NCBI GenBank assembly: GCA_020632095.1
Contig: JACKGF010000001.1
Coordinates: 198,549-262,548, forward strand
Source of the DNA: Candidatus Nomurabacteria bacterium
GTDB lineage: Bacteria; Patescibacteriota; Minisyncoccia; Phycocordibacterales; UBA918
Reading direction: 5' to 3'
Length of the DNA stretch: 64,000 nt
Shown here: positions 1 through 64,000 of the stretch, in pieces
Numbering within the stretch: the first letter of the stretch is position 1
How the letters are laid out: every line of letters begins with the position of its first letter
Program-made: the position numbers and the translations under genes
The notes under the pieces: generated by a model
What the model saw: the letters and a program-made list of their open reading frames with translations, nothing else
The model's database searches: none
What the model was told of the DNA's origin: nothing

Positions 1-741
1 AGACAAATCGACTATAACGAAGATTTTGAAAAAGATTTAACGATTGAAGAAAATTGGCCAATCAAGAAAAGCGGCGATAGAAACTGGTGGGTCTCTTCAG
101 GGGCTTATCTCTACTACCAGGACGGGGTAGGAAAAACCATTCAAGGAAACCTAGACGCTTCAGATGAATGGGTCGACAAATTTTATCGTGCCAACGCCGC
201 AGACACTGCCAATGGCTACCGTCCACAAAACATCTTTCGTCTTGTCTACAAAAAACGTGCGCGGGATTTTACTCAATCAGTCTACGGAAAAATTAATTAT
301 TACGAGATAAGCGATAGCGAAAACCGTAACGCTTCAAACGGTATACTTCTGTTTAACCGCTATCAAGATGAATTTTCTTTGTATTACGCTGGAGTAAGAG
401 TTGATGGACAAGCTGTAATTAAGAAAAAACTTAATGGTACATATTCCACTCTAGCCGTATCACCGTTGTTCGCCGGCCAATACGATAGAGAGAAGAACCC
501 TAATCTGATTCCACTCGATACATGGATCGGTATCAAAACTGTAGTCACTACTTTAGATAAAAAATCGACTAAAATTAGTCTCTACACTGACGTTGGCCGA
601 ACTGGTAATTGGACTCTAGCACTTGAAGTAGTAGATGACGGTAAGCAATACGACAAAGCTATCACTAGAGCTGGCTACGGCGGAATTCGAACTGATTTTA
701 TGGATGCCTCATTCGACGACTTTAGTTTCAAGACACCTTAA
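1..741 (+). CDS. 3' portion of a gene that begins upstream of the window; hypothetical beta-rich (lectin/glucanase-like?) protein
   Basis: Frame 1 is open from base 1 to the stop at 739-741. The ORF track shows only the internal Met at 379. No recognisable catalytic motif. Confidence 0.5.
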   Translation, partial: RQIDYNEDFEKDLTIEENWPIKKSGDRNWWVSSGAYLYYQDGVGKTIQGNLDASDEWVDKFYRANAADTANGYRPQNIFRLVYKKRARDFTQSVYGKINYYEISDSENRNASNGILLFNRYQDEFSLYYAGVRVDGQAVIKKKLNGTYSTLAVSPLFAGQYDREKNPNLIPLDTWIGIKTVVTTLDKKSTKISLYTDVGRTGNWTLALEVVDDGKQYDKAITRAGYGGIRTDFMDASFDDFSFKTP

Positions 742-746
742 CCCTT

Positions 747-1385
747 ATGTCACAACTAAATCTTATCTTCGATTTCGATGGCGTAATCGGTGATACCTGG
801 GATTCTGTAGTAGTAGCAAATGTAAAAAACAATAATCTTAGCGGCCCTGAAGAGGCAATCTCAGGAATGAATAAATATTTTTCAAGCCGACCGGACCACG
901 CAAAGGATACAACTCTTTCTAATGAAGTGCTAAAAGAAAGAGAATTAAGTACAATAGAATTTGGAAAAATTTTACTAAATGAAGGATTTGATTTATTTAA
1001 TGATTTTGTGCATGAAATTGAAAAAATTTCTACCCCAAATAAAGCAATCGTTTCAAGAGGATCCATCGTTTACATTGAACCAGCACTAGCCAAAACAAAC
1101 ATCAGTCCGACCCATATTTTAAGCTACGAAAACCATCACTCAAAAGAAGAAAAAATTGAGCAGGTTTGCAAAGACTGGGGAGTTAAAGTAAGTGAGGTAT
1201 ATTATTTTACTGATACTCTTTCTGATATTTATGAACTGCAAAACTTTATAGCAAAAGACAAGCTTATTGGCGTCACCTGGGGATTTTGCACCAAAGAACA
1301 ACTACTTGAGGAATTATCGCCCGATCACATTTTAGACACAGCCAAGGATTTTGACAAATTGTTTTATCCTAAACAAAAACCCTAA
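747..1385 (+). CDS. HAD-superfamily hydrolase
   Basis: N-terminal FDFDGVIGDT matches HAD motif I (DxDG). Size is typical of small HAD phosphatases. Confidence 0.6.
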   Translation: MSQLNLIFDFDGVIGDTWDSVVVANVKNNNLSGPEEAISGMNKYFSSRPDHAKDTTLSNEVLKERELSTIEFGKILLNEGFDLFNDFVHEIEKISTPNKAIVSRGSIVYIEPALAKTNISPTHILSYENHHSKEEKIEQVCKDWGVKVSEVYYFTDTLSDIYELQNFIAKDKLIGVTWGFCTKEQLLEELSPDHILDTAKDFDKLFYPKQKP

Positions 1386-1420
1386 AGTTTAATATCAATA
1401 TTTTTTGTTTGATGTAACTA

Positions 1421-1870
1421 TTGCTATATAATAATATTTACATGCGAAAAAATTTTCCTTACGTAGGTTCATCCTATCTATTTTTGATTAAAGACAACAA
1501 AATTTTATTACAAAGGAGATTCCAGACTGGTTTCCAAGACGGAAATTACGGAGTGCCAGCTGGTCACCTAGACGGAGGAGAAACTGCACGAGAAGGCTGT
1601 GTGCGAGAAATCAAAGAGGAAATTGGAATTGCAGTACTCCCTCATGACACTGAAGTTGTTCATGCATTATGCACCGCAAAAGGGTGAGCAGGACGAGAGG
1701 TTTGATTTCTTCATGACCGCTAAAAAATACACTGGTGAAATTAACAAATTGTGAACCAAACAAATGTGATGATTTGAGTTGGTTTCCACTTAATGAATTG
1801 CCTGAAAATACTGTTGATTACGTACGGATTGCGATTAAAAATTTCAGAAAAGGAATAATTATATTCAGAA
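1421..1870 (+). pseudogene. NUDIX hydrolase interrupted by two frameshifts
   Basis: Nudix box GHLDGGETAREGCVREIKEEIGI lies in the 1421-1687 frame, which stops at TGA 1685-1687. The protein continues as [23 protein letters not shown] in a second frame, then as [32 protein letters not shown] in a third frame, ending near 1870. Confidence 0.5.
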
Positions 1871-1975
1871 TATGGTTGGTAATTTAGCTTTTAGCTTGCA
1901 TTTTTTTCATCAAATTGACATATTAAAGAAGGAAGAAGAAAGTTACTCGTATCATCAACATTGGAGGTAACTAAA

Positions 1976-2128
1976 TGTCCAGCAAAGCAAAAATAAAATT
2001 TCGGGTCATACTTTTAATTCAGATATGTGGATTGACAAAAAGTTCATCGGTCATAGTGAAGAATACTTTGATGCTGACAGTCATCATTATCGGGCCGGGA
2101 GGTTCTGCACAACCAAAATCATCCTGGT
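1976..2128 (+). CDS. small ORF (50 aa) with a hydrophobic segment and strong SD
   Basis: GGAGG sits 7 nt upstream of ATG 1976. Translation is MSSKAKIKFRVILLIQICGL.... It overlaps the 2025..2225 ORF in another frame. Confidence 0.3.
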
Positions 2129-2225
2129 AGAACGCTGGAAGGACAATTCTAATGTGCGAGAAACTGTACGACTGGAAGAGCTACCAGAAGGAATTCAAAA
2201 CCAAATAAAAGCCACTTTTGCATAA
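2025..2225 (+). CDS. small hypothetical protein (66 aa)
   Basis: Balanced soluble-protein composition. It ends just before hairpin/T-run 2241-2281. No SD, and the start overlaps the 1976 ORF. Confidence 0.25.
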   Translation: MWIDKKFIGHSEEYFDADSHHYRAGRFCTTKIILVERWKDNSNVRETVRLEELPEGIQNQIKATFA

Positions 2226-2240
2226 ATTGGAGGTGATTTA

Positions 2241-2281
2241 GACACTTGAAGAGATACTTTGTATTCAGTGTCTTTTCTTTT
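2241..2281 (+). terminator. rho-independent terminator
   Basis: gacact...agtgtc stem followed by ttttctttt. Confidence 0.5.
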
Positions 2282-2385
2282 GTAAATTATTCACAGAAAA
2301 TATTCATAGAAAATATTTTCGTTTACATATATTCCATTTGATGGCACAATGATGATCTATTTATTTATTGTAATTTGACCTTGAT

Positions 2386-4983
2386 ATGCATAAGCGTTTT
2401 GAACATCAAGAAATTGAAACTAAGTGGCAACAGCAGTGGCGAACTGATGATATTTATAAAACCACTGACAATTCTGAAAAACCAAAAGCTTTTGTGCTGG
2501 ACATGTTTCCGTATCCTTCAGGAGAAGGTCTGCACGTTGGTCATCCGAAAGGTTACATCGCTACCGACATCTACTCTCGGTATAAAAGAATGACCGGCTA
2601 CGAAGTACTACACCCGATGGGTTGGGACGCTTTTGGTTTGCCAGCGGAAAACTACGCGATAAAAAACAAAGTGCACCCACGGGTAGCAGTTGAGAAAAAC
2701 GTTGCCCGCTTTAAAGAACAACTTGAAGTCTTAGGCTTTGATTATGACTGGAATAGGGAAATCAATACCACTGACCCTGCCTATTACAAATGGACCCAGT
2801 GGATTTTTATTCAACTGTTCAAAAAAGGTTTAGCTTACGAGAGTTACGAACCAATCAACTGGTGTCCGGGCTGTCAGACTGGATTAGCTAATGAAGATTT
2901 AGAGGCTGACGGTACTTGCGAGCGTTGTAATTCGGTTGTAGAAAAAAAACCGATGCGACAGTGGGTACTAAAGATCCGCGAGTACGCTGACCGCATGCTC
3001 GCAGACCTAGATACGCTAGAGTGGCCAGAGCATATCAAGGAAGCCCAGCGTAACTGGATAGGGCGCTCTGAAGGCGCAGAAATCGACTTCAAGCTGTCTA
3101 CTGGCGACACAGTGACAGTGTTTACCACTCGACCCGATACGCTCTTTGGAGCAACTTATATGGTCCTAGCCCCAGAACATCCAATTGTCACCGAACTTAT
3201 TAGGGGTCAGACCCCTAATGGAGTGAATTTGCAGAACAGGGGGGAGGTGGAGGAGTATGCGAAGGAAGTTGCCAACAAAAAGGAGATGGACCGACTCGAT
3301 GACACTAAAGAAAAAACGGGTGTGAAGTTAGAAGGTGTCACCGCCACCAACCCAGCTAACGGTGAAGAAATCCCGGTTTATATCGCCGATTATGTACTAG
3401 CCGGCTACGGTACCGGCGCCATCATGGCCGTGCCAGCCCACGATGAGAGAGACTTTGAGTTTGCTAAGAAGTTTAAGATTGAAATCAAAAGAGTTTTACA
3501 CGGCACCTTAAGTGAAAGCTCGGCATATGAGCTAGCAAACCAAAGAAATGAGGAGTTTGACTATAGTGCTGAAGTTGATGATAAAAATTTCAACCTAACA
3601 AAATACCGAACAAGTCTCGAAAAAACTCTTAATGATAAGTGGGATGAAGACTTGGAATCAGGCGCAATTTTAGGACGAGTTCTTGGGGGCAGTAACAACA
3701 AAACTATAAATCCACTTCCTTTACTTGATAACTTCATATTGAAAAACTCTAATGAGTTTGACGGAATGAGTCCTAAGGAAGCTGGAAAAGCAATCATCGA
3801 AAAAGTTGGTGGGAGAATGACTGCTACATACAAAATCAAGGACTGGGTATTTTCGCGACAACGGTATTGGGGGGAGCCGATTCCGATTGTGCATTGTGAG
3901 CAGTGTGGAGCGGTGCCGGTGCCGGAGGAGCAATTGCCGGTGACTTTGCCAGAGGTGGAGAATTATGAGCCGGCCGGCGACGGGCAATCGCCTTTGTCGA
4001 CGATTGAAGAGTGGGTGAACACTACTTGTCCTAAGTGTAGTAGAGCCGGCCGGCGGGAGACCAACACGATGCCGCAATGGGCGGGTTCTTCCTGGTACTA
4101 CTTACGCTACATGGACCCTAAAAATTCTGAGACTTTGGTATCAAAAGAAAATGAGAAATATTGGGCGCCAGTAGACGTATATGTAGGTGGGGATCACGCA
4201 GTTAGACACCTCATCTATGCTCGTTTTTGGCACAAATTCCTGTATGACATCGGTGTCGTATCGACGATTGAACCCTTCCAACGATTAGAGTTTCTTGGAT
4301 TTATCTTGGCTGAGGATGGACGCAAGATGAGTAAGCGGTGGGGGAACGTGATAAACCCAGATGATATTGTAAAACTAGTTGGGGCAGACACAATGCGAAT
4401 CTATGAGATGTTTATGGGACCATTTGAAAACACTATCGCATGGTCACAAGATGGTCTTGTCGGCGCTAGACGCTTTCTAGAGAGAGTCAATGGACTAACT
4501 GAGCATATTACAGATACTGAACCAAAAGAAACTACTGTTCAGCTACATAAAACTATTAAAAAAGTGTCTGAAGATATTGAAGGATTTAAATTCAATACCG
4601 CGGTGAGTGCCATGATGATCTTTCTCAATCAAGCAGAAAAAGGTGGACTCACTAAAGAAAGTTACCTGACATTCATAAAACTTATCGCCCCGTTTGCTCC
4701 CCACATCACCGAAGAACTTTGGTTGGAAACTGGAGGAAGTAGTATCCATCTAACTAATTTTCCAGTTTACAGTGAGGCACTAGCTAAAGATGAGTTAGTC
4801 ACAATTGGCGTACAAATTAATGGCAAAATGCGAGGAGAGATAACCATATCACCCGAAGCGACTGAAGAAGAGGCAGTGGAAACAATAATGAAAAATGGGT
4901 CGTTAGCTGACAAAATTACTGACCACAATATTAAGAAAATAATCTATGTTAACGGAAGAATTATTAACATTATTTTAACCTGA
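2386..4983 (+). CDS. leuS: leucyl-tRNA synthetase
   Basis: HIGH-type motif PYPSGEGLHVGHPKGY and KMSKS motif KMSKRWGN. Editing-domain signatures TTRPDT and AVPAHDERD are present. Length 865 aa. Confidence 0.95.
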   Translation: MHKRFEHQEIETKWQQQWRTDDIYKTTDNSEKPKAFVLDMFPYPSGEGLHVGHPKGYIATDIYSRYKRMTGYEVLHPMGWDAFGLPAENYAIKNKVHPRVAVEKNVARFKEQLEVLGFDYDWNREINTTDPAYYKWTQWIFIQLFKKGLAYESYEPINWCPGCQTGLANEDLEADGTCERCNSVVEKKPMRQWVLKIREYADRMLADLDTLEWPEHIKEAQRNWIGRSEGAEIDFKLSTGDTVTVFTTRPDTLFGATYMVLAPEHPIVTELIRGQTPNGVNLQNRGEVEEYAKEVANKKEMDRLDDTKEKTGVKLEGVTATNPANGEEIPVYIADYVLAGYGTGAIMAVPAHDERDFEFAKKFKIEIKRVLHGTLSESSAYELANQRNEEFDYSAEVDDKNFNLTKYRTSLEKTLNDKWDEDLESGAILGRVLGGSNNKTINPLPLLDNFILKNSNEFDGMSPKEAGKAIIEKVGGRMTATYKIKDWVFSRQRYWGEPIPIVHCEQCGAVPVPEEQLPVTLPEVENYEPAGDGQSPLSTIEEWVNTTCPKCSRAGRRETNTMPQWAGSSWYYLRYMDPKNSETLVSKENEKYWAPVDVYVGGDHAVRHLIYARFWHKFLYDIGVVSTIEPFQRLEFLGFILAEDGRKMSKRWGNVINPDDIVKLVGADTMRIYEMFMGPFENTIAWSQDGLVGARRFLERVNGLTEHITDTEPKETTVQLHKTIKKVSEDIEGFKFNTAVSAMMIFLNQAEKGGLTKESYLTFIKLIAPFAPHITEELWLETGGSSIHLTNFPVYSEALAKDELVTIGVQINGKMRGEITISPEATEEEAVETIMKNGSLADKITDHNIKKIIYVNGRIINIILT

Positions 4984-5003
4984 AACAAGTTATCCACAGA
5001 GTA

Positions 5004-5032
5004 TTGACCAATTCTAGTGAATATGTTATAAA
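5004..5032 (+). promoter_or_regulatory. sigma70-like promoter TTGACC-N17-TATAAA
   Basis: Hexamers read directly upstream of the 5084 gene. Confidence 0.35.
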
Positions 5033-5083
5033 GTGAGTCACGCATTGGAGATTCAACAAAAATACAACTACAAACCATAAAAT

Positions 5084-6109
5084 ATGATTTCATTTAAACC
5101 AAAACAAGTAACTAAAGCACTGCTAGAGGTATTACCTGAGCGAGCTCGTGACGTCCTTGAAAAACGTTATGGACTCGGAAGCACAGGTGACACTCTAACC
5201 TTAGAAGCGATTGGCCAATCGTACGGCATCACACGTGAAAGAGTACGACAAATTGAAAACTATGGTATTCAATCAATCCAGAAGTCTGAAGTGTACAAAA
5301 AAGACTATGATCTTTTTATCGAGATGCAAAAACTCATTGACCAATTGGGTGGTGGTTTAATTGCTGAACATGTACTACTTGAGGAATTGAGTTCCGACCC
5401 GATTGTTCGAAATCACCTATATTTTCTATTGGTAGTAGGTGACCCATTCTTTAAGAGCAAAGAAAACCCAAACTACTCTCACCGTTGGTTCACTGAAAGA
5501 GGAATTGCTGATTCAGTAGAAAAAGCTCTCCGAAATGTCCACAAAGGACTAAATAGAGACGAACTAGTAAGTGAAGCTGAGATATTAAGTCGTTTCAAGA
5601 ACGAATTAATTGAACTGGCTGATAAATACGATGAGGAGGTTCTGAAGCGATGGCTACAGATTTCTAAACAAATTGGTCGCAATCCGCTAGGGGAGTGGGG
5701 CTCAGCTGACAGTCCAAACGTAAGAGTTAAAGGAATTCGTGACTATGCTTACCTTACAGTTAAGCGACATGGTTCACCAATGCACTTCCGTGAAGTAGCT
5801 GAAACAATCAACGAACTATTTGATCACAAAGCGCATGTCGCCACTACCCACAATGAACTTATCAAGGATGCACGATTTGTTTTGGTTGGTCGCGGCCTAT
5901 ACGCTCTGACCGAGTGGGGATACACCACTGGTGTAGTTAAAGACGTACTACGAGAGATTCTAGCTCAGGAAGGACCACTTTCAAGAGAGGAACTTATCGA
6001 TAAGGTTCGCAAAGAACGATACGTTAAAGACAATACCATTTTAGTAAATCTCCAAGATACTAACTTATTTAAGAAGTTATCAAACGGCACTTACGCCATT
6101 GCTGACTAA
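5084..6109 (+). CDS. sigma-70 region-4 (HTH) domain protein with a long unrelated C-terminal region
   Basis: N-terminus LEVLPERARDVLEKRYGL...TLEAIGQSYGITRERVRQIE resembles RpoD region 4. No sigma regions 2 or 3 are present. Confidence 0.5.
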   Translation: MISFKPKQVTKALLEVLPERARDVLEKRYGLGSTGDTLTLEAIGQSYGITRERVRQIENYGIQSIQKSEVYKKDYDLFIEMQKLIDQLGGGLIAEHVLLEELSSDPIVRNHLYFLLVVGDPFFKSKENPNYSHRWFTERGIADSVEKALRNVHKGLNRDELVSEAEILSRFKNELIELADKYDEEVLKRWLQISKQIGRNPLGEWGSADSPNVRVKGIRDYAYLTVKRHGSPMHFREVAETINELFDHKAHVATTHNELIKDARFVLVGRGLYALTEWGYTTGVVKDVLREILAQEGPLSREELIDKVRKERYVKDNTILVNLQDTNLFKKLSNGTYAIAD

Positions 6110-6121
6110 GTCCACATCCCC

Positions 6122-6156
6122 AAAGGAGCGACGGAACCTAGTTCCGTCGCTCCTTT
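6122..6156 (+). terminator. strong hairpin terminator
   Basis: 15-bp perfect inverted repeat aaaggagcgacggaa/ttccgtcgctccttt. Confidence 0.6.
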
Positions 6157-6162
6157 GTTATA

Positions 6163-7503
6163 GTGTACAATATACGAAACATGGTTGAGCAAAACAAAAC
6201 ACTAGTTGCCTCACTTGCAGCACCCGTAATGCTGTTTTTTGCAATTGGAGTAATGGGGTTTGTGTTTTCAAGAATGAATGTAAATTTACAACCTATGCTT
6301 GCAGTCATCATTGCCATGACTCCAATTTGGTTACCATTCGCTCTGTTCCATATCTTATTTGAGCAATGGCAGTATGCAGCTAGAAGTAAATGGATTTATG
6401 ACAATGGTAGAGTAACCTTGCGTATTAAGCTTCCTCAAGAGGTCCTTAAATCCCCAGAAGCAATGGAAAGTGTGATGACACAAATCCATAACCCTAGTAG
6501 TGCTGATAACTTAATGCAAACCTACTTTGATGGTCGTCACCCCCTAAACAATAGTTTTGAATTAGCTTCAGTTAATGGCGAGGTACGTTTCTACATTAAC
6601 GTTCCTAGGAAGAAAGTTAAAAACGCAGTCGAAGCCCAACTATACGCACAATATCCCGGTATTGAAGTGATTGAAGAAAAAATTGACTATGCCGCCGAAA
6701 TCAAATGGGATCCTAAGAAACTGGACATGATTTCCTTTCACTTTGTTAAAAAAGATGATGATGCCTTACCGATCAAAACATATATTGATTACGGCCTTGA
6801 TAAAATTCCCGACGAAGAAAACAAATTTGAGCCAATGTCTCCAATGCTCGAACATATTGGTAAAGCCAAACCAACAGAACGAATTTGGATACAATTCATA
6901 TGCAAACCTCACGTTAAGAAAAGCTTAAAAACTGGTGATTTATACACCGTAGATTCATGGGAAAAAAGAGTTCAGAAAAAAGTTGACGAGCTAATGGGGC
7001 GCGACAATAATGGTCTTGGCCCAGAAGAAACTGACAATCGTCCAATGTTAACCATGTCTGAACGAGATACCATCGCTGCTGTCGAACGAAATGTTAGTAA
7101 ATACGCTTATGAAGTGGCAGTTAGGGCTATGTATATTGCAGAAAATGGTAAATTTGACCCAGAGATGATTAGTCCAATATTAAGATCTTTTGCCCAATAC
7201 GACATGATTGGCAGAAACCGAATCGGTATTACTTGGCGTACAGACTTTAACTATAACTTTTTTCAGGATTTTTCTGGCCGAAGAAAACTGTACTGGAAGA
7301 AAAAAGAGTTAGAAGCATACAAAGCCCGCTCATATCTACCGGGAGACGTAAAAACTTTTGCCGACAAAATGAAGGTTATGTCTGTTGAAGAACTAGCGAC
7401 CATGTATCACATTCCTGGAACATCAGTCATCACTCCAGCTATATCTCGAGTTGATTCCGTTCGAAAAGAGGCACCATCAAACCTACCAACAGGACTATTC
7501 TAA
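6163..7503 (+). CDS. hypothetical membrane protein (2 N-terminal TM helices plus a large soluble domain)
   Basis: Long ORF with hydrophobic N-terminal segments. No motif recognised. Confidence 0.5.
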   Translation: MYNIRNMVEQNKTLVASLAAPVMLFFAIGVMGFVFSRMNVNLQPMLAVIIAMTPIWLPFALFHILFEQWQYAARSKWIYDNGRVTLRIKLPQEVLKSPEAMESVMTQIHNPSSADNLMQTYFDGRHPLNNSFELASVNGEVRFYINVPRKKVKNAVEAQLYAQYPGIEVIEEKIDYAAEIKWDPKKLDMISFHFVKKDDDALPIKTYIDYGLDKIPDEENKFEPMSPMLEHIGKAKPTERIWIQFICKPHVKKSLKTGDLYTVDSWEKRVQKKVDELMGRDNNGLGPEETDNRPMLTMSERDTIAAVERNVSKYAYEVAVRAMYIAENGKFDPEMISPILRSFAQYDMIGRNRIGITWRTDFNYNFFQDFSGRRKLYWKKKELEAYKARSYLPGDVKTFADKMKVMSVEELATMYHIPGTSVITPAISRVDSVRKEAPSNLPTGLF

Positions 7504-7511
7504 ATATACTT

Positions 7512-8540
7512 ATGTATGACGATTTAATTAACCCAGAAAGTCACGACGACCTGAAAGAAAGAAAATCAAGTCTTTTTGTAACCCTTGGAAAAATAGTTGC
7601 TATTATACTAATTTGCGGACTCTTGTTTTTTCTGTGTCTATACACTTGGGCAAACACCAAAAATAAACCTTCAAATTATTTCCCTCTCAATCAACCAATC
7701 ACAATCTCACCTGGTACAGGAGTAAAGGGTATAACAAAAATTTTGGCAGAACAGGAAGTTGTTCAGTCTGAAACACTTCTCTATTATATTTTAGTTAGTT
7801 TCTATGACCCAACGCAAATAAAGGCCAGTACTTATGTTTTTGATAAACCACTTACCACAATAGAGGTTGCCGAACGCCTCACACAAGGCGATTTTGATAC
7901 GGACCTAATCAGGTTTACCCACTATGAAGGCGAGAGAGCAACTCAAATAGCAAAAAGGGCTTCAGATTTACTACCAAATTTTAATCCTGAGGAGTTTATT
8001 GTTAACGCTGAACCGGAGGAAGGTAGGTTGTTCCCTGAAACATATTTAGTCCCGCAATCATATGACGACAGAGAATTACTAACTTTAATGTTGGACACGT
8101 TTGAAGAGAAAACTGAACCCTTATCCGAAAAAATTAGTAGTAGTACCTTAACTAAAGAAGAAATTATTATTCTAGCTTCAGTAATAGAAAGGGAAGCCAA
8201 TTCACCAGAATCCAAGAAAATGGTATCAGGTATTCTGCAAAACCGAATGACAATCGGTATGCCTTTACAAGCTGACGCCTCAATTGAATACATTTTAAAC
8301 AAACCACTAGCTGAGTTGACTCCTGCTGATTTAGAAATTGATACTCCTTACAACACTTATTTGTATAAAGGACTACCGCCAACCCCAATCGGAAATCCAG
8401 GATTAGACTCTATTCTAGCTGTTCTTGAGCCGACTGAGTCAGATTATTTATTTTACATAACTGGCTACGATGGAGAGTTCCATTACGCAAAAACCTACCA
8501 ACAACACCTAGTTAATATCGAGCGATATTTACGACAATAA
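7512..8540 (+). CDS. mltG: endolytic murein transglycosylase MltG/YceG
   Basis: N-terminal TM helix. C-terminal signature PYNTYLYKGLPPTPIGNPGLDSILAVLEP...YLFYITGYDGEFHYAKTYQQH is typical of the YceG family. Confidence 0.8.
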   Translation: MYDDLINPESHDDLKERKSSLFVTLGKIVAIILICGLLFFLCLYTWANTKNKPSNYFPLNQPITISPGTGVKGITKILAEQEVVQSETLLYYILVSFYDPTQIKASTYVFDKPLTTIEVAERLTQGDFDTDLIRFTHYEGERATQIAKRASDLLPNFNPEEFIVNAEPEEGRLFPETYLVPQSYDDRELLTLMLDTFEEKTEPLSEKISSSTLTKEEIIILASVIEREANSPESKKMVSGILQNRMTIGMPLQADASIEYILNKPLAELTPADLEIDTPYNTYLYKGLPPTPIGNPGLDSILAVLEPTESDYLFYITGYDGEFHYAKTYQQHLVNIERYLRQ

Positions 8541-8562
8541 ACAGTCGTGTTAACTTTCCTGT

Positions 8563-9624
8563 ATGAATAACCCTAAAACAGTATTTGTCGGCCTTTCAGG
8601 TGGAGTAGATTCATCTGTTGCGGCTCTGCGACTTAAAAACCAAGGGTATAACGTAGTCGGAGTTTTTATCAAAGTTTGGCACCCCGACTTCATGGTTTGC
8701 GACTGGGAAATGGAACGCTTAGACGCCATGCGAGTAGCGGCTCATCTTGATATCCCTTTCCTTACCTGCGACGCTGAAGCTGACTATCGTGATGAAGTGG
8801 CCCACTATTTCATTGAAGAATATAGAGAAGGACGAACTCCAAACCCCGATGTAATGTGCAATCAACACGTTAAGTTCGGTGCTTTTTTACGCTTTGCTAA
8901 AGAACGAAAGGCAGACTTCATAGCCACTGGACACTACGCCAGACGAATTGAAGGTCCTAGCGGAGCTGAACTACACCGAGGAGTTGACCCTAATAAAGAC
9001 CAGACGTATTTTCTTTGGACATTATCAAACAAACAACTTGAATATTCACTTTTTCCAGTTGGGGATACCCCAAAAGAAGAAATTCGCCTTGAAGCTGAGG
9101 CAGCTGGTATACCAACCGCCACCAAAAAGGATAGTCAGGGAGTCTGTTTTCTGGGACACGTCGATATTCCTGATTTTCTTTCACACTACATTGATCTAAA
9201 GGTTGGTAATGTTTTAGATATGAATGGTAATGTTGTTGGTAAACACAAAGGCGCCTTGGTGTACACAACTGGCCAAAGACATGGGTTTACCTTAAACACA
9301 GCTGACCCAGCGCGAACAGAAATGTTTATCGTAGATAGAAACCTAAAACAAAACACCATAACAGTTTCTTCAAAACGTCCAGTAACTGAAAAAACATCAA
9401 ATTTCAAACTAATTAATAGTGTTTTAAGGGAGCCAATAGTGGCTGGAGAAACTGTGAGTATCCAAACTCGCTATCGCCAAGTGCCATTTGAAGCGCTAGT
9501 AAATGAAGTTGAAGAAAATTCAATTGTGATATCGCCAACCTCAATCACAGAAAAACCAGCCCTTGGTCAATCCTGTGTATTGTATAAAGACGAACTTTGT
9601 CTCGGAGGTGGTATGCTTACATAA
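8563..9624 (+). CDS. mnmA: tRNA 2-thiouridylase MnmA
   Basis: PP-loop SGGVDSS at the N-terminus, with conserved Cys and length typical of MnmA. Confidence 0.9.
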   Translation: MNNPKTVFVGLSGGVDSSVAALRLKNQGYNVVGVFIKVWHPDFMVCDWEMERLDAMRVAAHLDIPFLTCDAEADYRDEVAHYFIEEYREGRTPNPDVMCNQHVKFGAFLRFAKERKADFIATGHYARRIEGPSGAELHRGVDPNKDQTYFLWTLSNKQLEYSLFPVGDTPKEEIRLEAEAAGIPTATKKDSQGVCFLGHVDIPDFLSHYIDLKVGNVLDMNGNVVGKHKGALVYTTGQRHGFTLNTADPARTEMFIVDRNLKQNTITVSSKRPVTEKTSNFKLINSVLREPIVAGETVSIQTRYRQVPFEALVNEVEENSIVISPTSITEKPALGQSCVLYKDELCLGGGMLT

Positions 9625-9703
9625 CAATAGAAAGGACGATTATGGAATAATCATCCTTTTAGACCGTATTAAAGTACAAAACCGTTCATTCAAAAATAAT
9701 TTT

Positions 9704-10540
9704 ATGCCTATCAAAATCACCAAAGCTGACGGTTCAACTGAAATTTTTAAAGTAGAAAAACTTAGACGTTCATTGCGTCGCGCTGGTGCAGACCCTGAGG
9801 AAGTTAGTCGCATAATTACCCAAGTAGACAAAGACCTCTACGACGGAATCCAAACTCAAGAGATTTACCGAAACGCTTTTTCACTGCTCAGGAATAGTCG
9901 CCCTACAGCGGCAGCCCGCTACTCACTAAGAAGAGCTTTATTTAACCTTGGACCATCAGGTTTCCCATTTGAAAAATTTTTAGCTAGACTATTCAATACT
10001 GACGGTTACGAAACAGTGACCGGTATAATTCTAAACGGTAAATGTGCCCCTCATGAAATTGATGTTGCAGCCTATAAAGCTGATCATAGTTTTATCGGTG
10101 AAGCTAAATTTCATTCTAGACCTGGAGTTAAATCTGATCTACAGGTCGCCTTATATTCTTACGCCAGACTACTCGACTTACGCGAAGCTAAAATTTGCCC
10201 CGAGGACATTTGTGGCGTAAAAGAATTTTGGCTTATTACCAACACAAAATTTACCTCAACGGCGCTAGATTACGGCAACTGCGTTGGACTCAAAATGCTA
10301 AGCTGGGACTTCCCAAAAAACAATAATCTGCATGACCGTATCCAAAGAGCCGGAATTTATCCCATCACAGTTTTGCAAAATCTCTCAACCTCACAAGCTG
10401 AAACCCTTATTTCTTACGACATCATTCTGTGTCGCGACATAATTGAAAGAATTGACGTTCTACAACACTTACATTTATCAAAATCAAAACGAGAAACCTT
10501 GTTGAATGAGGTAAATGAGATCTGCAGGACCAATATATAA
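9704..10540 (+). CDS. ATP-cone domain fused to a restriction-endonuclease-like (Mrr-type PD-(D/E)xK) domain
   Basis: MPIKITKADGSTEIFKVEKLRRSLRRAGADPEEV is an ATP-cone. The later GEAKFHSRPGVKSDLQVALYSY is REase-like. The track ORF begins at 9563 inside mnmA; ATG 9704 is the likely start. Confidence 0.6.
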   Translation: MPIKITKADGSTEIFKVEKLRRSLRRAGADPEEVSRIITQVDKDLYDGIQTQEIYRNAFSLLRNSRPTAAARYSLRRALFNLGPSGFPFEKFLARLFNTDGYETVTGIILNGKCAPHEIDVAAYKADHSFIGEAKFHSRPGVKSDLQVALYSYARLLDLREAKICPEDICGVKEFWLITNTKFTSTALDYGNCVGLKMLSWDFPKNNNLHDRIQRAGIYPITVLQNLSTSQAETLISYDIILCRDIIERIDVLQHLHLSKSKRETLLNEVNEICRTNI

Positions 10541-10631
10541 GCATTCACTTATTCCATTTTGTCAATGTTTAAGCGAATTTTCCTTGTGATATACTCATTT
10601 CATTAATCAATTCAGCAAAACATAAATACGT

Positions 10632-11201
10632 ATGGCAGAAGTAAATCAAGACGGACAGAAGACACTAGTAGCTTTTGTGGTCGGACTCCTTATCGGTGGT
10701 ATGTTAGTCTGGGCTTTTTCTGGTCCAACTGCAGACGCTCCTAACAAGAGTGACGATACTAAGACTGAACAAACAGACAAGAATACTGATGATAAACCAA
10801 ACGCAAATACTGATGACAAGAAAGAGACTACTAAAGAAGACACCAAAACAACCCCTGTTGAACCAGCCCAAAAACTAGAAGTGGGAGATGGAAAGATTTC
10901 TGTTCCAGATCAAGAGGCAAGTATGGCAATTAAGCTTGATAGTGCAACTTACCCTGTTAGTGAAGGATGGATCGGAGTTCGTGAATACAATAACGAACAA
11001 CTTGGTTACATTCTTGGAGTCGTACGGTTTAGTGAGTCACAAGGTCTAGTACCAGCAGAAATCATCTTGCAACGAGCTACAACACCAGGCCGTGATTACG
11101 CTGTAGTTATCTACACTGAAGATGGTGATCATAGCTTCAATTTAGCTAACGACGTTCAAATCGACAAAATCTTCGACACTTTCAAGGCTACTTCAAAGTA
11201 A
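10632..11201 (+). CDS. membrane-anchored protein with K/T/D-rich low-complexity linker
   Basis: N-terminal TM (LVAFVVGLLIGGMLVWAF), then a charged low-complexity stretch, then a C-terminal globular part. Confidence 0.5.
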   Translation: MAEVNQDGQKTLVAFVVGLLIGGMLVWAFSGPTADAPNKSDDTKTEQTDKNTDDKPNANTDDKKETTKEDTKTTPVEPAQKLEVGDGKISVPDQEASMAIKLDSATYPVSEGWIGVREYNNEQLGYILGVVRFSESQGLVPAEIILQRATTPGRDYAVVIYTEDGDHSFNLANDVQIDKIFDTFKATSK

Positions 11202-11230
11202 ACAAGAAGTTTAAAATAAAGACTAGTTAT

Positions 11231-11269
11231 GAAAATGGTCGGAAATGCTTTGCATTTCCGACCATTTTC
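11231..11269 (+). terminator. hairpin terminator
   Basis: 18-bp inverted repeat gaaaatggtcggaaatgc/gcatttccgaccattttc followed by a T-rich stretch. Confidence 0.6.
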
Positions 11270-11311
11270 ATAATTTTCTGCTCAATATATCAATCCTTAT
11301 AGATTACAAAA

Positions 11312-11320
11312 TGTTATACT
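11312..11320 (+). promoter_or_regulatory. extended -10 (TGtTATACT) 6 nt upstream of ATG; leaderless-type promoter
   Basis: Read directly upstream of the 11327 gene. Confidence 0.35.
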
Positions 11321-11326
11321 ATCTTT

Positions 11327-12112
11327 ATGTCTGAATACACTTACAAATATAATCCGAATCGGAGTTCGGAGTGGAATTATGGCGGAGCAAAGTGGAAGTT
11401 GTCGCGTTCAAAAATTGATTTTTTCTTTGAATGTCAACGTTGTTTTTATGTCGATAATGTACTAGGAACTAAGCGTCCGGGATTTCCGTCGTTTAATCTC
11501 AACATTGCAGTTGATGAACTTTTTAAGAATGAGTTTGACATTCATCGTAAAGACGCTACTCCGCACCCAATCATGACTGAATACAGAATTGACGCCGTAC
11601 CATTTCAACACAAAGAAATGGATACTTGGCGTGACCCGTTTGTAGGAATCATGCACAAGCACGCTTCAACTGGCTTAGTAGTGAGTGGGGGAGTCGACGA
11701 TATTTGGGTCACACCACAAAACAAGCTAATTATAGTTGACTACAAATCTACTTCTAAAGAAGGAAAGATTGATAAACTGGGAGACAGTACATGGGAGAAG
11801 CAATACACTCGTCAATTAGGCGTTTACCGTTGGCTGTTAGAGCAAAACGGCTTTGAGGTTGAAGAGACTGGCTATCTGGTCTACGCTAACGCCAGTAAAG
11901 ACCGACCTTCATTCGACAATAAGCTTGAGTTTGAAACCACACTTGTGCCAGTACAAACCTCGGTTGATTGGATTGAAGAAACTTTACAAAATATTCAGGT
12001 CTGCCTCAACCGTACTGATATTCCACCCTCTGGTGACACTTGTGAATTCTGTCCTTACAGGGAAGCTTGTGGTAAGAAATTATTGGCTATTCACCAAAGG
12101 AATAAAGTTTAA
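11327..12112 (+). CDS. Cas4/RecB-like PD-(D/E)xK nuclease with predicted Fe-S cysteines
   Basis: IIVDYKST motif (E/DYK). N-terminal ECQRC plus C-terminal CEFCPYREAC give a 4-Cys pattern typical of the Cas4/AddB nuclease domain. Confidence 0.6.
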   Translation: MSEYTYKYNPNRSSEWNYGGAKWKLSRSKIDFFFECQRCFYVDNVLGTKRPGFPSFNLNIAVDELFKNEFDIHRKDATPHPIMTEYRIDAVPFQHKEMDTWRDPFVGIMHKHASTGLVVSGGVDDIWVTPQNKLIIVDYKSTSKEGKIDKLGDSTWEKQYTRQLGVYRWLLEQNGFEVEETGYLVYANASKDRPSFDNKLEFETTLVPVQTSVDWIEETLQNIQVCLNRTDIPPSGDTCEFCPYREACGKKLLAIHQRNKV

Positions 12113-12117
12113 ATAAA

Positions 12118-12375
12118 ATGAACAACTTCACTATTAGGGTTCAGGAAATTGTAAAAAAAATTCCGCGCGGTGAAGTACGGTCATATAAAGAAGTGGCTAC
12201 TGAAGCTGGTAATCCACTAGCGGCTAGAGCTGTAGCCAATATTATGGCCAAAAATTATATTCCTGACATACCATGTCACCGGGTTATTAGGAGTGACGGT
12301 ACTTTAGGTGGATATAATCGCGGTGGAGAAAAAGCTAAAAAGCACTTGTTAGCTGGCGAAGGTATTGTAATATAG
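12118..12375 (+). CDS. MGMT-family DNA-binding domain protein (O6-alkylguanine alkyltransferase C-terminal domain)
   Basis: PCHRV active-site motif and the surrounding helix-turn-helix region. Only 85 aa. Confidence 0.65.
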   Translation: MNNFTIRVQEIVKKIPRGEVRSYKEVATEAGNPLAARAVANIMAKNYIPDIPCHRVIRSDGTLGGYNRGGEKAKKHLLAGEGIVI

Positions 12376-12379
12376 AGAT

Positions 12380-12691
12380 ATGTCGAGTGAATTTGAGCTC
12401 AAAATCCTAAAGGACAAAATAACCGCTCTCGCCACTGAAAAAGAGCAGTTGGTTCATAGTCTGACATTAACGGAACGTGAAGAGCAGGCGGAGCTTGAAA
12501 AGGTTAATAGAGAATTTAGCATAAGAGCTTCAACCATTAAAGGGAGACAAAGGAGTGTAGACAGTGAATTAATAAATACTCAAAGAACTTTGGACAGTTT
12601 GGAAAGACGAATCCAAGTTGAACAGAAAAAGAAAGAGGCTGAAGAAGTACAACGAAAAGATAATGATGATATGAGGCGTCGTTTAAGATAA
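12380..12691 (+). CDS. coiled-coil hypothetical protein
   Basis: E/K/Q-rich heptad-like sequence. Confidence 0.4.
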   Translation: MSSEFELKILKDKITALATEKEQLVHSLTLTEREEQAELEKVNREFSIRASTIKGRQRSVDSELINTQRTLDSLERRIQVEQKKKEAEEVQRKDNDDMRRRLR

Positions 12692-12695
12692 GTTT

Positions 12696-13292
12696 ATGTA
12701 TACATACAAAATTGAACAAGCCACCAAAGCTGCAGCCTTATTACACCAAGATCAGTTACGCAAAGGTGAAGTTGCACTACCATACATTACACACTTGGTT
12801 GGGGTAACTATGATTTTGCGAGACTACACCGATGATGAAGATACCTTAGTAGCTGCACTACTACATGACACAATTGAGGATACGGACTACACCTTAGAAG
12901 AACTTAAGGCAGATTTTGGAGAAAAAGCTGCCCTTTACGTCGACACCGTTTCAGAACATTGGTATGAAGGAGAAAATAAACTTCCTTGGCTAGAAGTTAA
13001 GAAAAATTATGCCAAACAATTACGAAAAGGTCCGATTGAAGCAGTTATGATTGCGGCCGCTGACAAAATACACAACTTTCGCTCAGCGGTAGACGAATAT
13101 TTTGACAACCATCAACGTTTCATCAAAGACTTTGGTCCTCACCTCGAAAGCCGTATTGAAGCCTACCAATGTATTGCTAACGCTATTAACAGTCGCCTGC
13201 CAGATGGTATAGTTCACGAGTTCAACCACACATTTCAAGCCTATAAAAATTTTATCTTCGATGTCCAAGAAAACTACAATAAGAACAGTTAA
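12696..13292 (+). CDS. stand-alone RelA/SpoT-type HD hydrolase (small alarmone hydrolase-like)
   Basis: ITHLVGV...AALLHDTIEDT matches the SpoT HD motif H..x..LLHDxxEDT. Confidence 0.65.
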   Translation: MYTYKIEQATKAAALLHQDQLRKGEVALPYITHLVGVTMILRDYTDDEDTLVAALLHDTIEDTDYTLEELKADFGEKAALYVDTVSEHWYEGENKLPWLEVKKNYAKQLRKGPIEAVMIAAADKIHNFRSAVDEYFDNHQRFIKDFGPHLESRIEAYQCIANAINSRLPDGIVHEFNHTFQAYKNFIFDVQENYNKNS

Positions 13293-14580
13293 TAAAAAGT
13301 CTATCCCAGGATATTCATACATTACACAGGCAGGCGGAGTAGAGGAGTACAAACTAAACTTCAACGGTCTCAGAGTGCTTTACTTCAATCGACCTAACAC
13401 TGGAGTTGTTACAACTAATATTACTTACCTAGTGGGGGCTCGTGATGAAAAGCGAGGAGAGACCGGGGTAGCTCACATGCTTGAGCATATGTTATTTAAA
13501 CCAACCACCTTCGACTTAGCGGCTGGTATCAAATCTGGTAGCGCAGTTGAATTTGAGAGAAAAACTGGCTGCAACCTAAACGCTAACACTTGGAAAGACC
13601 GTACGACCTACTATTTCAATTATCCGGTTGAGTACCTTAATGAGGCTCTTAGAATTGAAGCCGAAAGAATGGAAGGGGTTGTATTGACCGATGAGGCACT
13701 TAAACCTGAACAAGGCAACGTTTTGAGCGAATTTGATATGTATAACGGTGAACCCGGCTTTGTTCTAGCGGTTCAGATGGTCGGTGTAGCTTTTCAGTCA
13801 CACCCTTATGGTCACGAAACCTTAGGTTACAGAGAAGATATAGAAGACTACACTGCAGCAAAACTAGAAGTTTTTTATCGTGACTACTACCGCCCTGATA
13901 ATGCCGTCATAATGGTGATTGGTGATATTGATAAAGAAACCGCCCTGACTGCTATTAAAAAGGAATTCGGGGATATTAAAAACCCAAATACTCCGATACC
14001 ACGCTTTGCAATCCGCGAACCAAAACAAGAAGGAATACGAAGAATTTCAATTGAGCGACCATCTAGTACAAATATTGTTTCTATCGGCTTTAAACATCAA
14101 GGTTTCCCGTCTGAAGATTGGTTTGTCACTAGTATCATGCTTGAAGTGCTGGCCTCTGGGCCAGAAAGCATCTTGCAGAAATTGCTAGTAGACACCGGCA
14201 AAGCTTCTAGTGTCGAATCAATGATTGAACCTGGTTCAGAAGTAAATCTAGCTTTCATAAACATAAACCTAGCCCCTGGACAAAATCATGACGAAATTGA
14301 ACATCTTACTCTAATAACTATCAAAGAACTAACTAATGACTTAATAACACCGCTAGTTAAAAAAGCCAAAGCTCACATTGTCACCAGTGAATTATACAGC
14401 CGCGATAGCTCATCCTTGATTGCTGGAGAATTAACCGAGTACGTTTCTTCTGGACAATGGGAAATCTACGGTAAAACTATTGAATTACTGGAGGCAGTAA
14501 CCGTAAAAAAAGTAAGAGATTGTCTAACAAATAGTTTTATACACAGCAACCTGACCATCGGTCACTTCATTGGAAAATAA
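13261..14580 (+). CDS. M16-family zinc peptidase (active subunit)
   Basis: Inverted zincin HMLEHMLF (HxxEH). The start overlaps the previous gene by 32 nt, so the start is uncertain. Confidence 0.8.
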   Translation: MSKKTTIRTVNKKSIPGYSYITQAGGVEEYKLNFNGLRVLYFNRPNTGVVTTNITYLVGARDEKRGETGVAHMLEHMLFKPTTFDLAAGIKSGSAVEFERKTGCNLNANTWKDRTTYYFNYPVEYLNEALRIEAERMEGVVLTDEALKPEQGNVLSEFDMYNGEPGFVLAVQMVGVAFQSHPYGHETLGYREDIEDYTAAKLEVFYRDYYRPDNAVIMVIGDIDKETALTAIKKEFGDIKNPNTPIPRFAIREPKQEGIRRISIERPSSTNIVSIGFKHQGFPSEDWFVTSIMLEVLASGPESILQKLLVDTGKASSVESMIEPGSEVNLAFININLAPGQNHDEIEHLTLITIKELTNDLITPLVKKAKAHIVTSELYSRDSSSLIAGELTEYVSSGQWEIYGKTIELLEAVTVKKVRDCLTNSFIHSNLTIGHFIGK

Positions 14581-14582
14581 TT

Positions 14583-15869
14583 ATGAAATTCAACATTGAC
14601 CGTAAAGAAACCTTTTCTTTCGCTACTATTACGCAAAAAAATGACCCCAAGGTTTCTGCTTTTATTACCATTGACATTCACCAGGAAAATTCCTTATCTA
14701 CTCAAGCTGCCCAGCTAATGTTTAGTGACGTACTTTTATCGGGCGCTGGAAAATATACTAGAGATGAATTTTTGAGTGCTGTAAATACGCTAGGTGCCAG
14801 CGTAGATGTTTCTTTAGGAAATGGTAATTTAACCATCACTTTACGTGCTAGTAGTCAAAATTTTAAAAAGTTATTGCCCTTGGTTGAAACCATGCTGACT
14901 ACACCAACATTTTCAAAAACCGAAATAACCAGAATTAAAAGCACTCTTACAAACGAATTACATGAAGCTAAGGAAAACAGTCGAGCGATTGCCTACGAAG
15001 AACTATTGAACACTATATACGGATCAGGAGACCGCAAATTTACTTATGAGATTGAAGAATTAATTTCTGCGTTACAAAGAGTAAATATTCAAAAACTTAA
15101 GTCTTTACACCAAGTAGTTTTGTCACAACCATGGACTTGTTCTGTTGCCGGTGACGATGATTATTTGGAAGCTTTTAAAAAGATGATAAGCAAAGTAAAG
15201 AAAAATTACTCTATTCCAAAAACTATTATAGGTATTCATCAACAAAAAACCCCGCAAAAGATTTGTACTCTAAAAAATATTCCCAGTAAACAAAATATCG
15301 ACTTCAATATTGGAGCACCTGTTCCAATTACCTTACATCACCCTGACTATATTCCATTAGCTATTGCGGTTGATGTTTTAGCAATGTGGGGTAATTTTGC
15401 TGGGCGACTAATGGAAACTGTGCGAATCGAGGAAGGACTAACTTACACTATATTCGGTAAAGTGGGAGGATTCACTGGTTCAGAACAAGGGTTCTGGCGA
15501 ATTTGGACTTTTTTCTCTCCGGACAAAGCTCTACAAGGTATTAAATCTACTTTTAATCAAATTGAAAAATTGTACAAAGAAGGAATTAGTGAGGCTGAAC
15601 TAACCAAGTTTAAAACGATTTTAAACACCCAGCAAATTTTAATTCAAGATTCAATCACCGGACAATTACGTGACCTACATGCTTACCATTGTCACCAATT
15701 CACTCTACAGGAAATGAAAGAACACAAAGAAAAAATAAATTCTGTTACACTGGAAGAGGTTAACGACGCGATTCGTACTTATCTAAACCCAAATACACTC
15801 ACTATCAGTGGAGCTGGTCCGGTCAACGCCGTTAAGAAAGACCTGCAAGCATTTATCAAATCAGTTTAG
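14583..15869 (+). CDS. M16-family peptidase-like protein (non-catalytic partner; no HxxEH)
   Basis: Adjacent paired arrangement typical of M16 peptidase pairs. Confidence 0.65.
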   Translation: MKFNIDRKETFSFATITQKNDPKVSAFITIDIHQENSLSTQAAQLMFSDVLLSGAGKYTRDEFLSAVNTLGASVDVSLGNGNLTITLRASSQNFKKLLPLVETMLTTPTFSKTEITRIKSTLTNELHEAKENSRAIAYEELLNTIYGSGDRKFTYEIEELISALQRVNIQKLKSLHQVVLSQPWTCSVAGDDDYLEAFKKMISKVKKNYSIPKTIIGIHQQKTPQKICTLKNIPSKQNIDFNIGAPVPITLHHPDYIPLAIAVDVLAMWGNFAGRLMETVRIEEGLTYTIFGKVGGFTGSEQGFWRIWTFFSPDKALQGIKSTFNQIEKLYKEGISEAELTKFKTILNTQQILIQDSITGQLRDLHAYHCHQFTLQEMKEHKEKINSVTLEEVNDAIRTYLNPNTLTISGAGPVNAVKKDLQAFIKSV

Positions 15870-15934
15870 TAGACATGATTATTAAATAATCTTTAGTTAA
15901 CTTTCAAACCCTAACTATTTTTGTTCAAAATATT

Positions 15935-18409
<2,475 letters not shown>

Positions 18410-18441
18410 AGTAGGTAAATATAGAATGGGAAGTCTTGAGA

Positions 18442-19908
18442 TTAAAAAGACAAAAACTCTTGTTTAAAATCATTAACAATTACTTCAATATCTTTTCTGA
18501 CCACATCGTCAAAAACACCTGAACGAATAGTATACAAAACCTTGATGTAACGACTTTCTAACAACTTCAAAAGATAAGCCTTGAACTCACTCCATTGTTC
18601 TTGTGATATATCATCAAAGAATCCATTTTCCACAGCATAAAAAAGTACCGTTTGTTCTGGATAGGTAACATTTGTATGCTTTGGTTGCTTTAATAATTCC
18701 AACAACAAATCACCTCTATGAATATTTTTTTTGACTGCTTCACTCACTACCGTTTCGAGCTGGGACAATTTCTGTAGCTCCTTATGTTGTGCCAAAGCGA
18801 GTCTAATGCCACCAATCACATTTTTCAAAACTGCTGGTTGCACCTGAGAACCGATTCGAGACACTGACAACCCAACATTAACGGCCGGCAAAAATCCTTT
18901 CTGGTATAGACCTCGCTCAAGATAAATTTGACCGTCAGTAATTGAAATAATATTGGTTGGAATAAAAGAAGTAATGTCGCCTTCCTGTGTTTCTACAATT
19001 GGCAAAGCGGTAAGAGAACCGCCACTCTGGTCATCTGACAATTGCGCCGCTCGTTCTAACAAACCAGCGTGCAGTGAAAAAATATCACCAGGATAAGCTT
19101 CTCGCCCTGGTACGTGACCAAGAATTAAAGAAATATCACGGTAGACTTTAGCATGCTTAGAAAAATCATCGTAAACAATCAAGGCATCACGACCAGTGTT
19201 ACGAAAGTGTTCAGCTATAGTACAACCAACAAAAGGGGCAAGATATTGTGATAAAAATGAACTGCCAGCCGTAGCGGCTACAACCGTAGTGTACAAAAAG
19301 GCGTTATTTTGCTCAAAGGTATCTACCAACTCTTTAACTTTTTGTTCCCGCTGACCACACAAAACATACACGCAATAGACTGGGACTTCAGCTTTTTTTT
19401 GATTTAGAACAATGTCAGTTGCAATGGTACTTTTACCTAATTTTCTATCACCAACAATCAATTCTCGTTGCCCACGACCTAGAGGGAGCATGGTGTCAAT
19501 AATCTTAATACCAGTAGTTAACGGGCGAGTAACGGGCTTACGATTAATGGTTGGAGGAGCTTGTAAGAAAACTGACATATCATTTTCAAAACTAATTGGA
19601 CCAAGTCTGTCAATTGGGTTACCAAAACCGTCGATTATTCGACCCAGATATTTATCTGAGACTCCAACAGAAAAAGACTTTCCGCTACGATATAGCAATC
19701 TCGTCGTGTCAAAATTTTCATCATAAAAAAGCACTTCGACTACCTGCTCGGTAAATCCAATCACTAAAGCGACAGGCTGACTGTCTTCATCATTTAAAAC
19801 CTCATGAATAAAAACTTGTGACAAACCTTCCACTTTCCCAACACCAGAATAAAAACCGACTATTCGTCCACAATCTTCATTAATTACATCACGAGAATTA
19901 CTAGTCAT
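18442..19908 (-). CDS. atpA: F-type ATP synthase alpha subunit
   Basis: Walker A GDRKLGKST. Confidence 0.95.
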   Translation of the reverse strand: MTSNSRDVINEDCGRIVGFYSGVGKVEGLSQVFIHEVLNDEDSQPVALVIGFTEQVVEVLFYDENFDTTRLLYRSGKSFSVGVSDKYLGRIIDGFGNPIDRLGPISFENDMSVFLQAPPTINRKPVTRPLTTGIKIIDTMLPLGRGQRELIVGDRKLGKSTIATDIVLNQKKAEVPVYCVYVLCGQREQKVKELVDTFEQNNAFLYTTVVAATAGSSFLSQYLAPFVGCTIAEHFRNTGRDALIVYDDFSKHAKVYRDISLILGHVPGREAYPGDIFSLHAGLLERAAQLSDDQSGGSLTALPIVETQEGDITSFIPTNIISITDGQIYLERGLYQKGFLPAVNVGLSVSRIGSQVQPAVLKNVIGGIRLALAQHKELQKLSQLETVVSEAVKKNIHRGDLLLELLKQPKHTNVTYPEQTVLFYAVENGFFDDISQEQWSEFKAYLLKLLESRYIKVLYTIRSGVFDDVVRKDIEVIVNDFKQEFLSF

Positions 19909-20278
19909 GATTTAAATCGTTTAGTTGCTGTCTAATTTGAGCGATAACCGCTTCCTTTTCTTGCTTGGACTCGATTTGGGCACGCTCATTAATATTGGCG
20001 GCAATTTCCTCCGCTTCCTCAATAATGGACTGGGCATGCTTCTTAACCTTGATTAATTCTAACCTTTCTTTCTCTTGTAATTCTGCACTTTTTTTATCAA
20101 GCGTTTCGCGTTCGGTACGTACTAACTGTAATTCTTTTTCATCTTTTTCAATTCTGGTAATAATTGGTCGATAGACAAATTTAGTGAGTAAAAATAACAA
20201 AAGACCGAAGTTAACTACTTGAGCTAACAATAGACCTAAATCAATCCCTAAATTTCCTAAAAATTCCATAAAAAACAA
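19901..20278 (-). CDS. atpF: F-type ATP synthase b subunit (short, 125 aa)
   Basis: N-terminal TM then a charged coiled coil. Overlaps the atpA start by 8 nt. Confidence 0.7.
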   Translation of the reverse strand: MFFMEFLGNLGIDLGLLLAQVVNFGLLLFLLTKFVYRPIITRIEKDEKELQLVRTERETLDKKSAELQEKERLELIKVKKHAQSIIEEAEEIAANINERAQIESKQEKEAVIAQIRQQLNDLNHD

Positions 20279-20324
20279 TGTTCAGTTTGAACTATACCTA
20301 CCCCAACATCGCTTCCAACGATCA

Positions 20325-20540
20325 CTAAGGAACGAACTTGAGGATAAGAGCGATCACTAATACATAAATAGCGATTGCTTCAGCAAAAGCGATAGCAATA
20401 ATCATCGCTACTTGAATCTTTTCTGAGTTGTCTGGATTGCGAGCCATAGCCAGTAGGGCAGCGGCACCAATAATACCAATTGCTAAAGCCGGACCGATAG
20501 AACCGATGGCAATAGCGAAAGCTGATGGATCTAGAGTCAT
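20325..20540 (-). CDS. atpE: F-type ATP synthase c subunit
   Basis: Two-helix hairpin with the conserved acidic residue (AFAEAIAIY). Confidence 0.9.
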   Translation of the reverse strand: MTLDPSAFAIAIGSIGPALAIGIIGAAALLAMARNPDNSEKIQVAMIIAIAFAEAIAIYVLVIALILKFVP

Positions 20541-20616
20541 ATAAATAAAAGTACTTACTAATGATTATTAATAGTATTGTAACAGGTAATAGACAAGTCT
20601 ATTCGATTTATCCTCC

Positions 20617-21357
20617 TTAATATGAATGTTTGCCCGTACTGGATTTGATGTATGTCAAAGCCAACATACTAAAAATCAAGGCTTGGATTGAACCGATGAA
20701 TACTTCCAAAATCATGAAAGGAATCGGGATTATATAAGGTATTAAAAAGGCAATAACTAAAAGCAACACTTCACCGGCAAAGACATTTCCAAAAAGTCGA
20801 AAAGAGAAAGACAGTACTCTCACTGACTCAGACAAAACTTCAAAAAAACCTAGCACGAAATTAACTGGTCCTGAAAAGTTAATGAAACGTTTTAAGTATT
20901 TACCAAAACCAAGTGAACTAATTGAAAAATACTGGATGAAAGTAACTGTTACCAGCGCTAGAGCTAGGGTGGTGGTTAGATCACTGTTCGGTGAGCGTAG
21001 CAAAGAAACCTCTCTGCCTTCAATCATAACAAAAAATGAACCTAGGAAGCCGGGGACCAAAGCAATCATATTTGAAGTTACGATAAACAGAAAAAGAGTG
21101 GCGATAAGAGGTAGGACCTTCTTCGATAAATTTCGGTTGTGGGTGATAGAATCGGTAATAGTAAGAGCTTCATACACAACTACAAACCAACACTTCAAGA
21201 AGATGCTTCTATTTTCATTTTCATTCCGCCGTAGGTAAAAACTCCAACTAGCTAAACCTAAAACCAAGGTGACAATAATCGACGTTAAGAAAGTATTGGT
21301 GAGTAAAAAACCAAACAAAGACAATACATATTCTGGCTGTAAGCTAATATTCATCAT
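20617..21357 (-). CDS. atpB: F-type ATP synthase a subunit
   Basis: Polytopic membrane protein ahead of c. The conserved Arg region is present. Confidence 0.8.
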   Translation of the reverse strand: MMNISLQPEYVLSLFGFLLTNTFLTSIIVTLVLGLASWSFYLRRNENENRSIFLKCWFVVVYEALTITDSITHNRNLSKKVLPLIATLFLFIVTSNMIALVPGFLGSFFVMIEGREVSLLRSPNSDLTTTLALALVTVTFIQYFSISSLGFGKYLKRFINFSGPVNFVLGFFEVLSESVRVLSFSFRLFGNVFAGEVLLLVIAFLIPYIIPIPFMILEVFIGSIQALIFSMLALTYIKSSTGKHSY

Positions 21358-21599
21358 ACTTCGTCATCAGATTTAATTAATGGTATCAGCATGTGGTACA
21401 CCTCATAAATTGTGACTGAGATACCAGCTACAATACCCAAAACCAGAAATAGCGGGGGAGTATGCAAATGCGAATCAATCCACATCCCCAAAAAAATAAA
21501 TCCCGCCAGTGAAGCTACAATCAGAAACCCAAGCTGAAGAGCAATCGATAATGCATAAGAAATTTTAAACCCATTTTTCTGAGACATAATTTTAGACAC
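21354..21599 (-). CDS. small 2-TM protein at the head of the atp operon (AtpZ/AtpI-like)
   Basis: Position and topology only. Confidence 0.35.
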   Translation of the reverse strand: MSKIMSQKNGFKISYALSIALQLGFLIVASLAGFIFLGMWIDSHLHTPPLFLVLGIVAGISVTIYEVYHMLIPLIKSDDEV

Positions 21600-21745
21600 C
21601 TTCGCTAAGAGAAAGTATCAACTTTCATAATTGTATCATGAGCATACCTCTAATATGGTGGACGAATAAAACCCCCTACATTTAACATAATCTAAGATCC
21701 TACACTTTAATGTTTTGATCTTACTCAAAAATTAACAAGCATATT

Positions 21746-21771
21746 AAAAGCCGTCCCTAAAGACGGCCTTT
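21746..21771. terminator. bidirectional hairpin terminator
   Basis: gccgtc-cctaaa-gacggc flanked by A-run and T-run. Confidence 0.5.
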
Positions 21772-21803
21772 ATCCATATTTATTATGGACACAGCCACTG
21801 CTA

Positions 21804-22115
21804 TCACATAATTGTGAGTAGCACTTTATCACGTGGCTTCTGACATAAACCAACTGCCTCATCAACCCATCTGGCCAAACTGATAACATTTATCGCTTGT
21901 AGCTCACCAAGCACCGACCTCAATTCGGCAGTCAAGAAACCGACTAGACCAAGACCTCCTGGGGTAGCCATGCAGTTGCCATTTCGATCAGAGTAGCCGC
22001 ACCTGCAATAGACCCAGCCACCATTGCTGAAACTAAAATTGAACTGCATCTTCCGACCAACACCCAAATCGAGTACCAAATCTATTTCTTGCGATTTCTG
22101 GTTTTTTACGACCAT
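21804..22115 (-). CDS. hypothetical small protein (103 aa), slightly GC-richer, abutting IS30
   Basis: AAGGAGAT SD sits 6 nt before the ATG. No recognised motif. Confidence 0.45.
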   Translation of the reverse strand: MVVKNQKSQEIDLVLDLGVGRKMQFNFSFSNGGWVYCRCGYSDRNGNCMATPGGLGLVGFLTAELRSVLGELQAINVISLARWVDEAVGLCQKPRDKVLLTIM

Positions 22116-22210
22116 AACTATCTCCTTTTCATAAGATGTGTGGATGCTATAAAAAATTTATAAGCAAACTCGCTGTCACACGAACTAGCTCAGACGCAAT
22201 ACGTTTAGAA

Positions 22211-23214
22211 CCCCCAGACACCTTTGAAGTAGGACAGCTATAAAGTAAATTAGCTGTCTATGAAAACATACAGACACATACAATTTGAGGAGCGTTTCGT
22301 AATTGAAAAGTTATTGAACGCAGGGAGTTTGATCAGAGAAATAGCCATCTTCCTCAAACGTAGTCCCAACACCATCAGTCAGGAACTAAAGAAGAATAGG
22401 GTTAATGGAGTCTATGACGCCAAGCAAGCCCAACTAAAAGTAAGTCAACGTCGTTGGCGGGCTAAACGTCAGTGTCTCAAGGTGGCTCTAGATAGTTTCC
22501 TGATTCGTTTCGTAGAAGACAAATTGGAGAAGAAGTGGACCCCTAAACAAATCAGTGGACATCTCAAACGAGAGCTCGGTGTTACCTGTTCCGCCAAAGC
22601 TATATACAAGTTCATAGAAAGTCGTGGTCTGGAATATCGACTATTCTGGCGTTGGAACAAAAAGAAAAGTGGTCCGAAACGGACCACACATAAACCAGCT
22701 GATGATGGCCGTAAATATATAGATATTCGTCCTCTTGGTAGCCATGAGCTAGGTCACTATGAACTAGACTTCATTGTCTCTAAGTACAGTCCATACGTAC
22801 TTCTAGTGGCTACTGACCGTTTAACTAAATACAGCTTGGTACGTCAGTTACCCAATAGAAAACGCCACACAATCAGTGCAGCGTTCTCTAAAATGTTTAG
22901 CAATATTATAGTCAAGAGTATCACCACCGACAACGACATTGCATTCCGTCACTGGACGGAACTAGAACAAATCATACAGGCTCCAATCTATTTCTGCCAC
23001 CCTTATCATTCTTGGGAGAAGGGACTGGTAGAGAATACTAATCGTTGGATTAGATGCTTTGTTCCAAAGCGGAGAGACATTGCGTCTGTTACTCAAGAAG
23101 AATTGAATGAGATTCATGCCTTCTTGAATGACCGACCGAAAGAGTGTATTGATTTTAGGATTTCGAGTGAGTATTATTATGAGCAATCTGTCCTACTTGA
23201 GGGGTAGCTGGAGG
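22211..23214 (+). mobile_element. IS30-family insertion sequence, apparently intact (~1.0 kb)
   Basis: Imperfect 27-bp terminal inverted repeats: cccccagacacctttgaagtaggacag (22211-22237) and ctgtcctacttgaggggtagctggagg (23188-23214). They bracket a single transposase ORF. Confidence 0.75.
22260..23207 (+). CDS. IS30-family DDE transposase
   Basis: N-terminal HTH (IQFEERFVIEKLL...SQELKKN) and C-terminal HSWEKGLVENTNRWIRCFVPK motif. Confidence 0.9.
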   Translation: MKTYRHIQFEERFVIEKLLNAGSLIREIAIFLKRSPNTISQELKKNRVNGVYDAKQAQLKVSQRRWRAKRQCLKVALDSFLIRFVEDKLEKKWTPKQISGHLKRELGVTCSAKAIYKFIESRGLEYRLFWRWNKKKSGPKRTTHKPADDGRKYIDIRPLGSHELGHYELDFIVSKYSPYVLLVATDRLTKYSLVRQLPNRKRHTISAAFSKMFSNIIVKSITTDNDIAFRHWTELEQIIQAPIYFCHPYHSWEKGLVENTNRWIRCFVPKRRDIASVTQEELNEIHAFLNDRPKECIDFRISSEYYYEQSVLLEG

Positions 23215-23384
23215 AAACAAATGCAAAACACACCTTACATAACTATTTAAATTTATTCAAGCTTGATACATTGACTTTTTTTGCTTAAGATAGTGGAAAT
23301 AGGGAAGTAGGTTAAAATCTGGAGTCAAATCGACTCTTTTATTTAATAATACACATTTTTCTACTTAACAATTAACCAATCATC

Positions 23385-25328
23385 ATGACCGGAAACGACA
23401 TTCGCAAGAAATATTTAGATTTTATGGCTAAAAAAGGCCATGCGGTTATTCCGTCGTCGGCGCTGGTTCCGGAAAACGACCCGACCACACTCTTTACGGG
23501 AAGTGGTATGCAACCAATGGTTCCGTATTTGCTAGGGGAAACACACCCTAAAGGCACCCGAGTGACCGACTCTCAGAAATGTTTTCGAGCGGACGACATT
23601 GAGGAAGTAGGGGACAATCGTCACACCACTTTCTTTGAAATGCTTGGTAATTGGTCTTTTGGCGATTATTTCAAAGAAGAACAAATTTCTTGGATGTTTG
23701 AGTTCTTGACAGAAGAACTCAAACTAGATCCAAGTAGACTATATATAACAACCTTTGGTGGTGATGAAACGGCTGGTATTCCGCTTGATGAAGACGCGCC
23801 TAAATTTTGGCAAGCTCTTTTTGCTAAACAGGGTATAGAAGCTATAATCGCTAATATCGGTAGTGAGGCAGATGGCTACCAGAGGGGGATGCAGGAAGGA
23901 GAAAGAATCTTCTCTTATGAATCAAAGAAAAACTGGTGGAGTAGAGCTGGCGTTCCGTCCAATATGCCAGCTGGTGAGCCGGGTGGTCCTGATTCTGAAA
24001 TGTTTTATGACTTTGGTACCGAACACGATAAAAAATGGGGTGAACATTGTCATCCAAACTGTGACTGCGGTAGATTTGTCGAAATCGGCAACAACGTTTT
24101 TATGCAATACGTCAAAAATGACGACGGTACGTTTACAGAACTCAAAAACAAGAACATTGACTTTGGAGGGGGACTAGAGAGAATCGCAGCCGCGGTCAAT
24201 AATAATAGTGATGTTTTTAAAATTGATCTACTCTGGAAAGTAGTGGAACAAACTCAAACTCTGTCCGGCAAAAAGTACGAGGATAATCTAGAAGCCTTTA
24301 GAGTTATTACAGATCATATCCGTGGAGCAGTATTTATGATTGGCGATGGTATTGCGCCAGGTAACACAGAACAAGGTTACTTCGTTCGTCGATTATTACG
24401 TCGAGCGGTGCGTTTTGCAGACGTACTTGGAATCCCTGCGGGAGAGCTCAAAAACCTCGCTGAAAGCGTAATTTCGACTTATGAGAGCCACTATACCAAC
24501 CTAACAGACCAGCGGGAAGCAATAAAACGCGCCATAACACTAGAAGAGGAACAATTCCGAAAAACCTTAGAGAATGGTCTGAAACAATTCAACAAAATTT
24601 CTCTACAGATTCATGTTGAAACTACTATAATTGATGGGAAAAAGGTTATCGATAAGAGTAAACCGCCTGTTAGCATAAAGTCTATTAGTGCCGAAAATGC
24701 TTTTGAACTGTTTACCACCTATGGTTTTCCTATTGAGCTAACCGAGGAAATAGCCAAAGAAAAGGGATTAGTAGTCGATAAAGTTGGCTTTGAAAAACTA
24801 ATGGTCGAACACCGTGAAAAATCACGAGCAGGTGCTGAGCATAAATTCAAAGGGGGATTGGCCGACAATTCTGAAATAGTTGTTCAATACCACACTGTTA
24901 CCCACCTCATGTTGGCGGCCTTACGACATTTTCTTGGTAGCCACATTCACCAAGCTGGCTCTAACATTACTGGCGAGAGACTGCGTTTTGACTTTACTCA
25001 TCCAGAAAAAGTGGAGCGAGAAACATTGGATAAAATAGAAGACTGGGTAAATACTGCGATCAAAACTGGAGGGGAAGTAAGAATCGACATGATGTCGAAA
25101 ACTGAAGCTGAGGACGACCCTACGGTTGAAGGTAGTTTTTGGGACCGTTATCCAGATGAAGTTAAGGTTTATACTGTCACCGGAAATGACGGGACGGTCT
25201 TTTCACGTGAGTTGTGTGGTGGACCCCACGTGAACAAACTCGAAGAAATCACAGGTACTTTCAAAATTCAAAAAGAAGAATCATCCTCCGCTGGAGTCCG
25301 CCGTATCAAAGCTGTCTTACAAAAGTAA
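23385..25328 (+). CDS. alaS: alanyl-tRNA synthetase, short form lacking the C-terminal C-Ala/oligomerisation region
   Basis: Class II catalytic core (FRADDIEEVGDNRHTTFFEMLGNWSFGDYFK) and editing HxxxH motif HTVTHLMLAALRH. Only 647 aa. Confidence 0.9.
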   Translation: MTGNDIRKKYLDFMAKKGHAVIPSSALVPENDPTTLFTGSGMQPMVPYLLGETHPKGTRVTDSQKCFRADDIEEVGDNRHTTFFEMLGNWSFGDYFKEEQISWMFEFLTEELKLDPSRLYITTFGGDETAGIPLDEDAPKFWQALFAKQGIEAIIANIGSEADGYQRGMQEGERIFSYESKKNWWSRAGVPSNMPAGEPGGPDSEMFYDFGTEHDKKWGEHCHPNCDCGRFVEIGNNVFMQYVKNDDGTFTELKNKNIDFGGGLERIAAAVNNNSDVFKIDLLWKVVEQTQTLSGKKYEDNLEAFRVITDHIRGAVFMIGDGIAPGNTEQGYFVRRLLRRAVRFADVLGIPAGELKNLAESVISTYESHYTNLTDQREAIKRAITLEEEQFRKTLENGLKQFNKISLQIHVETTIIDGKKVIDKSKPPVSIKSISAENAFELFTTYGFPIELTEEIAKEKGLVVDKVGFEKLMVEHREKSRAGAEHKFKGGLADNSEIVVQYHTVTHLMLAALRHFLGSHIHQAGSNITGERLRFDFTHPEKVERETLDKIEDWVNTAIKTGGEVRIDMMSKTEAEDDPTVEGSFWDRYPDEVKVYTVTGNDGTVFSRELCGGPHVNKLEEITGTFKIQKEESSSAGVRRIKAVLQK

Positions 25329-25374
25329 ATATCCCACAAAAACACATGTGGGGGTCAATTATCGATTCAAGACC

Positions 25375-25383
25375 TGATATAAT
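25375..25383 (+). promoter_or_regulatory. extended -10 TGaTATAAT 6 nt upstream of ATG (leaderless-type)
   Basis: Read directly upstream of the 25390 gene. Confidence 0.35.
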
Positions 25384-25389
25384 AAGAAC

Positions 25390-26622
25390 ATGTCATTTTT
25401 TGGACTAAAAATTTCTTCCGACCGTTACGGGGTAGTTATTGATATTGGCTCCGGTAGCGTCTTAGCGTCAATAGTCCACTCAAACTCCAAGCTTGCTAAC
25501 CCGACTATCGTCTGGTCTCACCGAGAACATGCCCCCTTGCGTAATATAGACTCTTTAGAACAAAGCTCAAAAGCAGTTTTAACATCACTTGTAAATGTTT
25601 CAATGATGCTTGATGCCGAAGGCAGAAAAGTATTATATGACTACGATAGTAGTGCCAAACTTACCGAACTCCAGTGCGCTATCTCCGCTCCTTGGTCATA
25701 TACTGTAACCAAAACCATCAACTACAACCAAGAAAATGATTTTACCATCACTGAAAATCTGATGGGAGATTTAATGATCGCAGTTCAAGAAAAAATAACT
25801 CATGAACTTAATGAAAATGAAGAGGTTAACAATCTTGGTCTTGAGGTTATTGTTCAATCAACCATGGAGATTCTTAGTAACGGTTACCGAGTTAAGAACC
25901 CAGAAGGGGAGCGAGCAAAACAATTTTCACTTTCCTACGCTAGTGCCGTCGCTCAAAAATACCTAGTTAATGCCATTGACGAAATGTGGAGTAAACTCTT
26001 CGTAGGAACAATCAACAAAAAACTCTCATTTATAATGGTTTTGTATAACATAACCAGAGAAATTCTTCCTAACTCATACGATGTTTGTCTAGTCGATATT
26101 ACCTACGAAGCCACCGAAATCGGGATTGTACGTGACGGGTCACTACAGTACTGCACTCATACTCCTTTCGGCATTTTTTCACTAACTAGAGAGATTTCAG
26201 CCATCACTGGAGTTCCCCTACACGAAGCTTTTGGATATTTACACTCTGATACCCCATACTCATTCATGAAAGCTCTTACCGAATCTAAAAAAATGGAAGT
26301 GGAAAAAGTTTTTGACGCCTACATTGAAAAAGTCAGTAATCTTTTCCATGAAACTGGCGACGATCTTTCAATTCCTAAAAAGATTTCACTCCACACCGAT
26401 CTTAATAGTGAACCGATATTTTTAGACTTGATAGAGAAAGCCGCTAAACGAAATCTCAAAACCAACCCGCTCATAACTCCTATCTCAAGAGAAATCGTTC
26501 GAAAATTCTACGCCCCAACCACTAATACTTCTCCTATTAACATCCCGACTGATACCGCTCTACTACTGTCGGCGCAGTTTTTCCACAAACCAAACCCTGA
26601 GCAAACTTATGAGTACAAATAA
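25390..26622 (+). CDS. actin-fold ATPase (FtsA/PilM-like)
   Basis: Phosphate-1-like VVIDIGSGSV and phosphate-2-like CLVDITYEATEIGIV motifs. Confidence 0.35.
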   Translation: MSFFGLKISSDRYGVVIDIGSGSVLASIVHSNSKLANPTIVWSHREHAPLRNIDSLEQSSKAVLTSLVNVSMMLDAEGRKVLYDYDSSAKLTELQCAISAPWSYTVTKTINYNQENDFTITENLMGDLMIAVQEKITHELNENEEVNNLGLEVIVQSTMEILSNGYRVKNPEGERAKQFSLSYASAVAQKYLVNAIDEMWSKLFVGTINKKLSFIMVLYNITREILPNSYDVCLVDITYEATEIGIVRDGSLQYCTHTPFGIFSLTREISAITGVPLHEAFGYLHSDTPYSFMKALTESKKMEVEKVFDAYIEKVSNLFHETGDDLSIPKKISLHTDLNSEPIFLDLIEKAAKRNLKTNPLITPISREIVRKFYAPTTNTSPINIPTDTALLLSAQFFHKPNPEQTYEYK

Positions 26623-26646
26623 GGAGCTATACTGTAATATATACCT

Positions 26647-27990
26647 ATGACACAAAAATGGAATTTACAAGACATTCGACCTGCTGAACCGCGTAAGCGT
26701 AGAATGCCACCAAAAGAAGTAAGAGAAATGCAAACCAATGAAAATGGTGTTGTTTCTAGACCAGCCGAAAGAGAACATATTCCAAGTATTATTATTGAAG
26801 ATGGTCGAAAAAAAGATTCTAATCGCTTAATTATCTCAATTATTCTTTTTGTTGTTATTGTGGGTGGAGCAGTCGGACTCAGTGCCATACTAGGCAAGAC
26901 TGAACTAACTGTCTACCCAGAATACCGCGAACCAAATATTAATGCAGAATTTACCGCCTACCCAGACAAACGTACCGGTTCACTAAGTTACGAAATAATG
27001 ACCCTAGAAGCTACTAGTGAAAGTCAGGTCAAAGCCTCCGGAAAAGTTGAAGTGAAGGAATTAGCAACTGGAATGATAGAAATCATCAAGACCACTCCGG
27101 GTGCTGAAAGATTAATTAAGAACACTAGATTTCGTACTCCAGCTGGTCTAGTTTACCGAATCAAAGAATCAGTGGTTGTACCAGGCGCTGTAAAAGACGG
27201 TGAAGGTGCTTCTGTACCAGGTACTATTCAAGCTGAAGTATTCGCCGATGAAGTAGGTGAACAATATAATGTTTCTGCAGGAACCACCTTTGATGTTCCA
27301 GGCTTCAAAGAAGGAGGCTTTACCGACCTATACAACGCCATTTCTGCTCGCAATACAGTACCTTTTAGCAATGGCTTCGATGGTCCACAGTTCCAAATTG
27401 ACGAAAGCGAACTAAACACGGCTCGACAACAACTTCAGGTTGACCTTAGAAATAATTTGTTAGCTAGAATCGACACGGAAAAACCAGCTGATTTTATAGC
27501 TTTCAAAGACGCAGTTGCAATTACCTATAATCAATTAACCCCGGTTCAAAACGGCCAGGACTTAGTGACGATCAGAGAGCAAGCTATTCTACAAATTCCA
27601 CTTTTCCAAGCCATTGAATTTGGTTCATTCTTAGCCCAAGAATCAGTCACTACTTATGAAGGTAACCCGGTTCGGGTCGACGACCCGTCGGTTCTAACAT
27701 TCCGCTACACATCAGCTACTACTAGCTCTAGTGTAATAGCCAATGAGCCGTCATTGACCTTTAATTTATCTGGAAAACCTTTGCTTATATGGGAATATGA
27801 TATAGAAAAACTTAAGAAAGACTTAGCCGGATTACCTAAGACGGCTATCAATAACGCTATTTTGGCCTACCCAGGAATCGACGGAGCTAAGGTCCACATA
27901 ACACCATTCTGGCAGCGAACTTTCGCTGAGAAACCTGAGGATATTTTAGTCGTAGAAGAACTGAAGCAAATTCAGAAGCCAACCGAGTAA
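26647..27990 (+). CDS. bitopic membrane protein with large extracytoplasmic domain, hypothetical
   Basis: Charged N-terminus, a single TM (LIISIILFVVIVGGAVGL), then a long soluble domain. Confidence 0.5.
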   Translation: MTQKWNLQDIRPAEPRKRRMPPKEVREMQTNENGVVSRPAEREHIPSIIIEDGRKKDSNRLIISIILFVVIVGGAVGLSAILGKTELTVYPEYREPNINAEFTAYPDKRTGSLSYEIMTLEATSESQVKASGKVEVKELATGMIEIIKTTPGAERLIKNTRFRTPAGLVYRIKESVVVPGAVKDGEGASVPGTIQAEVFADEVGEQYNVSAGTTFDVPGFKEGGFTDLYNAISARNTVPFSNGFDGPQFQIDESELNTARQQLQVDLRNNLLARIDTEKPADFIAFKDAVAITYNQLTPVQNGQDLVTIREQAILQIPLFQAIEFGSFLAQESVTTYEGNPVRVDDPSVLTFRYTSATTSSSVIANEPSLTFNLSGKPLLIWEYDIEKLKKDLAGLPKTAINNAILAYPGIDGAKVHITPFWQRTFAEKPEDILVVEELKQIQKPTE

Positions 27991-28059
27991 ATTACCCACA
28001 CCCATCATCCGTCATTAGTTGACGGATGATGTTATATTTGTTAGACTCACCCTCGTTTA

Positions 28060-28287
28060 ATGGATCAAGACATATCAGCGGTTAAAGACGACTTAGTATA
28101 CGGTGTTGTAGACGAAGCTCTACCTAACGCACTTTTTCGTGTCACAGTAGAAGGGTCGGATGAGACTGTTCTTGCTTATCTAGCCGGACGAATGCGAAGA
28201 TTTCGTATTCGAGTACTGGTTGGAGACAAAGTTGGCATGGTAACCGATCCATACGGAGGTAAAGCAAGAATCACAAAACGTCTCTAA
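28060..28287 (+). CDS. infA: translation initiation factor IF-1
   Basis: S1-like fold sequence ([14 protein letters not shown]...[13 protein letters not shown]). Operon context. Confidence 0.9.
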
Positions 28288-28297
28288 AAAAGCATTT

Positions 28298-28414
28298 ATG
28301 AAAGTACGATCATCAGTAAAAAAAATGAGTCCGGACGACAAAATCGTCAAACGACGAGGTGTTGTTTTTGTTATTAACAAAAAGAAGCCCCGACATAAGC
28401 AAAGACAAGGTTAA
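28298..28414 (+). CDS. rpmJ: ribosomal protein L36, zinc-ribbon-less variant
   Basis: [38 protein letters not shown] aligns with L36. The usual Cys/His ligands are replaced by S/D/N. It was missed by the ORF track because it is shorter than the cutoff. Confidence 0.85.
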
Positions 28415-28421
28415 AAAATAT

Positions 28422-28799
28422 ATGAGAATTTCTGGTATTACAATTCCTGACGAAAAACAATTAGCTTACGCACTAACCGCTGTGTTTGGTATTGGTCTAT
28501 CTCGTTCAAAGGATATCCTCGATGAACTCTCTATCGAGCAAACAAAAAAAGCAACCGACCTAACCACTGACGAAGAAAACGCGATTCGCGAAAAAATCGA
28601 GGCTTTTACAACCGAAGGTGAGCTTAAGAGACTTGTAGCTGCTAATATTAAGCGTCTTAAAGACATCGGTTCATACCGCGGTTCAAGACACGCTAAGCGA
28701 CTACCAGCTCGTGGTCAGCGTTCTAAGACTAACGCACGTACTCTAAAGGGTGCTAAGAAGACTATGGGAAGTGGACGACGTAAGCTCGAAAAGACTTAA
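28422..28799 (+). CDS. rpsM: ribosomal protein S13
   Basis: MRISGITIPDEKQLAYALTAVFGIG. The track ORF starts 63 nt upstream inside rpmJ. Confidence 0.9.
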   Translation: MRISGITIPDEKQLAYALTAVFGIGLSRSKDILDELSIEQTKKATDLTTDEENAIREKIEAFTTEGELKRLVAANIKRLKDIGSYRGSRHAKRLPARGQRSKTNARTLKGAKKTMGSGRRKLEKT

Positions 28800-28833
28800 T
28801 ATTTATTCATCAATTTCATTAACGTAACGACAC

Positions 28834-29265
28834 ATGGGTAAGAAACGTATCATGAAGAAGAGTGGGGGTTCTGATGTAGCGGGTACATCACGAGCGCTCA
28901 ATCGAATTCCAAAACGAAAGTTAGCAACTGGAAAACTAAACATCCTAGCTACTTTTAATAACACCTTATTAACTCTCTGCGATCAGAAAGGTAATACAGT
29001 TATGGCTGCTTCTAGTGGAGCGCTAGGGTTCAAAGGTTCTCGTAAGAGTACACCTTTTGCTGCCGCTAAGGTTGGTGAAATAATCGGTGAAAAAGCTCAG
29101 CAAATGGGCATGAAGGACGCTGAAGTAGTTGTTCGTGGAGTCGGCGCTGGTCGAGAGTCAGCTCTCCGAGCATTTTCTGGAAAAGGTATCGGTATCATCA
29201 AGATTTCTGATATGACCCCAGTACCATTTAATGGCCCACGTGCTCCTAAGTCACGTCGAGTATAG
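28834..29265 (+). CDS. rpsK: ribosomal protein S11
   Basis: Conserved S11 core sequence. Confidence 0.9.
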   Translation: MGKKRIMKKSGGSDVAGTSRALNRIPKRKLATGKLNILATFNNTLLTLCDQKGNTVMAASSGALGFKGSRKSTPFAAAKVGEIIGEKAQQMGMKDAEVVVRGVGAGRESALRAFSGKGIGIIKISDMTPVPFNGPRAPKSRRV

Positions 29266-29275
29266 TTTTTATTTT

Positions 29276-29887
29276 ATGAAAATCGGACCAAGATTCAAAA
29301 TTGCCAAGCGACTCGGAGCCCCAATCTTCGAGAAAACTCAAACTCCTAAGTTTGAATTATCTGTCGCTAGAAGCGCAAACCAACGCCGAGGACGACGTCC
29401 AGGTCAAATGAGTGACTACAAACGTCAACTTACAGAAAAGCAAAAAATGCGATTCACTTACGGAATCACAGAAAAGCAACTGCGACGTTACGTTGATAAT
29501 GCTGTAGAAAAAAGTCACCAACCGGTAGCGGTACTGATGGCTCGTCTAGAAACTCGTCTAGACAGTGTTATTTACCGAATGGGTCTAGCCAAAACTCGTC
29601 GTCTAGCTCGTCAAATCGCTTCTCATGGGCACATCTGTGTTAATGGTAAGAAGATGACCATTCCTTCACACAAAGTTAAAGTTGGTGATGTTATATCTAT
29701 CCGTGAGGGTAGTCGTCAAACTGGACTCTTTGTAAACCTAGGTGAAACCTACGAAGCTACTGCGGTACCAAGCTGGTTGACCTACGATGTGAAGAAAATG
29801 GAGGGAGCGATGAAAGCAGAACCAGTCTTTACTGCAACTGAAGCCTTGTTTGATCCAGAACAGGTGATGGAATATTACAGTCGATAG
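29276..29887 (+). CDS. rpsD: ribosomal protein S4
   Basis: Start reassigned to ATG 29276, after the rpsK stop. S4 N-terminus and S4 RNA-binding domain are present. Confidence 0.9.
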   Translation: MKIGPRFKIAKRLGAPIFEKTQTPKFELSVARSANQRRGRRPGQMSDYKRQLTEKQKMRFTYGITEKQLRRYVDNAVEKSHQPVAVLMARLETRLDSVIYRMGLAKTRRLARQIASHGHICVNGKKMTIPSHKVKVGDVISIREGSRQTGLFVNLGETYEATAVPSWLTYDVKKMEGAMKAEPVFTATEALFDPEQVMEYYSR

Positions 29888-29928
29888 GATTAGAGGTTTA
29901 CAAATAATAATTAAGTTCAAATACAATT

Positions 29929-30888
29929 ATGTTGGAAACAAATGTCACTCTCCCATCAAAGCCCCGGGTTATCTCTGAGGAGAACAACCACGGTATCTTT
30001 GAAATCGACGGCCTTTACCCTGGCTACGGTCATACTCTTGGTAATTCACTACGTCGAATCATCCTGTCTTCACTACCAGGAGCAGCTATTACGCAAGTAA
30101 AAATTGACGGTGCTGAACATGAATTCTCTACTCTAAGCGGGGTAAAAGAAGATGTTATCACTATCTTACTCAATCTTAGAAAGGTCCGTTTGCACATGCA
30201 CTCAGACGACCCTATGGTTATCACTCTCAAGAAGAGTGGTGCTGGTATGGTCACAGCAGCCGATATTGATGCTCCTTCACAAATTGAAATCCTTAACGGA
30301 GATCAACATATCTGTGAAATTACTAATGGCAGCACTAAGCTAAACATCGAAATAACTATAGAACGAGGTCTTGGTTATGTACCACGTGAAGTTCACCAAA
30401 AGAACAAGATGGAAATCGGAGCAATCGCGCTAGATGCTGTCTTTACACCTATCCGTCGCGCTAACTACGAAGTAGAGAACATGCGTGTTGGAGACCGAAC
30501 TGACTACAACCGACTTCGAGTCACTATCGAAACTGATGGCACCTACACTGCCAAGGAAGCGCTTGAGAAAGCAATTGAAATCATGATTCATCAACTAAAG
30601 TCAATCATCGGTTTCCAAGATCAACATCAAGAGACTGCCGCACCTGCGGTTGAAGTAACTGAAACAAAATCAGAAGAACCAGATCAAGAAGTACTCAAAA
30701 CTCGGATTGAAACACTTGATTTGACCAGTCGAACATTACAAGCACTTGAGGAAGCAAGTATCCGAACTATCGGAGGACTTGTGCGAAAGAAAAAAGATGA
30801 TATTCTAGCGCTCGATGGGATTGGACCAAAAGGTCTAACCGAAATCGAGGATCTCCTCGCTAAGATGAAGCTCAAACTAGAAAGTTAA
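29929..30888 (+). CDS. rpoA: DNA-directed RNA polymerase alpha subunit
   Basis: N-terminal dimerisation-domain signature (GHTLGNSLRRIILSSLPG). Confidence 0.95.
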   Translation: MLETNVTLPSKPRVISEENNHGIFEIDGLYPGYGHTLGNSLRRIILSSLPGAAITQVKIDGAEHEFSTLSGVKEDVITILLNLRKVRLHMHSDDPMVITLKKSGAGMVTAADIDAPSQIEILNGDQHICEITNGSTKLNIEITIERGLGYVPREVHQKNKMEIGAIALDAVFTPIRRANYEVENMRVGDRTDYNRLRVTIETDGTYTAKEALEKAIEIMIHQLKSIIGFQDQHQETAAPAVEVTETKSEEPDQEVLKTRIETLDLTSRTLQALEEASIRTIGGLVRKKKDDILALDGIGPKGLTEIEDLLAKMKLKLES

Positions 30889-30892
30889 TTTT

Positions 30893-31249
30893 ATGAGACA
30901 CTCAAACAACACACGAACCCTCAGCCGATCAAGAAGTCAGCGAACCGCTCTGATTAGTGGTTTGGCGGTGTCTCTTATCAGAGACGGACAAATCAAGACA
31001 ACTTTAGCTAAAGCTAAAGAACTACAGCCAAACATCGAACGACTAATCACTCACGCAAAAACTAATACAGTTCAAGCGCGTCGTCTGGTTGCGTCTAGAT
31101 TAGGTGAGCCGAAAGACGAAATAATCCAAAAGCTTTTTACTATTATTGCACCTACTTTTTCAGAAAGAAACGGTGGTTACACCAGAGTTATTAAACTCGG
31201 AAATACTTCACCTGGTCGCGAGGAAGCTATAATTGCTTTTGTTGAATAA
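30893..31249 (+). CDS. rplQ: ribosomal protein L17
   Basis: L17 signature and operon position. Confidence 0.9.
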   Translation: MRHSNNTRTLSRSRSQRTALISGLAVSLIRDGQIKTTLAKAKELQPNIERLITHAKTNTVQARRLVASRLGEPKDEIIQKLFTIIAPTFSERNGGYTRVIKLGNTSPGREEAIIAFVE

Positions 31250-31254
31250 TTATT

Positions 31255-31614
31255 ATGACTACCGAAACTACTAACAAACGAATCATTGATGCAACCGGGA
31301 AGCGCCTAGGAAAGGTAGCTACAGAAGCTGCGGTCATCATGATGGGCAAGGACCAGCCAAATTTTGCTAAGCACATCATAGCTGATGTTGAAGTCGAGAT
31401 TACAAATGTGAGCAAGCTTGATATTCCAGAAGGAAAGAAAGGTGAAATCTATCAAAGTTATTCCGGATACCCAGGGGGAAGAAAAACAGAAACTTTAATT
31501 CATCTTGCCGAACGACGTGGCTACGATGAGGTCGTGCGACGAACTGTTGGTGGCATGCTTCCAGACAACAAACACAAGAAGCGTCTATTGGCCAAATTAG
31601 TAATCACTGAATAA
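31255..31614 (+). CDS. rplM: ribosomal protein L13
   Basis: L13 signature. Confidence 0.9.
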   Translation: MTTETTNKRIIDATGKRLGKVATEAAVIMMGKDQPNFAKHIIADVEVEITNVSKLDIPEGKKGEIYQSYSGYPGGRKTETLIHLAERRGYDEVVRRTVGGMLPDNKHKKRLLAKLVITE

Positions 31615-31621
31615 ATTTATT

Positions 31622-32032
31622 ATGTCCGCAACTAAAACAGTAGTCTATGTAGAAGGAATTGGACGTCGCAAGACGGCTTCTGCGAGAGTGCGACTAACTC
31701 CAGCTTCTGCTACCGTAATTACCGTTAACGGTAAGGAGTTGAATGCCTATTTTCAAAATCTATCACACCAAAAGGATGTTCAGTCAGTACTAGATACTAA
31801 GGACGCTGGGATCGAAAACTACACTATCTCAGCTCACGTAGTGGGAGGAGGAATTTCTTCACAAGCGGAAGCAATTCGTCTTGGTATTGCACGCGCCCTA
31901 GTAAAAGAGAAAGCTAGTCGACGTGGTGCCCTCAAGGCCGAAGGCTTCCTAATGCGCGACCCACGTTCAGTCGAACGAAAGAAGTTCGGTCTCCGCAAAG
32001 CCCGCAAGCGACCAGCCTGGTCAAAACGATAG
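31622..32032 (+). CDS. rpsI: ribosomal protein S9
   Basis: C-terminal ...RKARKRPAWSKR. Confidence 0.9.
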   Translation: MSATKTVVYVEGIGRRKTASARVRLTPASATVITVNGKELNAYFQNLSHQKDVQSVLDTKDAGIENYTISAHVVGGGISSQAEAIRLGIARALVKEKASRRGALKAEGFLMRDPRSVERKKFGLRKARKRPAWSKR

Positions 32033-32161
32033 CAATTTGTCGTTTTGTCCGATTCTGACGTGAGTCAGGAATTCACGATGACGTCTAGGCAAGGGAATAG
32101 AAGGGAATTACTCACCACAAAAATACCTGTCAGACAAAGTTAATTCAAGAAATCTGAAAAC

Positions 32162-32184
32162 GCTCCCCCTTAGGGAGCTTTTTT
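32162..32184 (+). terminator. rho-independent terminator after the ribosomal protein cluster
   Basis: gctccc-cctta-gggagc followed by tttttt. Confidence 0.6.
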
Positions 32185-32360
32185 AGCTAGTTATCGGTTC
32201 TCATATTTTGAGAACAAACCAGCGTCTCTATGTTTCAGACGCTATTCTAGTAAACTATGTAAAATTTGGTAAAAAATATACCCATTCAAAAATATTGTAA
32301 AAACTCTAAATAGATGTGTGTTATTATTTTATGGTTAACTATAATAATCATTCTGTCGGT

Positions 32361-33764
32361 ATGTCTTTACGAAAATCACTAGCTTTAGTTTGTGCTGCAC
32401 TCATTATTATTTCAAGTATTCCTTCAGTTGTTAAGGCAGAAGGAAAGGTGCCAAATGTTGAATCATCACAGGATCAGGACGTCAGTCAAAAAAAAGCGGC
32501 AAAATTAGCTAAGCCTTTTGAAAATAAAAAACCACAAGTATCAGTAACAACTAGTCCTTCTGTTGCTCGGAGTTTTATTTCTAGTGCTAGTGCAGTTGTG
32601 AATGAAAATTTAATCCCCAATGGAGATTTAGAGGACATGACTGGAGAAGAACCGACTTCATGGGGTAGAGGTGGATATGGTCAGAATGTACGTGAATATA
32701 CCTATCCGGTTGCTGGTTCAGGTGGTATAGGTAAGGCTGCTCAAGTATCTATGTCAGAATATACAGACGGAGATGCGCGATGGTACTTTACACCCCTAAC
32801 TCTTTCGCCAGGAGAATATGTATATACCGACATATTTAGCTCAGATATCCCAACTATCATTGAACTTCAACTAAAAAAAGCTGATGGTAGTTATTCATAC
32901 ACAGACATAAAATTTCTTACAGCAACAAACGGTTTTGAAACTAGTTCCGTTAATTTTGTAGTACCAGCCGGTACACAAGATGTTACGGTATACCATTTGA
33001 TCCAAGAGGTTGGAACACTTACTTTAGATTCAGCAACCCTTACGGCTGTTGAGGAAGTTCCTCCACCTCCACCACCTGTTCCAGTACCACACCAAGGAAT
33101 CTTTCAAACCGGGGGTGTCTCTTTACGCTTCGATGATGGTTGGTTATCACAATACACCGCTGCACTACCAGCCATAAAAGAGGCAGGCTTCAAAGCGACT
33201 TTTTACATCACGACACAACAAATTTTTGATAACGGCTACGATGGATTTGTTAGTATTCAACAGATAAAAAATCTTTACGCTGATGGCATGGAAATTGGTA
33301 ATCATACCCGCACCCATCCACACTTAACAGATTTGACAGCTCGACAACAAAAAGCAGAAATAACTGGTGCCTCAAAAGATTTAGCTTCATGGGGAATTCC
33401 GTCAGTAGCCAGTGTTGCATATCCTTATGGAGAATACAACAATACAACGATAAACAAAGTAAAGAAAGATGGTCTTAAAAGTGGAGCTACGACCAATAAC
33501 GGCAGCGTAAACCCATACACAAATCCGTATGTTTTAAACGGTAGTACGGTACTCAAGACAGATTCAGTAGCAAACGTCAAAAACAGGATTGATGCAGCGA
33601 TGGAAAACAAGGAGTGGTTAATCCTTTCGTTTCATAGAATAGACTACAGTGGTGATCTTTATAGCTATACACCTGAAGACTTCTCAGCCGTCATAGATTA
33701 CTTAAAATCTCAAAAAGTACCTGTAGTGACAGTTTCTACCGGAGTAAAGGATTTGGAAGTTTAA
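32361..33764 (+). CDS. secreted polysaccharide deacetylase (NodB domain) with N-terminal beta-rich domain and poly-Pro linker
   Basis: Signal peptide MSLRKSLALVCAALIIISSIPSVVKA. PPPPPVPVP linker. NodB motifs FDDGW and GNHTRTHPH. The track ORF starts 45 nt upstream. Confidence 0.75.
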   Translation: MSLRKSLALVCAALIIISSIPSVVKAEGKVPNVESSQDQDVSQKKAAKLAKPFENKKPQVSVTTSPSVARSFISSASAVVNENLIPNGDLEDMTGEEPTSWGRGGYGQNVREYTYPVAGSGGIGKAAQVSMSEYTDGDARWYFTPLTLSPGEYVYTDIFSSDIPTIIELQLKKADGSYSYTDIKFLTATNGFETSSVNFVVPAGTQDVTVYHLIQEVGTLTLDSATLTAVEEVPPPPPPVPVPHQGIFQTGGVSLRFDDGWLSQYTAALPAIKEAGFKATFYITTQQIFDNGYDGFVSIQQIKNLYADGMEIGNHTRTHPHLTDLTARQQKAEITGASKDLASWGIPSVASVAYPYGEYNNTTINKVKKDGLKSGATTNNGSVNPYTNPYVLNGSTVLKTDSVANVKNRIDAAMENKEWLILSFHRIDYSGDLYSYTPEDFSAVIDYLKSQKVPVVTVSTGVKDLEV

Positions 33765-33976
33765 TTTATTATCTCTTATATGACCAGGTAATTAAATACT
33801 TTTAAACTTCATACTGTTCAGAGTGACAGTATTAATCACACCTAGCACTTCTGCATTAAGTGTGATTTTTTAGTTACTATTATGCAAGCATGGTTAGTTT
33901 CATAAACAGAACAATCAATCATTGTCCGCTCTCTTATAGTTTCCTTAGGCAGGACCTAGGGATTACTTAATCTTGA

Positions 33977-34005
33977 CTAGTGACATTTTACACTTTCTGT
34001 TTTAT
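33977..34005 (+). promoter_or_regulatory. candidate promoter GTGACA-N17-TATACT
   Basis: Read upstream of the 34055 gene. Confidence 0.3.
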
Positions 34006-34054
34006 ACTCACACGCAGTAGCACACCTATAGACAACAAACTTGAGGGGTAAAAA

Positions 34055-34549
34055 GTGAAAGCACTACAATTATTTGCTGACTGCTGGTATATATTACTCG
34101 TAATCTCCTGTCTCGTAGTAGGTGCAACGTGGCTTGCACAGATAGAAGAGGAGAACATGCTAAGGGGACCAGCTCCGTCATTTTACAGCACAGAACAGTA
34201 CACACCTTTCTCTACATGGTTGGTCTTGGCGCTGTTTTCAGTACTCACCTTTATAGCTTCGGCGGGGACAGCGATATTCCTATTGTTGTCACCACACACG
34301 CAAAAGGTGGTGGCATGGACTCTCGAAACCATATCTAGTTGGTGGTGGTTATGGCTCGCTATCCTGATCGTAGCGATATTTCTCTTCATAGCAGCGGAAA
34401 TAGGGGAGGCACAAAATGAAGAAGCGGAGGTGAAGCAAAGAAAAGAAATGGTTATACCCAAATGGGCATTGATTACGACTGTGTTGCTGTCGCTTATCTT
34501 ACTCATTGTTTCATGTATCCACTACCTGTTCACAGTCAACCTAAGCTGA
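34055..34549 (+). CDS. hypothetical polytopic membrane protein (GTG start)
   Basis: GAGGGG SD; about 4 hydrophobic helices. Lies in a GC-elevated block. Confidence 0.5.
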   Translation: MKALQLFADCWYILLVISCLVVGATWLAQIEEENMLRGPAPSFYSTEQYTPFSTWLVLALFSVLTFIASAGTAIFLLLSPHTQKVVAWTLETISSWWWLWLAILIVAIFLFIAAEIGEAQNEEAEVKQRKEMVIPKWALITTVLLSLILLIVSCIHYLFTVNLS

Positions 34550-34568
34550 TGCGAACAAAGCATCAAAG

Positions 34569-34598
34569 CGGCCGATTTATCGGCCGTTGTTTCATTTT
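34569..34598 (+). terminator. hairpin terminator
   Basis: cggccgat-tta-atcggccg followed by ttgtttcatttt. Confidence 0.5.
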
Positions 34599-34638
34599 AT
34601 AGCTTCATATATCGAGACGTGAGACTTCAGCAGCATTT

Positions 34639-34691
34639 TTGATATTAAAGCTTATTAGCTTTATAATGTAGAAAGTATGGTGAATATGAAA
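34639..34691 (+). promoter_or_regulatory. duplicate copy of the grpE promoter and first codons (TTGATA-N17-TATAAT then ATGGTGAATATGAAA)
   Basis: 34658-34691 matches 36694-36727 at 31 of 34 positions. It encodes only MVNMKGNGERVN before a stop. Confidence 0.6.
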
Positions 34692-34780
34692 GGTAATGGG
34701 GAGAGGGTTAATTAAAGCTTGAACTGCAGAGGAGGAGGTAATGGGGAGAGGTCCGAGAGGTAATGGGGAGAGGTCCGTTA
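34692..34780 (+). repeat. iteron-like direct repeats: ggtaatggggagagg at 34692, 34737 and 34759 (the last two as tandem 22-bp units)
   Basis: Exact 15-mer three times. Units 2 and 3 extend to the 22-bp ggtaatggggagaggtccg(aga/tta). The unit resembles the outer end of the inverted repeats listed next. Confidence 0.7.
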
Positions 34781-34823
34781 TAATGCCAGAATCTGTGTTG
34801 TAATTTTAGAATGGGGTTTAATA

Positions 34824-35165
34824 TTAGAACACACAAAATGCACAAATAACGGACGTATCCCCATTAGCCCGTATCCCCATTAGCCAGATTTGACGCAACA
34901 CCATCATGAGCATCCTCACACACTCCAGCTCTTTGTTGACCTGGTAGTATGAATAGGCACTTTGTAGACGACCTGTTAAAAGACCGAAGTTGCCTGCCAC
35001 ACGCAATTCAGCTTGCTCCGTGTCTGGTTCAAACTCCTCGCCCTTCTGGTCGGCACCTTGCACCTGCCGTTTAAGCTGCTGCTGAACGGCCTCAGAGGAG
35101 AAGTTTGCAACCAGGACAGCTACGAAAACCTCGATACCGGATCTTACTTTTTGTGGGTTAAGCAT
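34824..35165 (-). CDS. hypothetical small cytoplasmic protein (114 aa) inside the repeat-bounded element
   Basis: AGGAGAT SD before the ATG of MLNPQKVRSG.... The track's longer 34824..35240 form lacks an SD. About 50% GC. Confidence 0.45.
   Translation of the reverse strand: MLNPQKVRSGIEVFVAVLVANFSSEAVQQQLKRQVQGADQKGEEFEPDTEQAELRVAGNFGLLTGRLQSAYSYYQVNKELECVRMLMMVLRQIWLMGIRANGDTSVICAFCVF
34844..34885 (-). repeat. left terminal inverted repeat of a 1.78-kb element; contains an internal tandem duplication of cgtatccccattagcc
   Basis: Its reverse complement, ggctaatggggatacgggctaatggggatacgtccgttattt, matches 36580-36624 at about 41 of 45 positions. Confidence 0.65.
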
Positions 35166-35251
35166 TTTGTATCTCCTATTCAGAGGAAAAGAGAACCTTA
35201 CGTAACTAGATATTACTACTTTCATCCATAATAAGAGCATTATATTTGTAA

Positions 35252-35297
35252 TATGTCAATATTTTCGCAACTAGATTGATAGCGATCAATATTGACA
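35252..35297. promoter_or_regulatory. 11-bp perfect inverted repeat atgtcaatatt/aatattgacat with 24-bp spacer, between divergent genes
   Basis: Each arm contains TTGACA, pointing outward toward one of the two genes. An inner palindrome ttgatagcgatcaa sits in the spacer. Confidence 0.5.
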
Positions 35298-35383
35298 TTT
35301 GTAGTAAATGACGTACTATCTAGTTATTAAACCGTTCTTTTTTCCGTCGAATGACGGGTTTCTTTTATTTTTGGAGTTAGACA

Positions 35384-35977
35384 ATGGTCAACAATATTCC
35401 ACGCATCATAGCCACGCTTGCTGCTTCTCTCATTCTGTTTTACGGTTCGCCAAGCAACGCGGTACCGACGGAAGAAAGCGCTGACCTGAAAACCAGCGTC
35501 GTTTCTCAGCCAGTCCCAGCCAGTGACAAGAAGGAGTCAGTGATTCTAGTTAGTGATTACTTCTGGGAATCTGAACTACCCAACGAATGGAGCAATGGCA
35601 GTCCGATTATTGTTAACATGAAAAACCCTACTTATGACTCTCCAGTCATGAACAGGCCTCCGAATGAAGCGCGGCCGAGCTGGGTCAATATGAGACGATC
35701 AATTAGCCAATTCACTCGCAACCTGTACTACCAAGTAAGTGTCATGTTGTGTACATACATGGTTGAGTCCAGAGAGGAATACATAACCGGACTTAGTGAC
35801 AAGACAAAAATTGATCCTGACTATGTTAGACACCTAATCCTCGATCATATACAAAGAATAAGTGAGATAAAAAATGTCATGCAAGCAAAACGATTGGATG
35901 AACCGGAGCATCTTCGATTTCATTCACTGGTGGCCAAACATTTGAGCGAAGTGAAGCTACTCGAAGGGATGCTTTAA
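35384..35977 (+). CDS. hypothetical secreted protein (197 aa)
   Basis: GGAG SD. Signal-peptide-like N-terminus IIATLAASLILFYGSPSNA. Confidence 0.5.
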   Translation: MVNNIPRIIATLAASLILFYGSPSNAVPTEESADLKTSVVSQPVPASDKKESVILVSDYFWESELPNEWSNGSPIIVNMKNPTYDSPVMNRPPNEARPSWVNMRRSISQFTRNLYYQVSVMLCTYMVESREEYITGLSDKTKIDPDYVRHLILDHIQRISEIKNVMQAKRLDEPEHLRFHSLVAKHLSEVKLLEGML

Positions 35978-36003
35978 CACCATCTTTTTACAGACAAACA
36001 ATA

Positions 36004-36035
36004 CAGCGCGCCGACCACAAGGTCTGCGCGCTTTT
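36004..36035 (+). terminator. hairpin terminator
   Basis: agcgcgc...gcgcgct followed by ttt. Confidence 0.5.
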
Positions 36036-36301
36036 ACATTATTAATCTGACTCTATTATTTTTCGTCGAAATCTCAGTTCATATATCAGTTCAACTACCG
36101 AATTTACTTAGACTAGAGTGCAACCGGTCTTCCTGAAGAATAATTACCTCATTTTCTATCGAAATTATGACTTTTCTACCCATCTAAGCAGCTTCAATTT
36201 TGACATCAAACTTCTCTTGCTTTACATTCAAAGCAGTTACATTGGTCATTAAAATCAAAACCTGATTAATTACAGTAGTAAATAACCTGCAGGAGAATAT
36301 A

Positions 36302-36643
36302 ATGGATAAGCAATTACTGATCGCACTTTTTCCGTTCTTAACAGGACTGTTCGCATATAACGCGATAAATCTCGCTTTTAGTTGTGTTGGGTGTCATGAA
36401 AATTCTATATTTTCTCCAGATGAATGGAAGAGAATCACTATTTTTTCACTAGGACTACTTATAGTGTCAGCTGCCCTGAAAGCCTTTACATCATCATCGA
36501 TAGAAACACAAGTAGTAACAATGGGCACACTAACCTTCCTTCGAGATACATGGTTCTTATCACTAATTGTGTTGATTGGCTCAATATTTGAGGCCAACGG
36601 GGATACGAGGCCAACGGGGATACGTCCGTTATTTATTCGATAA
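36302..36643 (+). CDS. hypothetical membrane protein (113 aa) whose C-terminus is encoded by the right inverted repeat
   Basis: AGGAGA SD and 3 hydrophobic helices. The last ~20 codons run through 36580-36624. Confidence 0.45.
   Translation: MDKQLLIALFPFLTGLFAYNAINLAFSCVGCHENSIFSPDEWKRITIFSLGLLIVSAALKAFTSSSIETQVVTMGTLTFLRDTWFLSLIVLIGSIFEANGDTRPTGIRPLFIR
36580..36624 (+). repeat. right terminal inverted repeat (tandem gaggccaacggggatac x2 then gtccgttattt)
   Basis: Pairs with 34844-34885. Confidence 0.65.
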
Positions 36644-36675
36644 GTGTTGCGTAATGTTTCCAAAAGCAAAATTTT

Positions 36676-36704
36676 TGACATTTAGGTCTTCTGGCTTTAT
36701 AATG
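36676..36704 (+). promoter_or_regulatory. grpE promoter TTGACA-N17-TATAAT, 8 nt before ATG
   Basis: Perfect consensus hexamers. Essentially a leaderless transcript. Confidence 0.6.
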
Positions 36705-36712
36705 CGAAAAGT

Positions 36713-37315
36713 ATGGTGAATATGAAAAATAATGACGACGATTTCGAAACTGAAATCACCAACGAGGACGGAAATGATATTGAATTACCCGAGTTAGAGG
36801 ATATTGAGGAACGCACGGAGGATAAAATTAAGAAATTAAGACAAAAATTATCCGAGTGTGAAGAGGAGAAAAAAGCGATTTTGGATGAGTCACAACGAAC
36901 GAAAGCTGACTTCCTAAACGCCCGCAAACGACTAGAAGACGAAAGGGCACGCGACCGCATCCGTTACCGCAAGCAACACGTTGAAGAGTTACTACCACTG
37001 TGTGACAGTTTTCAGATGGCCATGAGTAATAAAGAAGCCTGGGAGAAGGCGGACCCAGCTTGGCGGGTCGGAATTGAAGGAATTCACAGTCAATTACTGA
37101 ATATACTCAATTCTTATGGAGTAAAGGCGGTATCGCCAGAAGGCGAGGTTTTCAGCCCTCATCAACACGAAGCGATTGGCACCGAAGACGTCGAAGATGA
37201 AGCACTACACGACAAGATAGTTAGTGTGGTACAAAAAGGTTACGAGATGACTACGGGTGACACGACAGAAACTATCAGACCAGCCCGAGTCACCACTGGA
37301 ATAAAGATTAAGTAA
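36713..37315 (+). CDS. grpE: nucleotide exchange factor GrpE
   Basis: Acidic N-terminus, coiled coil, GrpE C-terminal domain. Sits upstream of dnaK. Confidence 0.85.
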   Translation: MVNMKNNDDDFETEITNEDGNDIELPELEDIEERTEDKIKKLRQKLSECEEEKKAILDESQRTKADFLNARKRLEDERARDRIRYRKQHVEELLPLCDSFQMAMSNKEAWEKADPAWRVGIEGIHSQLLNILNSYGVKAVSPEGEVFSPHQHEAIGTEDVEDEALHDKIVSVVQKGYEMTTGDTTETIRPARVTTGIKIK

Positions 37316-37428
37316 GTAAACGAACGTAGCGACTATTGCGAACTTATGTCCGAATTTGCGCGTTTCAAGCGCAAACTCCTGGACGAACTAGACCTGACAA
37401 TTAATTAGAAATATTGTATACAAAATAT

Positions 37429-39333
37429 ATGGCAAAAATACTTGGAATTGACCTAGGAACAACTAACTCAGCCATTGCTGTTATCGAAGCAGGCGAGCCA
37501 GTTATTATTGAAAATAGTGAGGGTACCAGAACTACACCATCGGTCGTAGCTATTTCGAAAACTAACGAGCGACTAGTGGGACAAATCGCTAAGCGACAAG
37601 CAGTTACCAACCCCACCAACACCATTTATGGTATTAAGCGCTTCATGGGCCACAACTACGATGACGAAGTAGTTACCAAAGACAAAGACATCGTTCCTTA
37701 TGAAATCAAGAAGGGAGCTGACGGTGGAGCAGTGGTAGTGATGGATGGTAAAGAATACCGTCCGGAGGAAGTTTCAGCTATGATTCTGACCAAGCTTAAG
37801 AATGACGCTGAATCAAAACTCGGAGAAAAAATCACCGAAGCTGTTATTACTGTACCAGCCTATTTCAACGATGCTCAACGCAAATCAACTCAAGACGCGG
37901 GAAAGATTGCCGGACTAAATGTCCGTCGTATCATCAACGAACCGACTGCAGCCGCTCTAGCTTACGGATTTAACAAGAAGAAGGACGAGAAGTTAGTAGT
38001 CTACGACTTCGGTGGTGGAACCTTTGACGTCAGTGTGCTAGAAGTGGGTGATGACGTGATCGAAGTTCAATCGACTGACGGTGACGCTCACATGGGAGGA
38101 CGAGATATTGACCAAGGTATCGTACGATTTCTAATTGACGAATTCAAAAAGTCAGAAGGAATTGATTTAGGTAAAGACAAGCTAGCCTTGCAACGTCTAG
38201 ATGAGGCCGCTGAAAAAGCTAAGCATGAACTCTCATCAACTACTGAAACCAACGTAAATATTCCATTCATTTCCTCAAACGCTGAAGGTCCAAAACACAT
38301 GGACATCAAAATGACCCGCGCAAAACTGGAAGAACTGTCACATGAATTTGTTGACAAATCTATCGAAATCACTAAGCGTGCGCTGGAAGCTTCTGGACTA
38401 AAGAAAGAAGATATTGACGAAATTATCCTAGTTGGAGGGCAGACTCGCATGCCAGCTATTCAGAATGCGGTGAAGGAGCTATTTGGTAAAGAACCAAACC
38501 GAACCATCAACCCAGACGAAGTGGTAGCTCTCGGGGCAGCAATTCAAGCTGGTATTTTTCAAGGTGACGTACAAGACATTACTCTAGTAGACGTTATTCC
38601 ACTTTCACTTGGTATTGAAACTATGGGTAGTGTAAACACTAAGTTAATTGAAAAAAACACTCACATCCCAACCAAGAAGCAACAAGTCTTTTCAACGGCC
38701 GCCGACAATCAAACCTCTACCGAAATTCACATCGTACAAGGAGAACGACCAATGGCGAGCGACAACAAATCTCTTGGGCGCTTTGTCCTAGATGGTATTC
38801 CACCAGCTCCGCGTGGCGTGCCACAGATTGAAGTAACTTTCGATGTTGATAGTAACGGTGTACTCAATGTGACCGCCAAAGACAAATCAACCGGCAAAGA
38901 GCAATCTATCCGTATCGAAGCAACTTCAGGTCTAACTGACGAAGATATAGAAAAAATGAAGAAGGAAGCAGAAGACCATGCTGAAGAAGATGCTAAGAAA
39001 AAAGAAATTATTGAAGTTCGCAATCAAGCTGAACAGCTAGTCTACACCGCTGAGAAATCCCTAAAAGACCACGAGAAGGAAGTACCAGCTGATGTTAAAA
39101 CTGAGATTGAAGAGAAAGTTAAAAGCCTGAACGAGGTAAAAGAAAAAGACGACAAAGCAGCTATCGAAACCGCCACTGAAGCACTCTCAAATTCACTACA
39201 AAAAATTGGTGAAATAATGCAAAAAGCGGCCGAGGAAGCAGCCAAAAAGACTGAAGGAAACGAAGAAAAGAAAGATGACGAACCAGTCGTACATGAAGCT
39301 GAAGAGGCTGACTCCGACAAGAAAGACAAGTAA
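37429..39333 (+). CDS. dnaK: chaperone DnaK (Hsp70)
   Basis: [26 protein letters not shown] and the rest of the Hsp70 signature. The track start at 37414 is 5 codons upstream. Confidence 0.95.
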
Positions 39334-39338
39334 TTGAG

Positions 39339-39385
39339 AGGGAAGCGGTGGCGCAAAATCTTCGATTTTGCGCCACTTTCCCCTT
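39339..39385 (+). terminator. strong hairpin between dnaK and dnaJ
   Basis: 13-bp perfect stem gtggcgcaaaatc/gattttgcgccac then tttcccctt. Confidence 0.6.
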
Positions 39386-39436
39386 AATGCTACAATCAAA
39401 TCATTATTCCATCACTAGAGCATTTCGCACTTAATT

Positions 39437-40504
39437 ATGAAAGACTACTACACAATTCTCGGTCTTGAAAAAGGCGCCCCCAAAGACGAAGTCAAAAAAG
39501 CCTTTCGTAAAATGGCGGCTAAGTACCATCCCGACAAAAAAACCGGTGATGAGGAAAAATACAAAGAAATCACTGAAGCCTATGCTGTATTGAGTGATGA
39601 TAAGAAAAAAGCCGAGTACGATACCTACGGCCACGCCTTTAGTAATAGTGGTGGGGGAGGAGCGGGAGGGTTTAACTGGCAGGATTTCCAAGGTGCACAA
39701 GGCGGTTTTGGAGGACAAGGTTTCGAATTTGATATAAATGACATTTTCCAAAACTTTGGTTTTGGTGGCGGTGGACAACAAGTTCAACGAGGACGTGATG
39801 TTTCCATTGACATCAATTTAAAGTTTGAAGAAGCGATTTTTGGTGTGACCAGAAAACTATTAATCACCAAAAACAATACCTGTGTACACTGTGACGGCAC
39901 TGGGGCCAAAAAGGGAACTGAGATGAGTAGTTGTACAACCTGTGGTGGCAATGGAAAAGTACGCGAAACCAGACAAAGTATCATGGGTAGCTTTACCACT
40001 GTCCGTGAGTGTCATGTCTGTAACGGTACTGGTAATGTACCCAAGGAGCGTTGTGGACACTGTGCTGGAGCGGGGATTGCTCGTACCGAAGAAGAAATTT
40101 CTATCAAGGTACCGGCCGGTATCAGTAACGGAGAAGTAATTCGTATGACTGGTCGCGGTGAAGCCGTGTCAAATGGACAACCAGGTGACTTATACATCAA
40201 GGTCCATGTCGAAGCTCACAAGAGTATCCGGCGCGACGGCTCAACTCTTACTATTGCGCTACCTATCAAGCTAACCGACGCATTACTTGGAGCCACTTAT
40301 ACCGTCACCACTCTAGACGGTAACGTTGATATTAAAATTCCAGCTGGTATTGCTCACGGTGAACTAATTCGTATTAAAGAGAAGGGTGTCCCTGGCGACC
40401 GTGGCCGTGGTGACTTCATGGTCAAAATCTCCATCGAAACCCCGAAGAAACTTTCCAAACAAGCCACCAAATTGGTTGAACAACTACGCGAGGAGGGTAT
40501 ATAA
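39437..40504 (+). CDS. dnaJ: co-chaperone DnaJ
   Basis: J domain with HPD, a G/F-rich region, and four CxxCxGxG zinc-finger repeats. Confidence 0.9.
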   Translation: MKDYYTILGLEKGAPKDEVKKAFRKMAAKYHPDKKTGDEEKYKEITEAYAVLSDDKKKAEYDTYGHAFSNSGGGGAGGFNWQDFQGAQGGFGGQGFEFDINDIFQNFGFGGGGQQVQRGRDVSIDINLKFEEAIFGVTRKLLITKNNTCVHCDGTGAKKGTEMSSCTTCGGNGKVRETRQSIMGSFTTVRECHVCNGTGNVPKERCGHCAGAGIARTEEEISIKVPAGISNGEVIRMTGRGEAVSNGQPGDLYIKVHVEAHKSIRRDGSTLTIALPIKLTDALLGATYTVTTLDGNVDIKIPAGIAHGELIRIKEKGVPGDRGRGDFMVKISIETPKKLSKQATKLVEQLREEGI

Positions 40505-40547
40505 CAAACAGCGGGCTTGGGAAAAGATAAATCTTTTCCCAAGCCCG
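40490..40547 (+). repeat. dnaJ 3' end plus terminator hairpin, copy 1 of a 58-bp direct repeat (copy 2 at 41129-41186)
   Basis: gaggagggtatataaca.acagcgggcttgggaaaagataaatcttttcccaagcccg. Perfect 17-bp stem terminator at 40512-40547. Confidence 0.8.
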
Positions 40548-40560
40548 CTGGCCTTTAGGC

Positions 40561-40845
40561 CTACATCAGGTCACCAGTCTTTTCGCACGAGACTGACTGC
40601 TGGTCAACCATATCTGGCAGTCTTTCGAGAATCATACCCAATCTCACCATGATTGCCTGAAACAGAGTTAGCAATCCCGTAAATGCAAACGCCGCCGCAC
40701 AAGCTCCATAAACAGCTGAGGACACTTGTGTTTCAACTATAATAGAGATAAATATCATGCCCATGGAAGCGAAGAAATACAAAGTGGAAACAAGCGTACT
40801 TCTGACTAAATTCCTCTTCTCTTCTTGAATTGAAAGAACCTTCAT
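40561..40845 (-). CDS. small 2-TM membrane protein, hypothetical
   Basis: GGAGG SD upstream of the ATG. Confidence 0.4.
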   Translation of the reverse strand: MKVLSIQEEKRNLVRSTLVSTLYFFASMGMIFISIIVETQVSSAVYGACAAAFAFTGLLTLFQAIMVRLGMILERLPDMVDQQSVSCEKTGDLM

Positions 40846-40909
40846 TTTTTTCCTCCAAAAGAATTAAAATATTTCTTAAAATTATACACACAAACCTGCT
40901 TTTGTCAAT

Positions 40910-41143
40910 ATGCACCAACCTCCACGTTTTGATTTTGAAGACAAAAAATTTCCTGACAGTGATTTTGCGCTGCACGAACAAATCATTGAAGACCGTGGTA
41001 GTCGGTACTCAGTTAGCTATGGCCAGGTGGGGAGCAGGGAAGACATCAAACTTTTTCTTAAACAACTCAAGCAAAACAAAAAATACGCCAGCGCCACCCA
41101 CAACACTTGGGCCGCTCGCATTAGCCACGAGGAGGGTATATAA
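40910..41143 (+). pseudogene. chimeric gene fragment: 5' 75 codons of yigZ fused in frame to the last codons (EEGI*) and terminator of dnaJ
   Basis: 40902-41128 is nearly identical to 41611-41842 (one 3-nt indel, one substitution). It then switches to the dnaJ-end repeat at the microhomology acgaggag. Confidence 0.65.
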
Positions 41144-41306
41144 CAGACAACGGGCTTGGGAAAAGATAAATCTTTTCCCAAGCCCGTAACAATTATTCTT
41201 ATTATTCTTTAATTTCCTGGAACTAACAATCTTTTTTTCTAAACATCAACCGCTTTAGCAATCTCATTTATCTGTTGCGGTACTCATGTAAATGAGTCAT
41301 GAAAAG

Positions 41307-41510
41307 TTAACGATCTTCTTCTGTCATCTGCGACGTACCTTCAGCTAATTCAAGCAGTGCATTTAACGCCTTGACAGTAGTTGCCGCTTCCTGCACGAAA
41401 AGCACAAAAGCTAGCTTCATCCTGTACAACCGCACTATGGCAACAATCGCCACAATAGTCATCACAACAAAACCGATAAGACAAATAGTCGCAAGAGTGT
41501 TCATTTTCAA
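41307..41510 (-). CDS. small single-TM protein (67 aa), hypothetical
   Basis: AAGGA SD, a hydrophobic core, then a charged tail. Confidence 0.35.
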   Translation of the reverse strand: MKMNTLATICLIGFVVMTIVAIVAIVRLYRMKLAFVLFVQEAATTVKALNALLELAEGTSQMTEEDR

Positions 41511-41540
41511 TTCCTTTAATCAAAAAATGTTTTGAATTAC

Positions 41541-41573
41541 AAGGGATGCTACTTGAGAGGTAGCTGGGGGGGT
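41541..41573 (+). mobile_element. solo IS30-family terminal-repeat remnant
   Basis: gctacttgagaggtagctggggg matches the right end of the intact IS30 (tcctacttgaggggtagctggagg at 23191-23214). Confidence 0.4.
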
Positions 41574-41618
41574 ACAAAATCCTTGCTATATTATACATAT
41601 AATATTATAATTGTCAAC

Positions 41619-42038
41619 ATGTCGCACCAACCTCCACGTTTTGATTTTGAAGACAAAAAATTTCCTGACAGTGATTTTGCGCTGCACGAACAAATCATTG
41701 AAGACCGTGGTAGTCGGTACTCAGTTAGCTATGGCCAGGTGGGGAGCAGGGAAGACATCAAACTTTTTCTTAAACAACTCAAGCAAAACAAAAAATACGC
41801 CAGCGCCACCCACAACACTTGGGCCGCTCGCATTAGCCACGAAGGTGTGATCTACGAAACCAAAGCCGACGATGGTGAAACCGGAGCAGGGATGGTCATT
41901 CTTCGAATCATGCAAAAAGAGCAGGTGACCAACTGTGTAATTTGTGTCACGCGCTGGTTTGGGGGAGTGAAGCTGATGGGGGACCGCTTCAAACATGTCC
42001 AAGACGCCACCAAATACGCTATTGATTCATTCTCCTAA
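41619..42038 (+). CDS. yigZ: YigZ/IMPACT-family protein (UPF0029)
   Basis: ASATHNTWAARISHE...DDGETGAGMVILRIM...CVTRWFGGVKLMGD matches the IMPACT N-domain signature. Two TATAAT boxes at 41598-41611 lie 7 nt before the ATG. The track ORF starts at 41532, but ATG 41619 is the likely start. Confidence 0.8.
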   Translation: MSHQPPRFDFEDKKFPDSDFALHEQIIEDRGSRYSVSYGQVGSREDIKLFLKQLKQNKKYASATHNTWAARISHEGVIYETKADDGETGAGMVILRIMQKEQVTNCVICVTRWFGGVKLMGDRFKHVQDATKYAIDSFS

Positions 42039-42088
42039 TCTGGTGAGAACGTGTTTTCTTACGGTCAAAGTAACCTATAATATTACAA

Positions 42089-42574
42089 ATGAGCTGGATA
42101 TACGTTTTTGATTTTTTGACTGAAATTGCATTTTTGCTTTTGGTATTTACTCTGGCTTTGTGCTTTGCGATTTTCGTCGGCCGACAAGCCATTATGAACT
42201 TAATATTTGGTCTATATCTGGCCCTATTAATTTCAATTGAATTTCCGTACTACGACACTATTTTCAAAGGTTTGACCAGCGACCATACGCAGGCTGGAGC
42301 CAAACTCGGATTCTTCCTCTTTATTACCACTCTCACCACCACACTCTGCTATCGCGTCATGCCCTCCGAATTTAGAGAAAAACGCTTTGAAAGTATACCC
42401 AAAAAGGCCATCCTGGCTCTGGCGGCTACGATTTTAGTGATGATATTTAGTTTTAATGTCCTGCCGGTCACTGAATTCCTCACCCCTAGTACCCCCATCC
42501 AATCCCTCTTCGCCCCTGAAGCCTACTACTTCTGGTGGCTCCTAGCCCCGTTGGTGGTTTTGTACTTTGTATAA
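42089..42574 (+). CDS. hypothetical polytopic membrane protein
   Basis: Four hydrophobic helices. Confidence 0.5.
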   Translation: MSWIYVFDFLTEIAFLLLVFTLALCFAIFVGRQAIMNLIFGLYLALLISIEFPYYDTIFKGLTSDHTQAGAKLGFFLFITTLTTTLCYRVMPSEFREKRFESIPKKAILALAATILVMIFSFNVLPVTEFLTPSTPIQSLFAPEAYYFWWLLAPLVVLYFV

Positions 42575-42577
42575 AAA

Positions 42578-42627
42578 ACGCGGCCTTTTGGGCCGCGCAC
42601 GGTTGAAATGCAACCGTTCATTTTTTT
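42578..42627. terminator. two consecutive hairpins serving convergent genes
   Basis: cgcggcc-tttt-gggccgcg and acggttg-aaatg-caaccgt followed by a T7 run. Confidence 0.55.
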
Positions 42628-43109
42628 GCTTCTTCTTGAGCTCGCTTATTCAAAAGCTCGGCAATTCGATTATCATACTCGTCCCAGTCGATACCAAATT
42701 TTGCACACATTTCACGCTCTTGCTGTGAGGCGTACTGGTGGCACTTGAAGTATGGACAATCTGGATCATCGCCAGGTTCTGAAGCGTCACCTGGTTTCCG
42801 ACGTGAGTCATACTCCATGTCGAACTCATCGATCATCCGGTTTGTTATTCCGGCCTCCCAACAGAGAGGAATTTCTGACAGCTCGTGAAAAGCGATCAGA
42901 TATTCCATCCGCCAGTCACCCATATCCGATACAAGGATGACAAGTGATCCGAATATGTTGTAGTAATAGTCACCAACGGTATTATACCGTTGTTTTTTGT
43001 GATCAATTACCTTTATTTTGAAATCTGGATGTTTCCGGGTCGAACTATATCGTTCATCCCAGAAATTACTCCAGAAGCCAATCCACAACCCATCAATACT
43101 CTTAAACAT
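42618..43109 (-). CDS. hypothetical protein (163 aa)
   Basis: Intact ORF with no recognised motif. Contains Cys/His pairs (CPYFKCH). Confidence 0.45.
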   Translation of the reverse strand: MFKSIDGLWIGFWSNFWDERYSSTRKHPDFKIKVIDHKKQRYNTVGDYYYNIFGSLVILVSDMGDWRMEYLIAFHELSEIPLCWEAGITNRMIDEFDMEYDSRRKPGDASEPGDDPDCPYFKCHQYASQQEREMCAKFGIDWDEYDNRIAELLNKRAQEEAKK

Positions 43110-43187
43110 TGAGACATCTCCTTGATATCACATTGGTTTATTTAACTATAACATAAATATCACAAAATATCAAGCTATGCACAAAAA

Positions 43188-43655
43188 ATGGTTTTGACTA
43201 CTTTACAAAAAATGTATTCTATGTTACATTTAAAGTACTTATATATGGAATACGCTGATAACAAAACAATGCAGTTTGGCATTCACTATATGCTTGATGG
43301 TTATAAGGCAGACAAAGATGCCTTGGCTGACAAAGCAGGTCTTATAAATATCCTTGAAACTCTGCCAGGCAAGGTTGGTATGCACACTATTTCTACTCCG
43401 GTAGTGGTTGAAGTAGGACCAAACAACAAGAAAGATCCGGGTGGGATTAGCGGTTTTGTTTTGGTGGCGGAAAGCCACATTAGCTTTCATACTTTTCCGG
43501 GCAGAGGCTTTGTTACTATTGATGCCTATACCTGCAACGATACTATAGATAGTGACAAGATAACTCAATATTTTACTGATTTCTTCAAAATTAAAGAATC
43601 TGATGTGAAAGTAATCAAGAGAGGTACTAAATACCCTGTTGAAAATATCCAGTAA
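43188..43655 (+). CDS. speH: S-adenosylmethionine decarboxylase proenzyme (pyruvoyl type, SpeH class)
   Basis: VAESHISFHTFPG is the autoprocessing/cleavage motif ES|HxxxHTxPE. The true start is probably an internal Met (43245 or 43269). Confidence 0.7.
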   Translation: MVLTTLQKMYSMLHLKYLYMEYADNKTMQFGIHYMLDGYKADKDALADKAGLINILETLPGKVGMHTISTPVVVEVGPNNKKDPGGISGFVLVAESHISFHTFPGRGFVTIDAYTCNDTIDSDKITQYFTDFFKIKESDVKVIKRGTKYPVENIQ

Positions 43656-43704
43656 TAACAACTAATTTACTATTAATTACAGAATAGGACTTAATAAATT
43701 ACTC

Positions 43705-45054
43705 ATGAGAAATCTAAGTCAAACTAATTCCAGTAACCCTATGCGGATACTGTTTGTTTCTGGTGAACTAATTGGATCAGCTCTTATTCATCGTTTAATA
43801 AATGAAGGTTGTGAGATCAAACTTTATATAAAACACATTGACCGAGCTTCTTGTTTTGAAGGGATAGTAGAAAAAATTAGTGACTGGGAATCAGAACTAG
43901 ACTGGGTAGGAAAGGAAGGTCTAATTATTTTTGATGACATTATTTTTTCGGGGGCACAAGACAAACTCCGAGCTGATGGATACAGCGTAGTCGGTGGTGA
44001 TTCTAATAGCGACAAACTTGAGCTAGATAGACACCTATTTCAAGAAATTCTTAGAAAACACAATTTACCAATATTACCATCCTATGATTTTGAAACTCCT
44101 GAAGAAACAGAGTCTTTTGTAAAGAAAAATCCCGGACCTTGGGTTTTAAAACAAAATAGCCATATCGGAAGGCTGAATTACGTAGGAGAAAGAAATGACG
44201 GTGAAGACGTTATTAGTATGTTACAGGTCTACAAAGAGCAAGAAATTAAAGAGATACATCTTCAGAAACGTGTCAAGGGAGTAGAAATTGGAATTGCTCG
44301 ATACTTCAATGGCACAGACTGGGTAGGCCCGATTGAAATAAATCTTGAGCACAAACGTCTTTTTAACGGTGACATCGGGCCACTAACCGCCGAAATGGGT
44401 ACGGTTATGTGGTATGACGACAATGAAGAATCGGCTCTTTTTAGTGCGACTTTAAAAAAAATCAAGCCTTGTCTTAAAGAAATAAATTATAAAGGGGATA
44501 TTGATATTAACTGCATAGTTGAAGGTAAGGATATTTGGCCACTTGAAGCAACCACTCGCTTTGGTACACCAGCTATTGCCCTCCAGTGCGAACTACACAC
44601 ATCACCCTGGAGTGAATTTTTAAAAGCGGTTGCTGATGGAGAATCCTACAACTTAAAATACAATAAAGGATATGGGGTGGTTGTTGCTATAGCAGTCCCA
44701 CCGTTCCCATTTGCACCAGCTTTTTTTGGTGACTCAAATTCGAATGTTGAGACATCACAAGGAGTAAGTATTTTCTTTAAAGAAGACTTGTCTGCACAAG
44801 AACAAAAACAAATCCATCTGGAAGAAGTTTCGCGAACAATAGATAAAAATCAAATCGAACGCTACTACCTTTCAGGTAAACATGGTTATGCACTATATGT
44901 AACTGGTCACGGAAAAAACGTGGCAGAAGCTCAGAAATCAGCCTATCGTGTTGTTAGTAAAATTATAATTCCAAGAATGTATTACCGAACCGACATTGGA
45001 GACAAATTTATCAAAACAGAACATCAACAACTTATTGACTGGGGATGGCTTTAA
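43705..45054 (+). CDS. PurD-family ATP-grasp ligase (phosphoribosylamine-glycine ligase-like)
   Basis: EHKRLFNGDIGPLTAEMG resembles the PurD QDHKR..GD.GPNTGGMG motif. EATTRFGTPA resembles EFNCRFGDPE. Confidence 0.6.
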   Translation: MRNLSQTNSSNPMRILFVSGELIGSALIHRLINEGCEIKLYIKHIDRASCFEGIVEKISDWESELDWVGKEGLIIFDDIIFSGAQDKLRADGYSVVGGDSNSDKLELDRHLFQEILRKHNLPILPSYDFETPEETESFVKKNPGPWVLKQNSHIGRLNYVGERNDGEDVISMLQVYKEQEIKEIHLQKRVKGVEIGIARYFNGTDWVGPIEINLEHKRLFNGDIGPLTAEMGTVMWYDDNEESALFSATLKKIKPCLKEINYKGDIDINCIVEGKDIWPLEATTRFGTPAIALQCELHTSPWSEFLKAVADGESYNLKYNKGYGVVVAIAVPPFPFAPAFFGDSNSNVETSQGVSIFFKEDLSAQEQKQIHLEEVSRTIDKNQIERYYLSGKHGYALYVTGHGKNVAEAQKSAYRVVSKIIIPRMYYRTDIGDKFIKTEHQQLIDWGWL

Positions 45055-45088
45055 TATTTTTCAATTTTAACTGATAAACTTAAAAATT

Positions 45089-46024
45089 ATGACTTGGTTT
45101 CTAGTAGCGCTAATTGGTCCGTTGCTTTATGCAATGACCAATCATATAGATAAACATCTTCTAGGAAAATACTTCAAAGAGGGTGGCGTTGGTACTCTGA
45201 TGCTTTTCTCAGCATTATTGTCTGTTTTATTACTACCAGTGGTACTAGTGGGTGAAATAATCGTACACGGACATGCTTCAGTTTTTAGTATTGGTTGGGG
45301 AAACACTCTTGCTTTATGTGTCACAGGACTACTTTATGCCCTTTTAGTATGGAGCTACCTGAAGGCCTTAGAAGAAGCAGAAGCTTCTGTAACGATAGTT
45401 TTTTACCAATTAGTACCTGTTATTGGCTATATCCTCGGTTACTTTATACTCGGAGAAACTCTTTCTCAAATGCAGCTTATTGCGATGGGAATTATCATTT
45501 TTGGTACCAGTATCATAGCTATAGAAATGGATAGTACTGATGGTTTTAAACTCCGTCGTAGAACAGCCATGTATATGACCACCGCTGCTACCTGTTGGGC
45601 TTTAAGTTCTGTCATATTTAAAGCGGTCGCTTTAGAGGAGAATGTTTGGGTATCACTATTCTGGGAGAACGCTATGTTAGTTATAGTTGGTATATTTTTT
45701 TTCATCTTCATTCCAACTTACCGAAAGCATTTTTTATCGGCTCTAAAGAACAACTCGGCTGCCATACTTTCACTTAACGTTACCAACGAGGTTCTATACA
45801 TGACAGGGAATGTAATTGTCTCCTTTGCTTTTTTAATGGCACCTATCTCACTTGTGCTACTTACTGAATCGTTCCAACCAATCTTCGTGCTAGCAATAGG
45901 TGTTTTTTTAACAATATTTTTTCCCGATCTTGGCTCTGAAAAAATTGAAGCAAAACATATGATACAAAAAATTATTGCTATCACTATCACAGGTATAGGA
46001 ACCTACCTACTTCTCTCTGCTTAA
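45089..46024 (+). CDS. EamA/DMT-family transporter
   Basis: Ten hydrophobic helices in two EamA-like halves. Confidence 0.7.
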   Translation: MTWFLVALIGPLLYAMTNHIDKHLLGKYFKEGGVGTLMLFSALLSVLLLPVVLVGEIIVHGHASVFSIGWGNTLALCVTGLLYALLVWSYLKALEEAEASVTIVFYQLVPVIGYILGYFILGETLSQMQLIAMGIIIFGTSIIAIEMDSTDGFKLRRRTAMYMTTAATCWALSSVIFKAVALEENVWVSLFWENAMLVIVGIFFFIFIPTYRKHFLSALKNNSAAILSLNVTNEVLYMTGNVIVSFAFLMAPISLVLLTESFQPIFVLAIGVFLTIFFPDLGSEKIEAKHMIQKIIAITITGIGTYLLLSA

Positions 46025-46098
46025 GATATACACTGTAAACAAAAATGGCTTGCATGTCTCTGCTATACTTTTAACTAAGTGAGCAGAGTTTACATTTT

Positions 46099-46509
46099 AT
46101 GCAACACCTTAGAAAACACATTTTACCATACGTTATTATTCCGCTCTTGATTCTGGCTGTTTCGTCTTCATATTACAAATTTATGGTTTTACACGACACG
46201 ATTGTTTCCTACGAAGGCTATTGTGACGAAACCACAGAAAGTTGTTTCGTAGGTTGTGAAGAAGAGATAAACAACCAAGCAGATTGTCCAGAAGATTCAG
46301 TTTATTATTTTACAGAAATCGAGCGAAAAGCATCCAATTTAATAAAACTTTGTGGGGATAGCATAATTGACTGCGAGACTGCTGATTATTGTCCAGAATC
46401 GGAATTTGACTGTACAGTCACATATTGCGATCCGAAGTTTGATTTAGACGAATTTACTGGAGAAACTCTGTGCGAGTCAACGACTCAAATAAACCAGCTA
46501 AACAATTAG
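46099..46509 (+). CDS. membrane-anchored Cys-rich (14 Cys) acidic protein
   Basis: N-terminal TM, then an extracytoplasmic D/E/C-rich domain. Confidence 0.45.
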   Translation: MQHLRKHILPYVIIPLLILAVSSSYYKFMVLHDTIVSYEGYCDETTESCFVGCEEEINNQADCPEDSVYYFTEIERKASNLIKLCGDSIIDCETADYCPESEFDCTVTYCDPKFDLDEFTGETLCESTTQINQLNN

Positions 46510-46513
46510 TCCT

Positions 46514-48190
46514 ATGAATTGCTATCTGTATCCCGAACCATCACTCTTTTTTTTCACCTATGATTTGCCTGGATTACTGTATTATTCACACATTCCAACC
46601 ACTATAGTTGCTTTGCTGGTAGGTTTTTTCGTGTTCTTAAACGCAAGACACTTACTGCTAAATCGTTTGTTACTTTTAATTGCAGTCTGTTTTTCATCAT
46701 ATACATTTATAAGTTTAATCGCCTGGACAAATGTACACGGAGATTTGATTTTATTTTTATGGCCACTATTCGGTATTTTACAAGCATTTATTTCAATCTT
46801 TAGTATATATTTTATTTATGTCTTTCTAACAAAAGAAGATGTTAAAAATAAAATCAAGTTGGTGTTTATTGCACTCTTAACTCCTGTTCTTTTACTAGCT
46901 CACACTGACTTAAATGTTAGCGGATTTAACATTACCTACTGTGATTCATTTGGTTATGAAGGTGTACCATTCAAGATTTATTATACATCGCTTGGCGTTT
47001 TAGCCATGATTTGGATTTTATGGCTACTAGTTACTCACCACAAAACAGCTGAAAATAATTTCAAGAAACAAATCGTACTGATGGGTACTGGGATTGAATT
47101 TTTCCTTTTTAGTTTTTTTACAACCTCATTTATTTCCACTTATTTAGCTGGGATAGGAGTTCTTCATAACTCAAGTTTGGAGTTTTATGGCATGCTAGGA
47201 ATGATGGTGTTTATGATGTTTATTGGTATTTTAATGGTTCGTTTCAAAACTTTTCATGTTGGAATGGTTTCGTCACAAGCCTTGGCTATCGCTTTAATTG
47301 TGCTAGTAGGTTCACAATTCACATTTGCAGACAATACCACGAGTGTTGTTTTGACCTCAATTACCTTAATTATCGTCGGGGTATTCAGTATTCTCTTAAT
47401 CAGAAGTGTTCGAAAAGAAATTAAACAACGTGAACAAATTGAGCACCTAGCGGGTAGTCTCGAAAAGGCAAATGCTAGACTCAAAGCTTTGGACAAACAA
47501 AAGTCAGAATTCGTCTCAATCGCTTCACACCAACTCCGTAGCCCGATTACTGCCATTCGTGGTTATGCTTCACTATTACTTGAAGGAAGTTACGGTGATA
47601 TGCCAGAAAAAGCTATGGAGCCGTTAGATAGAATTGAAGAATCATCCAAGCTAATGGCTTTGGCGATCGAAGACTATTTGAATGTCTCTAGAATAGAATC
47701 TGGAAACATGAAATACAATCTGTCTGATTTCAATCTTAGAAATGAAGTAGAGCATGTTTGTGATGACCTCCGCGGTGAAGCGCTTAAGCAAGGCCTAGTA
47801 TTATTGTTCCGAACCGACCTAAATAGCGCTGGAGTCGTCAATGCCGATATTGGTAAAACTGTTCAAGCTGTTCAAAACCTAATTCTTAACTCCATCAAAT
47901 ACACCAAGAAAGGGACTATAAAAGTTATTGTCCGTGACATTATTGTCCGAAAAAGAATTTACGTCGACATCATCGACACTGGCATCGGCATGAATCAAGA
48001 AACTCTGAATACAATCTTCCAAAAATTTGAACGGGCAGAGAATGCCAACACAGCCAATGTGCATGGTACCGGACTAGGACTATTCGTTTCTCTTAGCATG
48101 ATTCAAGCTATGGGTGGCACTATCACAGCTCACTCAGAAGGCGATGGTAAGGGTTCTAGATTTACCCTAGAGCTACCACTCGCAATGTAG
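46514..48190 (+). CDS. sensor histidine kinase with multi-TM N-terminal sensor
   Basis: H-box HQLRSPITAIRGY, N/G boxes, and about 7 N-terminal TM helices. No adjacent response regulator. Confidence 0.8.
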   Translation: MNCYLYPEPSLFFFTYDLPGLLYYSHIPTTIVALLVGFFVFLNARHLLLNRLLLLIAVCFSSYTFISLIAWTNVHGDLILFLWPLFGILQAFISIFSIYFIYVFLTKEDVKNKIKLVFIALLTPVLLLAHTDLNVSGFNITYCDSFGYEGVPFKIYYTSLGVLAMIWILWLLVTHHKTAENNFKKQIVLMGTGIEFFLFSFFTTSFISTYLAGIGVLHNSSLEFYGMLGMMVFMMFIGILMVRFKTFHVGMVSSQALAIALIVLVGSQFTFADNTTSVVLTSITLIIVGVFSILLIRSVRKEIKQREQIEHLAGSLEKANARLKALDKQKSEFVSIASHQLRSPITAIRGYASLLLEGSYGDMPEKAMEPLDRIEESSKLMALAIEDYLNVSRIESGNMKYNLSDFNLRNEVEHVCDDLRGEALKQGLVLLFRTDLNSAGVVNADIGKTVQAVQNLILNSIKYTKKGTIKVIVRDIIVRKRIYVDIIDTGIGMNQETLNTIFQKFERAENANTANVHGTGLGLFVSLSMIQAMGGTITAHSEGDGKGSRFTLELPLAM

Positions 48191-48227
48191 TCCCACTGTT
48201 GGCCATTTTATACTGAACGCTACTCTG

Positions 48228-48236
48228 TGGTAATAT
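48228..48236 (+). promoter_or_regulatory. extended -10 TGgTAATAT 6 nt before trpS ATG (leaderless-type)
   Basis: Read directly upstream of trpS. Confidence 0.35.
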
Positions 48237-48242
48237 AAAAGT

Positions 48243-49187
48243 ATGTTTACCGCAAAAAAACGCCTATTAACAGGCCTGCAGCCGTCTGGCGCTCTTCATA
48301 TTGGAAATTACTTTGGTGCCTTAAAACCATTTTTAGACATTTACGAAGATTTCGACAGCTTCCTAATGATTGCTGACTATCACGCTCTCACCACCTTGCG
48401 CGACCCAGAACTACTAAGAAAAAATACGATTGATATTGTGCGTGACTATCTAGCAGTAGGGATTGATCCAGAAAAAGTGGTTGTTTGGAGGCAGTCAGAC
48501 AACCAAGACCATACTGAGCTAGGATGGATTCTTAATTGTATGGTAACAGTACCTTTTCTGATGCAAGCGCATTCATATAAAGATAAAGTAGCCAAAGGAA
48601 TTGAACCAAACGCTGGTTTGTTTACCTACCCGATACTCCAAGCGGCTGATATTGCCTTATATAATGCTGATGTGGTACCAGTTGGTGAAGACCAGCGACA
48701 ACATTTGGAGTACTCTCGCGAAGCAGTCGGGAAATTCAATCGAGCCTACGGTGAGATTCTTAAACCTGCAGCCGAAATGATTTTGGCCGGAGTTGGTGTT
48801 GTGCCGGGAACTGACGGACAAAAGATGAGTAAGAGCTACGGCAATACCATACCATTGTTTGGCACAACGAAAGAAATCGAAAAAGCCGTCATGAGTATTG
48901 TAACAGATTCAACTGGAGACCGCCCCGAGAATGTCTACGCCATTCACCGACTACTGAAATCAGCTGAAGAACTCGAGCCTATTTATGAAGCCAACAAAGG
49001 TCGCTATGGCGATCTGAAGAAAATTCTAGTATCGGATTTAGAAGAATTTATTGCCCCCATGCGCGAAAGGCGAGCCAGCATTACCGATGATGAAGTGGCT
49101 GAAGTCCTAACTGCTGGTGTCAGGAAAGCCAAGGAAGTATCGAGTGTTACTTTGGACAGAGTCAGGAAAGCGATTGGTATTGACTAA
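48243..49187 (+). CDS. trpS: tryptophanyl-tRNA synthetase
   Basis: HIGH motif (GALHIGNY) and KMSKS. Confidence 0.9.
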   Translation: MFTAKKRLLTGLQPSGALHIGNYFGALKPFLDIYEDFDSFLMIADYHALTTLRDPELLRKNTIDIVRDYLAVGIDPEKVVVWRQSDNQDHTELGWILNCMVTVPFLMQAHSYKDKVAKGIEPNAGLFTYPILQAADIALYNADVVPVGEDQRQHLEYSREAVGKFNRAYGEILKPAAEMILAGVGVVPGTDGQKMSKSYGNTIPLFGTTKEIEKAVMSIVTDSTGDRPENVYAIHRLLKSAEELEPIYEANKGRYGDLKKILVSDLEEFIAPMRERRASITDDEVAEVLTAGVRKAKEVSSVTLDRVRKAIGID

Positions 49188-49243
49188 ATCTGAACCTTTA
49201 GTATATTTTGGGTTGTAATGCAATCCAATGAGGAGGTTTCGCC

Positions 49244-49564
49244 ATGAATTTTAAGCTACCTTATAAGTTCTTCCCCAGTAAAAAAAGTAAAAAGATTGAA
49301 AGAATTAAAGGAATAATCACAATCCTTTCCAATAATCTTTATCCCTACCCATATTATGTTGAATATTTAAAACATGGATGTGGCGAAACTGTCCTGAATT
49401 TTCAAGTATCACCAGAAAAGAACGAGGGGCCGAGCGGGGACTTGATTAAGGAGTTTTGTAATCATCTGTCGAACAATATTACTGAATTGATTGGACCTGA
49501 ATCGGCTCTTGTAGAAGTAATCGAAACTGAAACATCTTCATTTAGGATAAGAGTAGTACTTTAG
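49244..49564 (+). CDS. hypothetical protein (106 aa)
   Basis: GGAGG SD. No motif recognised. Confidence 0.45.
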   Translation: MNFKLPYKFFPSKKSKKIERIKGIITILSNNLYPYPYYVEYLKHGCGETVLNFQVSPEKNEGPSGDLIKEFCNHLSNNITELIGPESALVEVIETETSSFRIRVVL

Positions 49565-49570
49565 GAGATT

Positions 49571-50038
49571 ATGATGCTAGCCTTTAAAATGATTGTTTAC
49601 AGACTTAAATTGTGGCTGGTATATACTGCAAAAAGAATCTGTACTCACAAAAAGCTTCCTTCTAAGTTTGACCGTTGTTTAGAGCTAAGAGACGAAAAAC
49701 TTAGCCCCCTCGAAATACTAATGAAGGAAATCAGATTCGTTGCGATTAATGTATATGCTAGGGACATTGAATATCTTTCAGAACTGGGACCAAAAGGTAA
49801 CAAGACCCAGTTCAAGCTAGTCGCAATCGATATCGGCATGGATGACCACGAGAAAGGACATGAATTTGTTAAGCCGTTTCGGAAATACCCACTACTGTGG
49901 CTGGTTCAAGATTTCGTCAATTATCTAACCCGACACTTTAAAGGGTTTCCTGCCCTAAAGAACGCAGTAATTAAAATCATCCCCACATACACAGGTGATG
50001 ATACGGAATCAAAGTTTGTGATTGAGGTCAGCTTTTAA
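49571..50038 (+). CDS. hypothetical protein (155 aa)
   Basis: Follows the previous ORF 6 nt downstream. A terminator follows. Confidence 0.45.
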   Translation: MMLAFKMIVYRLKLWLVYTAKRICTHKKLPSKFDRCLELRDEKLSPLEILMKEIRFVAINVYARDIEYLSELGPKGNKTQFKLVAIDIGMDDHEKGHEFVKPFRKYPLLWLVQDFVNYLTRHFKGFPALKNAVIKIIPTYTGDDTESKFVIEVSF

Positions 50039-50057
50039 TGACCAGAGTCACACAACA

Positions 50058-50089
50058 GGCAGCTTCCTTCGGGAGGCTGTTATTTTTTT
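50058..50089 (+). terminator. rho-independent terminator with UUCG loop
   Basis: cagcttcc-ttcg-ggaggctg followed by ttattttttt. Confidence 0.6.
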
Positions 50090-50099
50090 GATTGACGAA

Positions 50100-50400
50100 A
50101 AGTGTTAAGCGATATAACCTTAGATAAACCGATGAGGTCCTGACAAGACGGAGGTATAAGGAATAGGAAGGTGGATGTGATTTTTCGTCGGAAAATTCAC
50201 ATCCACGAAGTAGGGTGGCACCGCGACCAATGCAAATTGAATCGCCCCTGCAAATGTTAAGTGAGTGAACGAGCGAAGCGACTATCACAAACTTACATCC
50301 CGATTTACTTATAACCTAAAGTAAATTGCTGGATGCAAGCGGTGCCAACCAAAGTCAAATTCGTATCTTGCTTTCACTCCAGACGGAGTGCTTTTTATTT
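50100..50400 (+). promoter_or_regulatory. T-box-like riboswitch leader (candidate Asp/Asn-type) upstream of aspS
   Basis: AAGTAGGGTGGCACCGCG at 50207-50224 matches the T-box consensus AAUUAGGGUGGNACCGCG at 17 of 18 positions. A stem-III-like hairpin (50170-50206) precedes it. CGATGAGG (K-turn-like) and ctGACAag (Asp codon plus A) lie upstream. The complement gcggtgccaacc sits at 50338-50350. An intrinsic terminator, cactcc-agac-ggagtg-cttttt, is at 50375-50397. Confidence 0.45.
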
Positions 50401-50421
50401 AAATATAATAAATTACGAATT

Positions 50422-50697
50422 ATGGAACAACCACCAAAAAAGCCAACATCAAATTCTGAACAAAATCCAGAAAAAATTACTTATCAAACACTCGACGAAA
50501 TAAAGGCATCTATTTTTACTGCAGATAATGGTGGAGCAATAATTGTTGGAGACGAGCTTTTTTACACTACAACAAGCAAAAATACTACTGAACGATTGAG
50601 AGGACTAGAAAATAACGGATTCACAGTAGAAATTACAACCCGACAAGCAGAAGAGGGTGTGCACGACGTTTACGATATAAGAATTACTAAAAACTAA
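50422..50697 (+). CDS. small hypothetical protein (92 aa) between the leader and aspS
   Basis: Starts at MEQPPKK. The track's 50326 start would lie inside the leader RNA. Confidence 0.4.
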   Translation: MEQPPKKPTSNSEQNPEKITYQTLDEIKASIFTADNGGAIIVGDELFYTTTSKNTTERLRGLENNGFTVEITTRQAEEGVHDVYDIRITKN

Positions 50698-50702
50698 CCA
50701 CT

Positions 50703-52106
50703 ATGAAACGAACACTTATTGCTGAACTAAGCAAACATAAAGGAGAGACGGTTGAAATTAAAGGCTGGATTAATGTAGCGCGTGACCAAGGTAAGATGGC
50801 TTTCTTTGATATCCGCGATCGCAGTGGGTTTGTCCAGGGAGTGGTTTTTGGTAAGCCAGAGGTGTTAGAAATTGCCAAAACTCTTAAGTCAGAATTTGTA
50901 GTTGCTATCACAGGGGTAGTTAACGAGCGACCAGCCAAAATGATAAAGGAAGGAGTAGTAAATGGCGACATTGAACTTGAAATTACCGCCATCGAAATTC
51001 TTAACGCCGCTGACACTCCACCTTACGACCTAACCGAAGACACCAGTGGAATTGATGAGGAAGTGCGACTTAAGCATCGTTCCCTTGACCTACGAACCGA
51101 ACGAATGCAACGCAACATGCGCGTTCGTAGCGAGTTTGTGCGTCGTTGTCGGAACTACCTAATGGAAAGAGATTTCTGTGAAATTGAAACTCCACTCCTA
51201 ACTGAGTCGACTCCGGAAGGTTCACGTGACTTCGTCGTACCAAGTCGACATAACCCTGGAAAATTCTACGCTCTACCTCAATCACCCCAGCAATACAAAC
51301 AACTCCTGATGAACGCAGGCTTTGAACGCTACGTACAGATTGCTCGGGCTATTCGTGACGAAGACCTAAGAGCCGACCGCGGTTATGAACACACTCAAGT
51401 CGACGTCGAAATGTCCTTTGTTGAGCGTGATGATGTAATGAACATGATCGAGGGTATGATTATCGAAACGGTCGAGAGTATGGGACATACCATAAAACAG
51501 AAACCTTTCCCTCGAGTAACTTATGCAGAATCAATGGCCAAATACGGTGCTGATAAATTCGACATGCGAACAGAAGAGGATAAAGAAAATAAAGTTCTGG
51601 CTTATGCTTGGGTAATTGATTTTCCTTTCTTTGAAAAAACCGACAAAGGCACTTGGACTTTCACCCACAATCCATTCTCCATGCCAAAAGCAGAATTTTT
51701 GGAAGATTTAATGAAAGGTGAAAATATTGAGAATATTTTAACTTCTCAATACGATCTGGTTTGCAACGGTTACGAAGCTGGTGGTGGCAGTATTCGCGCG
51801 CACAAACCAGAAATAATCAAAGCGGTATACAAAGTGATGGGTAACACTGATGAAGAAACGGAAGAAAAAGTTGGTCATATGTTAGAGGCTTTTCGTTACG
51901 GCACACCACCACATGGTGGTATCGCGCTTGGTGTAGAAAGGAATGTAATGAACCTAACTGGCGAAGAATCACTGCGTGAAGTTCAAGCTTTCCCAATGAC
52001 CCGCAAAGGCCAAACAGCTGTTATGACCGCACCTAAGCCACTTACCATAGACCAACTCCTAGAACTAGGATTATCAGTTAGAAAACAAGATAATGACAAA
52101 AATTAA
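50703..52106 (+). CDS. aspS: aspartyl-tRNA synthetase, compact form without GAD insertion
   Basis: QSPQQYKQLLM and RDEDLRADR motifs. N-terminal OB fold. Length 467 aa. Confidence 0.9.
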   Translation: MKRTLIAELSKHKGETVEIKGWINVARDQGKMAFFDIRDRSGFVQGVVFGKPEVLEIAKTLKSEFVVAITGVVNERPAKMIKEGVVNGDIELEITAIEILNAADTPPYDLTEDTSGIDEEVRLKHRSLDLRTERMQRNMRVRSEFVRRCRNYLMERDFCEIETPLLTESTPEGSRDFVVPSRHNPGKFYALPQSPQQYKQLLMNAGFERYVQIARAIRDEDLRADRGYEHTQVDVEMSFVERDDVMNMIEGMIIETVESMGHTIKQKPFPRVTYAESMAKYGADKFDMRTEEDKENKVLAYAWVIDFPFFEKTDKGTWTFTHNPFSMPKAEFLEDLMKGENIENILTSQYDLVCNGYEAGGGSIRAHKPEIIKAVYKVMGNTDEETEEKVGHMLEAFRYGTPPHGGIALGVERNVMNLTGEESLREVQAFPMTRKGQTAVMTAPKPLTIDQLLELGLSVRKQDNDKN

Positions 52107-53529
52107 CACCACCAATAAAACTCTAGCTGACATACCGGCCAAGTACTGTCGGATTATTTTAACTGAAGATAATACTAATTGGCACAGACTAGTTGAAACA
52201 AAAGAAGGCGGCCTTGAATATCGAATGGGAGCTGGTAAGCGGAAAAACGCCACACCACGAACCTTCCGTACTTTAGTACGATTAATCGTACTACAAGCGA
52301 AAACTCATCAACTAGAAAATATTGCGATTCACCTCGGAGCTATGGGTTGTCCGAAGCTGGAAGCGATGGGGGAGGAGTGGTTTTTCCGCACCTTGTCCGA
52401 AAACCTACAACTCGCTCAGTACGAATTTAATGTGTACAAAACTAAGCCTGATAAAACTAAAAAGCTGCAAGAGATTTTGGTATGTGGGATAAGCTCACCG
52501 GTTGAAAAGCAGAGCTTTTCAACCGGCCTCACCATCGGTGAAGGCGCTAACATCACCCGCGACATCGCCAACACCCCCAGCGACGACATGACACCGAGTC
52601 TGCTAGCCAAAGCTACCCAAAACGCTCTCAAAGGCACCAAAGCCAAGGTGAAAATTTTCGACCAAAAAGCAATCACCAAAGAAAAAATGGGTCTGTTGTT
52701 AGCAGTTGGAAAAGGAGCTTATGATCCGCCAAAATTTATTGTAATTGAATACTGGGGAGCAGGTAAACCTACTGGCAATAAAAAGGATTCTAACTTAAAG
52801 CCAATTGCATTGGTCGGCAAAGGAATCACTTATGACAGTGGGGGGCTCAACGTGAAGCCGTCAGGCTCAATGCATGAAATGCACCTTGATATGTCTGGTG
52901 GAGCCTCTCTCATTGGCACCATGTACGCCATCGCCAAACTTGGTCTGAAGAAAAATGTCGTAGCCTTTATTCCCGCCGCCGAAAACTCTATTTCAGCCGA
53001 AAGTATGCGCGCCGGTGACATCGCCACTTCCATGTCTGGCCAAACAGTAGAGATTCTTCACACCGACGCCGAAGGCCGCCTAGTACTAGCCGACGCCATG
53101 ACTTACGCCGCTAAGTACTACACCCCATCAGTCATGCTCGATGTCGCCACCTTGACCGGAGCCTCACTGGTTGCTCTCGGTCAACAAGCTTCAGCCATCA
53201 TGACCAAGAACCAATCTCTGCAAAACACTTTGGTCGAACTAGGAGAAGAAACTGGCGATCTAATGTGGCCGTTACCACTCTGGGAAGAATACAAAGCCTC
53301 ACTTAAAAGCACTCGAGCGGACTTAGCCAACATTGCTACCAACTTCTCAAGATTTGGTGGGTGCATTGAAGGAGGCACTTTTCTCTCTTTCTTCGCTCCC
53401 AAAAAGACTCCGTGGGCACACATCGATATCGCTCCGCGCATGGACAGCATCCCGAGCGACAAGCTAGCCAAAGGCGCCACCGGAGAACCAGTGCGAATGC
53501 TAGTACGGTTCGTCGAAACCTATAAGTAA
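52093..53529 (+). CDS. pepA: leucyl aminopeptidase (M17)
   Basis: VGKGITYDSGG and NTDAEGRL signatures. Confidence 0.85.
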   Translation: MTKINTTNKTLADIPAKYCRIILTEDNTNWHRLVETKEGGLEYRMGAGKRKNATPRTFRTLVRLIVLQAKTHQLENIAIHLGAMGCPKLEAMGEEWFFRTLSENLQLAQYEFNVYKTKPDKTKKLQEILVCGISSPVEKQSFSTGLTIGEGANITRDIANTPSDDMTPSLLAKATQNALKGTKAKVKIFDQKAITKEKMGLLLAVGKGAYDPPKFIVIEYWGAGKPTGNKKDSNLKPIALVGKGITYDSGGLNVKPSGSMHEMHLDMSGGASLIGTMYAIAKLGLKKNVVAFIPAAENSISAESMRAGDIATSMSGQTVEILHTDAEGRLVLADAMTYAAKYYTPSVMLDVATLTGASLVALGQQASAIMTKNQSLQNTLVELGEETGDLMWPLPLWEEYKASLKSTRADLANIATNFSRFGGCIEGGTFLSFFAPKKTPWAHIDIAPRMDSIPSDKLAKGATGEPVRMLVRFVETYK

Positions 53530-53534
53530 ACTCT

Positions 53535-54164
53535 ATGGATATTTCACAAATTCAAAAACAAATCTTGGAGTCTGATGAATTTGTTTTATCTGAAGCACAG
53601 AAAGTTCGCTATTTATATGGACTTAAAAAAGAAATGCGTTACAACCAGACTCGGACCGAAACCATCCGCACCGAATCAGTTGCAGAGCATATCTATGGTA
53701 TGTGTATTGTAGCTAACTATTTTCTGCCTCTTGAAGATCCAAAAAACAAATTGAATCAGGGTGATGTCTTCAAACTCATCTCTTGGCATGACGCCGACGA
53801 AATCGAAACCGGCGACATTCTCGGTCAAAGCAAAACGCAAACCGACCGTGACAATGAAATAATCGCCATGAAAACGGTAATCGAAAATACACCTGCTCAC
53901 ATGCAACCAGAAGCATTGCGACTAATGAAAGACTATGAACTCCAATCAACACCCGAAGCTAGATTCGTAAAAGCCATTGATAAAATTGAGGTGTCGTTTG
54001 AAATTTTTGACGATAACTATCGAGAAATTTTCAAAAAGCTCCACACCAGACGCCAAGATAACGACAAAACGAAACTACCATATATCCAAGATTACCCTTA
54101 CATCCTAAGATTCTGCCAAGTAATTTCCGATGAAATAGATAGACTAGGTTTTTTTGTAAAATAA
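53535..54164 (+). CDS. HD-domain phosphohydrolase (YfbR-like)
   Basis: ESVAEHIYGM...WHDADEIETGDI HD motif. Confidence 0.65.
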   Translation: MDISQIQKQILESDEFVLSEAQKVRYLYGLKKEMRYNQTRTETIRTESVAEHIYGMCIVANYFLPLEDPKNKLNQGDVFKLISWHDADEIETGDILGQSKTQTDRDNEIIAMKTVIENTPAHMQPEALRLMKDYELQSTPEARFVKAIDKIEVSFEIFDDNYREIFKKLHTRRQDNDKTKLPYIQDYPYILRFCQVISDEIDRLGFFVK

Positions 54165-54189
54165 TTGCTATTAGTTACACAACGAAAAC

Positions 54190-54218
54190 GGGCGCGTTGA
54201 CTAAAAGTCAACGCGCCC
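54190..54218. terminator. bidirectional hairpin
   Basis: 12-bp perfect stem gggcgcgttgac/gtcaacgcgccc. Confidence 0.6.
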
Positions 54219-54228
54219 TTGTTGGTTA

Positions 54229-54861
54229 TTACGGATACATGCCCACCGTACCAGCAACAAAAAATTCCCGGGACGTTCTTCTCAAATCATCAGGCAAAGC
54301 CCCAGTGAGATAGTAACGACTACTTTTAGAAGCCTGAACCTTGGTACTCCTGTGAAAATAATGATCGACTATACTTGTCCGGAAACTCCTCAAGAACTCG
54401 AGGACATTGTAGTCACACGAGCCGAAGAAAGTCACCAGCCCGCCGTCTTTGAAACCCTTGACCATTTCGACAAAGGCCACGGCGGTGGGGTAGTCACCCC
54501 TCAGCCTTTCATAATGACCGGTTTCAGCCTGAGTACAGGACTCGAGTTTTTTCGTGACTGAAAACCAGCGAGCATACCGCAAGAGACCATCCGGCAGGTC
54601 AATGTTGTGATGAAGCATCCGAGCACCCTTAACCTCAATCCAGATGCAGTTCTGGCAATGCTTGTCCATCTCTGCCTGGAAGTTGTAATTACTGATGACA
54701 CCAGGACGTAGACCGCCCGACACGACCCTGTGCCTGGTGGCCATACCTGGGTCTTTAGCCAGTGCCACCGCCCAATCATCTTTACGAACTTGGATCATGA
54801 GCACAAACGACAGACGGTTGCTCATCACTTCACTTGTACCCTTAAGTCTTTTAGTCATCAT
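54229..54861 (-). CDS. hypothetical protein with a possible PD-(D/E)xK-like core (…D…IEVKG…); compositionally foreign (about 50% GC)
   Basis: GC clearly above neighbours. No family recognised. Adjacent to the IS30 remnant. Confidence 0.45.
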   Translation of the reverse strand: MMTKRLKGTSEVMSNRLSFVLMIQVRKDDWAVALAKDPGMATRHRVVSGGLRPGVISNYNFQAEMDKHCQNCIWIEVKGARMLHHNIDLPDGLLRYARWFSVTKKLESCTQAETGHYERLRGDYPTAVAFVEMVKGFKDGGLVTFFGSCDYNVLEFLRSFRTSIVDHYFHRSTKVQASKSSRYYLTGALPDDLRRTSREFFVAGTVGMYP

Positions 54862-54981
54862 ACTTCTCCATTAGAAAAATTTAGGAAATACAACATATTT
54901 TTTGATGAACTGCTATAATTTTTATAGCATATTCAGTGTTGCTTGTCAATAGTAAATAGCCTAAATTCAATAAGTAAGTGC

Positions 54982-55114
54982 AACACTTTAATATAATTAA
55001 AGTGTTATGCAATACAACCATTTATCAATAGAAGAGCGCGAAAAAATCCAAGAACTTCTCTGGCAAAAGAAATCCATCAGACAACTAGACAAACGGGGAT
55101 TTTTTGTTAGATAA
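54982..55114 (+). mobile_element. remnant of a second IS30-family element: terminal hairpin plus truncated transposase N-terminus (35 codons)
   Basis: MQYNHLSIEEREKIQELLWQKKSIRQLDKRGFFVR* parallels the IS30 transposase N-terminal HTH. It is preceded by the palindrome aacactttaat-ata-attaaagtgtt. Confidence 0.5.
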
Positions 55115-55170
55115 ATAACAGCTACTAAAAACTTTGTTATATAATGGCAAGATAATGTTAGAATTAACAC

Positions 55171-55902
55171 ATGACTGCCACGGCTTTTGCTATTAAAACT
55201 GAGACCTTTGAAGGTCCGATGGAATTGTTGATTGAACTCGTTGAAAAACGGAAACTTTTGATTAATGACATATCGCTCGCTAGGGTAACCGATGAGTACA
55301 TGCAAACCGTCAGCGCCATGCAGGAAATGTCACTACCAAATACAGCACAGTTTATCAGTCTGGCTGCTACACTACTTTTAATAAAATCTAAGTCACTTTT
55401 ACCAGTCTTGGATTTAACTGATGAAGAAGAGGCCAGTATTGAAGATTTGGCTGAAAGATTAAAAAAATACCAGTTATACCGCGATGCCGCTCTAGAACTA
55501 CAAACCAGATTTGGCACTAAAAATATGTACGATCCGGAGTACATTCCACCGCGTGAACCCATTTTCACACCTGACATTTTCTGTTCAACCGAAGAATTAA
55601 GACAAGCTATGTACCGAGTGTTGTCTAGTCTACCTAAGAATGAACCTAAACAAACAGCTAAAGTCCGTCCCACTATCTCACTCGAAGACATGATGAGTAA
55701 GCTTCAATCCAGAATAGAGCGACAAATGCAAACTCGTTTTTCTGATATTCGTGCTACTGAAACCGAACACAAGAATGTGATCGTTGGATTTTTGGCGATT
55801 CTTGAGCTATTTAAGCAAGGAAACATAATAATCACCCAAGCAAGTAGATTTGATGATATTCACCTTGAATTAGAACAAGCCAAGACTCCCAAATACTATT
55901 AG
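55171..55902 (+). CDS. scpA: segregation and condensation protein A
   Basis: FEGPMELLIELVEKRKLLINDISLARVTDEY. Confidence 0.8.
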   Translation: MTATAFAIKTETFEGPMELLIELVEKRKLLINDISLARVTDEYMQTVSAMQEMSLPNTAQFISLAATLLLIKSKSLLPVLDLTDEEEASIEDLAERLKKYQLYRDAALELQTRFGTKNMYDPEYIPPREPIFTPDIFCSTEELRQAMYRVLSSLPKNEPKQTAKVRPTISLEDMMSKLQSRIERQMQTRFSDIRATETEHKNVIVGFLAILELFKQGNIIITQASRFDDIHLELEQAKTPKYY

Positions 55903-55957
55903 CTATCCGTGCAAAACCACAGTGAAAAACTTAGCTATTCTGTGTTAAAATGCCAAC

Positions 55958-56482
55958 ATGACACTCGATGTTCTGATCGAAGGGCTGCTTTTCTATAAAG
56001 CAGCCCCTCAAAACAAACAACGTCTAATGAAGCTTTTCTGTGTCGGGCAGGAGGAATTTTCGGCTGCTTTACAAACTCTCACTAACAGACTGCAGTCTGG
56101 TGGCACCAGGCTGACTGAAACCGAAACCGAAATCCAACTAGTAACAGCTTCCGAATTATCAGAATTCATCGAAGCTCAACGCAAAAGTGACTTTACTGGC
56201 GATATTGGTAAAGCAGGGGCAGAAACACTAGCTATCATCCTTTATAAAGAGCCTATTTCTCGAGTAGAAATTGATCGAATCCGCGGGGTTAATTCTTCTT
56301 TTATACTACGCAACCTATTAATGCGCGGTCTTATCCTTAGAGAATCTATCACCGGTAACGGTTACCAGTTCCGCATCACACCAAATCTACTAAATCATCT
56401 AGGTGTTACGAATAAGCAGCAATTACCGCAATTTTCAGAATTCCTTAATGCCATCGAAGCCTTTGATATTAATCCAACATGA
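55958..56482 (+). CDS. scpB: segregation and condensation protein B
   Basis: Tandem winged-helix protein of matching size downstream of scpA. Confidence 0.8.
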   Translation: MTLDVLIEGLLFYKAAPQNKQRLMKLFCVGQEEFSAALQTLTNRLQSGGTRLTETETEIQLVTASELSEFIEAQRKSDFTGDIGKAGAETLAIILYKEPISRVEIDRIRGVNSSFILRNLLMRGLILRESITGNGYQFRITPNLLNHLGVTNKQQLPQFSEFLNAIEAFDINPT

Positions 56483-57474
56483 TAGAAAACAAAGAACTAT
56501 TCATCATAGAAAATGATGAACCAACCACCAAAAACACTTTCCCAATAATTGCTCAATTGGGAATATTATCGTTGGTTTTAATAGGTATTTTTACCACCTT
56601 ATACCTAAGTAGGTCTGATGGTAACGTCTTGACCAACGAGACGCCGCAAAACCAAACTTATGAAGCAAATATTCCTGTAGTCCCACAAAAAATTGAGGAT
56701 ATTTCTTTAACTGCTAACGCGGCTTACGTCTGGGATGTTCGATCTCAAAGAGCCTTATATTCAAAGAATGCCACCGAGGAATTACCATTAGCTTCAATCA
56801 CTAAGCTAATGACTGCGCTCCTTACTTACGAACTAATGGGACAGGATGAAAAAGCTACTATTTCCGCCAACGCTATAAAGCAAGAGGGAAGTAGTGGTCT
56901 TTCGGTTGGTGAAAGAATGGGTATTGAAGAGTTGACAGAATTGGCTTTAGTGTCTTCATCAAATGATGCTGCTTATGCTTTAGCAGCTAATGTAGGGGAA
57001 CTGCTCGGCGACCAAGACCCCACCTCACAATTTGTTCAAGCTATGAACATCAGAGCTGAAGAACTTGGCCTAACAACACTGCACTACAAAAACATGACTG
57101 GACTAGATATCTCGACCACTGTACCCGGTGCTATCGGTAGTGCTAAAGATATTTCCTTTCTTATGGAATACATAATTACCAATTACCCTGAAATACTCAA
57201 GCCTACCCAACAAAGTGCAGCCAGAATCTACAACACCGCAGGTTCTTATCATGAGATTAACAACACTAACGAAATTGCTTTAGAAATACCAAATTTAATT
57301 GGTTCAAAAACTGGTTACACTGACCTAGCCGGAGGAAATCTAACCGTTGCCTTTGACGCTGGTATGAACCGACCAATTATCATTACGGTACTTGGTTCAA
57401 CTCGTGAAGAACGCTTTTCTGATGTCCTCAAATTAGTAGATGCTGTACAAGAATCAGTCGGTCAGAATAATTAA
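56479..57474 (+). CDS. serine-type D-Ala-D-Ala carboxypeptidase (S11 / PBP5-like)
   Basis: SITK (SxxK), SSSND (SxN) and KTGYT (KTG) motifs after an N-terminal TM/signal. Confidence 0.8.
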   Translation: MIENKELFIIENDEPTTKNTFPIIAQLGILSLVLIGIFTTLYLSRSDGNVLTNETPQNQTYEANIPVVPQKIEDISLTANAAYVWDVRSQRALYSKNATEELPLASITKLMTALLTYELMGQDEKATISANAIKQEGSSGLSVGERMGIEELTELALVSSSNDAAYALAANVGELLGDQDPTSQFVQAMNIRAEELGLTTLHYKNMTGLDISTTVPGAIGSAKDISFLMEYIITNYPEILKPTQQSAARIYNTAGSYHEINNTNEIALEIPNLIGSKTGYTDLAGGNLTVAFDAGMNRPIIITVLGSTREERFSDVLKLVDAVQESVGQNN

Positions 57475-57475
57475 T

Positions 57476-58534
57476 ATGGAATCAACCTTACTCAGTGTCC
57501 TTGTGCCAGCCCTTCTTTCTTTTACGATTGGTATAGCCATCACACCCGTTGTCACACATTTTTTGTATAAATATAAAGTCTGGAAAAAACAGGGCGGGAA
57601 GGTGGCCATGGGTGGCCATGAAGCTACCGAATTCAATCGTCTTAAAGGTGGAGAAGAGACCAAAACCCCACGTATGGGTGGAATTATTATTTGGTTAAGC
57701 GTTCTTTTGACTCTCGCTTTTACTTATTTGATGGCTTTAATTTTACCAAATTCCTTCTTTCCAGACTTCGATTACTTAACTCGCTCACAAACCCTTATCC
57801 CTGCCACCACCTTATTGATAGGAGCACTAATTGGCTTTCTTAACGATTTTTATGATGTGACAAAAAACGGTCAAGGGATTCGCTTATCAATTCGCCTCGG
57901 TCTTATCACTGCCTTATCAAGCTTTCTCGGTTGGTGGTTTTATACCAAGTTAGGTGTTACCAGCATTAATATTCCTTTTGACGGCAGTTTTGAAATAGGT
58001 TTTCTAATAGTCCCATTTTTTGTACTCTTAACCCTTGGGCTTTACGCCAGTGGCGTAATTGATGGTATTGACGGCCTATCGGGTGGCGTGTTTGCCGCAA
58101 TTTTTAGTGCCTATGCAGGTATAGCTTTCATTCAATCCCAATTCGACCTGGCTGCCTTTTGTGCGACAGTAGTTGGTGGAATACTAGCTTTCTTATGGTT
58201 CAATGTACCTCCAGCCCGTTTCTGGATGACCGAAACTGGCTCGATGGCTTTAACCCTCTCGCTAGCCACTGTTGTTTTTATGACTGACACCTTAGGCGAA
58301 GGAAACGGTATACTATTATTACCAATTGTTGGCCTACCTCTTGTTGCCACGGTAACATCAAATGTTATTCAAATATTTTATCGTAAAGCCACTGGTAAGA
58401 AATTTTTCCGTATCGCCCCAATACATCACCATTTTGAAGCAATTGGCTGGCCTTCCTATAAGGTCACCATGCGTTACTGGATTATTAGTATTTTCTGTGC
58501 TGCTGTGGGTGTTATTCTAGCCTCACTAGCATGA
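57476..58534 (+). CDS. mraY: phospho-N-acetylmuramoyl-pentapeptide transferase
   Basis: KTPRMGGIIIW and the rest of the polytopic MraY signature. The track start 57440 overlaps the previous gene; ATG 57476 is preferred. Confidence 0.9.
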   Translation: MESTLLSVLVPALLSFTIGIAITPVVTHFLYKYKVWKKQGGKVAMGGHEATEFNRLKGGEETKTPRMGGIIIWLSVLLTLAFTYLMALILPNSFFPDFDYLTRSQTLIPATTLLIGALIGFLNDFYDVTKNGQGIRLSIRLGLITALSSFLGWWFYTKLGVTSINIPFDGSFEIGFLIVPFFVLLTLGLYASGVIDGIDGLSGGVFAAIFSAYAGIAFIQSQFDLAAFCATVVGGILAFLWFNVPPARFWMTETGSMALTLSLATVVFMTDTLGEGNGILLLPIVGLPLVATVTSNVIQIFYRKATGKKFFRIAPIHHHFEAIGWPSYKVTMRYWIISIFCAAVGVILASLA

Positions 58535-59649
58535 GTACCAACAAACCTAAATCAGTTGACACAGTACTTATCGCCATTATCGGACTAATGGTAGCTGGCG
58601 GATTTTTAATTTTTTCTTCTGCATCACTTGGCTTAATGGCCCGTGGCGGGGCCAGTTTTGGCTCAGTCGCTTTCAACCAATTTGTCTTTGGGGTGCTGGG
58701 TGGAGGTGGAGTATTACTACTCGTAAGTAACATTTATTATAGGCAATGGCGAAAGTACGCTTTCTATTTGTTTTTTGTATCACTATTCTTAACCCTAGCT
58801 GTTTTTATTCCTGGTATCGGCATGTCACACGCTGGTGCTACTCGTTGGCTCGACATCGGCATCACCACCATCCAACCATCAGAATTTCTTAAAATAGGCT
58901 TCGTGGTTTATCTAGCTACTTGGCTATCAGGTGTTCATAACAAAATTGAATCATTCAAATACGGATTACTACCATTTATGGGTATTGTGGGAGCAGTTGG
59001 TTTTGTAATGCTTCTTCAACCAGACACAGACACTTTTATGATTATGGGCTTTGCTGGTATGGCTATGTATATGACAGCTGGCGCAAAGTGGAGGGACTTA
59101 GCTTTAATTATGCTAGGGGCAATTATTATGTTGGCAGTAGTAGCATTCGCCAGACCATACATCATGGACCGTCTCACTACCTTTATGCATCCAGAAGCCG
59201 ATCCTCTTGGTAGTGGTTACCAAATTCAACAGTCATTAATTGCTGTTGGTTCTGGTGGTATCTCAGGGCGTGGATTTGGACAGAGTATTCAAAAGTTTGA
59301 ATACTTACCAGAACCAATTGGAGACTCTATTTTTGCTGTTTACGCAGAAGAATTTGGTTTTATTGGCACCATGATGTTAATAATAAGCCTAGTCTTTCTA
59401 ACTCTCCGTGGCTACAAAACTGCTACTCAATCAAATGACATTTTCGGCACGCTATTGGTGATTGGCTTCATGACCATAATTATTGCTCAATCTTTTCTAA
59501 ATATCGCCGCCATGGTTGCCTTAGCTCCACTCTCCGGCCTACCTTTGCCTTTTATTAGCCATGGGGGGACTTCACTAATGGCCACTCTGGCTTCACTCGG
59601 TATAGTTTTAAACGTGTCTAAATACCGAACTTTTAGAAAGTTGTCGTGA
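58531..59649 (+). CDS. ftsW: SEDS-family peptidoglycan glycosyltransferase FtsW/RodA
   Basis: Ten TM helices, SEDS motifs, and position between mraY and murG. Confidence 0.8.
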   Translation: MSTNKPKSVDTVLIAIIGLMVAGGFLIFSSASLGLMARGGASFGSVAFNQFVFGVLGGGGVLLLVSNIYYRQWRKYAFYLFFVSLFLTLAVFIPGIGMSHAGATRWLDIGITTIQPSEFLKIGFVVYLATWLSGVHNKIESFKYGLLPFMGIVGAVGFVMLLQPDTDTFMIMGFAGMAMYMTAGAKWRDLALIMLGAIIMLAVVAFARPYIMDRLTTFMHPEADPLGSGYQIQQSLIAVGSGGISGRGFGQSIQKFEYLPEPIGDSIFAVYAEEFGFIGTMMLIISLVFLTLRGYKTATQSNDIFGTLLVIGFMTIIIAQSFLNIAAMVALAPLSGLPLPFISHGGTSLMATLASLGIVLNVSKYRTFRKLS

Positions 59650-59663
59650 TACACTAGTCAGAT

Positions 59664-60776
59664 ATGAGAATTGGTTTTGTTGGCGGTGGAACAGGTGGAC
59701 ACTTTTACCCACTTACCGCCGTCGCTTATGAATTAAACAAGAGTGATGTTCAACCAGAATTATTTTATTTTGGTCCTTCACCTTATGATAAAGAGTTACT
59801 AACCAAACTCAATATTCGTTACATTTACTGTCCGGCTGGTAAACTTCGGCTATATTTTTCTATTCAAAATCTAGTTGATATTTTTAGAAACTTTTCCGGA
59901 ATTTTTCTAGCAATCTGGAAACTGTACATAATTTATCCAGATGTAATTTTCAGCAAGGGAGGGTATACCAGCGTACCAATTCTTATAGCTTCTAGATTAT
60001 TAAGAATCCCTGTAGTTATTCATGAGTCAGATGCTGTCCCAGGCAGAGCTAATCAACTAGCGATTAAATTCGCTCGCTATATAGCGATTTCTTACGATGA
60101 CGCCGCGCAGTTTTTTCCTCCGGAAAAAACTGCGCTCACTGGTATCCCGCTTCGCCCAGAAATCAAAACCGTTCCGATCAATCCATTCGAAACCCTTGGA
60201 ATTCCACAAGACAAACCATTGATTTTTATCACTGGAGGTTCACAAGGTGCCGAGCGCATTAATAATGTTATTGTCCGCTCACTAGCTACCCTGTTACCAC
60301 ACTACAGAATCTTCCATCAAACTGGCCCAACTAATCTTGAAAACCTACGTCTTACCGCTCAGAGTTTACTGACTGACTCACCTCTACAGGATAGTTATTA
60401 TCTTCAAGGTTCAGTCAACGCTGAAATGTTTTCAAACTTACTATCAGCCGCCTCACTAGTCATTACCAGAGCCGGTAGTACAACCTTGTTCGAAATTGCC
60501 TATAAAGGCAAACCAGCAATTATCATCCCAATCCCCGAAGACATTAGTCGAGACCAGCGTACGAACGCTTACGCCTACGCTCGCAGCGGGGCCGCTACTG
60601 TCATAGAAGAACACAATTTCACTGAACACTTGCTTGAACAAGAAATAAACACTATTATCAAGGATCCACAACTTTACGCCAACATGTCTAAGGCGGCCAA
60701 AAATTCCTTCGTTGAAGGAGCTAGTCAAAAAATTGCCAGCATTCTAATCTCAATCGGAACCGAACATGGATCATAA
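59664..60776 (+). CDS. murG: UDP-GlcNAc:lipid I N-acetylglucosaminyltransferase MurG
   Basis: GGTGGHFYP N-terminal motif. Confidence 0.9.
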   Translation: MRIGFVGGGTGGHFYPLTAVAYELNKSDVQPELFYFGPSPYDKELLTKLNIRYIYCPAGKLRLYFSIQNLVDIFRNFSGIFLAIWKLYIIYPDVIFSKGGYTSVPILIASRLLRIPVVIHESDAVPGRANQLAIKFARYIAISYDDAAQFFPPEKTALTGIPLRPEIKTVPINPFETLGIPQDKPLIFITGGSQGAERINNVIVRSLATLLPHYRIFHQTGPTNLENLRLTAQSLLTDSPLQDSYYLQGSVNAEMFSNLLSAASLVITRAGSTTLFEIAYKGKPAIIIPIPEDISRDQRTNAYAYARSGAATVIEEHNFTEHLLEQEINTIIKDPQLYANMSKAAKNSFVEGASQKIASILISIGTEHGS

Positions 60777-62238
60777 AACACAACCTATAGTCACCAGATT
60801 TGCCCCTTCACCAACCGGCTTTATGCATATTGGTGGGGTACGGACAGCACTATTTGCTTATCTTTTTGCCCGTAAAAATAACGGTACTTTTATATTACGT
60901 ATTGAAGACACCGACAAGTCACGTGAAGTTACTGGTTCAATTGAACACATTCAAGAATCACTTAAATGGATTGGAATTGATTGGGACTATGGTCCCACCA
61001 ACCCAGGTAAATACGGCTCATGCTTACAATCAGACCGGCTAGATATCTATAAAAGCTACGCGCTTAAACTTATTGAAAAAGGGCTAGCATATCCTGACCC
61101 TTACACCGCTGCAGAAATGACCACCTTTCGTGAATTAGCAGACACAGAAAAAAGGCCATTTCTATACCGCAACCACCGACCAACCGAATTCGGTGAGTGG
61201 GATGGTACGGAGCCACTGCGGTTTAAAGTACCTGAAATCAAACGCTACACTTGGCAGGACCAAGTCCGCGGCGAACTAACCGCCGGCGAAGAAATGCTCG
61301 ATGATTTTATTATCATGAAATCTGATGGTTACCCAACCTACAACTTCGCTCATATTGTTGATGACCTAGAAATGGAAGTAACTCATGTCATGAGGGGAGA
61401 AGAATTTATTTCTAGCATGCCGAAATTTCTTAGCTTGTATGATGCATTAGAAATTCCTTACCCAATCTTCGTCACTCTACCACCCATCATGGGACCAGAC
61501 GGAAAGAAAAAACTTAGTAAGCGAGACGGTGCTAAAGATTTATTGGAGTATAAAAATGACGGTTACCTACCTGAAGCAATGCGAAATTTTCTCGCCTTAA
61601 TTGGCTGGAACCCGGGCGGAGAACAAGAAATATTTCCCAGTAACGAATCTGACAAAAGCTTATTCGATGCCTTTAGCTTAGAAAAAATCCAACGCTCGGG
61701 TGGAGCTTGCAACGAAGAAAAACTTCGTTGGATGAATCGTCAATACTTAGAGACACAATCTATCGATTTTCAAAACCAATACTTACTCGAAGCTATACCA
61801 GATTCTATAAAATCGCTATCCCAATACAGTGACGAAAAACTTCTGAAGATGCGTCCAATAATTTTTGAGCGTATTCACAACAAAGTTGAAATTAGGGCCG
61901 CCGCCGAAGCAGGGGAGTATGACTACGCTTTTTCAACACCAAAATACGAAACAGAAATACTTAAGTGGAAGAATGATGATTCAGTCAGTAGCGCAGTACC
62001 GAGACTGGAAAAAGCTCTAGAAATACTGTCAGAAGCCGATTTTGACTCTACAGACACTATTAAATTAGCCTTATGGCCCTACGCTGAGGAAGTAGGGAAG
62101 GGCGAGTTGTTGTGGCCACTACGGACCGCGCTCTCAGGCCGAACACAGTCCCCAGACCCTTTTAACATTGCTTATATTATCGGAAAAGAGGAAACTATCT
62201 CCCGAATCAAAACAGCATGTGATAAAATAAGAGGGTAA
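60766..62238 (+). CDS. gltX: glutamyl-tRNA synthetase
   Basis: HIGH motif (PSPTGFMHIGG) and KLSKR. Confidence 0.9.
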   Translation: MDHKTQPIVTRFAPSPTGFMHIGGVRTALFAYLFARKNNGTFILRIEDTDKSREVTGSIEHIQESLKWIGIDWDYGPTNPGKYGSCLQSDRLDIYKSYALKLIEKGLAYPDPYTAAEMTTFRELADTEKRPFLYRNHRPTEFGEWDGTEPLRFKVPEIKRYTWQDQVRGELTAGEEMLDDFIIMKSDGYPTYNFAHIVDDLEMEVTHVMRGEEFISSMPKFLSLYDALEIPYPIFVTLPPIMGPDGKKKLSKRDGAKDLLEYKNDGYLPEAMRNFLALIGWNPGGEQEIFPSNESDKSLFDAFSLEKIQRSGGACNEEKLRWMNRQYLETQSIDFQNQYLLEAIPDSIKSLSQYSDEKLLKMRPIIFERIHNKVEIRAAAEAGEYDYAFSTPKYETEILKWKNDDSVSSAVPRLEKALEILSEADFDSTDTIKLALWPYAEEVGKGELLWPLRTALSGRTQSPDPFNIAYIIGKEETISRIKTACDKIRG

Positions 62239-63545
62239 TGCACAAGAGACTGTTCGTAGCCTTTTTAATTGGGGTTTTATTGCCACAAATATTACTTGTC
62301 ACTCCGCCAAGTGTTTTTGCAGAGTCTGAAATTGATAAACTTAAAACCCAAATTCAAGATCGTGGTGACAGACTAGCTGAGATCGAAGCTGAAATCGCCA
62401 AATTTGAAAACGAACTAACAAAAGTAGGTGGCGAAAAGAAGACCTTGCAATCAGCCATCAACAAACTTGAAATCGAACGCAAAAAAGTAAATGCTGAAAT
62501 CACTCGCACAGAAAATCTAATTACTTCCACTGATCTAGAAATCAATAAGTTAATTCTAGAGATAAACCGAACTGAAGATGATATAGCCAAAACTGAAGCC
62601 GCTATTGGTGCAATTATTCGAGCCGAGTATAAAGCAGGGAATGAAAGCTTGGTCGAGTTAGTCTTAGAACACGATAGACTGTCAGAAGTTTGGAGCACTT
62701 TTGGGGCTTTCGAAAATATTCGTAATACTTTATCTTCTAAAGTATCAGAACTGGGTACTTTCCATGATTTGTTAGAAGAACAAAGAGGTACTAGCCTGAA
62801 CAAACGAAAAGAGTTAAGTTCTCTTAAAAACCAATACTCAGGACAAAGTGAAGTTTTAGTAAACAACAAACAAGAGCAAGCAAAACTACTTGAAGTTACC
62901 AAGAGTGAAGAGCGAACCTATCAACAACTCCTAGCCGAACAAAAAACTGCTCAGGAACAAATTCTTAAAGAATTGCGTGACTTTGAGTCAAAACTCCAAT
63001 TTTATCTTGATCCAAGCACCGTGCCAGTACCAGGTACTCAAGTTTTCTCTTGGCCTTTAGCCAGCTTTGTTGTTACTCAATATTTTGGAGGTACAGAGTT
63101 TGCTGCTCGTAATGCTTCCGTCTATGGTGGTCGCGCCTATCACCCTGGGGTCGACTTGGGCGCACCTCGTGGCACTCCTATTCTAGCTCCACTAACCGGA
63201 ACAGTAAGAGCTATTGGTAACACTGACGCAGTACCAGGATGCTATTCTTGGGGTAAATGGACTCTGATTGATCACGCCAACGGACTCTCTACGCTCTACG
63301 CTCACCAAGATGTGATTGGGGTTTCACCGGGCCAAAAAGTTAACACTGGTGACATTATTGGCTACGTCGGCAACACTGGCTACTCGACTGGACCACACCT
63401 ACACTTTACAGTTTATGCCAAAGGCGGAGTAACTGTGCGTAAATTTAACGAAATCAAGACTGTTACTAGCTGTGGCCCAGCCACCACCCCAATCGCCGCT
63501 ACTGACGCCTACCTTGATCCAATGCTTTATTTACCTCCAGAGTAA
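62238..63545 (+). CDS. M23 (LytM) peptidase with N-terminal coiled coil (EnvC-like)
   Basis: Signal/TM, a long coiled coil, YHPGVDLGAP...GYSTGPHLHFTVY M23 motifs. Confidence 0.8.
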   Translation: MHKRLFVAFLIGVLLPQILLVTPPSVFAESEIDKLKTQIQDRGDRLAEIEAEIAKFENELTKVGGEKKTLQSAINKLEIERKKVNAEITRTENLITSTDLEINKLILEINRTEDDIAKTEAAIGAIIRAEYKAGNESLVELVLEHDRLSEVWSTFGAFENIRNTLSSKVSELGTFHDLLEEQRGTSLNKRKELSSLKNQYSGQSEVLVNNKQEQAKLLEVTKSEERTYQQLLAEQKTAQEQILKELRDFESKLQFYLDPSTVPVPGTQVFSWPLASFVVTQYFGGTEFAARNASVYGGRAYHPGVDLGAPRGTPILAPLTGTVRAIGNTDAVPGCYSWGKWTLIDHANGLSTLYAHQDVIGVSPGQKVNTGDIIGYVGNTGYSTGPHLHFTVYAKGGVTVRKFNEIKTVTSCGPATTPIAATDAYLDPMLYLPPE

Positions 63546-63560
63546 AAATAGTAGAGATAT

Positions 63561-63597
63561 GAAACAGCTCTCATGATGATGGGCTGTTTTTGTATTC
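63561..63597 (+). terminator. hairpin terminator
   Basis: aacagc...gctgtt followed by tttg. Confidence 0.4.
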
Positions 63598-63632
63598 ATT
63601 ATTACTTCATCAACAAATGCTATAATGTTTAA

Positions 63633-64000
63633 ATGCCCAATATTTCAGCCACACAAATTATTATTTTAGGGGGTGGTGGTGACTTGAGTCAGCGCAAACT
63701 ACTGCCAGCCTTACTTGATTTATTCACCAGAAAGAAACTGCCAGAAACTTTCAATATTATTGGTCTAGCCCGTACCCCGAGGACAGACGAACAGTACCGC
63801 CAATTTGTCGCTGAAGCGATTGAAGCCCACTGTACCAACCATAATCACACTCTTCAAAATGTAATGGATTTTTGTGAACATGTTTCTTATGTTCAAGGTT
63901 CGTTTGACGACATCGAAAGTTATCACCGGTTAAATGAAGCTATCTCAAATTTTGATTCAACAAACTCTATAGCTTGCAATCGGCTGTTCTACCTAGCGGT
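63633..64000 (+). CDS. zwf: glucose-6-phosphate dehydrogenase, 5' part (continues beyond the window)
   Basis: ILGGGGDLSQRKLLPALLDL NAD(P)-binding motif of G6PD. Confidence 0.75.
   Translation, partial: MPNISATQIIILGGGGDLSQRKLLPALLDLFTRKKLPETFNIIGLARTPRTDEQYRQFVAEAIEAHCTNHNHTLQNVMDFCEHVSYVQGSFDDIESYHRLNEAISNFDSTNSIACNRLFYLA

What the first reader, a model, noticed from the sequence alone, without database searches (positions are those of the whole stretch)
34692..34889. Iteron-like tandem 22-bp repeats abutting the left TIR head-to-head
ggtaatggggagagg occurs at 34692, 34737 and 34759. The last two form tandem 22-bp units, and the spacing of 45 then 22 bp keeps a two-helical-turn register. 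The unit is a diverged copy of the TIR terminus (ggtaatggggagaggtccgttat against ggctaatggggatacgtccgttat). It sits in opposite orientation to the left TIR, so two tccgttat ends face each other across a 62-bp AT-rich spacer. This geometry recalls two element ends joined head to head, or reiterated binding sites next to an AT-rich unwinding region as in plasmid iteron origins. Both readings are inferences.
Basis: partly seen in the sequence, partly recalled or inferred. Interest (0 to 1): 0.55.

Follow-up and report, generated by a model that had tools for sequence, protein, structure and literature searches.

The report
Stuttering ends of tyrosine-transposase repeats
The "iteron-like" repeats are partial copies piled up at the outer tip of a roughly 50-bp transposon end that belongs to a little-studied family of tyrosine (HUH) transposase elements common in tiny CPR bacteria; they are not a replication origin, but they change between otherwise identical strains.

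Summary
GGTAATGGGGAGAGG occurs three times, and the unit is a diverged copy of the neighbouring inverted-repeat terminus.

The interpretation needs revision. The window holds three copies of one ~50-nt terminal inverted repeat (TIR): A (+, 34759-34808), B (-, 34869-34820) and C (+, 36609-36658). In many CPR (Paceibacteria) genomes and metagenomes the same TIR flanks, pointing inward at fixed distances, a 223-aa Y1 HUH transposase. That protein's closest solved structure is E. coli TnpA-REP. This is the TIRYT/TIRtron kind described in 2013, whose TIRs carry a GGGGWSAS motif.

By that orientation, A and B form a gene-less miniature TIR dimer and C is a solo copy. The 1.7-kb "island" between B and C lies outside all three TIRs.

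The 22-bp "iterons" are 5'-anchored partial copies of the TIR tip. B has a 16-bp unit and C a 17-bp unit. About 40% of 225 TIR sites elsewhere show the same stutter.

Between near-identical strains the stutter indels are as frequent as substitutions, which argues against phased binding sites. I infer that cleavage by the transposase at the tip, or slippage there, creates the stutter.

No TIRYT gene lies in the window. The stutter appears undescribed.

The parts
34629..34698 (+). Orphan, truncated copy of the grpE promoter plus the first 5 codons (TTGATA-17-TATAAT ... ATGGTGAATATGAAA). It is cut off exactly where the TIR stutter begins.
   Evidence: Direct repeat D2, 79% identical to 36665-36734. 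Promoter scan gives 11/12. The promoter and start region are conserved upstream of grpE in relatives.
34692..34736 (+). Oldest, diverged prefix unit of TIR A, 45 nt: GGTAATGGGGAGAGG followed by a degenerate continuation of the TIR.
   Evidence: Exact 15-mer at 34692. Read directly from the sequence against TIR A.
34737..34758 (+). 22-bp prefix ('stutter') unit of TIR A. It is 20 bp in strains L048 and L049, and L050 has two extra shorter units.
   Evidence: nhmmer prefix hit 34737-34755 to profile positions 3-21.
34759..34808 (+). TIR A, a full-length ~50-nt terminal inverted repeat (variant GGGGAGAG, which fits GGGGWSAS). Its inner side points right.
   Evidence: nhmmer E=8.1e-10 with a profile of 177 CPR TIRs. 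Sequence alignment with B and C.
34782..34845 (.). 64-nt interior between the two TCCGTTAT motifs. It consists of the inner halves (TGTGTTGTAAT / TGTGTGTTCTAAT boxes) of TIR A and TIR B, back to back.
   Evidence: Listed among the convergent doublets of the family.
34820..34869 (-). Its inner side points left, towards A.
   Evidence: Inverted repeat I2. Exact 24-mer. nhmmer E=8.7e-11.
34870..34885 (-). 16-bp prefix unit of TIR B (GGCTAATGGGGATACG). It is absent in strain L048.
   Evidence: 16-nt deletion in L048.
36592..36608 (+). 17-bp prefix unit of TIR C (GGCCAACGGGGATACGA). It is absent in strain L044.
36609..36658 (+). TIR C, a full-length solo copy. Its inner side points right, into the grpE promoter.
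   Evidence: nhmmer E=2.1e-11.
36665..36734 (+). Functional grpE promoter (TTGACA-17-TATAAT) and the start of grpE. It is the partner of the orphan copy at 34629-34698.

Best explanation
The region is a cluster of three copies of the ~50-nt terminal inverted repeat of a TIRYT/TIRtron-type element. Such an element is a small transposon-like unit in which a 223-aa Y1 (HUH) tyrosine transposase of the RAYT/TnpA-REP type is flanked by two inward-pointing TIRs.

Identity (shown). The TIR has the form [ggnA]AAYGGGGAnAnGTCCGTTAT, then about 10 nt, then TGTGnnnTAAT. TIR A (+) and TIR B (-) face each other and form a gene-less miniature TIR dimer, MITE- or REPIN-like, that can fold into a long hairpin in single-stranded DNA. 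TIR C is a solo copy next to the grpE promoter. The 'iteron-like' 22-bp repeats are not binding-site arrays of an origin. They are 5'-anchored partial ('prefix') copies of the TIR, stacked on the outside of its tip. B (16 bp), C (17 bp) and about 40% of TIR sites of this family in other genomes show the same stutter. It is hypervariable between otherwise identical strains.

Mechanism (inferred, not shown). The Y1 enzyme nicks one strand at the outer TIR boundary, a few nucleotides 5' of AAYGGGG. It stays linked to the 5' end while a polymerase extends the free 3'-OH for a variable distance. The enzyme then rejoins the displaced strand, which leaves a prefix duplication of variable length. Slipped-strand mispairing between the G-runs that bracket (T)AAT, and between existing units, adds and removes units.

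The transposase itself is not encoded in the 64-kb window. It must act in trans from elsewhere in the ~1-Mb genome, or the copies here are relics that now change by slippage alone.
For: Family and orientation
- The 20-nt core AAYGGGGANANGTCCGTTAT recurs many times in CPR genomes: Kaiserbacteria MFMT01 has 11 matches in 9 loci and Paceibacteria L005 has 5; it also occurs in Lloyd-, Yonath- and Roizmanbacteria. It is found in at least 120 metagenome contigs, with 212 instances in the 122 loci fetched from the metagenome and viral scans.
- In those loci it lies directly 5' of, and inverted 3' of, a conserved 223-aa ORF.
- Among 11 full-length genes, 6 have both TIRs pointing inward at fixed distances. 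The left tip lies 48-50 nt before the ATG and the right tip 47-56 nt after the stop. Three genes have one TIR and none has a TIR in the opposite sense.

The protein
- Pfam Y1_Tnp, E=3.8e-16.
- NCBIfam REP-associated tyrosine transposase, E=9.8e-17, against IS200 at E=1.8e-3.
- An AlphaFold model (pLDDT 87) has 4ER8, TnpA-REP, as its best PDB match at E=7.9e-7.
- There are 2579 homologous clusters. The 120 best are all about 223 aa (one of 198 aa), and those that carry a name are named from Paceibacteria lineages.

Literature
- RAYT-like genes flanked by long non-palindromic TIRs that share GGGGWSAS, with the TIRs dispersed as singles, dimers and groups, were named TIRYT/TIRtrons (PMC3733652; PMC6006769).

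The window
- A profile of 177 foreign TIRs finds exactly A, B and C as full-length hits (E=1e-9 to 1e-11), plus prefix hits at the stutter units.
- Convergent doublets are common in the family, with discrete interior sizes of 45-46, 79 and about 125 nt.
- The A/B pair folds with z=-6.45, whereas single TIRs do not fold.

The stutter
- 89 of 225 sites carry 1-6 prefix units with periods of 6-45 nt. 111 of 163 units need no filler.
- Seed 7-mers occur 129 times upstream against 36 times downstream.
- Hypervariability: strain contigs differ from the window by 0-1 substitutions, and four of the six compared also carry stutter indels. These are -2 nt and -16 nt in L048, -2 nt in L049, +28 nt (two new units of new lengths) in L050, and -17 nt in L044.
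- Junction positions hint at site specificity. In L015 a 103-nt prefix copy ends at an internal TIR-like site of the gene. In the window the truncated grpE start abuts the tip where intact grpE reads AATAATG.
Against: - No TIRYT gene is in the window (tblastn), and I could not search the rest of the genome. Activity in this organism is therefore unproven.
- The TIR A core (GGGGAGAG) differs from all other family members seen.
- B and C fit the published GGGGWSAS motif at only 7 of 8 positions.
- The NCBIfam RAYT score (61 bits) is below its cut-off of 80. No HTH domain, reported for TIRYT subclass 2.1, was detected by Pfam in the C-terminal 85 residues.
- The nick-extend-rejoin mechanism is an inference. 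Many short (6-9 nt) units can be explained by ordinary slippage between the G-runs on either side of TAAT. Junction microhomology (mostly 0-2 nt) does not discriminate between the two.
- Strain differences come from short-read assemblies. The units are far shorter than the k-mers used, but collapse or heterogeneity cannot be fully excluded.
Confidence: 0.8

Rival explanations
1. The stutter is produced purely by replication slippage (slipped-strand mispairing) at a slippery TIR tip, with no contribution from the transposase. The TIR copies in this genome are inert relics.
For: - The TIR tip has G-runs on both sides of (T)AAT, and the commonest periods are 7-9 nt, as expected for slippage between those runs.
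- The -2 nt (GA) change, and the gain or loss of whole 16- and 17-nt units between strains, are classic slippage outcomes.
- No TIRYT gene is in the window.
Against: - The first unit at each of roughly 90 independent sites always starts at the TIR tip and always lies on the outside.
- The window's 16-, 17- and 22-nt units have only 0-1 nt of junction microhomology.
- L050 gained units of new lengths rather than copies of an existing unit.
- In L015, and at the grpE fragment, junctions fall at tip-like sequences.
Confidence: 0.3
2. Iteron-type replication origin. The 22-bp repeats would be phased binding sites for an initiator next to an AT-rich unwinding element, marking a plasmid-like or integrated replicon.
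For: Direct repeats lie next to a 64-nt AT-rich stretch. HUH Rep proteins of some replicons do use iterons next to their nick site (general knowledge).
Against: - No initiator or Rep gene is nearby.
- The context is chromosomal housekeeping genes: rpoA-rplQ-rplM-rpsI on one side and grpE-dnaK-dnaJ on the other.
- There is no skew switch.
- Unit length and number differ between near-identical strains.
- Identical architecture occurs at hundreds of TIR sites that flank a transposase gene.
- The AT-rich spacer is TIR sequence.
Confidence: 0.02
3. B and C are the true ends of a 1.8-kb transposable island (34846-36632) carrying three small ORFs. A would be a remnant of a second insertion, or a circle junction, abutting it.
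For: B and C are 50-nt inverted repeats at 74% identity that flank 1739 nt. The segment lies in a variable zone absent from relatives. An IS30 copy is polymorphically inserted inside it.
Against: - In every complete element the inner (TGTG..TAAT) side of the TIR faces the cargo. For B and C it faces away from the 1.7-kb segment.
- Divergent pairs in other loci show no preferred spacing, whereas convergent pairs do.
- The three ORFs have no transposase or other Pfam domain.
- No strain lacking the segment was found.
Confidence: 0.1

Closest known systems
TIRtrons / TIRYT-associated TIR repeats (Di Nocera, De Gregorio & Rocco 2013, PMC3733652; about subclass 2.1 of TnpA-Y1 in Quentin et al. 2018, PMC6006769)
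   Same: A RAYT-like Y1 HUH gene is flanked by long, non-palindromic terminal inverted repeats. The TIRs contain a GGGGWSAS-type motif (GGGGAGAG in TIR A). TIR copies are dispersed in the genome as singles, dimers and groups.
   Different: The host is CPR/Paceibacteria with ~1-Mb genomes, whereas the published surveys covered complete genomes of cultured phyla and found Y1 genes enriched in large genomes. B, C and most family members read GGGGATAM, which matches 7 of 8 positions. No HTH domain is detectable by Pfam in the C-terminal extension. The hypervariable prefix stutter at the TIR tip is not mentioned in either paper.
REP / REPIN - RAYT systems (Nunvar 2010; Bertels & Rainey 2011; E. coli TnpA-REP structure 4ER8)
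   Same: The transposase is closest to TnpA-REP by structure and by NCBIfam. Non-autonomous inverted doublets can form a hairpin, like REPINs. Copies flank the transposase gene in inverted orientation.
   Different: A single repeat is not a palindromic hairpin (fold z about 0) and has no GTAG head. The repeats are ~50 nt long and lie at fixed distances from the gene, like IS ends.
IS200/IS605 family (IS608, ISDra2)
   Same: Same Y1 HUH catalytic fold. The likely chemistry involves single-stranded DNA. A short sequence next to the end may define the cleavage or target site.
   Different: IS200/IS605 elements have no TIRs, and they have different subterminal hairpins at their two ends. The NCBIfam IS200 score is far below its cut-off.
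Plasmid iteron origins, and iterons next to the nick site of HUH Rep replicons
   Same: Short direct repeats next to an AT-rich stretch. Conceivably they are extra binding sites for an HUH protein.
   Different: There is no initiator gene, no fixed unit length or phasing, a chromosomal context, and units that are truncated copies of a transposon end.
Bacterial MITEs
   Same: The A/B pair is a gene-less pair of TIRs. A recurrent family member with a 125-nt interior retains the degenerate start and end of the transposase gene, as expected for an internal deletion derivative.
   Different: The presumed mobilising enzyme is a Y1 HUH enzyme, not a DDE transposase. No target-site duplication is evident.

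Membership tests
TIRYT / TIRtron TIR repeat family | Repeat flanks, in inverted orientation, a gene for a Y1 HUH transposase related to TnpA-REP | tested here: met
   Met in related loci, not in the window. Of 11 full-length genes, 6 have both TIRs pointing inward at fixed distance, 3 have one, and none is in the opposite orientation. Pfam Y1_Tnp E=3.8e-16. NCBIfam RAYT E=9.8e-17, but 61 bits against a cut-off of 80. Foldseek top hit 4ER8, E=7.9e-7.
TIRYT / TIRtron TIR repeat family | Flanking repeats are long TIRs, not self-complementary REP hairpins | tested here: met
   About 50 nt are conserved, from -5 to +45 relative to AAYGGGG. Single TIRs fold no better than shuffles, z=-0.5 to +0.9.
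TIRYT / TIRtron TIR repeat family | TIR shares the GGGGWSAS motif | tested here: inconclusive
   TIR A GGGGAGAG fits 8 of 8. B and C (GGGGATAC) and the family consensus (GGGGATAA/C) fit 7 of 8, with T at the first S. The motif comes from PMC3733652.
TIRYT / TIRtron TIR repeat family | TIR copies dispersed as singles, dimers and groups | tested here: met
   212 instances in the 122 loci fetched from the metagenome and viral scans, including convergent dimers and same-strand groups. The window has one dimer (A/B) and one single (C).
TIRYT / TIRtron TIR repeat family | C-terminal HTH domain (Bac_DnaA_C / HTH_23 / HTH_28-like) of subclass 2.1 | tested here: not met
   There are no Pfam hits in the C-terminal ~85 residues even at E<=10. 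The model shows a helical extension, but I did not search its fold separately. Subclass assignment is left open.
TIRYT / TIRtron TIR repeat family | A cognate TIRYT gene in the same genome as the window's TIRs | not testable with these tools
   None is in the 64-kb window (tblastn). The remaining ~930 kb of the Ca. Nomurabacteria genome could not be read.
REP / REPIN (RAYT-associated) | Each unit is a short imperfect palindrome with a 5' GTAG/GTGG head | tested here: not met
   There is no GTAG head, and single units do not fold.
REP / REPIN (RAYT-associated) | Inverted doublet able to form a hairpin | tested here: met
   A/B doublet: -34.1 kcal/mol, z=-6.45.
IS200/IS605 | No TIRs; distinct subterminal hairpins; TnpA matches the IS200 equivalog | tested here: not met
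   TIRs are present. NCBIfam IS200 gives 18.5 bits against a cut-off of 55.
Iteron-type replication origin | Adjacent initiator (Rep) gene | tested here: not met
   Neighbouring ORFs have no Rep or other significant Pfam domain.
Iteron-type replication origin | Repeats of fixed length and helical phasing, conserved between strains | tested here: not met
   The unit is 22 nt in the window and 20 nt in L048 and L049. L050 has four units of 14-20 nt. Family-wide periods range from 6 to 45 nt.
Iteron-type replication origin | Strand-composition switch at the origin | tested here: not met
   There is no GC-skew inflection near 34.7 kb.

The most novel reading that the evidence does not exclude
The prefix stutter may be a direct genomic footprint of the TIRYT enzyme's chemistry. 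Repeated cycles of site-specific nicking at the TIR tip, short polymerase extension and rejoining would write variable-length copies of the tip into the chromosome. This would be a previously undescribed, HUH-driven local hypermutation process that is active today in CPR bacteria with minimal genomes. It would map the unknown cleavage site of TIRYTs to the unit start, 2-5 nt 5' of AAYGGGG. It could also act as a contingency switch, because units of 16, 17 or 22 nt shift the reading frame of ORFs that end inside the TIRs. For example, the ORF at 36302-36643 is 113 aa in the window and 111 aa in strain L044.
Probability: 0.3. Interest if true: 0.65.

Novelty: new variant of a known kind. Interest (0 to 1): 0.45.

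Why it matters
TIRYT/TIRtron elements are mentioned in only two papers of the searchable literature, and nothing is known about their mechanism.

This analysis shows a large and very conserved TIRYT lineage, with a conserved 50-nt TIR, spread through Paceibacteria (CPR). Their ~1-Mb genomes were not expected to maintain such elements.

The hypervariable prefix stutter gives a concrete, testable prediction for where the enzyme cuts. It is also a ready-made marker for strain-level typing and for measuring element activity in metagenomes.

For genome annotation, these blocks should be labelled as TIRYT-type TIR repeats. They should not be labelled as origins, iterons or the ends of an island.

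Tried and rejected
- Plasmid and phage similarity of 34000-37400: no match.
- Rfam, both at gathering thresholds over the whole window and at permissive E-values over 34400-37000: nothing relevant. No tRNA or tmRNA.
- A small hairpin, AAYGG-N8-CCGTT, was flagged as terminator-like. I rejected it as a structural element because single TIRs fold no better than shuffles.
- A coding reading, in which all three copies can be read as ..NG(D/E)(T/R)SVI + 6 aa + stop. I rejected it because the tandem units are out of frame with each other (16, 17 and 22 nt) and the same sequence lies in non-coding flanks of the transposase gene elsewhere.
- A sigma-32-like CCCCATNT box on the reverse strand next to the heat-shock operon. 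I rejected it because it points away from grpE and is part of a dispersed TIR.
- A promoter reading of the TGTG..TAAT box. It is not excluded for the left end, but the box is present at both ends, so it is more likely part of the TIR.
- Viral contigs: only two singleton hits without the TIR context, consistent with chance.
- Roughly 35 chance hits were expected in the genome scan, by my own estimate. The singletons in non-CPR genomes lack the TIR context and were set aside.
- Sequence search of the PDB gave only a marginal TnpA-REP hit (E=0.18). The structural search was needed.
Full report
**1. What is in the sequence**

The window is a chromosomal segment of a CPR bacterium. It carries rpoA, rplQ, rplM and rpsI, then about 4.6 kb of lineage-specific DNA, then grpE-dnaK-dnaJ. 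The GrpE protein is 100% identical to one annotated in a Candidatus Nomurabacteria bacterium on a 997,259-nt contig.

The 15-mer GGTAATGGGGAGAGG occurs exactly at 34692, 34737 and 34759. With up to 3 mismatches the only other relevant matches are two - strand units at 34854 and 34870. There were 7 matches against 0.83 expected, and no shuffle reached 7.

The 24-nt terminus GGCTAATGGGGATACGTCCGTTAT lies at 34846-34869 (-). A copy with 2 mismatches lies at 36609-36632 (+). These are the outer parts of 50-nt inverted repeats at 34820-34869 and 36609-36658.

Reading the sequence shows that all three places have the same build:
- one or more partial copies of the first 16-22 nt;
- then the full unit ..AAYGGGGAnAnGTCCGTTAT;
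- then about 10 nt;
- then TGTGTTnnTAAT.

I call the full copies A (+, 34759-34808), B (-, 34869-34820) and C (+, 36609-36658). The tandem units are 22 nt at A, preceded by an older, diverged 45-nt unit that starts at 34692. They are 16 nt at B (34870-34885) and 17 nt at C (36592-36608). The spacer between the two facing TCCGTTAT ends is 64 nt, not 62.

**2. What the repeat belongs to**

I scanned one genome per species for AAYGGGGANANGTCCGTTAT. By my estimate about 35 chance hits were expected, and the singletons in unrelated phyla lack any shared context. The motif is nevertheless strongly concentrated in CPR genomes:
- 11 matches in 9 loci of one Kaiserbacteria MAG;
- 5 in one Paceibacteria locus;
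- further matches in Lloyd-, Yonath- and Roizmanbacteria and in Minisyncoccia.

The 122 loci fetched from the metagenome and viral scans hold 212 instances.

In these loci the motif is followed by the same TGTG..TAAT box. After that comes either the start of a conserved ORF (MPRMNRVAVGG.YHV.NR.NGR..) or, on the other strand, the end of that ORF (..RGPGRPK*).

The ORF is a 223-aa Y1 HUH enzyme:
- Pfam Y1_Tnp, E=3.8e-16;
- NCBIfam REP-associated tyrosine transposase, E=9.8e-17 (61 bits, below the cut-off of 80), against IS200 at E=1.8e-3;
- an AlphaFold model (pLDDT 87) whose best PDB match is E. coli TnpA-REP bound to a REP hairpin (4ER8, E=7.9e-7), followed by ISDra2 and IS608 TnpA.

The protein family is large: 2579 clusters at E<=1e-5. 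The 120 best are all about 223 aa (one of 198 aa) and 64-100% identical to the query, and those that carry a name are named from Paceibacteria lineages.

Among 11 full-length genes in the fetched loci, 6 have both motifs pointing inward at fixed distances. The left tip lies 48-50 nt before the ATG and the right tip 47-56 nt after the stop. Three genes have one motif and none has a motif in the opposite orientation.

The conserved TIR runs from about -5 to +45 relative to AAYGGGG. A single TIR does not form a stable hairpin (z between -0.5 and +0.9).

**3. Comparison with what is known**

This architecture has a name. Di Nocera et al. 2013 (PMC3733652) described RAYT-like genes flanked not by REP hairpins but by long TIRs. 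Many of those TIRs share GGGGWSAS, and the TIR families are dispersed as singles, dimers or groups. They called the enzymes TIRYTs and the units TIRtrons.

Quentin et al. 2018 (PMC6006769) equate most TIRYTs with subclass 2.1 of the TnpA-Y1 superfamily, which carries a C-terminal HTH.

- TIR A (GGGGAGAG) fits the motif exactly.
- B, C and the family consensus (GGGGATAC/A) fit 7 of 8 positions.
- I could not find an HTH by Pfam in the C-terminal extension, so the subclass is left open.

Only these two papers in the searchable library mention TIRYTs. No paper links such enzymes to Patescibacteria/CPR. Neither TIRYT paper mentions partial tandem copies at TIR tips.

**4. Reassigning the parts in the window**

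A profile built from 177 unique TIRs of other organisms finds exactly three full-length TIRs in the 64-kb window:
- C, E=2e-11;
- B, E=9e-11;
- A, E=8e-10.

It also gives weak prefix-only hits at the three stutter units, and nothing else.

In complete elements the TGTG..TAAT side faces the gene. By that rule A (pointing right) and B (pointing left) are a convergent pair with a 64-nt interior made only of their own inner halves, so they form a gene-less miniature TIR dimer.

Such dimers are common in the family, with discrete interior sizes:
- 45-46 nt and 79 nt;
- about 125 nt, a recurrent MITE that retains the degenerate start and end of the gene;
- about 724 nt, the full gene.

Divergent pairs show no preferred spacing. 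The A/B pair folds into a long hairpin as single-stranded DNA (-34.1 kcal/mol, z=-6.45).

C is a solo copy that points into the grpE promoter. The 1.7 kb between B and C holds three ORFs without Pfam domains. It lies on the outer side of both TIRs, so these TIRs do not define it as a transposon. No TIRYT gene is present in the window.

**5. The 'iterons' are a hypervariable stutter**

Across 225 TIR sites from other organisms, 89 carry between 1 and 6 upstream partial copies. Each copy starts at the same few nucleotides as the TIR and stops after a variable length, giving periods of 6-45 nt. Of 163 units, 111 need no filler nucleotides. Seed 7-mers from the tip occur 129 times in the 100 nt upstream of the TIR and 36 times downstream.

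In contigs of the same organism assembled from other samples, stutter indels are as frequent as substitutions:
- L048, 7.3 kb: 1 substitution, plus -2 nt in the A unit and loss of the 16-nt B unit;
- L049: 1 substitution, plus the same -2 nt;
- L050, 1.7 kb: no substitution, plus a 28-nt insertion that adds two new, shorter units at A;
- L044, 1.6 kb: no substitution, and loss of the 17-nt C unit.

In L043 and L045, which span C's unit but not A's, the only difference from the window is one substitution each.

Unit length and number are therefore not conserved. Together with the lack of an initiator gene and of a skew switch, this rules out phased iterons.

**6. How it most likely works**

Shown:
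- the identity of the repeats as TIRs of a Y1 transposase family;
- their orientation;
- the dimer architecture;
- the generality and hypervariability of the prefix stutter.

Inferred: the stutter marks a fixed breakpoint at the outer TIR boundary. HUH Y1 enzymes nick single-stranded DNA and stay attached to the 5' end, leaving a 3'-OH (established for IS608 and TnpA-REP).

Suppose a polymerase extends that 3'-OH for n nucleotides before the enzyme rejoins the displaced strand. The product is then exactly what is seen: a copy of the first n nucleotides inserted just outside the TIR. From memory, rolling-circle Rep proteins that overshoot the nick site by about 10 nt are a precedent for the extension step.

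Two junctions support site-specific breakage:
- In L015 a 103-nt prefix copy ends at an internal TIR-like sequence of the transposase gene (CGTG|CTAACGGTCGCGTCC, against the tip G|GAAATGGGGATACGTCC).
- In the window a truncated copy of the grpE promoter plus 5 codons abuts the tip of the A stutter, exactly where intact grpE reads AAT AAT G.

Ordinary slippage certainly contributes. The tip has G-runs on both sides of TAAT, and whole-unit gains and losses occur. Slippage alone could explain many short units, so I give this rival 0.3.

Whether the elements are active in this genome depends on a TIRYT gene that I could not look for outside the window.

**7. Context**

In relatives with about 69% GrpE identity, rpsI is followed directly by grpE, or by one response-regulator gene. 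The 32.1-36.7 kb interval is therefore a variable zone.

The grpE promoter and start (TTTTTGACA-17-TATAATG..GTATGGTGAATATGAA) is conserved in those relatives. It is present twice in the window, and the upstream copy is truncated by the TIR stutter.

In one sample an IS30-family element (window 22207-23216) has a second, inverted copy inserted at about 35334-35337.

**8. Verdict**

The iteron/origin reading is rejected, and the 'two ends head to head' reading is essentially right but with a different partner.

The feature is a new, CPR-wide variant of the known but barely studied TIRYT/TIRtron kind. Its apparently undescribed property is a hypervariable prefix stutter at the TIR tip.

Interest is moderate at 0.45. 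The identity is explained by a known class. The stutter offers a testable handle on an uncharacterised enzyme family.

Noticed in passing
window 34629-34698 vs 36665-36734: The grpE promoter and first 5 codons are present twice at 79% identity. The upstream copy is an orphan, cut off exactly at the first TIR stutter unit, at the point where intact grpE continues AATAATG (tip-like). This suggests that the TIR cluster, or a rearrangement it mediated, entered at a TAATG-like site in the 5' end of a grpE copy.
   Followed up: partly
window 22207-23216 (ORF 22260-23207, +) and window ~35334-35337: An element of about 1 kb encodes a 315-aa ORF that looks like an IS30-family transposase (judged by eye, no Pfam run). 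Contigs L040 and L048 from sample ERZ27248697 join window 35334-35337 to both ends of this element in inverted orientation. That strain therefore carries a second copy, inserted between TIR B and the 197-aa ORF, with about 4 bp of overlap at the junctions.
   Followed up: partly
window 32100-36700, compared with L174 and L177: In relatives with ~69% GrpE identity, rpsI is followed directly by grpE (66-nt spacer) or by one response-regulator gene. In the window 4.6 kb lies in between: a polysaccharide deacetylase, a 164-aa membrane ORF, the TIR cluster and three small ORFs. This is a variable insertion hot spot.
   Followed up: partly
window 40489-40547 / 41128-41186 and 40912-41130 / 41624-41842: There is a mosaic of recent duplications downstream of dnaJ. 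The dnaJ 3' end plus its terminator is repeated 639 nt downstream at 97% identity. A 219-nt internal fragment of the UPF0029/Impact_N gene is repeated 712 nt upstream at 100% identity. Whether this is a real rearrangement or an assembly artefact is not resolved.
   Followed up: no
L015 3366-3520: A 103-nt 'long stutter': the left TIR plus the first 60 nt of the TIRYT gene is duplicated, and the copy ends at an internal site of the gene that resembles the TIR core. The coding sequence for R-A-N-G-R-V (GCTAACGGTCGCGTCC) resembles the TIR (GAAATGGGGATACGTCC). This raises the question whether the TIR and this gene segment are related, or whether the gene carries an internal recognition site.
   Followed up: partly
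L055, L063, L075, L100, L157, L167, L074, L088, L092 (convergent pairs, interior ~125 nt): A conserved miniature element of about 170 nt in total recurs on many metagenome contigs. It is made of both TIRs plus the degenerate first ~25 nt and last ~30 nt of the transposase gene, so it is an internally deleted, MITE-like derivative of the TIRtron.
   Followed up: partly
window 36302-36643 (+) and 34824-35240 (-): Two ORFs of unknown function end inside TIR C and TIR B respectively. Gain or loss of a 17- or 16-nt stutter unit changes their C-terminal frame. For example, the ORF is 113 aa in the window and 111 aa in L044. It is unknown whether these ORFs are real genes.
   Followed up: no
window 11227-11273: A perfect 22-nt palindrome pair, TTATGAAAATGGTCGGAAATGC / GCATTTCCGACCATTTTCATAA, separated by 3 nt. 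It is unrelated to the TIR family.
   Followed up: no

What the first reader, a model, noticed from the sequence alone, without database searches (positions are those of the whole stretch)
34844..36624. A 1.78-kb segment bounded by 45-bp terminal inverted repeats with internally duplicated ends and no transposase
The left end read on the minus strand is ggctaatggggatacgggctaatggggatacgtccgttattt. The right end on the plus strand is ggccaacggggatacgaggccaacggggatacgtccgttattt. They match at about 41 of 45 positions, and the tccgttattt termini face outward. Each TIR contains a tandem duplication of a 16-17-bp unit. Inside are three SD-preceded ORFs and no recombinase. The ORFs are a 114-aa cytoplasmic protein (minus strand), a 197-aa secreted protein and a 113-aa membrane protein. 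The membrane protein's C-terminus is encoded by the right TIR. I read this as a candidate non-autonomous mobile cassette, or the target of a site-specific recombinase encoded elsewhere.
Basis: seen in the sequence. Interest (0 to 1): 0.75.

Follow-up and report, generated by a model that had tools for sequence, protein, structure and literature searches.

The report
Orphan tyrosine-transposon ends flanking orphan genes
The two inverted repeats are real, but they are leftover ends of a small transposon family common in Candidate Phyla Radiation (CPR) bacteria and they point away from the 1.78-kb segment, so the three genes lie between transposon remnants, not inside a mobile cassette.

Summary
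Both ends carry tandem 16/17-nt units and share an exact 19-mer. They match at 38 of 43 aligned positions, not 41 of 45.

A third repeat cluster lies at 34690-34812. Each repeat also continues about 26 nt further on its TCCGTTATTT side.

The roughly 50-nt motif (AATGGGGATACGTCCGTTATTTT-N10-TGTGTTGTAATATTA) is the terminal inverted repeat of a roughly 770-bp element. That element encodes a RAYT-like Y1/HUH tyrosine transposase and is widespread in CPR bacteria (at least 2,570 protein clusters). In all 13 full elements examined, the TCCGTTAT side faces the transposase gene. In the window that side faces away from the segment.

The "right TIR" is a solo end (36590-36665). The closest described kind is the TIRtron/TIRYT class (Di Nocera 2013), whose repeats carry a GGGGWSAS motif.

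The three ORFs have no homologues and sit in a variable interval between rpsI and grpE. They were seen only at this locus and only in one orientation. The tandem end duplications recur across the family and vary in copy number between populations.

Verdict: new member of a known kind; the cassette reading is not supported.

One feature stays unexplained. A 70-nt diverged duplicate of the grpE promoter and gene start abuts the outer edge of the repeat cluster.

The parts
34629..34698 (+). D1-A: a diverged second copy of the grpE promoter (TTGATA-17-TATAAT) plus ATGGTGAATATGAAA. It ends in TAATG exactly where the first repeat unit begins.
   Evidence: D1, 70 nt, 79% identical to 36665-36734. (promoter match, 11 of 12). 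(the same blocks are conserved upstream of grpE in relatives).
34690..34756 (+). Two partial units from the outer edge of the repeat (GGTAATGGGGAGAGG...). u1 is 34690-34734 and u2 is 34735-34756.
   Evidence: (D3), and (34739-34755 matches profile positions 1-17).
34757..34812 (+). Full-length repeat copy; left arm of the empty doublet.
   Evidence: 34762-34807, E = 2.2e-9. (aligns with the family).
34813..34869 (-). Full-length repeat copy; right arm of the doublet.
   Evidence: 34865->34813, E = 8.5e-11. (the doublet folds as a long hairpin, z = -5.65). (88.7% identical to the right end of the L034 element).
34870..34885 (-). Extra 16-nt outer unit. Its copy number varies between populations.
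   Evidence: D7. (contig L033 has one unit). (this gives the ORF1 variant P0003 a different C-terminal tail).
34824..35165 (-). ORF1, 113 aa, no homologues. Its last roughly 20 codons lie inside the repeat.
   Evidence: (AlphaFold2 pLDDT 56, helical).
35334..35337 (.). Site where another population carries an extra copy of the window's IS30-family element, between ORF1 and ORF2.
   Evidence: contigs L026 and L033 from sample ERZ27248697..
35384..35977 (+). ORF2, 197 aa, signal-peptide-like N-terminus, no homologues.
   Evidence: (only itself; NCBI locus tag H6784_00955, Candidatus Nomurabacteria). (pLDDT 45).
36302..36643 (+). ORF3, 113 aa, three hydrophobic segments, no homologues. Its last roughly 18 codons lie inside the repeat.
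   Evidence: (only its one-unit variant P0004, plus low-complexity hits)..
36590..36606 (+). Extra 17-nt outer unit. Its copy number varies between populations.
   Evidence: D6. (contig L029 has one unit, in mid-contig).
36607..36665 (+). Solo full-length repeat copy. Its inner side faces the grpE promoter.
   Evidence: 36613-36660, E = 4.4e-10. No partner copy was found downstream in the window.
36665..36734 (+). D1-B: the working grpE promoter (TTGACA-17-TATAAT, 12 of 12) and the first codons of grpE.
   Evidence: (GrpE, 118 bits).

Best explanation
The repeats are orphan terminal inverted repeats (TIRs) of a small IS-like element. That element encodes a RAYT-like Y1/HUH tyrosine transposase and belongs to the TIRtron/TIRYT kind. 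It is abundant in Candidate Phyla Radiation (CPR) bacteria.

Shown here:
- The window holds three full copies of the roughly 50-nt repeat. Two of them form an empty, internally deleted doublet at 34735-34885. One is a solo end at 36590-36665. There are also short partial copies of the outer edge.
- The 1.78-kb segment is ordinary DNA lying between these remnants. It is part of a 4.7-kb variable interval between rpsI and grpE that in some relatives is only about 0.2 kb.
- ORF1 and ORF3 run into the repeats, so their C-terminal tails are accidental. The tails change by frameshift when the number of units changes.

Inferred:
- If the genome encodes a matching transposase, it would bind these ends and nick at the outer AATGGGG edge.
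- The tandem 15-108-nt duplications always start at that edge. I read them as footprints of nicking, short strand-displacement synthesis and resealing by the enzyme-linked 5' end.
- The doublet hairpin, and the small hairpin plus T-run at the solo end, may also act as terminators.
For: 1. A scan of species-representative genomes for the 20-mer found 13 loci. Eleven of them show the same 40-50-nt context.
2. L006, L007 and L011 encode 222-223-aa proteins with a Pfam Y1_Tnp domain (59-64 bits against a cut-off of 23). Their best NCBIfam match is the REP-associated tyrosine transposase family. The HUH motif (HWH) and the YVEQNP tyrosine are present.
3. In 13 loci holding a full-length transposase gene, profile position 1 (AATGGGG) is distal to the gene and the TCCGTTAT side is proximal.
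4. Internally deleted mini copies exist at L001 5392-5584, L005 and L010. An empty doublet with a duplicated outer unit lies at L042 5612-5726.
5. The profile search finds exactly three full copies in the window.
6. The left repeat region is 88.7% identical to the right end of a full element in L034. L034 comes from a related genome (S9 protein 84.6% identical) and its element also lies downstream of rpsI.
7. Units GGGGAGAG fit the published TIRYT motif GGGGWSAS (PMC3733652, PMC6006769).
8. Partial copies always start at the outer edge and lie outside the full copy.
9. Unit copy number differs between populations.
10. In relatives, rpsI is followed directly by grpE or by unrelated filler.
Against: - No transposase gene was seen in the same genome. 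Only 64 kb of a roughly 997-kb contig was available, so current activity is unknown.
- Four of the seven units read GGGGATAC, which fits GGGGWSAS at 7 of 8 positions.
- The CPR transposases give no Pfam helix-turn-helix hit in their C-terminal extension. Such a hit was reported for the subclass equated with TIRYT.
- The nick-extend-reseal origin of the tandem units is inference only. Slippage, or nested insertion followed by deletion, would give similar products.
- The outward-facing geometry recurs in L044, where a 78-aa ORF lies between a solo repeat and a full element. I cannot exclude that such arrangements sometimes move.
Confidence: 0.8

Rival explanations
1. The 1.78-kb segment (34844-36634) is a non-autonomous cassette. 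A transposase encoded elsewhere would mobilise it as a unit by recognising the two inverted repeats.
For: - The repeats are true transposon ends, and no transposase lies between them.
- The cargo ORFs are lineage-specific, as expected for acquired DNA.
- A similar outward-facing arrangement around a small ORF exists in L044.
Against: - The ends are inside-out relative to all 13 autonomous elements examined.
- The left repeat is paired with its own partner 10 nt away.
- The repeats extend about 26 nt beyond the proposed termini.
- The cargo was never seen at a second site or in a second lineage. Every public contig that carries it is colinear with the window.
Confidence: 0.06
2. The acquired unit is the 2,036-bp block bracketed by the 70-nt direct repeats D1-A and D1-B (34629-34698 and 36665-36734), not the block bracketed by the inverted repeats. 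On this view a transposon end once interrupted grpE after about codon 7. An intact grpE 5' end then arrived from a diverged relative, together with ORF1-3. Entry could have been by recombination anchored in grpE and in repeat copies, or by integration of a circle carrying a replacement gene start.
For: - D1-A ends in TAATG exactly at the outer edge of the first repeat unit.
- Differences between D1-A and D1-B cluster in the promoter spacer. The -35 differs at one base; the -10 and GTATGGTGAATATGAAA are identical. These same blocks are conserved between lineages. That pattern suggests two orthologous promoters rather than a decaying local duplicate.
- Gene-fragment duplicates also abut repeat edges in L034 (rpsI, 118 nt, 94%) and L013 (3' end of an ABC ATPase gene).
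- In L051 a similar duplicate (152 nt of a tRNA-synthetase gene 3' end) lies about 280 nt from a repeat.
Against: - No empty-site or intermediate allele was found.
- Similar direct-repeat-flanked inserts in L042/L043 and L051 do not touch a repeat edge, so the process may be independent of the transposon.
- This account is compatible with the best explanation for the repeats themselves rather than an alternative to it.
Confidence: 0.3
3. The 45-bp inverted repeats mediate inversion of the 1.78-kb segment, making it a DNA switch.
For: Inverted repeats of this size can support inversion. Most short-read assemblies break at the repeats.
Against: - Five public contigs from at least four samples cross one or other end. 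All show the window's orientation: L033 at the left end, and L026, L027, L029 and L030 at the right end.
- No invertase gene lies nearby.
- Inversion would produce no obvious promoter-to-gene rewiring.
Confidence: 0.03
4. The repeated units are operator or RNA regulatory sites for the adjacent grpE-dnaK heat-shock operon.
For: They lie next to the grpE promoter. A small hairpin plus T-run is present at 36613-36630.
Against: - The same motif flanks transposase genes at unrelated loci in many genomes.
- Relatives with the same conserved grpE promoter lack it.
- No Rfam family matched.
- It does not resemble the CIRCE, HAIR or CtsR heat-shock operator boxes (from my own knowledge of those consensus sequences).
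Confidence: 0.02

Closest known systems
[quoted passage not shown] 2013, PMC3733652; equated with TnpA-REP subclass 2.1 by Quentin et al. 2018, PMC6006769)
   Same: - A RAYT-like Y1/HUH transposase gene flanked by long inverted repeats rather than REP hairpins.
- A GGGGWSAS motif near the outer edge of the repeat.
- Extra repeat copies scattered as singles, dimers and clusters.
- A long C-terminal extension on the transposase.
   Different: - The published examples are from Proteobacteria, Acidobacteria and similar groups. This family is from CPR/Patescibacteria.
- Its roughly 50-nt repeat is conserved across several candidate phyla.
- The most common core is GGGGATAC, which fits the motif at 7 of 8 positions.
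- The C-terminal extension gives no Pfam helix-turn-helix hit.
- I found no description of the outer-edge tandem duplications in the two papers I read.
REP/REPIN-RAYT systems (Nunvar 2010; Bertels and Rainey 2011, PMC3116915)
   Same: - Short non-coding repeats derived from the flanks of a Y1 transposase gene.
- Inverted doublets that fold into a long hairpin, as 34750-34890 does (z = -5.65).
- Location in intergenic DNA and at the 3' ends of genes.
   Different: - There is no GTAG-tagged short GC-rich palindrome. Single arms do not fold better than shuffled sequence (z from 0 to -0.9).
- The transposase scores below the NCBIfam RAYT cut-off (61 against 80 bits).
- The gene behaves like an insertion sequence: thousands of variants, mostly on roughly 1-kb contigs.
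IS200/IS605 family (TnpA Y1; IS608, ISDra2)
   Same: The Pfam Y1_Tnp catalytic domain with an HUH motif and a single tyrosine. Transposition via single-stranded DNA is presumed.
   Different: IS200/IS605 elements have no terminal inverted repeats; they use different subterminal hairpins at their left and right ends. Here the two ends are 56-nt inverted repeats, 80% complementary (L034). The NCBIfam IS200 score is 18.5 against a cut-off of 55.
Bacterial MITEs (for example RUP, NEMIS/Correia, ERIC)
   Same: The 150-bp doublet at 34735-34885 is, in structure, a miniature inverted-repeat element made only of two ends. It lies at the ends of genes and alters the C-termini of ORFs.
   Different: The parent transposase is an HUH tyrosine enzyme, not a DDE enzyme. 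No target-site duplication is evident.

Membership tests
TIRtron/TIRYT repeat family | The repeat flanks a RAYT-like Y1 transposase gene on both sides in inverted orientation. | tested here: met
   Met in related loci: L006 3473/4236, L011 1667/2430, L034 2941-2996/3673-3728 (56 nt, 80%), and L036, L038-L044, L049 and L051. The window itself holds only orphan copies.
TIRtron/TIRYT repeat family | A GGGGWSAS motif in the repeat. | tested here: met
   GGGGAGAG at 34698, 34743 and 34765 fits exactly. GGGGATAC in the other four units fits at 7 of 8 positions.
TIRtron/TIRYT repeat family | Repeat copies also occur away from the gene as singles, dimers or clusters. | tested here: met
   Window: a doublet, a solo copy and partial units. 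L042 has a doublet at 5612-5726. L044 has a solo copy at 3660-3704.
TIRtron/TIRYT repeat family | A cognate transposase gene is present in the same genome. | not testable with these tools
   None in the 64-kb window (tblastn, best E = 0.3). The rest of the roughly 997-kb contig could not be fetched.
TIRtron/TIRYT repeat family | The transposase has an HUH motif, a catalytic tyrosine and a C-terminal helix-turn-helix-like extension (subclass 2.1). | tested here: inconclusive
   HWH and YVEQNP are present, and there is a roughly 85-aa C-terminal extension. The extension gives no Pfam hit even at E <= 10.
Classical REP/REPIN-RAYT | A GTAG or GTGG tetranucleotide 5' of a short GC-rich hairpin in each repeat. 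| tested here: not met
   No GTAG tag is present. Single arms fold no better than shuffles (z from -0.01 to -0.91). Only the doublet folds significantly (z = -5.65).
Classical REP/REPIN-RAYT | The transposase reaches the NCBIfam REP_Tyr_transpos equivalog cut-off. | tested here: not met
   61.2 bits against a cut-off of 80.
IS200/IS605 | A Y1_Tnp transposase with dissimilar subterminal hairpin ends and no terminal inverted repeats. | tested here: not met
   The Y1_Tnp domain is present, but the ends are long inverted repeats. The IS200 NCBIfam score is 18.5 against a cut-off of 55.
   Both outer (AATGGGG) edges face into the segment. In 13 of 13 full elements they face outward.
   ORF1, ORF2 and ORF3 have no relatives beyond their own locus. 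All 8 public contigs are colinear with the window, apart from an IS30 insertion.
Invertible DNA segment | Both orientations are present in natural populations. | tested here: not met
   None of the 5 contigs that cross an end shows the inverted orientation. Read-level data were not available.

The most novel reading that the evidence does not exclude
These tyrosine-transposon ends may actively reshape conserved gene neighbourhoods in the small genomes of CPR bacteria. The idea has two parts.

1. The HUH enzyme nicks at the outer AATGGGG edge. Nick, extend and reseal cycles would then produce the edge-anchored tandem units of 15-108 nt.
2. Insertion into essential genes (grpE here, rpsI in L034, an ABC ATPase gene in L013) is survived only when an intact gene end arrives together with foreign orphan genes. 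This would leave the truncated gene copy abutting the repeat edge, and would build islets such as ORF1-3.

That would be a route of gene gain linked to a Y1 transposon. I found no description of it in the two TIRYT papers I read.
Probability: 0.2. Interest if true: 0.55.

Novelty: new member of a known kind. Interest (0 to 1): 0.3.

Why it matters
- It corrects the annotation. The three ORFs are not cargo of a mobile cassette. The odd C-terminal tails of ORF1 and ORF3 are read-through into transposon ends, and these tails shift frame between populations.
- It shows that the little-studied TIRYT kind has a large, sequence-conserved branch in CPR/Patescibacteria. These ends explain why short-read assemblies break at such loci.
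- The edge-anchored tandem duplications, and the gene-fragment copies at repeat edges, offer a sequence-level handle on where and how these uncharacterised HUH enzymes cut.

Tried and rejected
- **Rfam, 30-42 kb at E <= 1:** only two chance hits elsewhere.
- **Pfam and NCBIfam on ORF1-3 and the neighbouring 164-aa membrane ORF:** nothing usable.
- **Homology searches for ORF1, ORF2 and ORF3:** each found only itself or a frameshift variant. P0005 and P0006 are low-complexity hits.
- **AlphaFold2 from single sequences:** ORF2 scored pLDDT 45 and ORF1 scored 56. These were too poor for fold searches, so none was run.
- **Single repeat arms folded as ssDNA:** no better than shuffles, so these are not classical REP palindromes.
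- **tblastn for the transposase in the window:** none.
- **PDB sequence search with the transposase:** no hit.
- **Viral contigs scanned for the 20-mer:** none.
- **Near-match at 42541 on the minus strand:** lacks the TCCGTTAT context and is a chance hit.
- **Raw count from the genome scan:** 13 loci is close to my rough chance estimate of about 9 for this degenerate 20-mer. I therefore relied on the conserved 40-50-nt context and the linked transposase genes, not the count. L012 (Planctomycetota) looks like a chance hit.
- **L026 and L030 "165-aa minus-strand gene":** I first took this for a variant allele. It is only an alternative gene call on identical DNA.
Full report
**1. The observation**

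Each end holds an exact tandem duplication. The units are 16 nt on the left (34854-34869 and 34870-34885) and 17 nt on the right (36590-36606 and 36607-36623).

The two ends share an exact 19-mer, GGGGATACGTCCGTTATTT. About 0.02 occurrences are expected by chance.

The three ORFs are present, each preceded by GGAG:

| ORF | Coordinates | Strand | Length |
|---|---|---|---|
| ORF1 | 34824-35165 | - | 113 aa |
| ORF2 | 35384-35977 | + | 197 aa |
| ORF3 | 36302-36643 | + | 113 aa |

None has a Pfam or NCBIfam match.

**2.

The 12-mer core AAYGGGGAKASG has seven exact matches in the 64 kb (nine when one mismatch is allowed, against 1.1 expected), and all seven are at this locus. Three of them form a further plus-strand cluster at 34690-34781.

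As single-stranded DNA, 34750-34890 folds into one long hairpin (z = -5.65).

**3. What the repeat is**

I scanned one genome per species for AAYGGGGAKASGTCCGTTAT and obtained 13 loci. That number alone is near my rough chance estimate of about 9. However, 11 of the loci share the same 40-50-nt context: AATGGGGATACGTCCGTTATTTT, about 10 variable nt, then TGTGKTGTAATATTA.

In L006, L007 and L011 the motif flanks a 222-223-aa ORF.
- The ORF has a Pfam Y1_Tnp domain (59-64 bits against a cut-off of 23).
- Its best NCBIfam match is the REP-associated tyrosine transposase family (61 bits, below the cut-off of 80). IS200 scores far lower.
- The HUH motif (HWH) and the YVEQNP tyrosine are present.

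The protein family is large. At least 2,570 90%-identity clusters match at E <= 1e-20. Most are on roughly 1-kb contigs. Every hit that carries an organism name in its source annotation comes from Pacebacteria, Kaiserbacteria, Taylorbacteria or Minisyncoccia.

I fetched further loci: L034, L036, L038-L044, L049 and L051. A profile built from the repeat shows the same geometry in every one. The repeat lies on both sides of the gene. The AATGGGG edge is distal and the TCCGTTAT side is proximal, about 45 nt from the start codon on one side and overlapping the stop codon on the other.

Internally deleted mini copies occur at L001 5392-5584, L005 and L010. An empty doublet occurs at L042 5612-5726.

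**4. Consequence for the finding**

The profile finds exactly three full repeat copies in the window:

| Copy | Strand | E-value |
|---|---|---|
| 34762->34807 | + | 2.2e-9 |
| 34865->34813 | - | 8.5e-11 |
| 36613->36660 | + | 4.4e-10 |

The first two face each other and form an empty doublet. The third is a solo end whose inner side faces the grpE promoter. It is flank, not cargo.

The left repeat region (34819-34888) is 88.7% identical to the right end of the complete element in L034. L034 comes from a related genome (S9 protein 84.6% identical), and its element also sits downstream of rpsI. The doublet is thus plausibly a gutted copy of such an element.

No transposase gene is present in the window. 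The rest of the genome could not be read.

**5. The tandem units**

Partial or full tandem copies of the outer part of the repeat are common across the family. Observed unit lengths are 15, 16, 17, 20, 22, 29, 33, 44, 45, 60, 62, 65, 79, 83 and 108 nt. They occur in L034, the window, L042, L001, L036, L041, L038, L043 and L006.

In the profile hits, partial copies always begin at profile positions 1-6 and lie outside the full copy.

In this species the number of units varies between populations.
- L033 has one 16-nt unit on the left. L027, at its contig end, also shows one.
- L029 has one 17-nt unit on the right.
- Each change shifts the reading frame of the ORF1 or ORF3 tail, giving variants P0003 and P0004.

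These tails are therefore incidental.

My inference is that the HUH enzyme nicks at the outer edge, that a short stretch is copied by strand displacement, and that the enzyme-linked 5' end then reseals the strand. This is not tested. Slippage would give similar products.

**6. The three ORFs and their setting**

ORF2 matches only itself among 5.8 billion proteins. NCBI lists it as H6784_00955, Candidatus Nomurabacteria. ORF1 matches only itself and its frameshift variant. ORF3 matches only its variant in an exhaustive HMMER scan. Single-sequence AlphaFold2 models were poor (pLDDT 45 and 56).

In relatives whose GrpE is 61-64% identical, the intervals are as follows:

| Locus | What lies between rpsI and grpE |
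|---|---|
| L017, L018 | about 215 nt |
| L015/L016, L019, L021 | unrelated filler of 0.6-1.4 kb |
| This window | 4.68 kb: a polysaccharide deacetylase gene, a membrane ORF, the repeats and ORF1-3 |

None of the window's genes in this interval is found in the relatives' loci. The interval is a variable hotspot.

Eight public contigs carry these ORFs. All are colinear with the window, and most end at the repeats. None shows the segment inverted or at another site.

**7. An unexplained extra: the D1 direct repeat**

A 70-nt direct repeat brackets the whole block: 34629-34698 and 36665-36734, 79% identical. The downstream copy is the real grpE promoter and gene start. The upstream copy ends in TAATG exactly where the first repeat unit begins.

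The differences between the two copies fall in the promoter spacer. The -35 hexamers differ at one base (TTGATA against TTGACA); the -10 and GTATGGTGAATATGAAA are identical. These are also the blocks conserved among relatives. That pattern looks like two orthologous promoters rather than a decaying local copy.

Comparable gene-fragment copies abut repeat edges in two other loci, and similar inserts occur elsewhere.
- L034: 118 nt of rpsI, 94% identical, abutting the left repeat.
- L013: the 3' end of an ABC ATPase gene, abutting a repeat edge.
- L051 and L042/L043: similar inserts flanked by direct repeats, but not touching a repeat.

Possible causes are rescue of a gene hit by the transposon through acquisition of an intact allele, read-through transduction by the HUH enzyme, or a process unrelated to the transposon. 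None was tested.

**8. Comparison with known systems**

The closest described kind is the TIRtron/TIRYT class: RAYT-like genes flanked by long inverted repeats that share GGGGWSAS, with extra repeat copies as singles, dimers and clusters (PMC3733652). Quentin et al. equated this class with TnpA-REP subclass 2.1 (PMC6006769).

Three window units (GGGGAGAG) fit the motif exactly. Four (GGGGATAC) fit at 7 of 8 positions.

The repeats are not classical REPs. There is no GTAG tag, and single arms do not fold better than shuffled sequence. The parent elements are not IS200/IS605 in the strict sense, because their ends are long inverted repeats.

The library search found only these two papers that mention TIRYT. 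Neither describes a CPR branch.

**9. Verdict**

The ends are true mobile-element ends that lack a local transposase. The proposed 1.78-kb cassette is not supported.

This is a new member of a known, little-studied kind. Interest is modest. The main open points are the origin of the edge-anchored tandem units and of the gene-fragment copies at repeat edges.

Noticed in passing
window 22207-23216; insertion site at window 35334-35337: An IS30-family insertion sequence of about 1,010 bp. It encodes a 315-aa protein with Pfam HTH_38 and rve domains and has 27-nt inverted ends at 22211-22237 and 23188-23214. In sample ERZ27248697 (contigs L026 and L033), an extra copy sits in reverse orientation between ORF1 and ORF2, with a 3-4 bp overlap at the junctions.
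   Followed up: partly
window 34629-34698 and 36665-36734; L034 2022-2139 and 2823-2940; L013 3802-3850 and 4513-4561; L051 2583-2734 and 3517-3668: Diverged direct repeats (79-94% identical) made of the end of a conserved gene bracket small orphan-gene inserts. In the window, L034 and L013 one copy abuts the outer edge of a transposon end. The origin is unknown.
   Followed up: partly
L042 1725-1859 and 2380-2514 (the same in L043): A HicA/HicB toxin-antitoxin pair is bracketed by 135-nt direct repeats (90% identical) derived from the 3' end of the upstream 159-aa ORF. This suggests that cassette insertion with duplication of a gene end is more general in these genomes.
   Followed up: no
window 32033-36712, compared with L015-L022: The interval between rpsI (ribosomal protein S9) and grpE ranges from about 0.2 kb to 4.7 kb among relatives, and its contents are unrelated from one lineage to the next. 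In L034 a complete tyrosine-transposon element sits just downstream of rpsI.
   Followed up: partly
window 36675-36730 and upstream of grpE in L014, L015, L017, L018 and L020: The grpE promoter and the block GTATGGTGAATATGAA are conserved almost base for base among relatives whose GrpE proteins are only about 62% identical. This hints at a conserved 5' regulatory element.
   Followed up: no
window 35203-35216 and 35313-35326: A 14-nt inverted repeat (93% complementary, arms 96 nt apart) lies in the divergent ORF1-ORF2 intergenic region, around a promoter-like site. It could be an operator.
   Followed up: no
L002, L003 and L008: Contigs binned as Acidimicrobiales and Patiriisocius carry the full CPR-type repeat context. 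L002 also holds a remnant of the transposase N-terminus. This suggests either mis-binned CPR contigs or horizontal transfer.
   Followed up: no

What the first reader, a model, noticed from the sequence alone, without database searches (positions are those of the whole stretch)
40490..41842. Microhomology-mediated duplication creating a yigZ-5' / dnaJ-3' chimera
A 58-bp block is present twice, at 40490-40547 and 41129-41186. It consists of the last dnaJ codons (EEGI*) plus a perfect 17-bp stem terminator. The first about 230 bp of yigZ, including its ATG and 75 codons, is also present twice, at 40902-41128 and 41611-41842, with only one 3-nt indel and one substitution. In the upstream copy the yigZ fragment runs straight into the dnaJ-end block at the shared heptamer acgaggag. 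The result is an in-frame 77-aa chimeric ORF ending in the dnaJ stop and terminator. The near identity implies a recent event. Two small SD-preceded membrane-protein genes on the minus strand (40561-40845 and 41307-41510) sit immediately 3' of each repeat copy.
Basis: seen in the sequence. Interest (0 to 1): 0.6.

Follow-up and report, generated by a model that had tools for sequence, protein, structure and literature searches.

The report
Two stacked small-gene cassettes with recombination scar
Between the chaperone gene dnaJ and a yigZ-like gene of a tiny wastewater bacterium, two unrelated small membrane-protein genes sit in tandem, separated by a recombination scar that reads as a 77-codon yigZ/dnaJ fusion. 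This is a known kind of event, caught at a site that swaps such genes across the whole lineage.

Summary
The dnaJ end plus hairpin is present twice (59 nt, 2 substitutions). The first 75 codons of the yigZ-like gene are also present twice (219 nt identical). They meet at 41128-41130 to give an in-frame 77-aa ORF. The same junction occurs in four other assemblies, one with SNPs elsewhere, so it is not an assembly artefact.

The microhomology is 3 nt (CGA), not 7-8 nt. The two segments between the repeats (330 and 400 nt) are unrelated, so this is not a simple tandem duplication.

Each repeat unit is a complete minus-strand transcription unit:
- a perfect TTGACA-N16-TATAAT promoter touching the yigZ ATG;
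- an orphan small membrane ORF (94 or 65/67 aa);
- a hairpin terminator whose U-tract overlaps the dnaJ stop.

In about 70 related Paceibacteria loci the dnaJ-yigZ gap (2-1468 nt) holds 0-4 such minus-strand genes, unrelated between species. One distant relative (L024) carries an independent dnaJ-end scar.

Best reading: two alternative cassettes of a hypervariable slot were stacked by one illegitimate join between two copies of the locus. The chimeric ORF is the scar. This is a new member of a known kind and of moderate interest.

The parts
39437..40504 (+). dnaJ (355 aa), the last gene of grpE-dnaK-dnaJ. Its last 16 nt belong to repeat block A.
   Evidence: Pfam DnaJ, DnaJ_CXXCXGXG and DnaJ_C; ORF list.
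40489..40547 (.). Block A: the dnaJ end (CGAGGAGGGTATATAA), a short spacer and the hairpin core. First copy.
   Evidence: Direct repeat family D2, 59 nt, 97% identical to 41128-41186.
40499..40550 (-). Terminator 1: a 19-20 bp hairpin (40509-40550) followed on the minus strand by UUUGUUAUAU, which overlaps the dnaJ stop codon. It terminates the 94-aa gene and probably also dnaJ (bidirectional).
   Evidence: Terminator scan; fold -42.9 kcal/mol, z -8.9.
40561..40845 (-). Cassette B gene: 94-aa orphan protein with two hydrophobic segments, GGAGG 7 nt before the ATG.
   Evidence: ORF; hydropathy; no homologue among 5.8 billion proteins other than itself; no Pfam, PHROG, PADLOC or NCBIfam family above noise.
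40881..40908 (-). Promoter P1: perfect TTGACA-N16-TATAAT on the minus strand. Its -35 box ends 1 nt from the ATG of the chimeric ORF.
   Evidence: 12/12 match; only 3 perfect sites in 64 kb against 0.07 expected.
40902..41130 (+). Block C: copy of the yigZ-like 5' end (start codon plus 74-75 codons). 40912-41130 is 100% identical to 41624-41842.
40910..41143 (+). 77-aa chimeric ORF: YigZ-like residues 1-73 (lacking Ser2) fused to DnaJ EEGI*. Read here as a recombination scar, not a functional gene.
   Evidence: ORF. Pfam Impact_N matches only profile positions 1-44 of 107, at 24.6 bits, below the cut-off of 27. Annotated as hypothetical protein H6784_00985.
41128..41130 (.). Junction: the 3-nt microhomology CGA shared by yigZ (CCACGA|AGG) and dnaJ (CGCGA|GGAGG).
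   Evidence: Overlap of repeat families D1 and D2; three-way comparison.
41128..41187 (.). Block A': second copy of the dnaJ end plus hairpin. Substitution 40511 G>A is matched by 40548 C>T (41187), which keeps a stem base pair.
   Evidence: sequence.
41140..41187 (-). Terminator 2: a 17-18 bp hairpin (41150-41187) followed on the minus strand by UGUCUGUUAU. It terminates the 65/67-aa gene.
41307..41510 (-). Cassette D gene: 67-aa (TTG start) or 65-aa (ATG 41504) orphan protein with an N-terminal transmembrane helix and an acidic C-terminus.
   Evidence: ORF; hydropathy; no homologue found; no family hit.
41590..41617 (-). Promoter P2: perfect TTGACA-N16-TATAAT on the minus strand. Its -35 box ends 1 nt from the yigZ ATG.
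   Evidence: The same arrangement occurs in about 20 related loci.
41611..41842 (+). Block C': the 5' part of the intact yigZ-like gene that is duplicated in block C.
41619..42038 (+). Intact yigZ-like gene: 139 aa, Impact_N (UPF0029) domain only, with no C-terminal YigZ domain.
   Evidence: Pfam PF01205 at 89.6 bits, positions 1-107 of 107. TIGR00257 scores 57 bits, below its cut-off of 168.

Best explanation
The dnaJ-yigZ spacer of this Paceibacteria lineage is a variable 'slot'. A strong minus-strand promoter abuts the yigZ start codon. A hairpin terminator abuts the dnaJ stop codon. Between them lies a small membrane-protein gene that differs from strain to strain and species to species.

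In this genome, two copies of the locus carrying different cassettes (B = 94 aa, D = 65/67 aa) recombined aberrantly. The two copies were most likely the resident chromosome and DNA taken up from a related strain. One side was anchored by ordinary homology in a conserved flank. On the other side, yigZ codon 75 of one copy was joined illegitimately to dnaJ codon 351 of the other, at a 3-nt CGA microhomology. This is homology-facilitated illegitimate recombination, or an equivalent unequal exchange.

The donor cassette was therefore added next to the resident one instead of replacing it. Both cassettes kept their own promoter and terminator. The leftover flank pieces (75 yigZ codons, 5 dnaJ codons, stop, hairpin) form a scar that happens to be an in-frame 77-aa ORF.

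Shown: the repeats, the junction, its recurrence in independent assemblies, the unrelatedness of B and D, the promoter and terminator signals, the variability of the slot, and an independent scar in another species.

Inferred: the one-step anchored mechanism, the expression of the cassettes, and the non-functionality of the chimera.
For: 1. Geometry is A-B-C|A'-D-C', with B and D unalignable.
2. The junction has 3 nt of microhomology, within the range I recall for illegitimate joins.
3. The junction is present in L002 (ERZ28655857), L008 (ERZ27248697), L001 (GCA_020428725.1, 6 SNPs elsewhere) and L007 (ERZ27309364), as well as in the window. The window appears to come from a 997-kb NCBI contig.
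4. Differences between the repeat copies cluster at the cassette-side edges. Block A has 2 substitutions plus a compensatory stem change, and the left edge of C has a 3-nt indel and a T/C change. The 219-nt core has none. At the rate seen in A, P(0 differences in 219 nt) is about 6e-4. This is as expected for two alleles sharing conserved flanks.
5. dnaJ-yigZ synteny holds in 70 of 108 related loci, with gaps of 2-1468 nt. Of 45 gaps of at least 150 nt, 31 hold minus-strand hydrophobic ORFs and 3 hold plus-strand ones. These ORFs are unrelated between species. A relative 90% identical in yigZ (L117) has a third, different 162-aa membrane gene there.
6. The promoter is perfectly conserved against the yigZ ATG in about 20 related loci.
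7. L024, a distant relative, has 18 dnaJ 3' codons repeated after its first small gene. The repeat is 100% identical in amino acids with 9 nucleotide differences, all synonymous. The second copy therefore diverged as part of a working dnaJ and came from another lineage. Its terminator hairpin is repeated again before the third small gene.
8. No recombinase or transposase lies within about 10 kb.
9. The same logic (anchor plus illegitimate end, with old genes shifted and flank remnants left) has been proposed for T6SS orphan-immunity arrays and Rhs/CDI loci (PMC5361080).
Against: - No strain carrying only B or only D between dnaJ and yigZ was found. The two 'alleles' are therefore inferred, not observed separately. 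No conspecific sequence exists in the GTDB-representative or JGI collections.
- L007 shows cassette D, not B, upstream of the same junction. On this model that needs a second event: unequal crossing-over between C and C', or excision.
- The perfect identity of C and C' could equally reflect a very recent in-situ duplication or gene conversion.
- Natural transformation and HFIR have not been demonstrated in these uncultured bacteria.
- Promoter and terminator calls are consensus matches only.
Confidence: 0.45

Rival explanations
1. Two-step origin, closest to the first reader's idea. First, a plain microhomology-mediated tandem duplication (replication slippage or template switch) of the 712-bp unit A'-D-C within one chromosome gave dnaJ-A'-D-C|A'-D-C'-yigZ. 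Later, ordinary homologous recombination with DNA from a strain carrying cassette B replaced the upstream D copy, using dnaJ and the 219-nt C block as homology arms.
For: - L007 (ERZ27309364) is a closed 712-bp de Bruijn cycle reading D-C*|A'-D. That is exactly what a pure tandem duplication of the D unit would give, and it has the same junction.
- The edge differences (substitutions in block A, ATG versus ATGTCG) travel with cassette B, as expected if B arrived by allelic replacement.
- The synonymous-only pattern in L024 is also compatible with replacement of the functional dnaJ end after a duplication.
Against: - It needs two independent rare events at the same 1-kb spot.
- The D-C|A'-D arrangement can also arise secondarily from the window's arrangement, by unequal crossing-over or excision between the 219-nt repeats.
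- No assembly shows dnaJ directly followed by A'-D.
Confidence: 0.33
2. Artefact or extrachromosomal circle. The chromosome is really dnaJ-A-B-C-yigZ, and the junction belongs to a separate 712-bp circle (C|A'-D) or to a chimeric assembly path. Short-read graphs cannot phase across the 219-nt repeat.
For: - The k-mer content of 'tandem' and 'chromosome plus 712-bp circle' is identical for k below 219.
- Short-read contigs break at the repeat ends: L003 at 41130, L119 at 41702, L002 55 nt into C'.
- L007 is a closed cycle.
Against: - The junction itself needs real reads, and it recurs at the same base in four datasets built with different assemblers.
- The SPAdes scaffold L002 runs dnaJ-A-B-C|A'-D-C' without a break.
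- The window comes from a 997-kb single contig. It probably belongs to the Nanopore plus Illumina activated-sludge MAG set of PMC8518188, but that provenance is inferred.
- A 712-bp circle has no replication function and could only be a transient excision product of the tandem form.
Confidence: 0.07
3. Site-specific cassette system. The hairpin acts like an integron attC or a Xer/dif-type site. Small-gene cassettes are inserted by a recombinase, and the repeats are recombination sites rather than scars.
For: - Repeated hairpins separate successive small genes, both here and in L024.
- The cassettes are single small ORFs in one orientation.
Against: - The repeats include coding sequence of both flanking housekeeping genes: 219 nt of yigZ and 16-56 nt of dnaJ.
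- The junction lies inside both ORFs, not at the hairpin.
- Hairpin sequences differ completely between species.
- No integrase or recombinase lies within about 10 kb.
- Multi-gene gaps in L010, L016, L017 and L089 have no repeated hairpin.
Confidence: 0.04
4. The 77-aa chimera is a new functional gene, for example a dominant-negative or regulatory fragment of the YigZ-like protein, retained by selection.
For: - The ORF is intact and in frame, ends at a strong terminator, and is conserved in all junction-bearing assemblies, including a 78-aa variant.
Against: - It keeps only 44 of 107 positions of the Impact_N domain.
- The TATAAT that sits 7 nt before the ATG of the intact gene is replaced by GCTTTT in the chimeric copy, and no plus-strand promoter or SD is predicted there.
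- Being in frame has a 1-in-3 chance.
- No relative among 108 loci has a second yigZ fragment.
Confidence: 0.05

Closest known systems
Homology-facilitated illegitimate recombination (HFIR) in naturally transformable bacteria (Acinetobacter, Streptococcus pneumoniae, Pseudomonas stutzeri; cited in PMC5361080 and PMC3240628)
   Same: - One homologous anchor plus one illegitimate end-join at a few nucleotides of microhomology.
- The result is addition of donor DNA next to resident DNA, with a partial duplication of the anchor-side or flank sequence.
   Different: - Here it is inferred from the end product only.
- Donor and recipient are two versions of the same locus, so the 'foreign' DNA is an alternative cassette and both flanks are homologous.
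- The organism is an uncultured CPR bacterium in which transformation has not been tested.
Sequential-displacement arrays: orphan immunity genes in Vibrio cholerae T6SS clusters, and orphan C-terminal/immunity modules of Rhs and CDI loci (PMC5361080)
   Same: - A constant flank and variable modules.
- New modules are added rather than replacing old ones.
- Remnants of the 3' end of the constant gene are left between retained small genes.
- Heterogeneous arrays arise that duplication alone cannot explain.
- L024 and the multi-gene gaps of L010, L016 and L017 look like older arrays of this type.
   Different: - No toxin or effector, T6SS, Rhs or CdiA gene is present. The flanks are housekeeping genes (dnaJ and an Impact_N protein).
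- The cassettes are single orphan membrane ORFs with their own strong promoter, on the opposite strand.
- An immunity function is pure speculation.
Microhomology-mediated tandem duplication (replication slippage, template switching)
   Same: - A head-to-tail repeat of flank sequences with a novel junction at short microhomology.
- A chimeric in-frame ORF at the junction.
- Instability through the resulting direct repeats.
   Different: A true tandem duplication repeats the whole unit. Here the internal 330-400 nt of the two units are unrelated, so duplication alone does not explain the structure.
Integron gene-cassette arrays
   Same: - Arrays of small, often orphan, single-ORF cassettes in one orientation, separated by hairpin-forming repeats.
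   Different: - No integrase, attI or attC-type imperfect palindrome is conserved.
- Each cassette has its own promoter.
- The repeats contain pieces of the neighbouring housekeeping genes, and the junction is not at the hairpin.

Membership tests
Simple tandem duplication | The two units are copies of one another over their whole length. | tested here: not met
   Only the flanks are repeated (59 nt and 219-232 nt). 40551-40880 versus 41190-41589 gives no blastn hit better than E = 0.66, and the two proteins give no blastp hit.
Simple tandem duplication | A single novel junction with short or no homology. | tested here: met
   One junction at 41128-41130 with the 3-nt overlap CGA.
HFIR / anchored illegitimate integration | An illegitimate join at a microhomology of a few nucleotides (about 3-10 nt in my recollection of the experimental work; not checked here). 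| tested here: met
   CGA is shared by yigZ and dnaJ at the join.
HFIR / anchored illegitimate integration | Donor DNA distinct from the recipient, integrated next to a homologous anchor. | tested here: inconclusive
   - B and D are unrelated, and the edge differences travel with B.
- The L024 scar differs from the resident dnaJ only by 9 synonymous changes.
- No single-cassette parent strain was found.
HFIR / anchored illegitimate integration | DNA uptake (competence) and RecA-dependent anchoring in the organism. | not tested
   Competence and recA genes were not searched for in this window or genome. This needs the whole genome and experiments.
Sequential-displacement (orphan immunity, Rhs, CDI) arrays | An upstream polymorphic toxin or effector gene whose 3' end is displaced. 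| tested here: not met
   The upstream gene is a canonical DnaJ (Pfam). No toxin, Rhs, CDI or T6SS domain was found in the ORFs scanned by Pfam between about 32.3 and 55.9 kb, and PADLOC, run on four ORFs next to the junction, gave no hit.
Sequential-displacement (orphan immunity, Rhs, CDI) arrays | Remnants of the constant gene's 3' end between retained small genes. | tested here: met
   The window has 5 dnaJ codons plus the stop at 41128-41143. L024 has 18 dnaJ codons at 4987-5042.
Integron cassette array | An IntI integrase and attI next to the array. | tested here: not met
   No integrase or recombinase domain was found in the ORFs scanned by Pfam between about 32.3 and 55.9 kb.
Integron cassette array | attC sites (imperfect palindromes with conserved R/L boxes) at cassette ends, with junctions at the site. 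| tested here: not met
   The hairpins are perfect palindromes and species-specific. The junction lies in coding sequence 20 nt upstream of the hairpin.
YigZ / IMPACT family (label used for the duplicated gene) | An N-terminal UPF0029 (Impact_N) domain. | tested here: met
   PF01205 at 89.6 bits, full length 1-107.
YigZ / IMPACT family (label used for the duplicated gene) | The full-length two-domain YigZ architecture (about 205 aa, TIGR00257). | tested here: not met
   The protein has 139 aa. TIGR00257 scores 57 bits against a cut-off of 168 and covers profile positions 19-109 of 205. The gene is an Impact_N-only protein.

The most novel reading that the evidence does not exclude
The dnaJ-yigZ spacer of Paceibacteria is a dedicated, conserved high-expression slot. 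It has a perfect sigma-70 promoter abutting yigZ and a terminator abutting dnaJ. Its payload, an orphan small membrane protein, is exchanged and occasionally stacked by flank-guided recombination between strains. This is functionally analogous to orphan-immunity or surface-variation loci, and the window catches a bistable intermediate. Deletion between the C repeats leaves only cassette B, and deletion between the A repeats leaves only cassette D. The 712-bp cycle in ERZ27309364 would be the excised or amplified D unit. The payloads would then matter for host attachment, phage exclusion or inter-strain competition in these episymbionts.
Probability: 0.3. Interest if true: 0.65.

Novelty: new member of a known kind. 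Interest (0 to 1): 0.4.

Why it matters
Taken alone, the chimeric ORF is a recombination scar of little functional interest.

It is useful as a dated, base-resolved footprint of how gene content changes in uncultured, reduced-genome CPR bacteria. It shows that alternative cassettes at one locus can be stacked by an illegitimate join, and it leaves an intermediate that can resolve to either allele.

Together with the independent scar in L024 and the lineage-wide pattern, it points to a small recombination hot spot next to the heat-shock operon. The pattern is a conserved perfect promoter and terminator, with unrelated orphan membrane ORFs in between. These bacteria appear to turn over highly expressed small membrane proteins at this spot. 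That is a testable entry point into strain-level variation and possibly host or phage interaction in Patescibacteria.

Tried and rejected
- **Conspecific sequences.** I looked for single-cassette parents in GTDB species representatives and JGI metagenomes, using the YigZ-like protein. The best hits were only 83-84% identical, so no parent alleles were found.
- **Exact-protein look-ups.** These gave only short contigs from ENA, Logan and NCBI. All break at the repeats. The exact DnaJ protein is not on record.
- **Homologues of the 94-aa and 67-aa proteins.** None were found in 5.8 billion proteins. Pfam, PHROGs, PADLOC and NCBIfam gave nothing; one PHROG hit at E = 0.003 over 21 hydrophobic residues was treated as noise.
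- **Relatedness of the gap-encoded small proteins.** All-against-all blastp clusters only near-identical loci. Neither window protein joins any cluster.
- **Flank scars in the other loci.** Among the dnaJ-yigZ gaps of at least 150 nt (45 loci plus the window), only L024 has a direct scar. L046, L049 and L050 show inverted repeats downstream of dnaJ, which I did not pursue.
- **yigZ 5' remnant in L024.** Nothing significant.
- **Repeated hairpins in the multi-gene gaps of L010, L016, L017, L089 and L093.** None.
- **Mobile-element explanation.** No recombinase or transposase domain was found in the ORFs scanned by Pfam between about 32.3 and 55.9 kb.
- **Within-species cassette polymorphism among the JGI loci.** Pairs at least 99.9% identical downstream share the same cassette. 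The one discordant pair (L039 and L046) is a contig that diverges at the yigZ start and is too short to interpret.
- **Not attempted.** Structure prediction of the orphan proteins: with no alignment available, a model would be meaningless.


Full report
**What is in the sequence**

The region follows the heat-shock operon grpE (36713-37315), dnaK (37414-39333) and dnaJ (39437-40504). Downstream, the layout is A-B-C|A'-D-C':
- A (40489-40547): the last 16 nt of dnaJ, a short spacer and a hairpin.
- B (40548-40901): carries a 94-aa ORF on the minus strand (40561-40845).
- C (40902-41130): the start codon and first 74-75 codons of the yigZ-like gene.
- A' (41128-41187): a second copy of A.
- D (41188-41610): carries a 65/67-aa minus-strand ORF (41307-41504/41510).
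- C' (41611-41842): the 5' part of the intact 139-aa gene (41619-42038).

The repeat finder gives 219 nt at 100% identity for C/C' and 59 nt at 97% for A/A'. With one 3-nt indel and one substitution, the C homology reaches 232 nt. ORF 40910-41143 encodes 77 aa ending ...ARISHEEGI*, which is YigZ-like up to His-Glu and then DnaJ's EEGI-stop.

**Corrections to the description**

Aligning the chimera with its two parents shows that only CGA (41128-41130) is common to both parents at the join. yigZ reads CCACGA|AGGTG and dnaJ reads ACGCGA|GGAGGG. The 'shared heptamer' does not exist.

More importantly, B and D are unrelated. blastn with 7-nt words finds nothing better than E = 0.66, and the two proteins give no blastp alignment. 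A tandem duplication would have repeated the whole unit. Here only the flanks are repeated.

**Is it real?**

The exact 77-aa product and its neighbours occur in other public assemblies:
- L002, a SPAdes scaffold of SAMN08389252, equals window 39700-41678 at 100%. It runs dnaJ-A-B-C|A'-D into C'.
- L008, a MEGAHIT contig (k = 141) from ERZ27248697, spans C|A'-D-C'.
- L001, a MAG contig of GCA_020428725.1, starts 25 nt before the junction. It differs from the window by 6 SNPs over 6.9 kb.
- L007, from ERZ27309364, carries the same junction in a variant context.

A junction that recurs at the same base in four datasets, built with different assemblers and in strains that differ elsewhere, cannot be a chimeric read or a graph artefact. 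The window itself matches proteins annotated on a 997,259-nt NCBI contig of 'Candidatus Nomurabacteria' (locus tags H6784_00980, _00985 and _01000). That contig probably belongs to the Nanopore plus Illumina activated-sludge MAG set (PMC8518188), but this provenance is my inference.

Short-read contigs break at the ends of the 219-nt repeat, as expected.

**What the units are**

The promoter scan finds perfect TTGACA-N16-TATAAT sites on the minus strand at 40908-40881 and 41617-41590. There are only three perfect sites in the 64-kb window, against 0.07 expected. The third is the grpE operon promoter at 36675-36703.

In both units the -35 hexamer ends one base from the ATG of the yigZ copy. The conserved 'TTGTCAA' upstream of yigZ is therefore the small gene's -35 box.

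The hairpins are called as minus-strand intrinsic terminators. Their U-rich tails (UUUGUUAUAU and UGUCUGUUAU) overlap the dnaJ stop codon, and they fold at -42.9 and -30.9 kcal/mol with z about -8.9.

Each unit is thus a complete minus-strand transcription unit: promoter, SD, small hydrophobic ORF, terminator. It is bounded exactly by the yigZ start and the dnaJ stop. The scar retains just what cassette D needs on its 3' side (terminator plus U-tract) and what cassette B needs on its 5' side (promoter).

The substitution 40511 G>A in A' is matched by 40548 C>T (41187), which preserves a stem pair.

**Comparative evidence**

The YigZ-like protein retrieved 28 loci from GTDB species representatives and 80 from metagenomes. 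All are Paceibacteria/Patescibacteria and none is conspecific (at most 84% identity).
- dnaK-dnaJ-gap-yigZ-m161 synteny holds in 70 of them, and the dnaJ-yigZ gap ranges from 2 to 1468 nt.
- Of the 45 gaps of at least 150 nt, 31 contain at least one minus-strand hydrophobic ORF of 40 aa or more. Only 3 contain a plus-strand one. Nearly every gap over 300 nt has one, and L010 has four, L024 three, and L016, L017 and L089 two each.
- These proteins (about 50-100 aa, mostly two transmembrane segments) cluster only between near-identical loci. Neither window protein resembles any of them or anything in 5.8 billion proteins.
- Where orthologues exist (L040 and L046), dN/dS is 0.30 without indels, against 0.09 for the adjacent yigZ. 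They are therefore real, fast-evolving genes.
- The perfect minus-strand promoter abutting the yigZ ATG is conserved in about 20 related loci. In L040, L045 and L046, conservation runs through promoter and SD and stops at the small ORF.
- A relative 90% identical in yigZ (L117) carries a third, unrelated 162-aa membrane gene at the same place.

The spacer is therefore a conserved expression slot with a hypervariable payload.

**An independent scar**

In L024 (JBGSJJ010000016; YigZ 72% identical), the last 18 codons of dnaJ recur after the first small gene (4476-4531 versus 4987-5042). The amino-acid sequence is identical (KLSRKARQLIEDLKKEGI*), while 9 of 56 nucleotides differ, all at synonymous third positions.

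Such a pattern cannot arise by neutral decay of a dead copy. The two copies diverged while both were parts of working dnaJ genes, so the scar was imported from another lineage.

Its 28-nt terminator hairpin is repeated again, at 100% identity, before the third small gene. The same kind of event has thus happened at least twice more at this locus in a distant species. No other locus shows a direct scar.

**Mechanism**

The simplest single event that yields A-B-C|A'-D-C' is recombination between two copies of the locus carrying different cassettes. One side has a homologous crossover in a conserved flank. On the other, yigZ codon 75 is joined illegitimately to dnaJ codon 351 at CGA. This is homology-facilitated illegitimate recombination, described for transformable bacteria. 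It has been invoked for orphan-immunity arrays in Vibrio T6SS clusters and for Rhs/CDI loci, where remnants of the constant gene's 3' end also separate retained small genes (PMC5361080; PMC3240628).

The distribution of differences fits two alleles with shared flanks. All differences lie at the cassette-side edges, and the 219-nt core has none. At the rate seen in A, P(0 differences in 219 nt) is about 6e-4.

No recombinase or transposase lies within about 10 kb, and the junction lies in coding sequence, not at the hairpin. This argues against a site-specific cassette system.

**The complication**

L007 is an 853-nt MEGAHIT contig whose first and last 141 nt are identical, so it is a closed 712-bp cycle. 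It reads A'-D-(ATGTCG edge)-C*-CGA junction-A'-D. C* carries 4 SNPs, and three of them are the states seen in L117.

The SNPs phase cassette D, not B, upstream of the junction. The length of 712 bp is exactly the C-to-C' spacing. The cycle could therefore be any of three things:
- a D-D tandem array;
- a product of unequal crossing-over between C and C';
- the circle excised by C x C' recombination.

I give 0.45 to one-step stacking and 0.33 to the two-step route. Both require an exchange between different alleles, and both share a single origin of the junction.

**The chimeric ORF**

It keeps 44 of 107 Impact_N positions and scores below the Pfam threshold. It also lacks the TATAAT that sits 7 nt before the ATG of the intact gene. 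That arrangement suggests a leaderless yigZ mRNA. The chimeric copy has GCTTTT in its place, and no plus-strand promoter is predicted there. L117 has a similar upstream sequence before a full-length gene, so this argument is weak.

I regard the ORF as a scar (probability of function about 0.05).

The gene called yigZ is an Impact_N-only protein of 139 aa. It scores below the TIGR00257 cut-off.

**Consequences**

The direct repeats make the arrangement resolvable in two ways. Recombination between C and C' deletes A'-D and leaves B only. Recombination between A and A' deletes B-C and leaves D only. Either outcome restores an intact single-cassette locus.

The junction predates the strain diversification seen in the assemblies (6 SNPs in 6.9 kb in L001; 4 SNPs in C*). 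It is therefore 'recent' only relative to species divergence.

**Verdict**

This is a real structural variant. It is a new example of a known process: illegitimate, microhomology-level joining that stacks alternative modules and leaves flank remnants. It sits in a lineage and at a locus where this had not been noted.

The chimera itself is ordinary. The conserved high-expression slot with orphan membrane payloads is the more interesting by-product, and it deserves read-level and expression follow-up.

Noticed in passing
window 40881-40908 and 41590-41617 (minus strand); L013, L017, L037, L038, L040-L042, L044-L046, L048, L049, L051-L053, L055, L058 next to the yigZ start: A perfect TTGACA-N16-TATAAT promoter on the minus strand, with its -35 box touching the yigZ start codon, is conserved across many Paceibacteria species. 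The small ORF it drives is unrelated between species. There are only three perfect sites in the 64-kb window, and the third is the grpE operon promoter (36675-36703).
   Followed up: partly
L024:4476-4531 versus 4987-5042; hairpin 5044-5071 = 5484-5511: A distant relative has an independent scar. Eighteen dnaJ 3' codons are repeated between its small genes with 100% amino-acid identity and 9 synonymous nucleotide differences. In addition, a 28-nt terminator hairpin is repeated at 100% identity before the third small gene.
   Followed up: yes
L007 (ENA ERZ27309364 k141_636276), equal to window 41131-41842 closed on itself: A closed 712-bp assembly cycle (141-nt terminal overlap) places cassette D upstream of the same junction, with 4 SNPs in the yigZ fragment. 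It is either a tandem amplification of the D unit or an excised circle. This is unresolved.
   Followed up: partly
L117 (Logan SRR19984972_1394755), 21-509 minus strand: A relative 90% identical in yigZ carries a third kind of payload upstream of yigZ: a 162-aa protein with an N-terminal membrane segment and a long charged, possibly coiled-coil tail.
   Followed up: no
window 41596-41619; many related loci: TATAAT or CATAAT lies 7 nt upstream of the yigZ ATG, with no Shine-Dalgarno sequence. This suggests that the yigZ-like mRNA is leaderless and that its -10 box interlocks with the -35 box of the divergent small-gene promoter.
   Followed up: no
window 39647-39700 (dnaJ Gly/Phe-rich region): Two contigs from different assemblers and samples (L002 and L005) both start at exactly 39700, and the only two SNPs of L003 lie at 39647 and 39682. 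This looks like a strain-variable or low-coverage spot in the G/F linker of dnaJ.
   Followed up: no
L039:1-100 (Ga0307935_1001672) versus L046: A contig 98% identical to L046 inside yigZ diverges completely from codon 2 upstream (ACA in place of ATG, with unrelated sequence before it). This is either another rearrangement at the yigZ 5' end or a chimeric contig. Only 87 nt of upstream sequence are available.
   Followed up: partly
L046:3039-3086/3251-3298, L049:973-999/1179-1205, L050:1308-1352/1520-1564: In three related loci, inverted repeats of 27-48 nt (73-93% identity) flank about 200 nt just downstream of dnaJ. They could be long hairpins or miniature inverted-repeat elements.
   Followed up: no
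window 42089-42574 (+) and 42618-43109 (-): A conserved 161-aa multi-pass membrane protein always follows yigZ in the relatives, and it has no family assignment. The 163-aa protein after it is also unassigned, and tblastn detected a homologue of it in only one of the first 28 loci (L021); the later survey of all loci did not report it.
   Followed up: no
L036:5383-5952 (+): In one relative the dnaJ-yigZ gap holds a 189-aa plus-strand ORF instead of a small minus-strand membrane gene. From its sequence it looks like an acetyltransferase, but I did not check this. It is an exception to the slot's usual payload.
   Followed up: no
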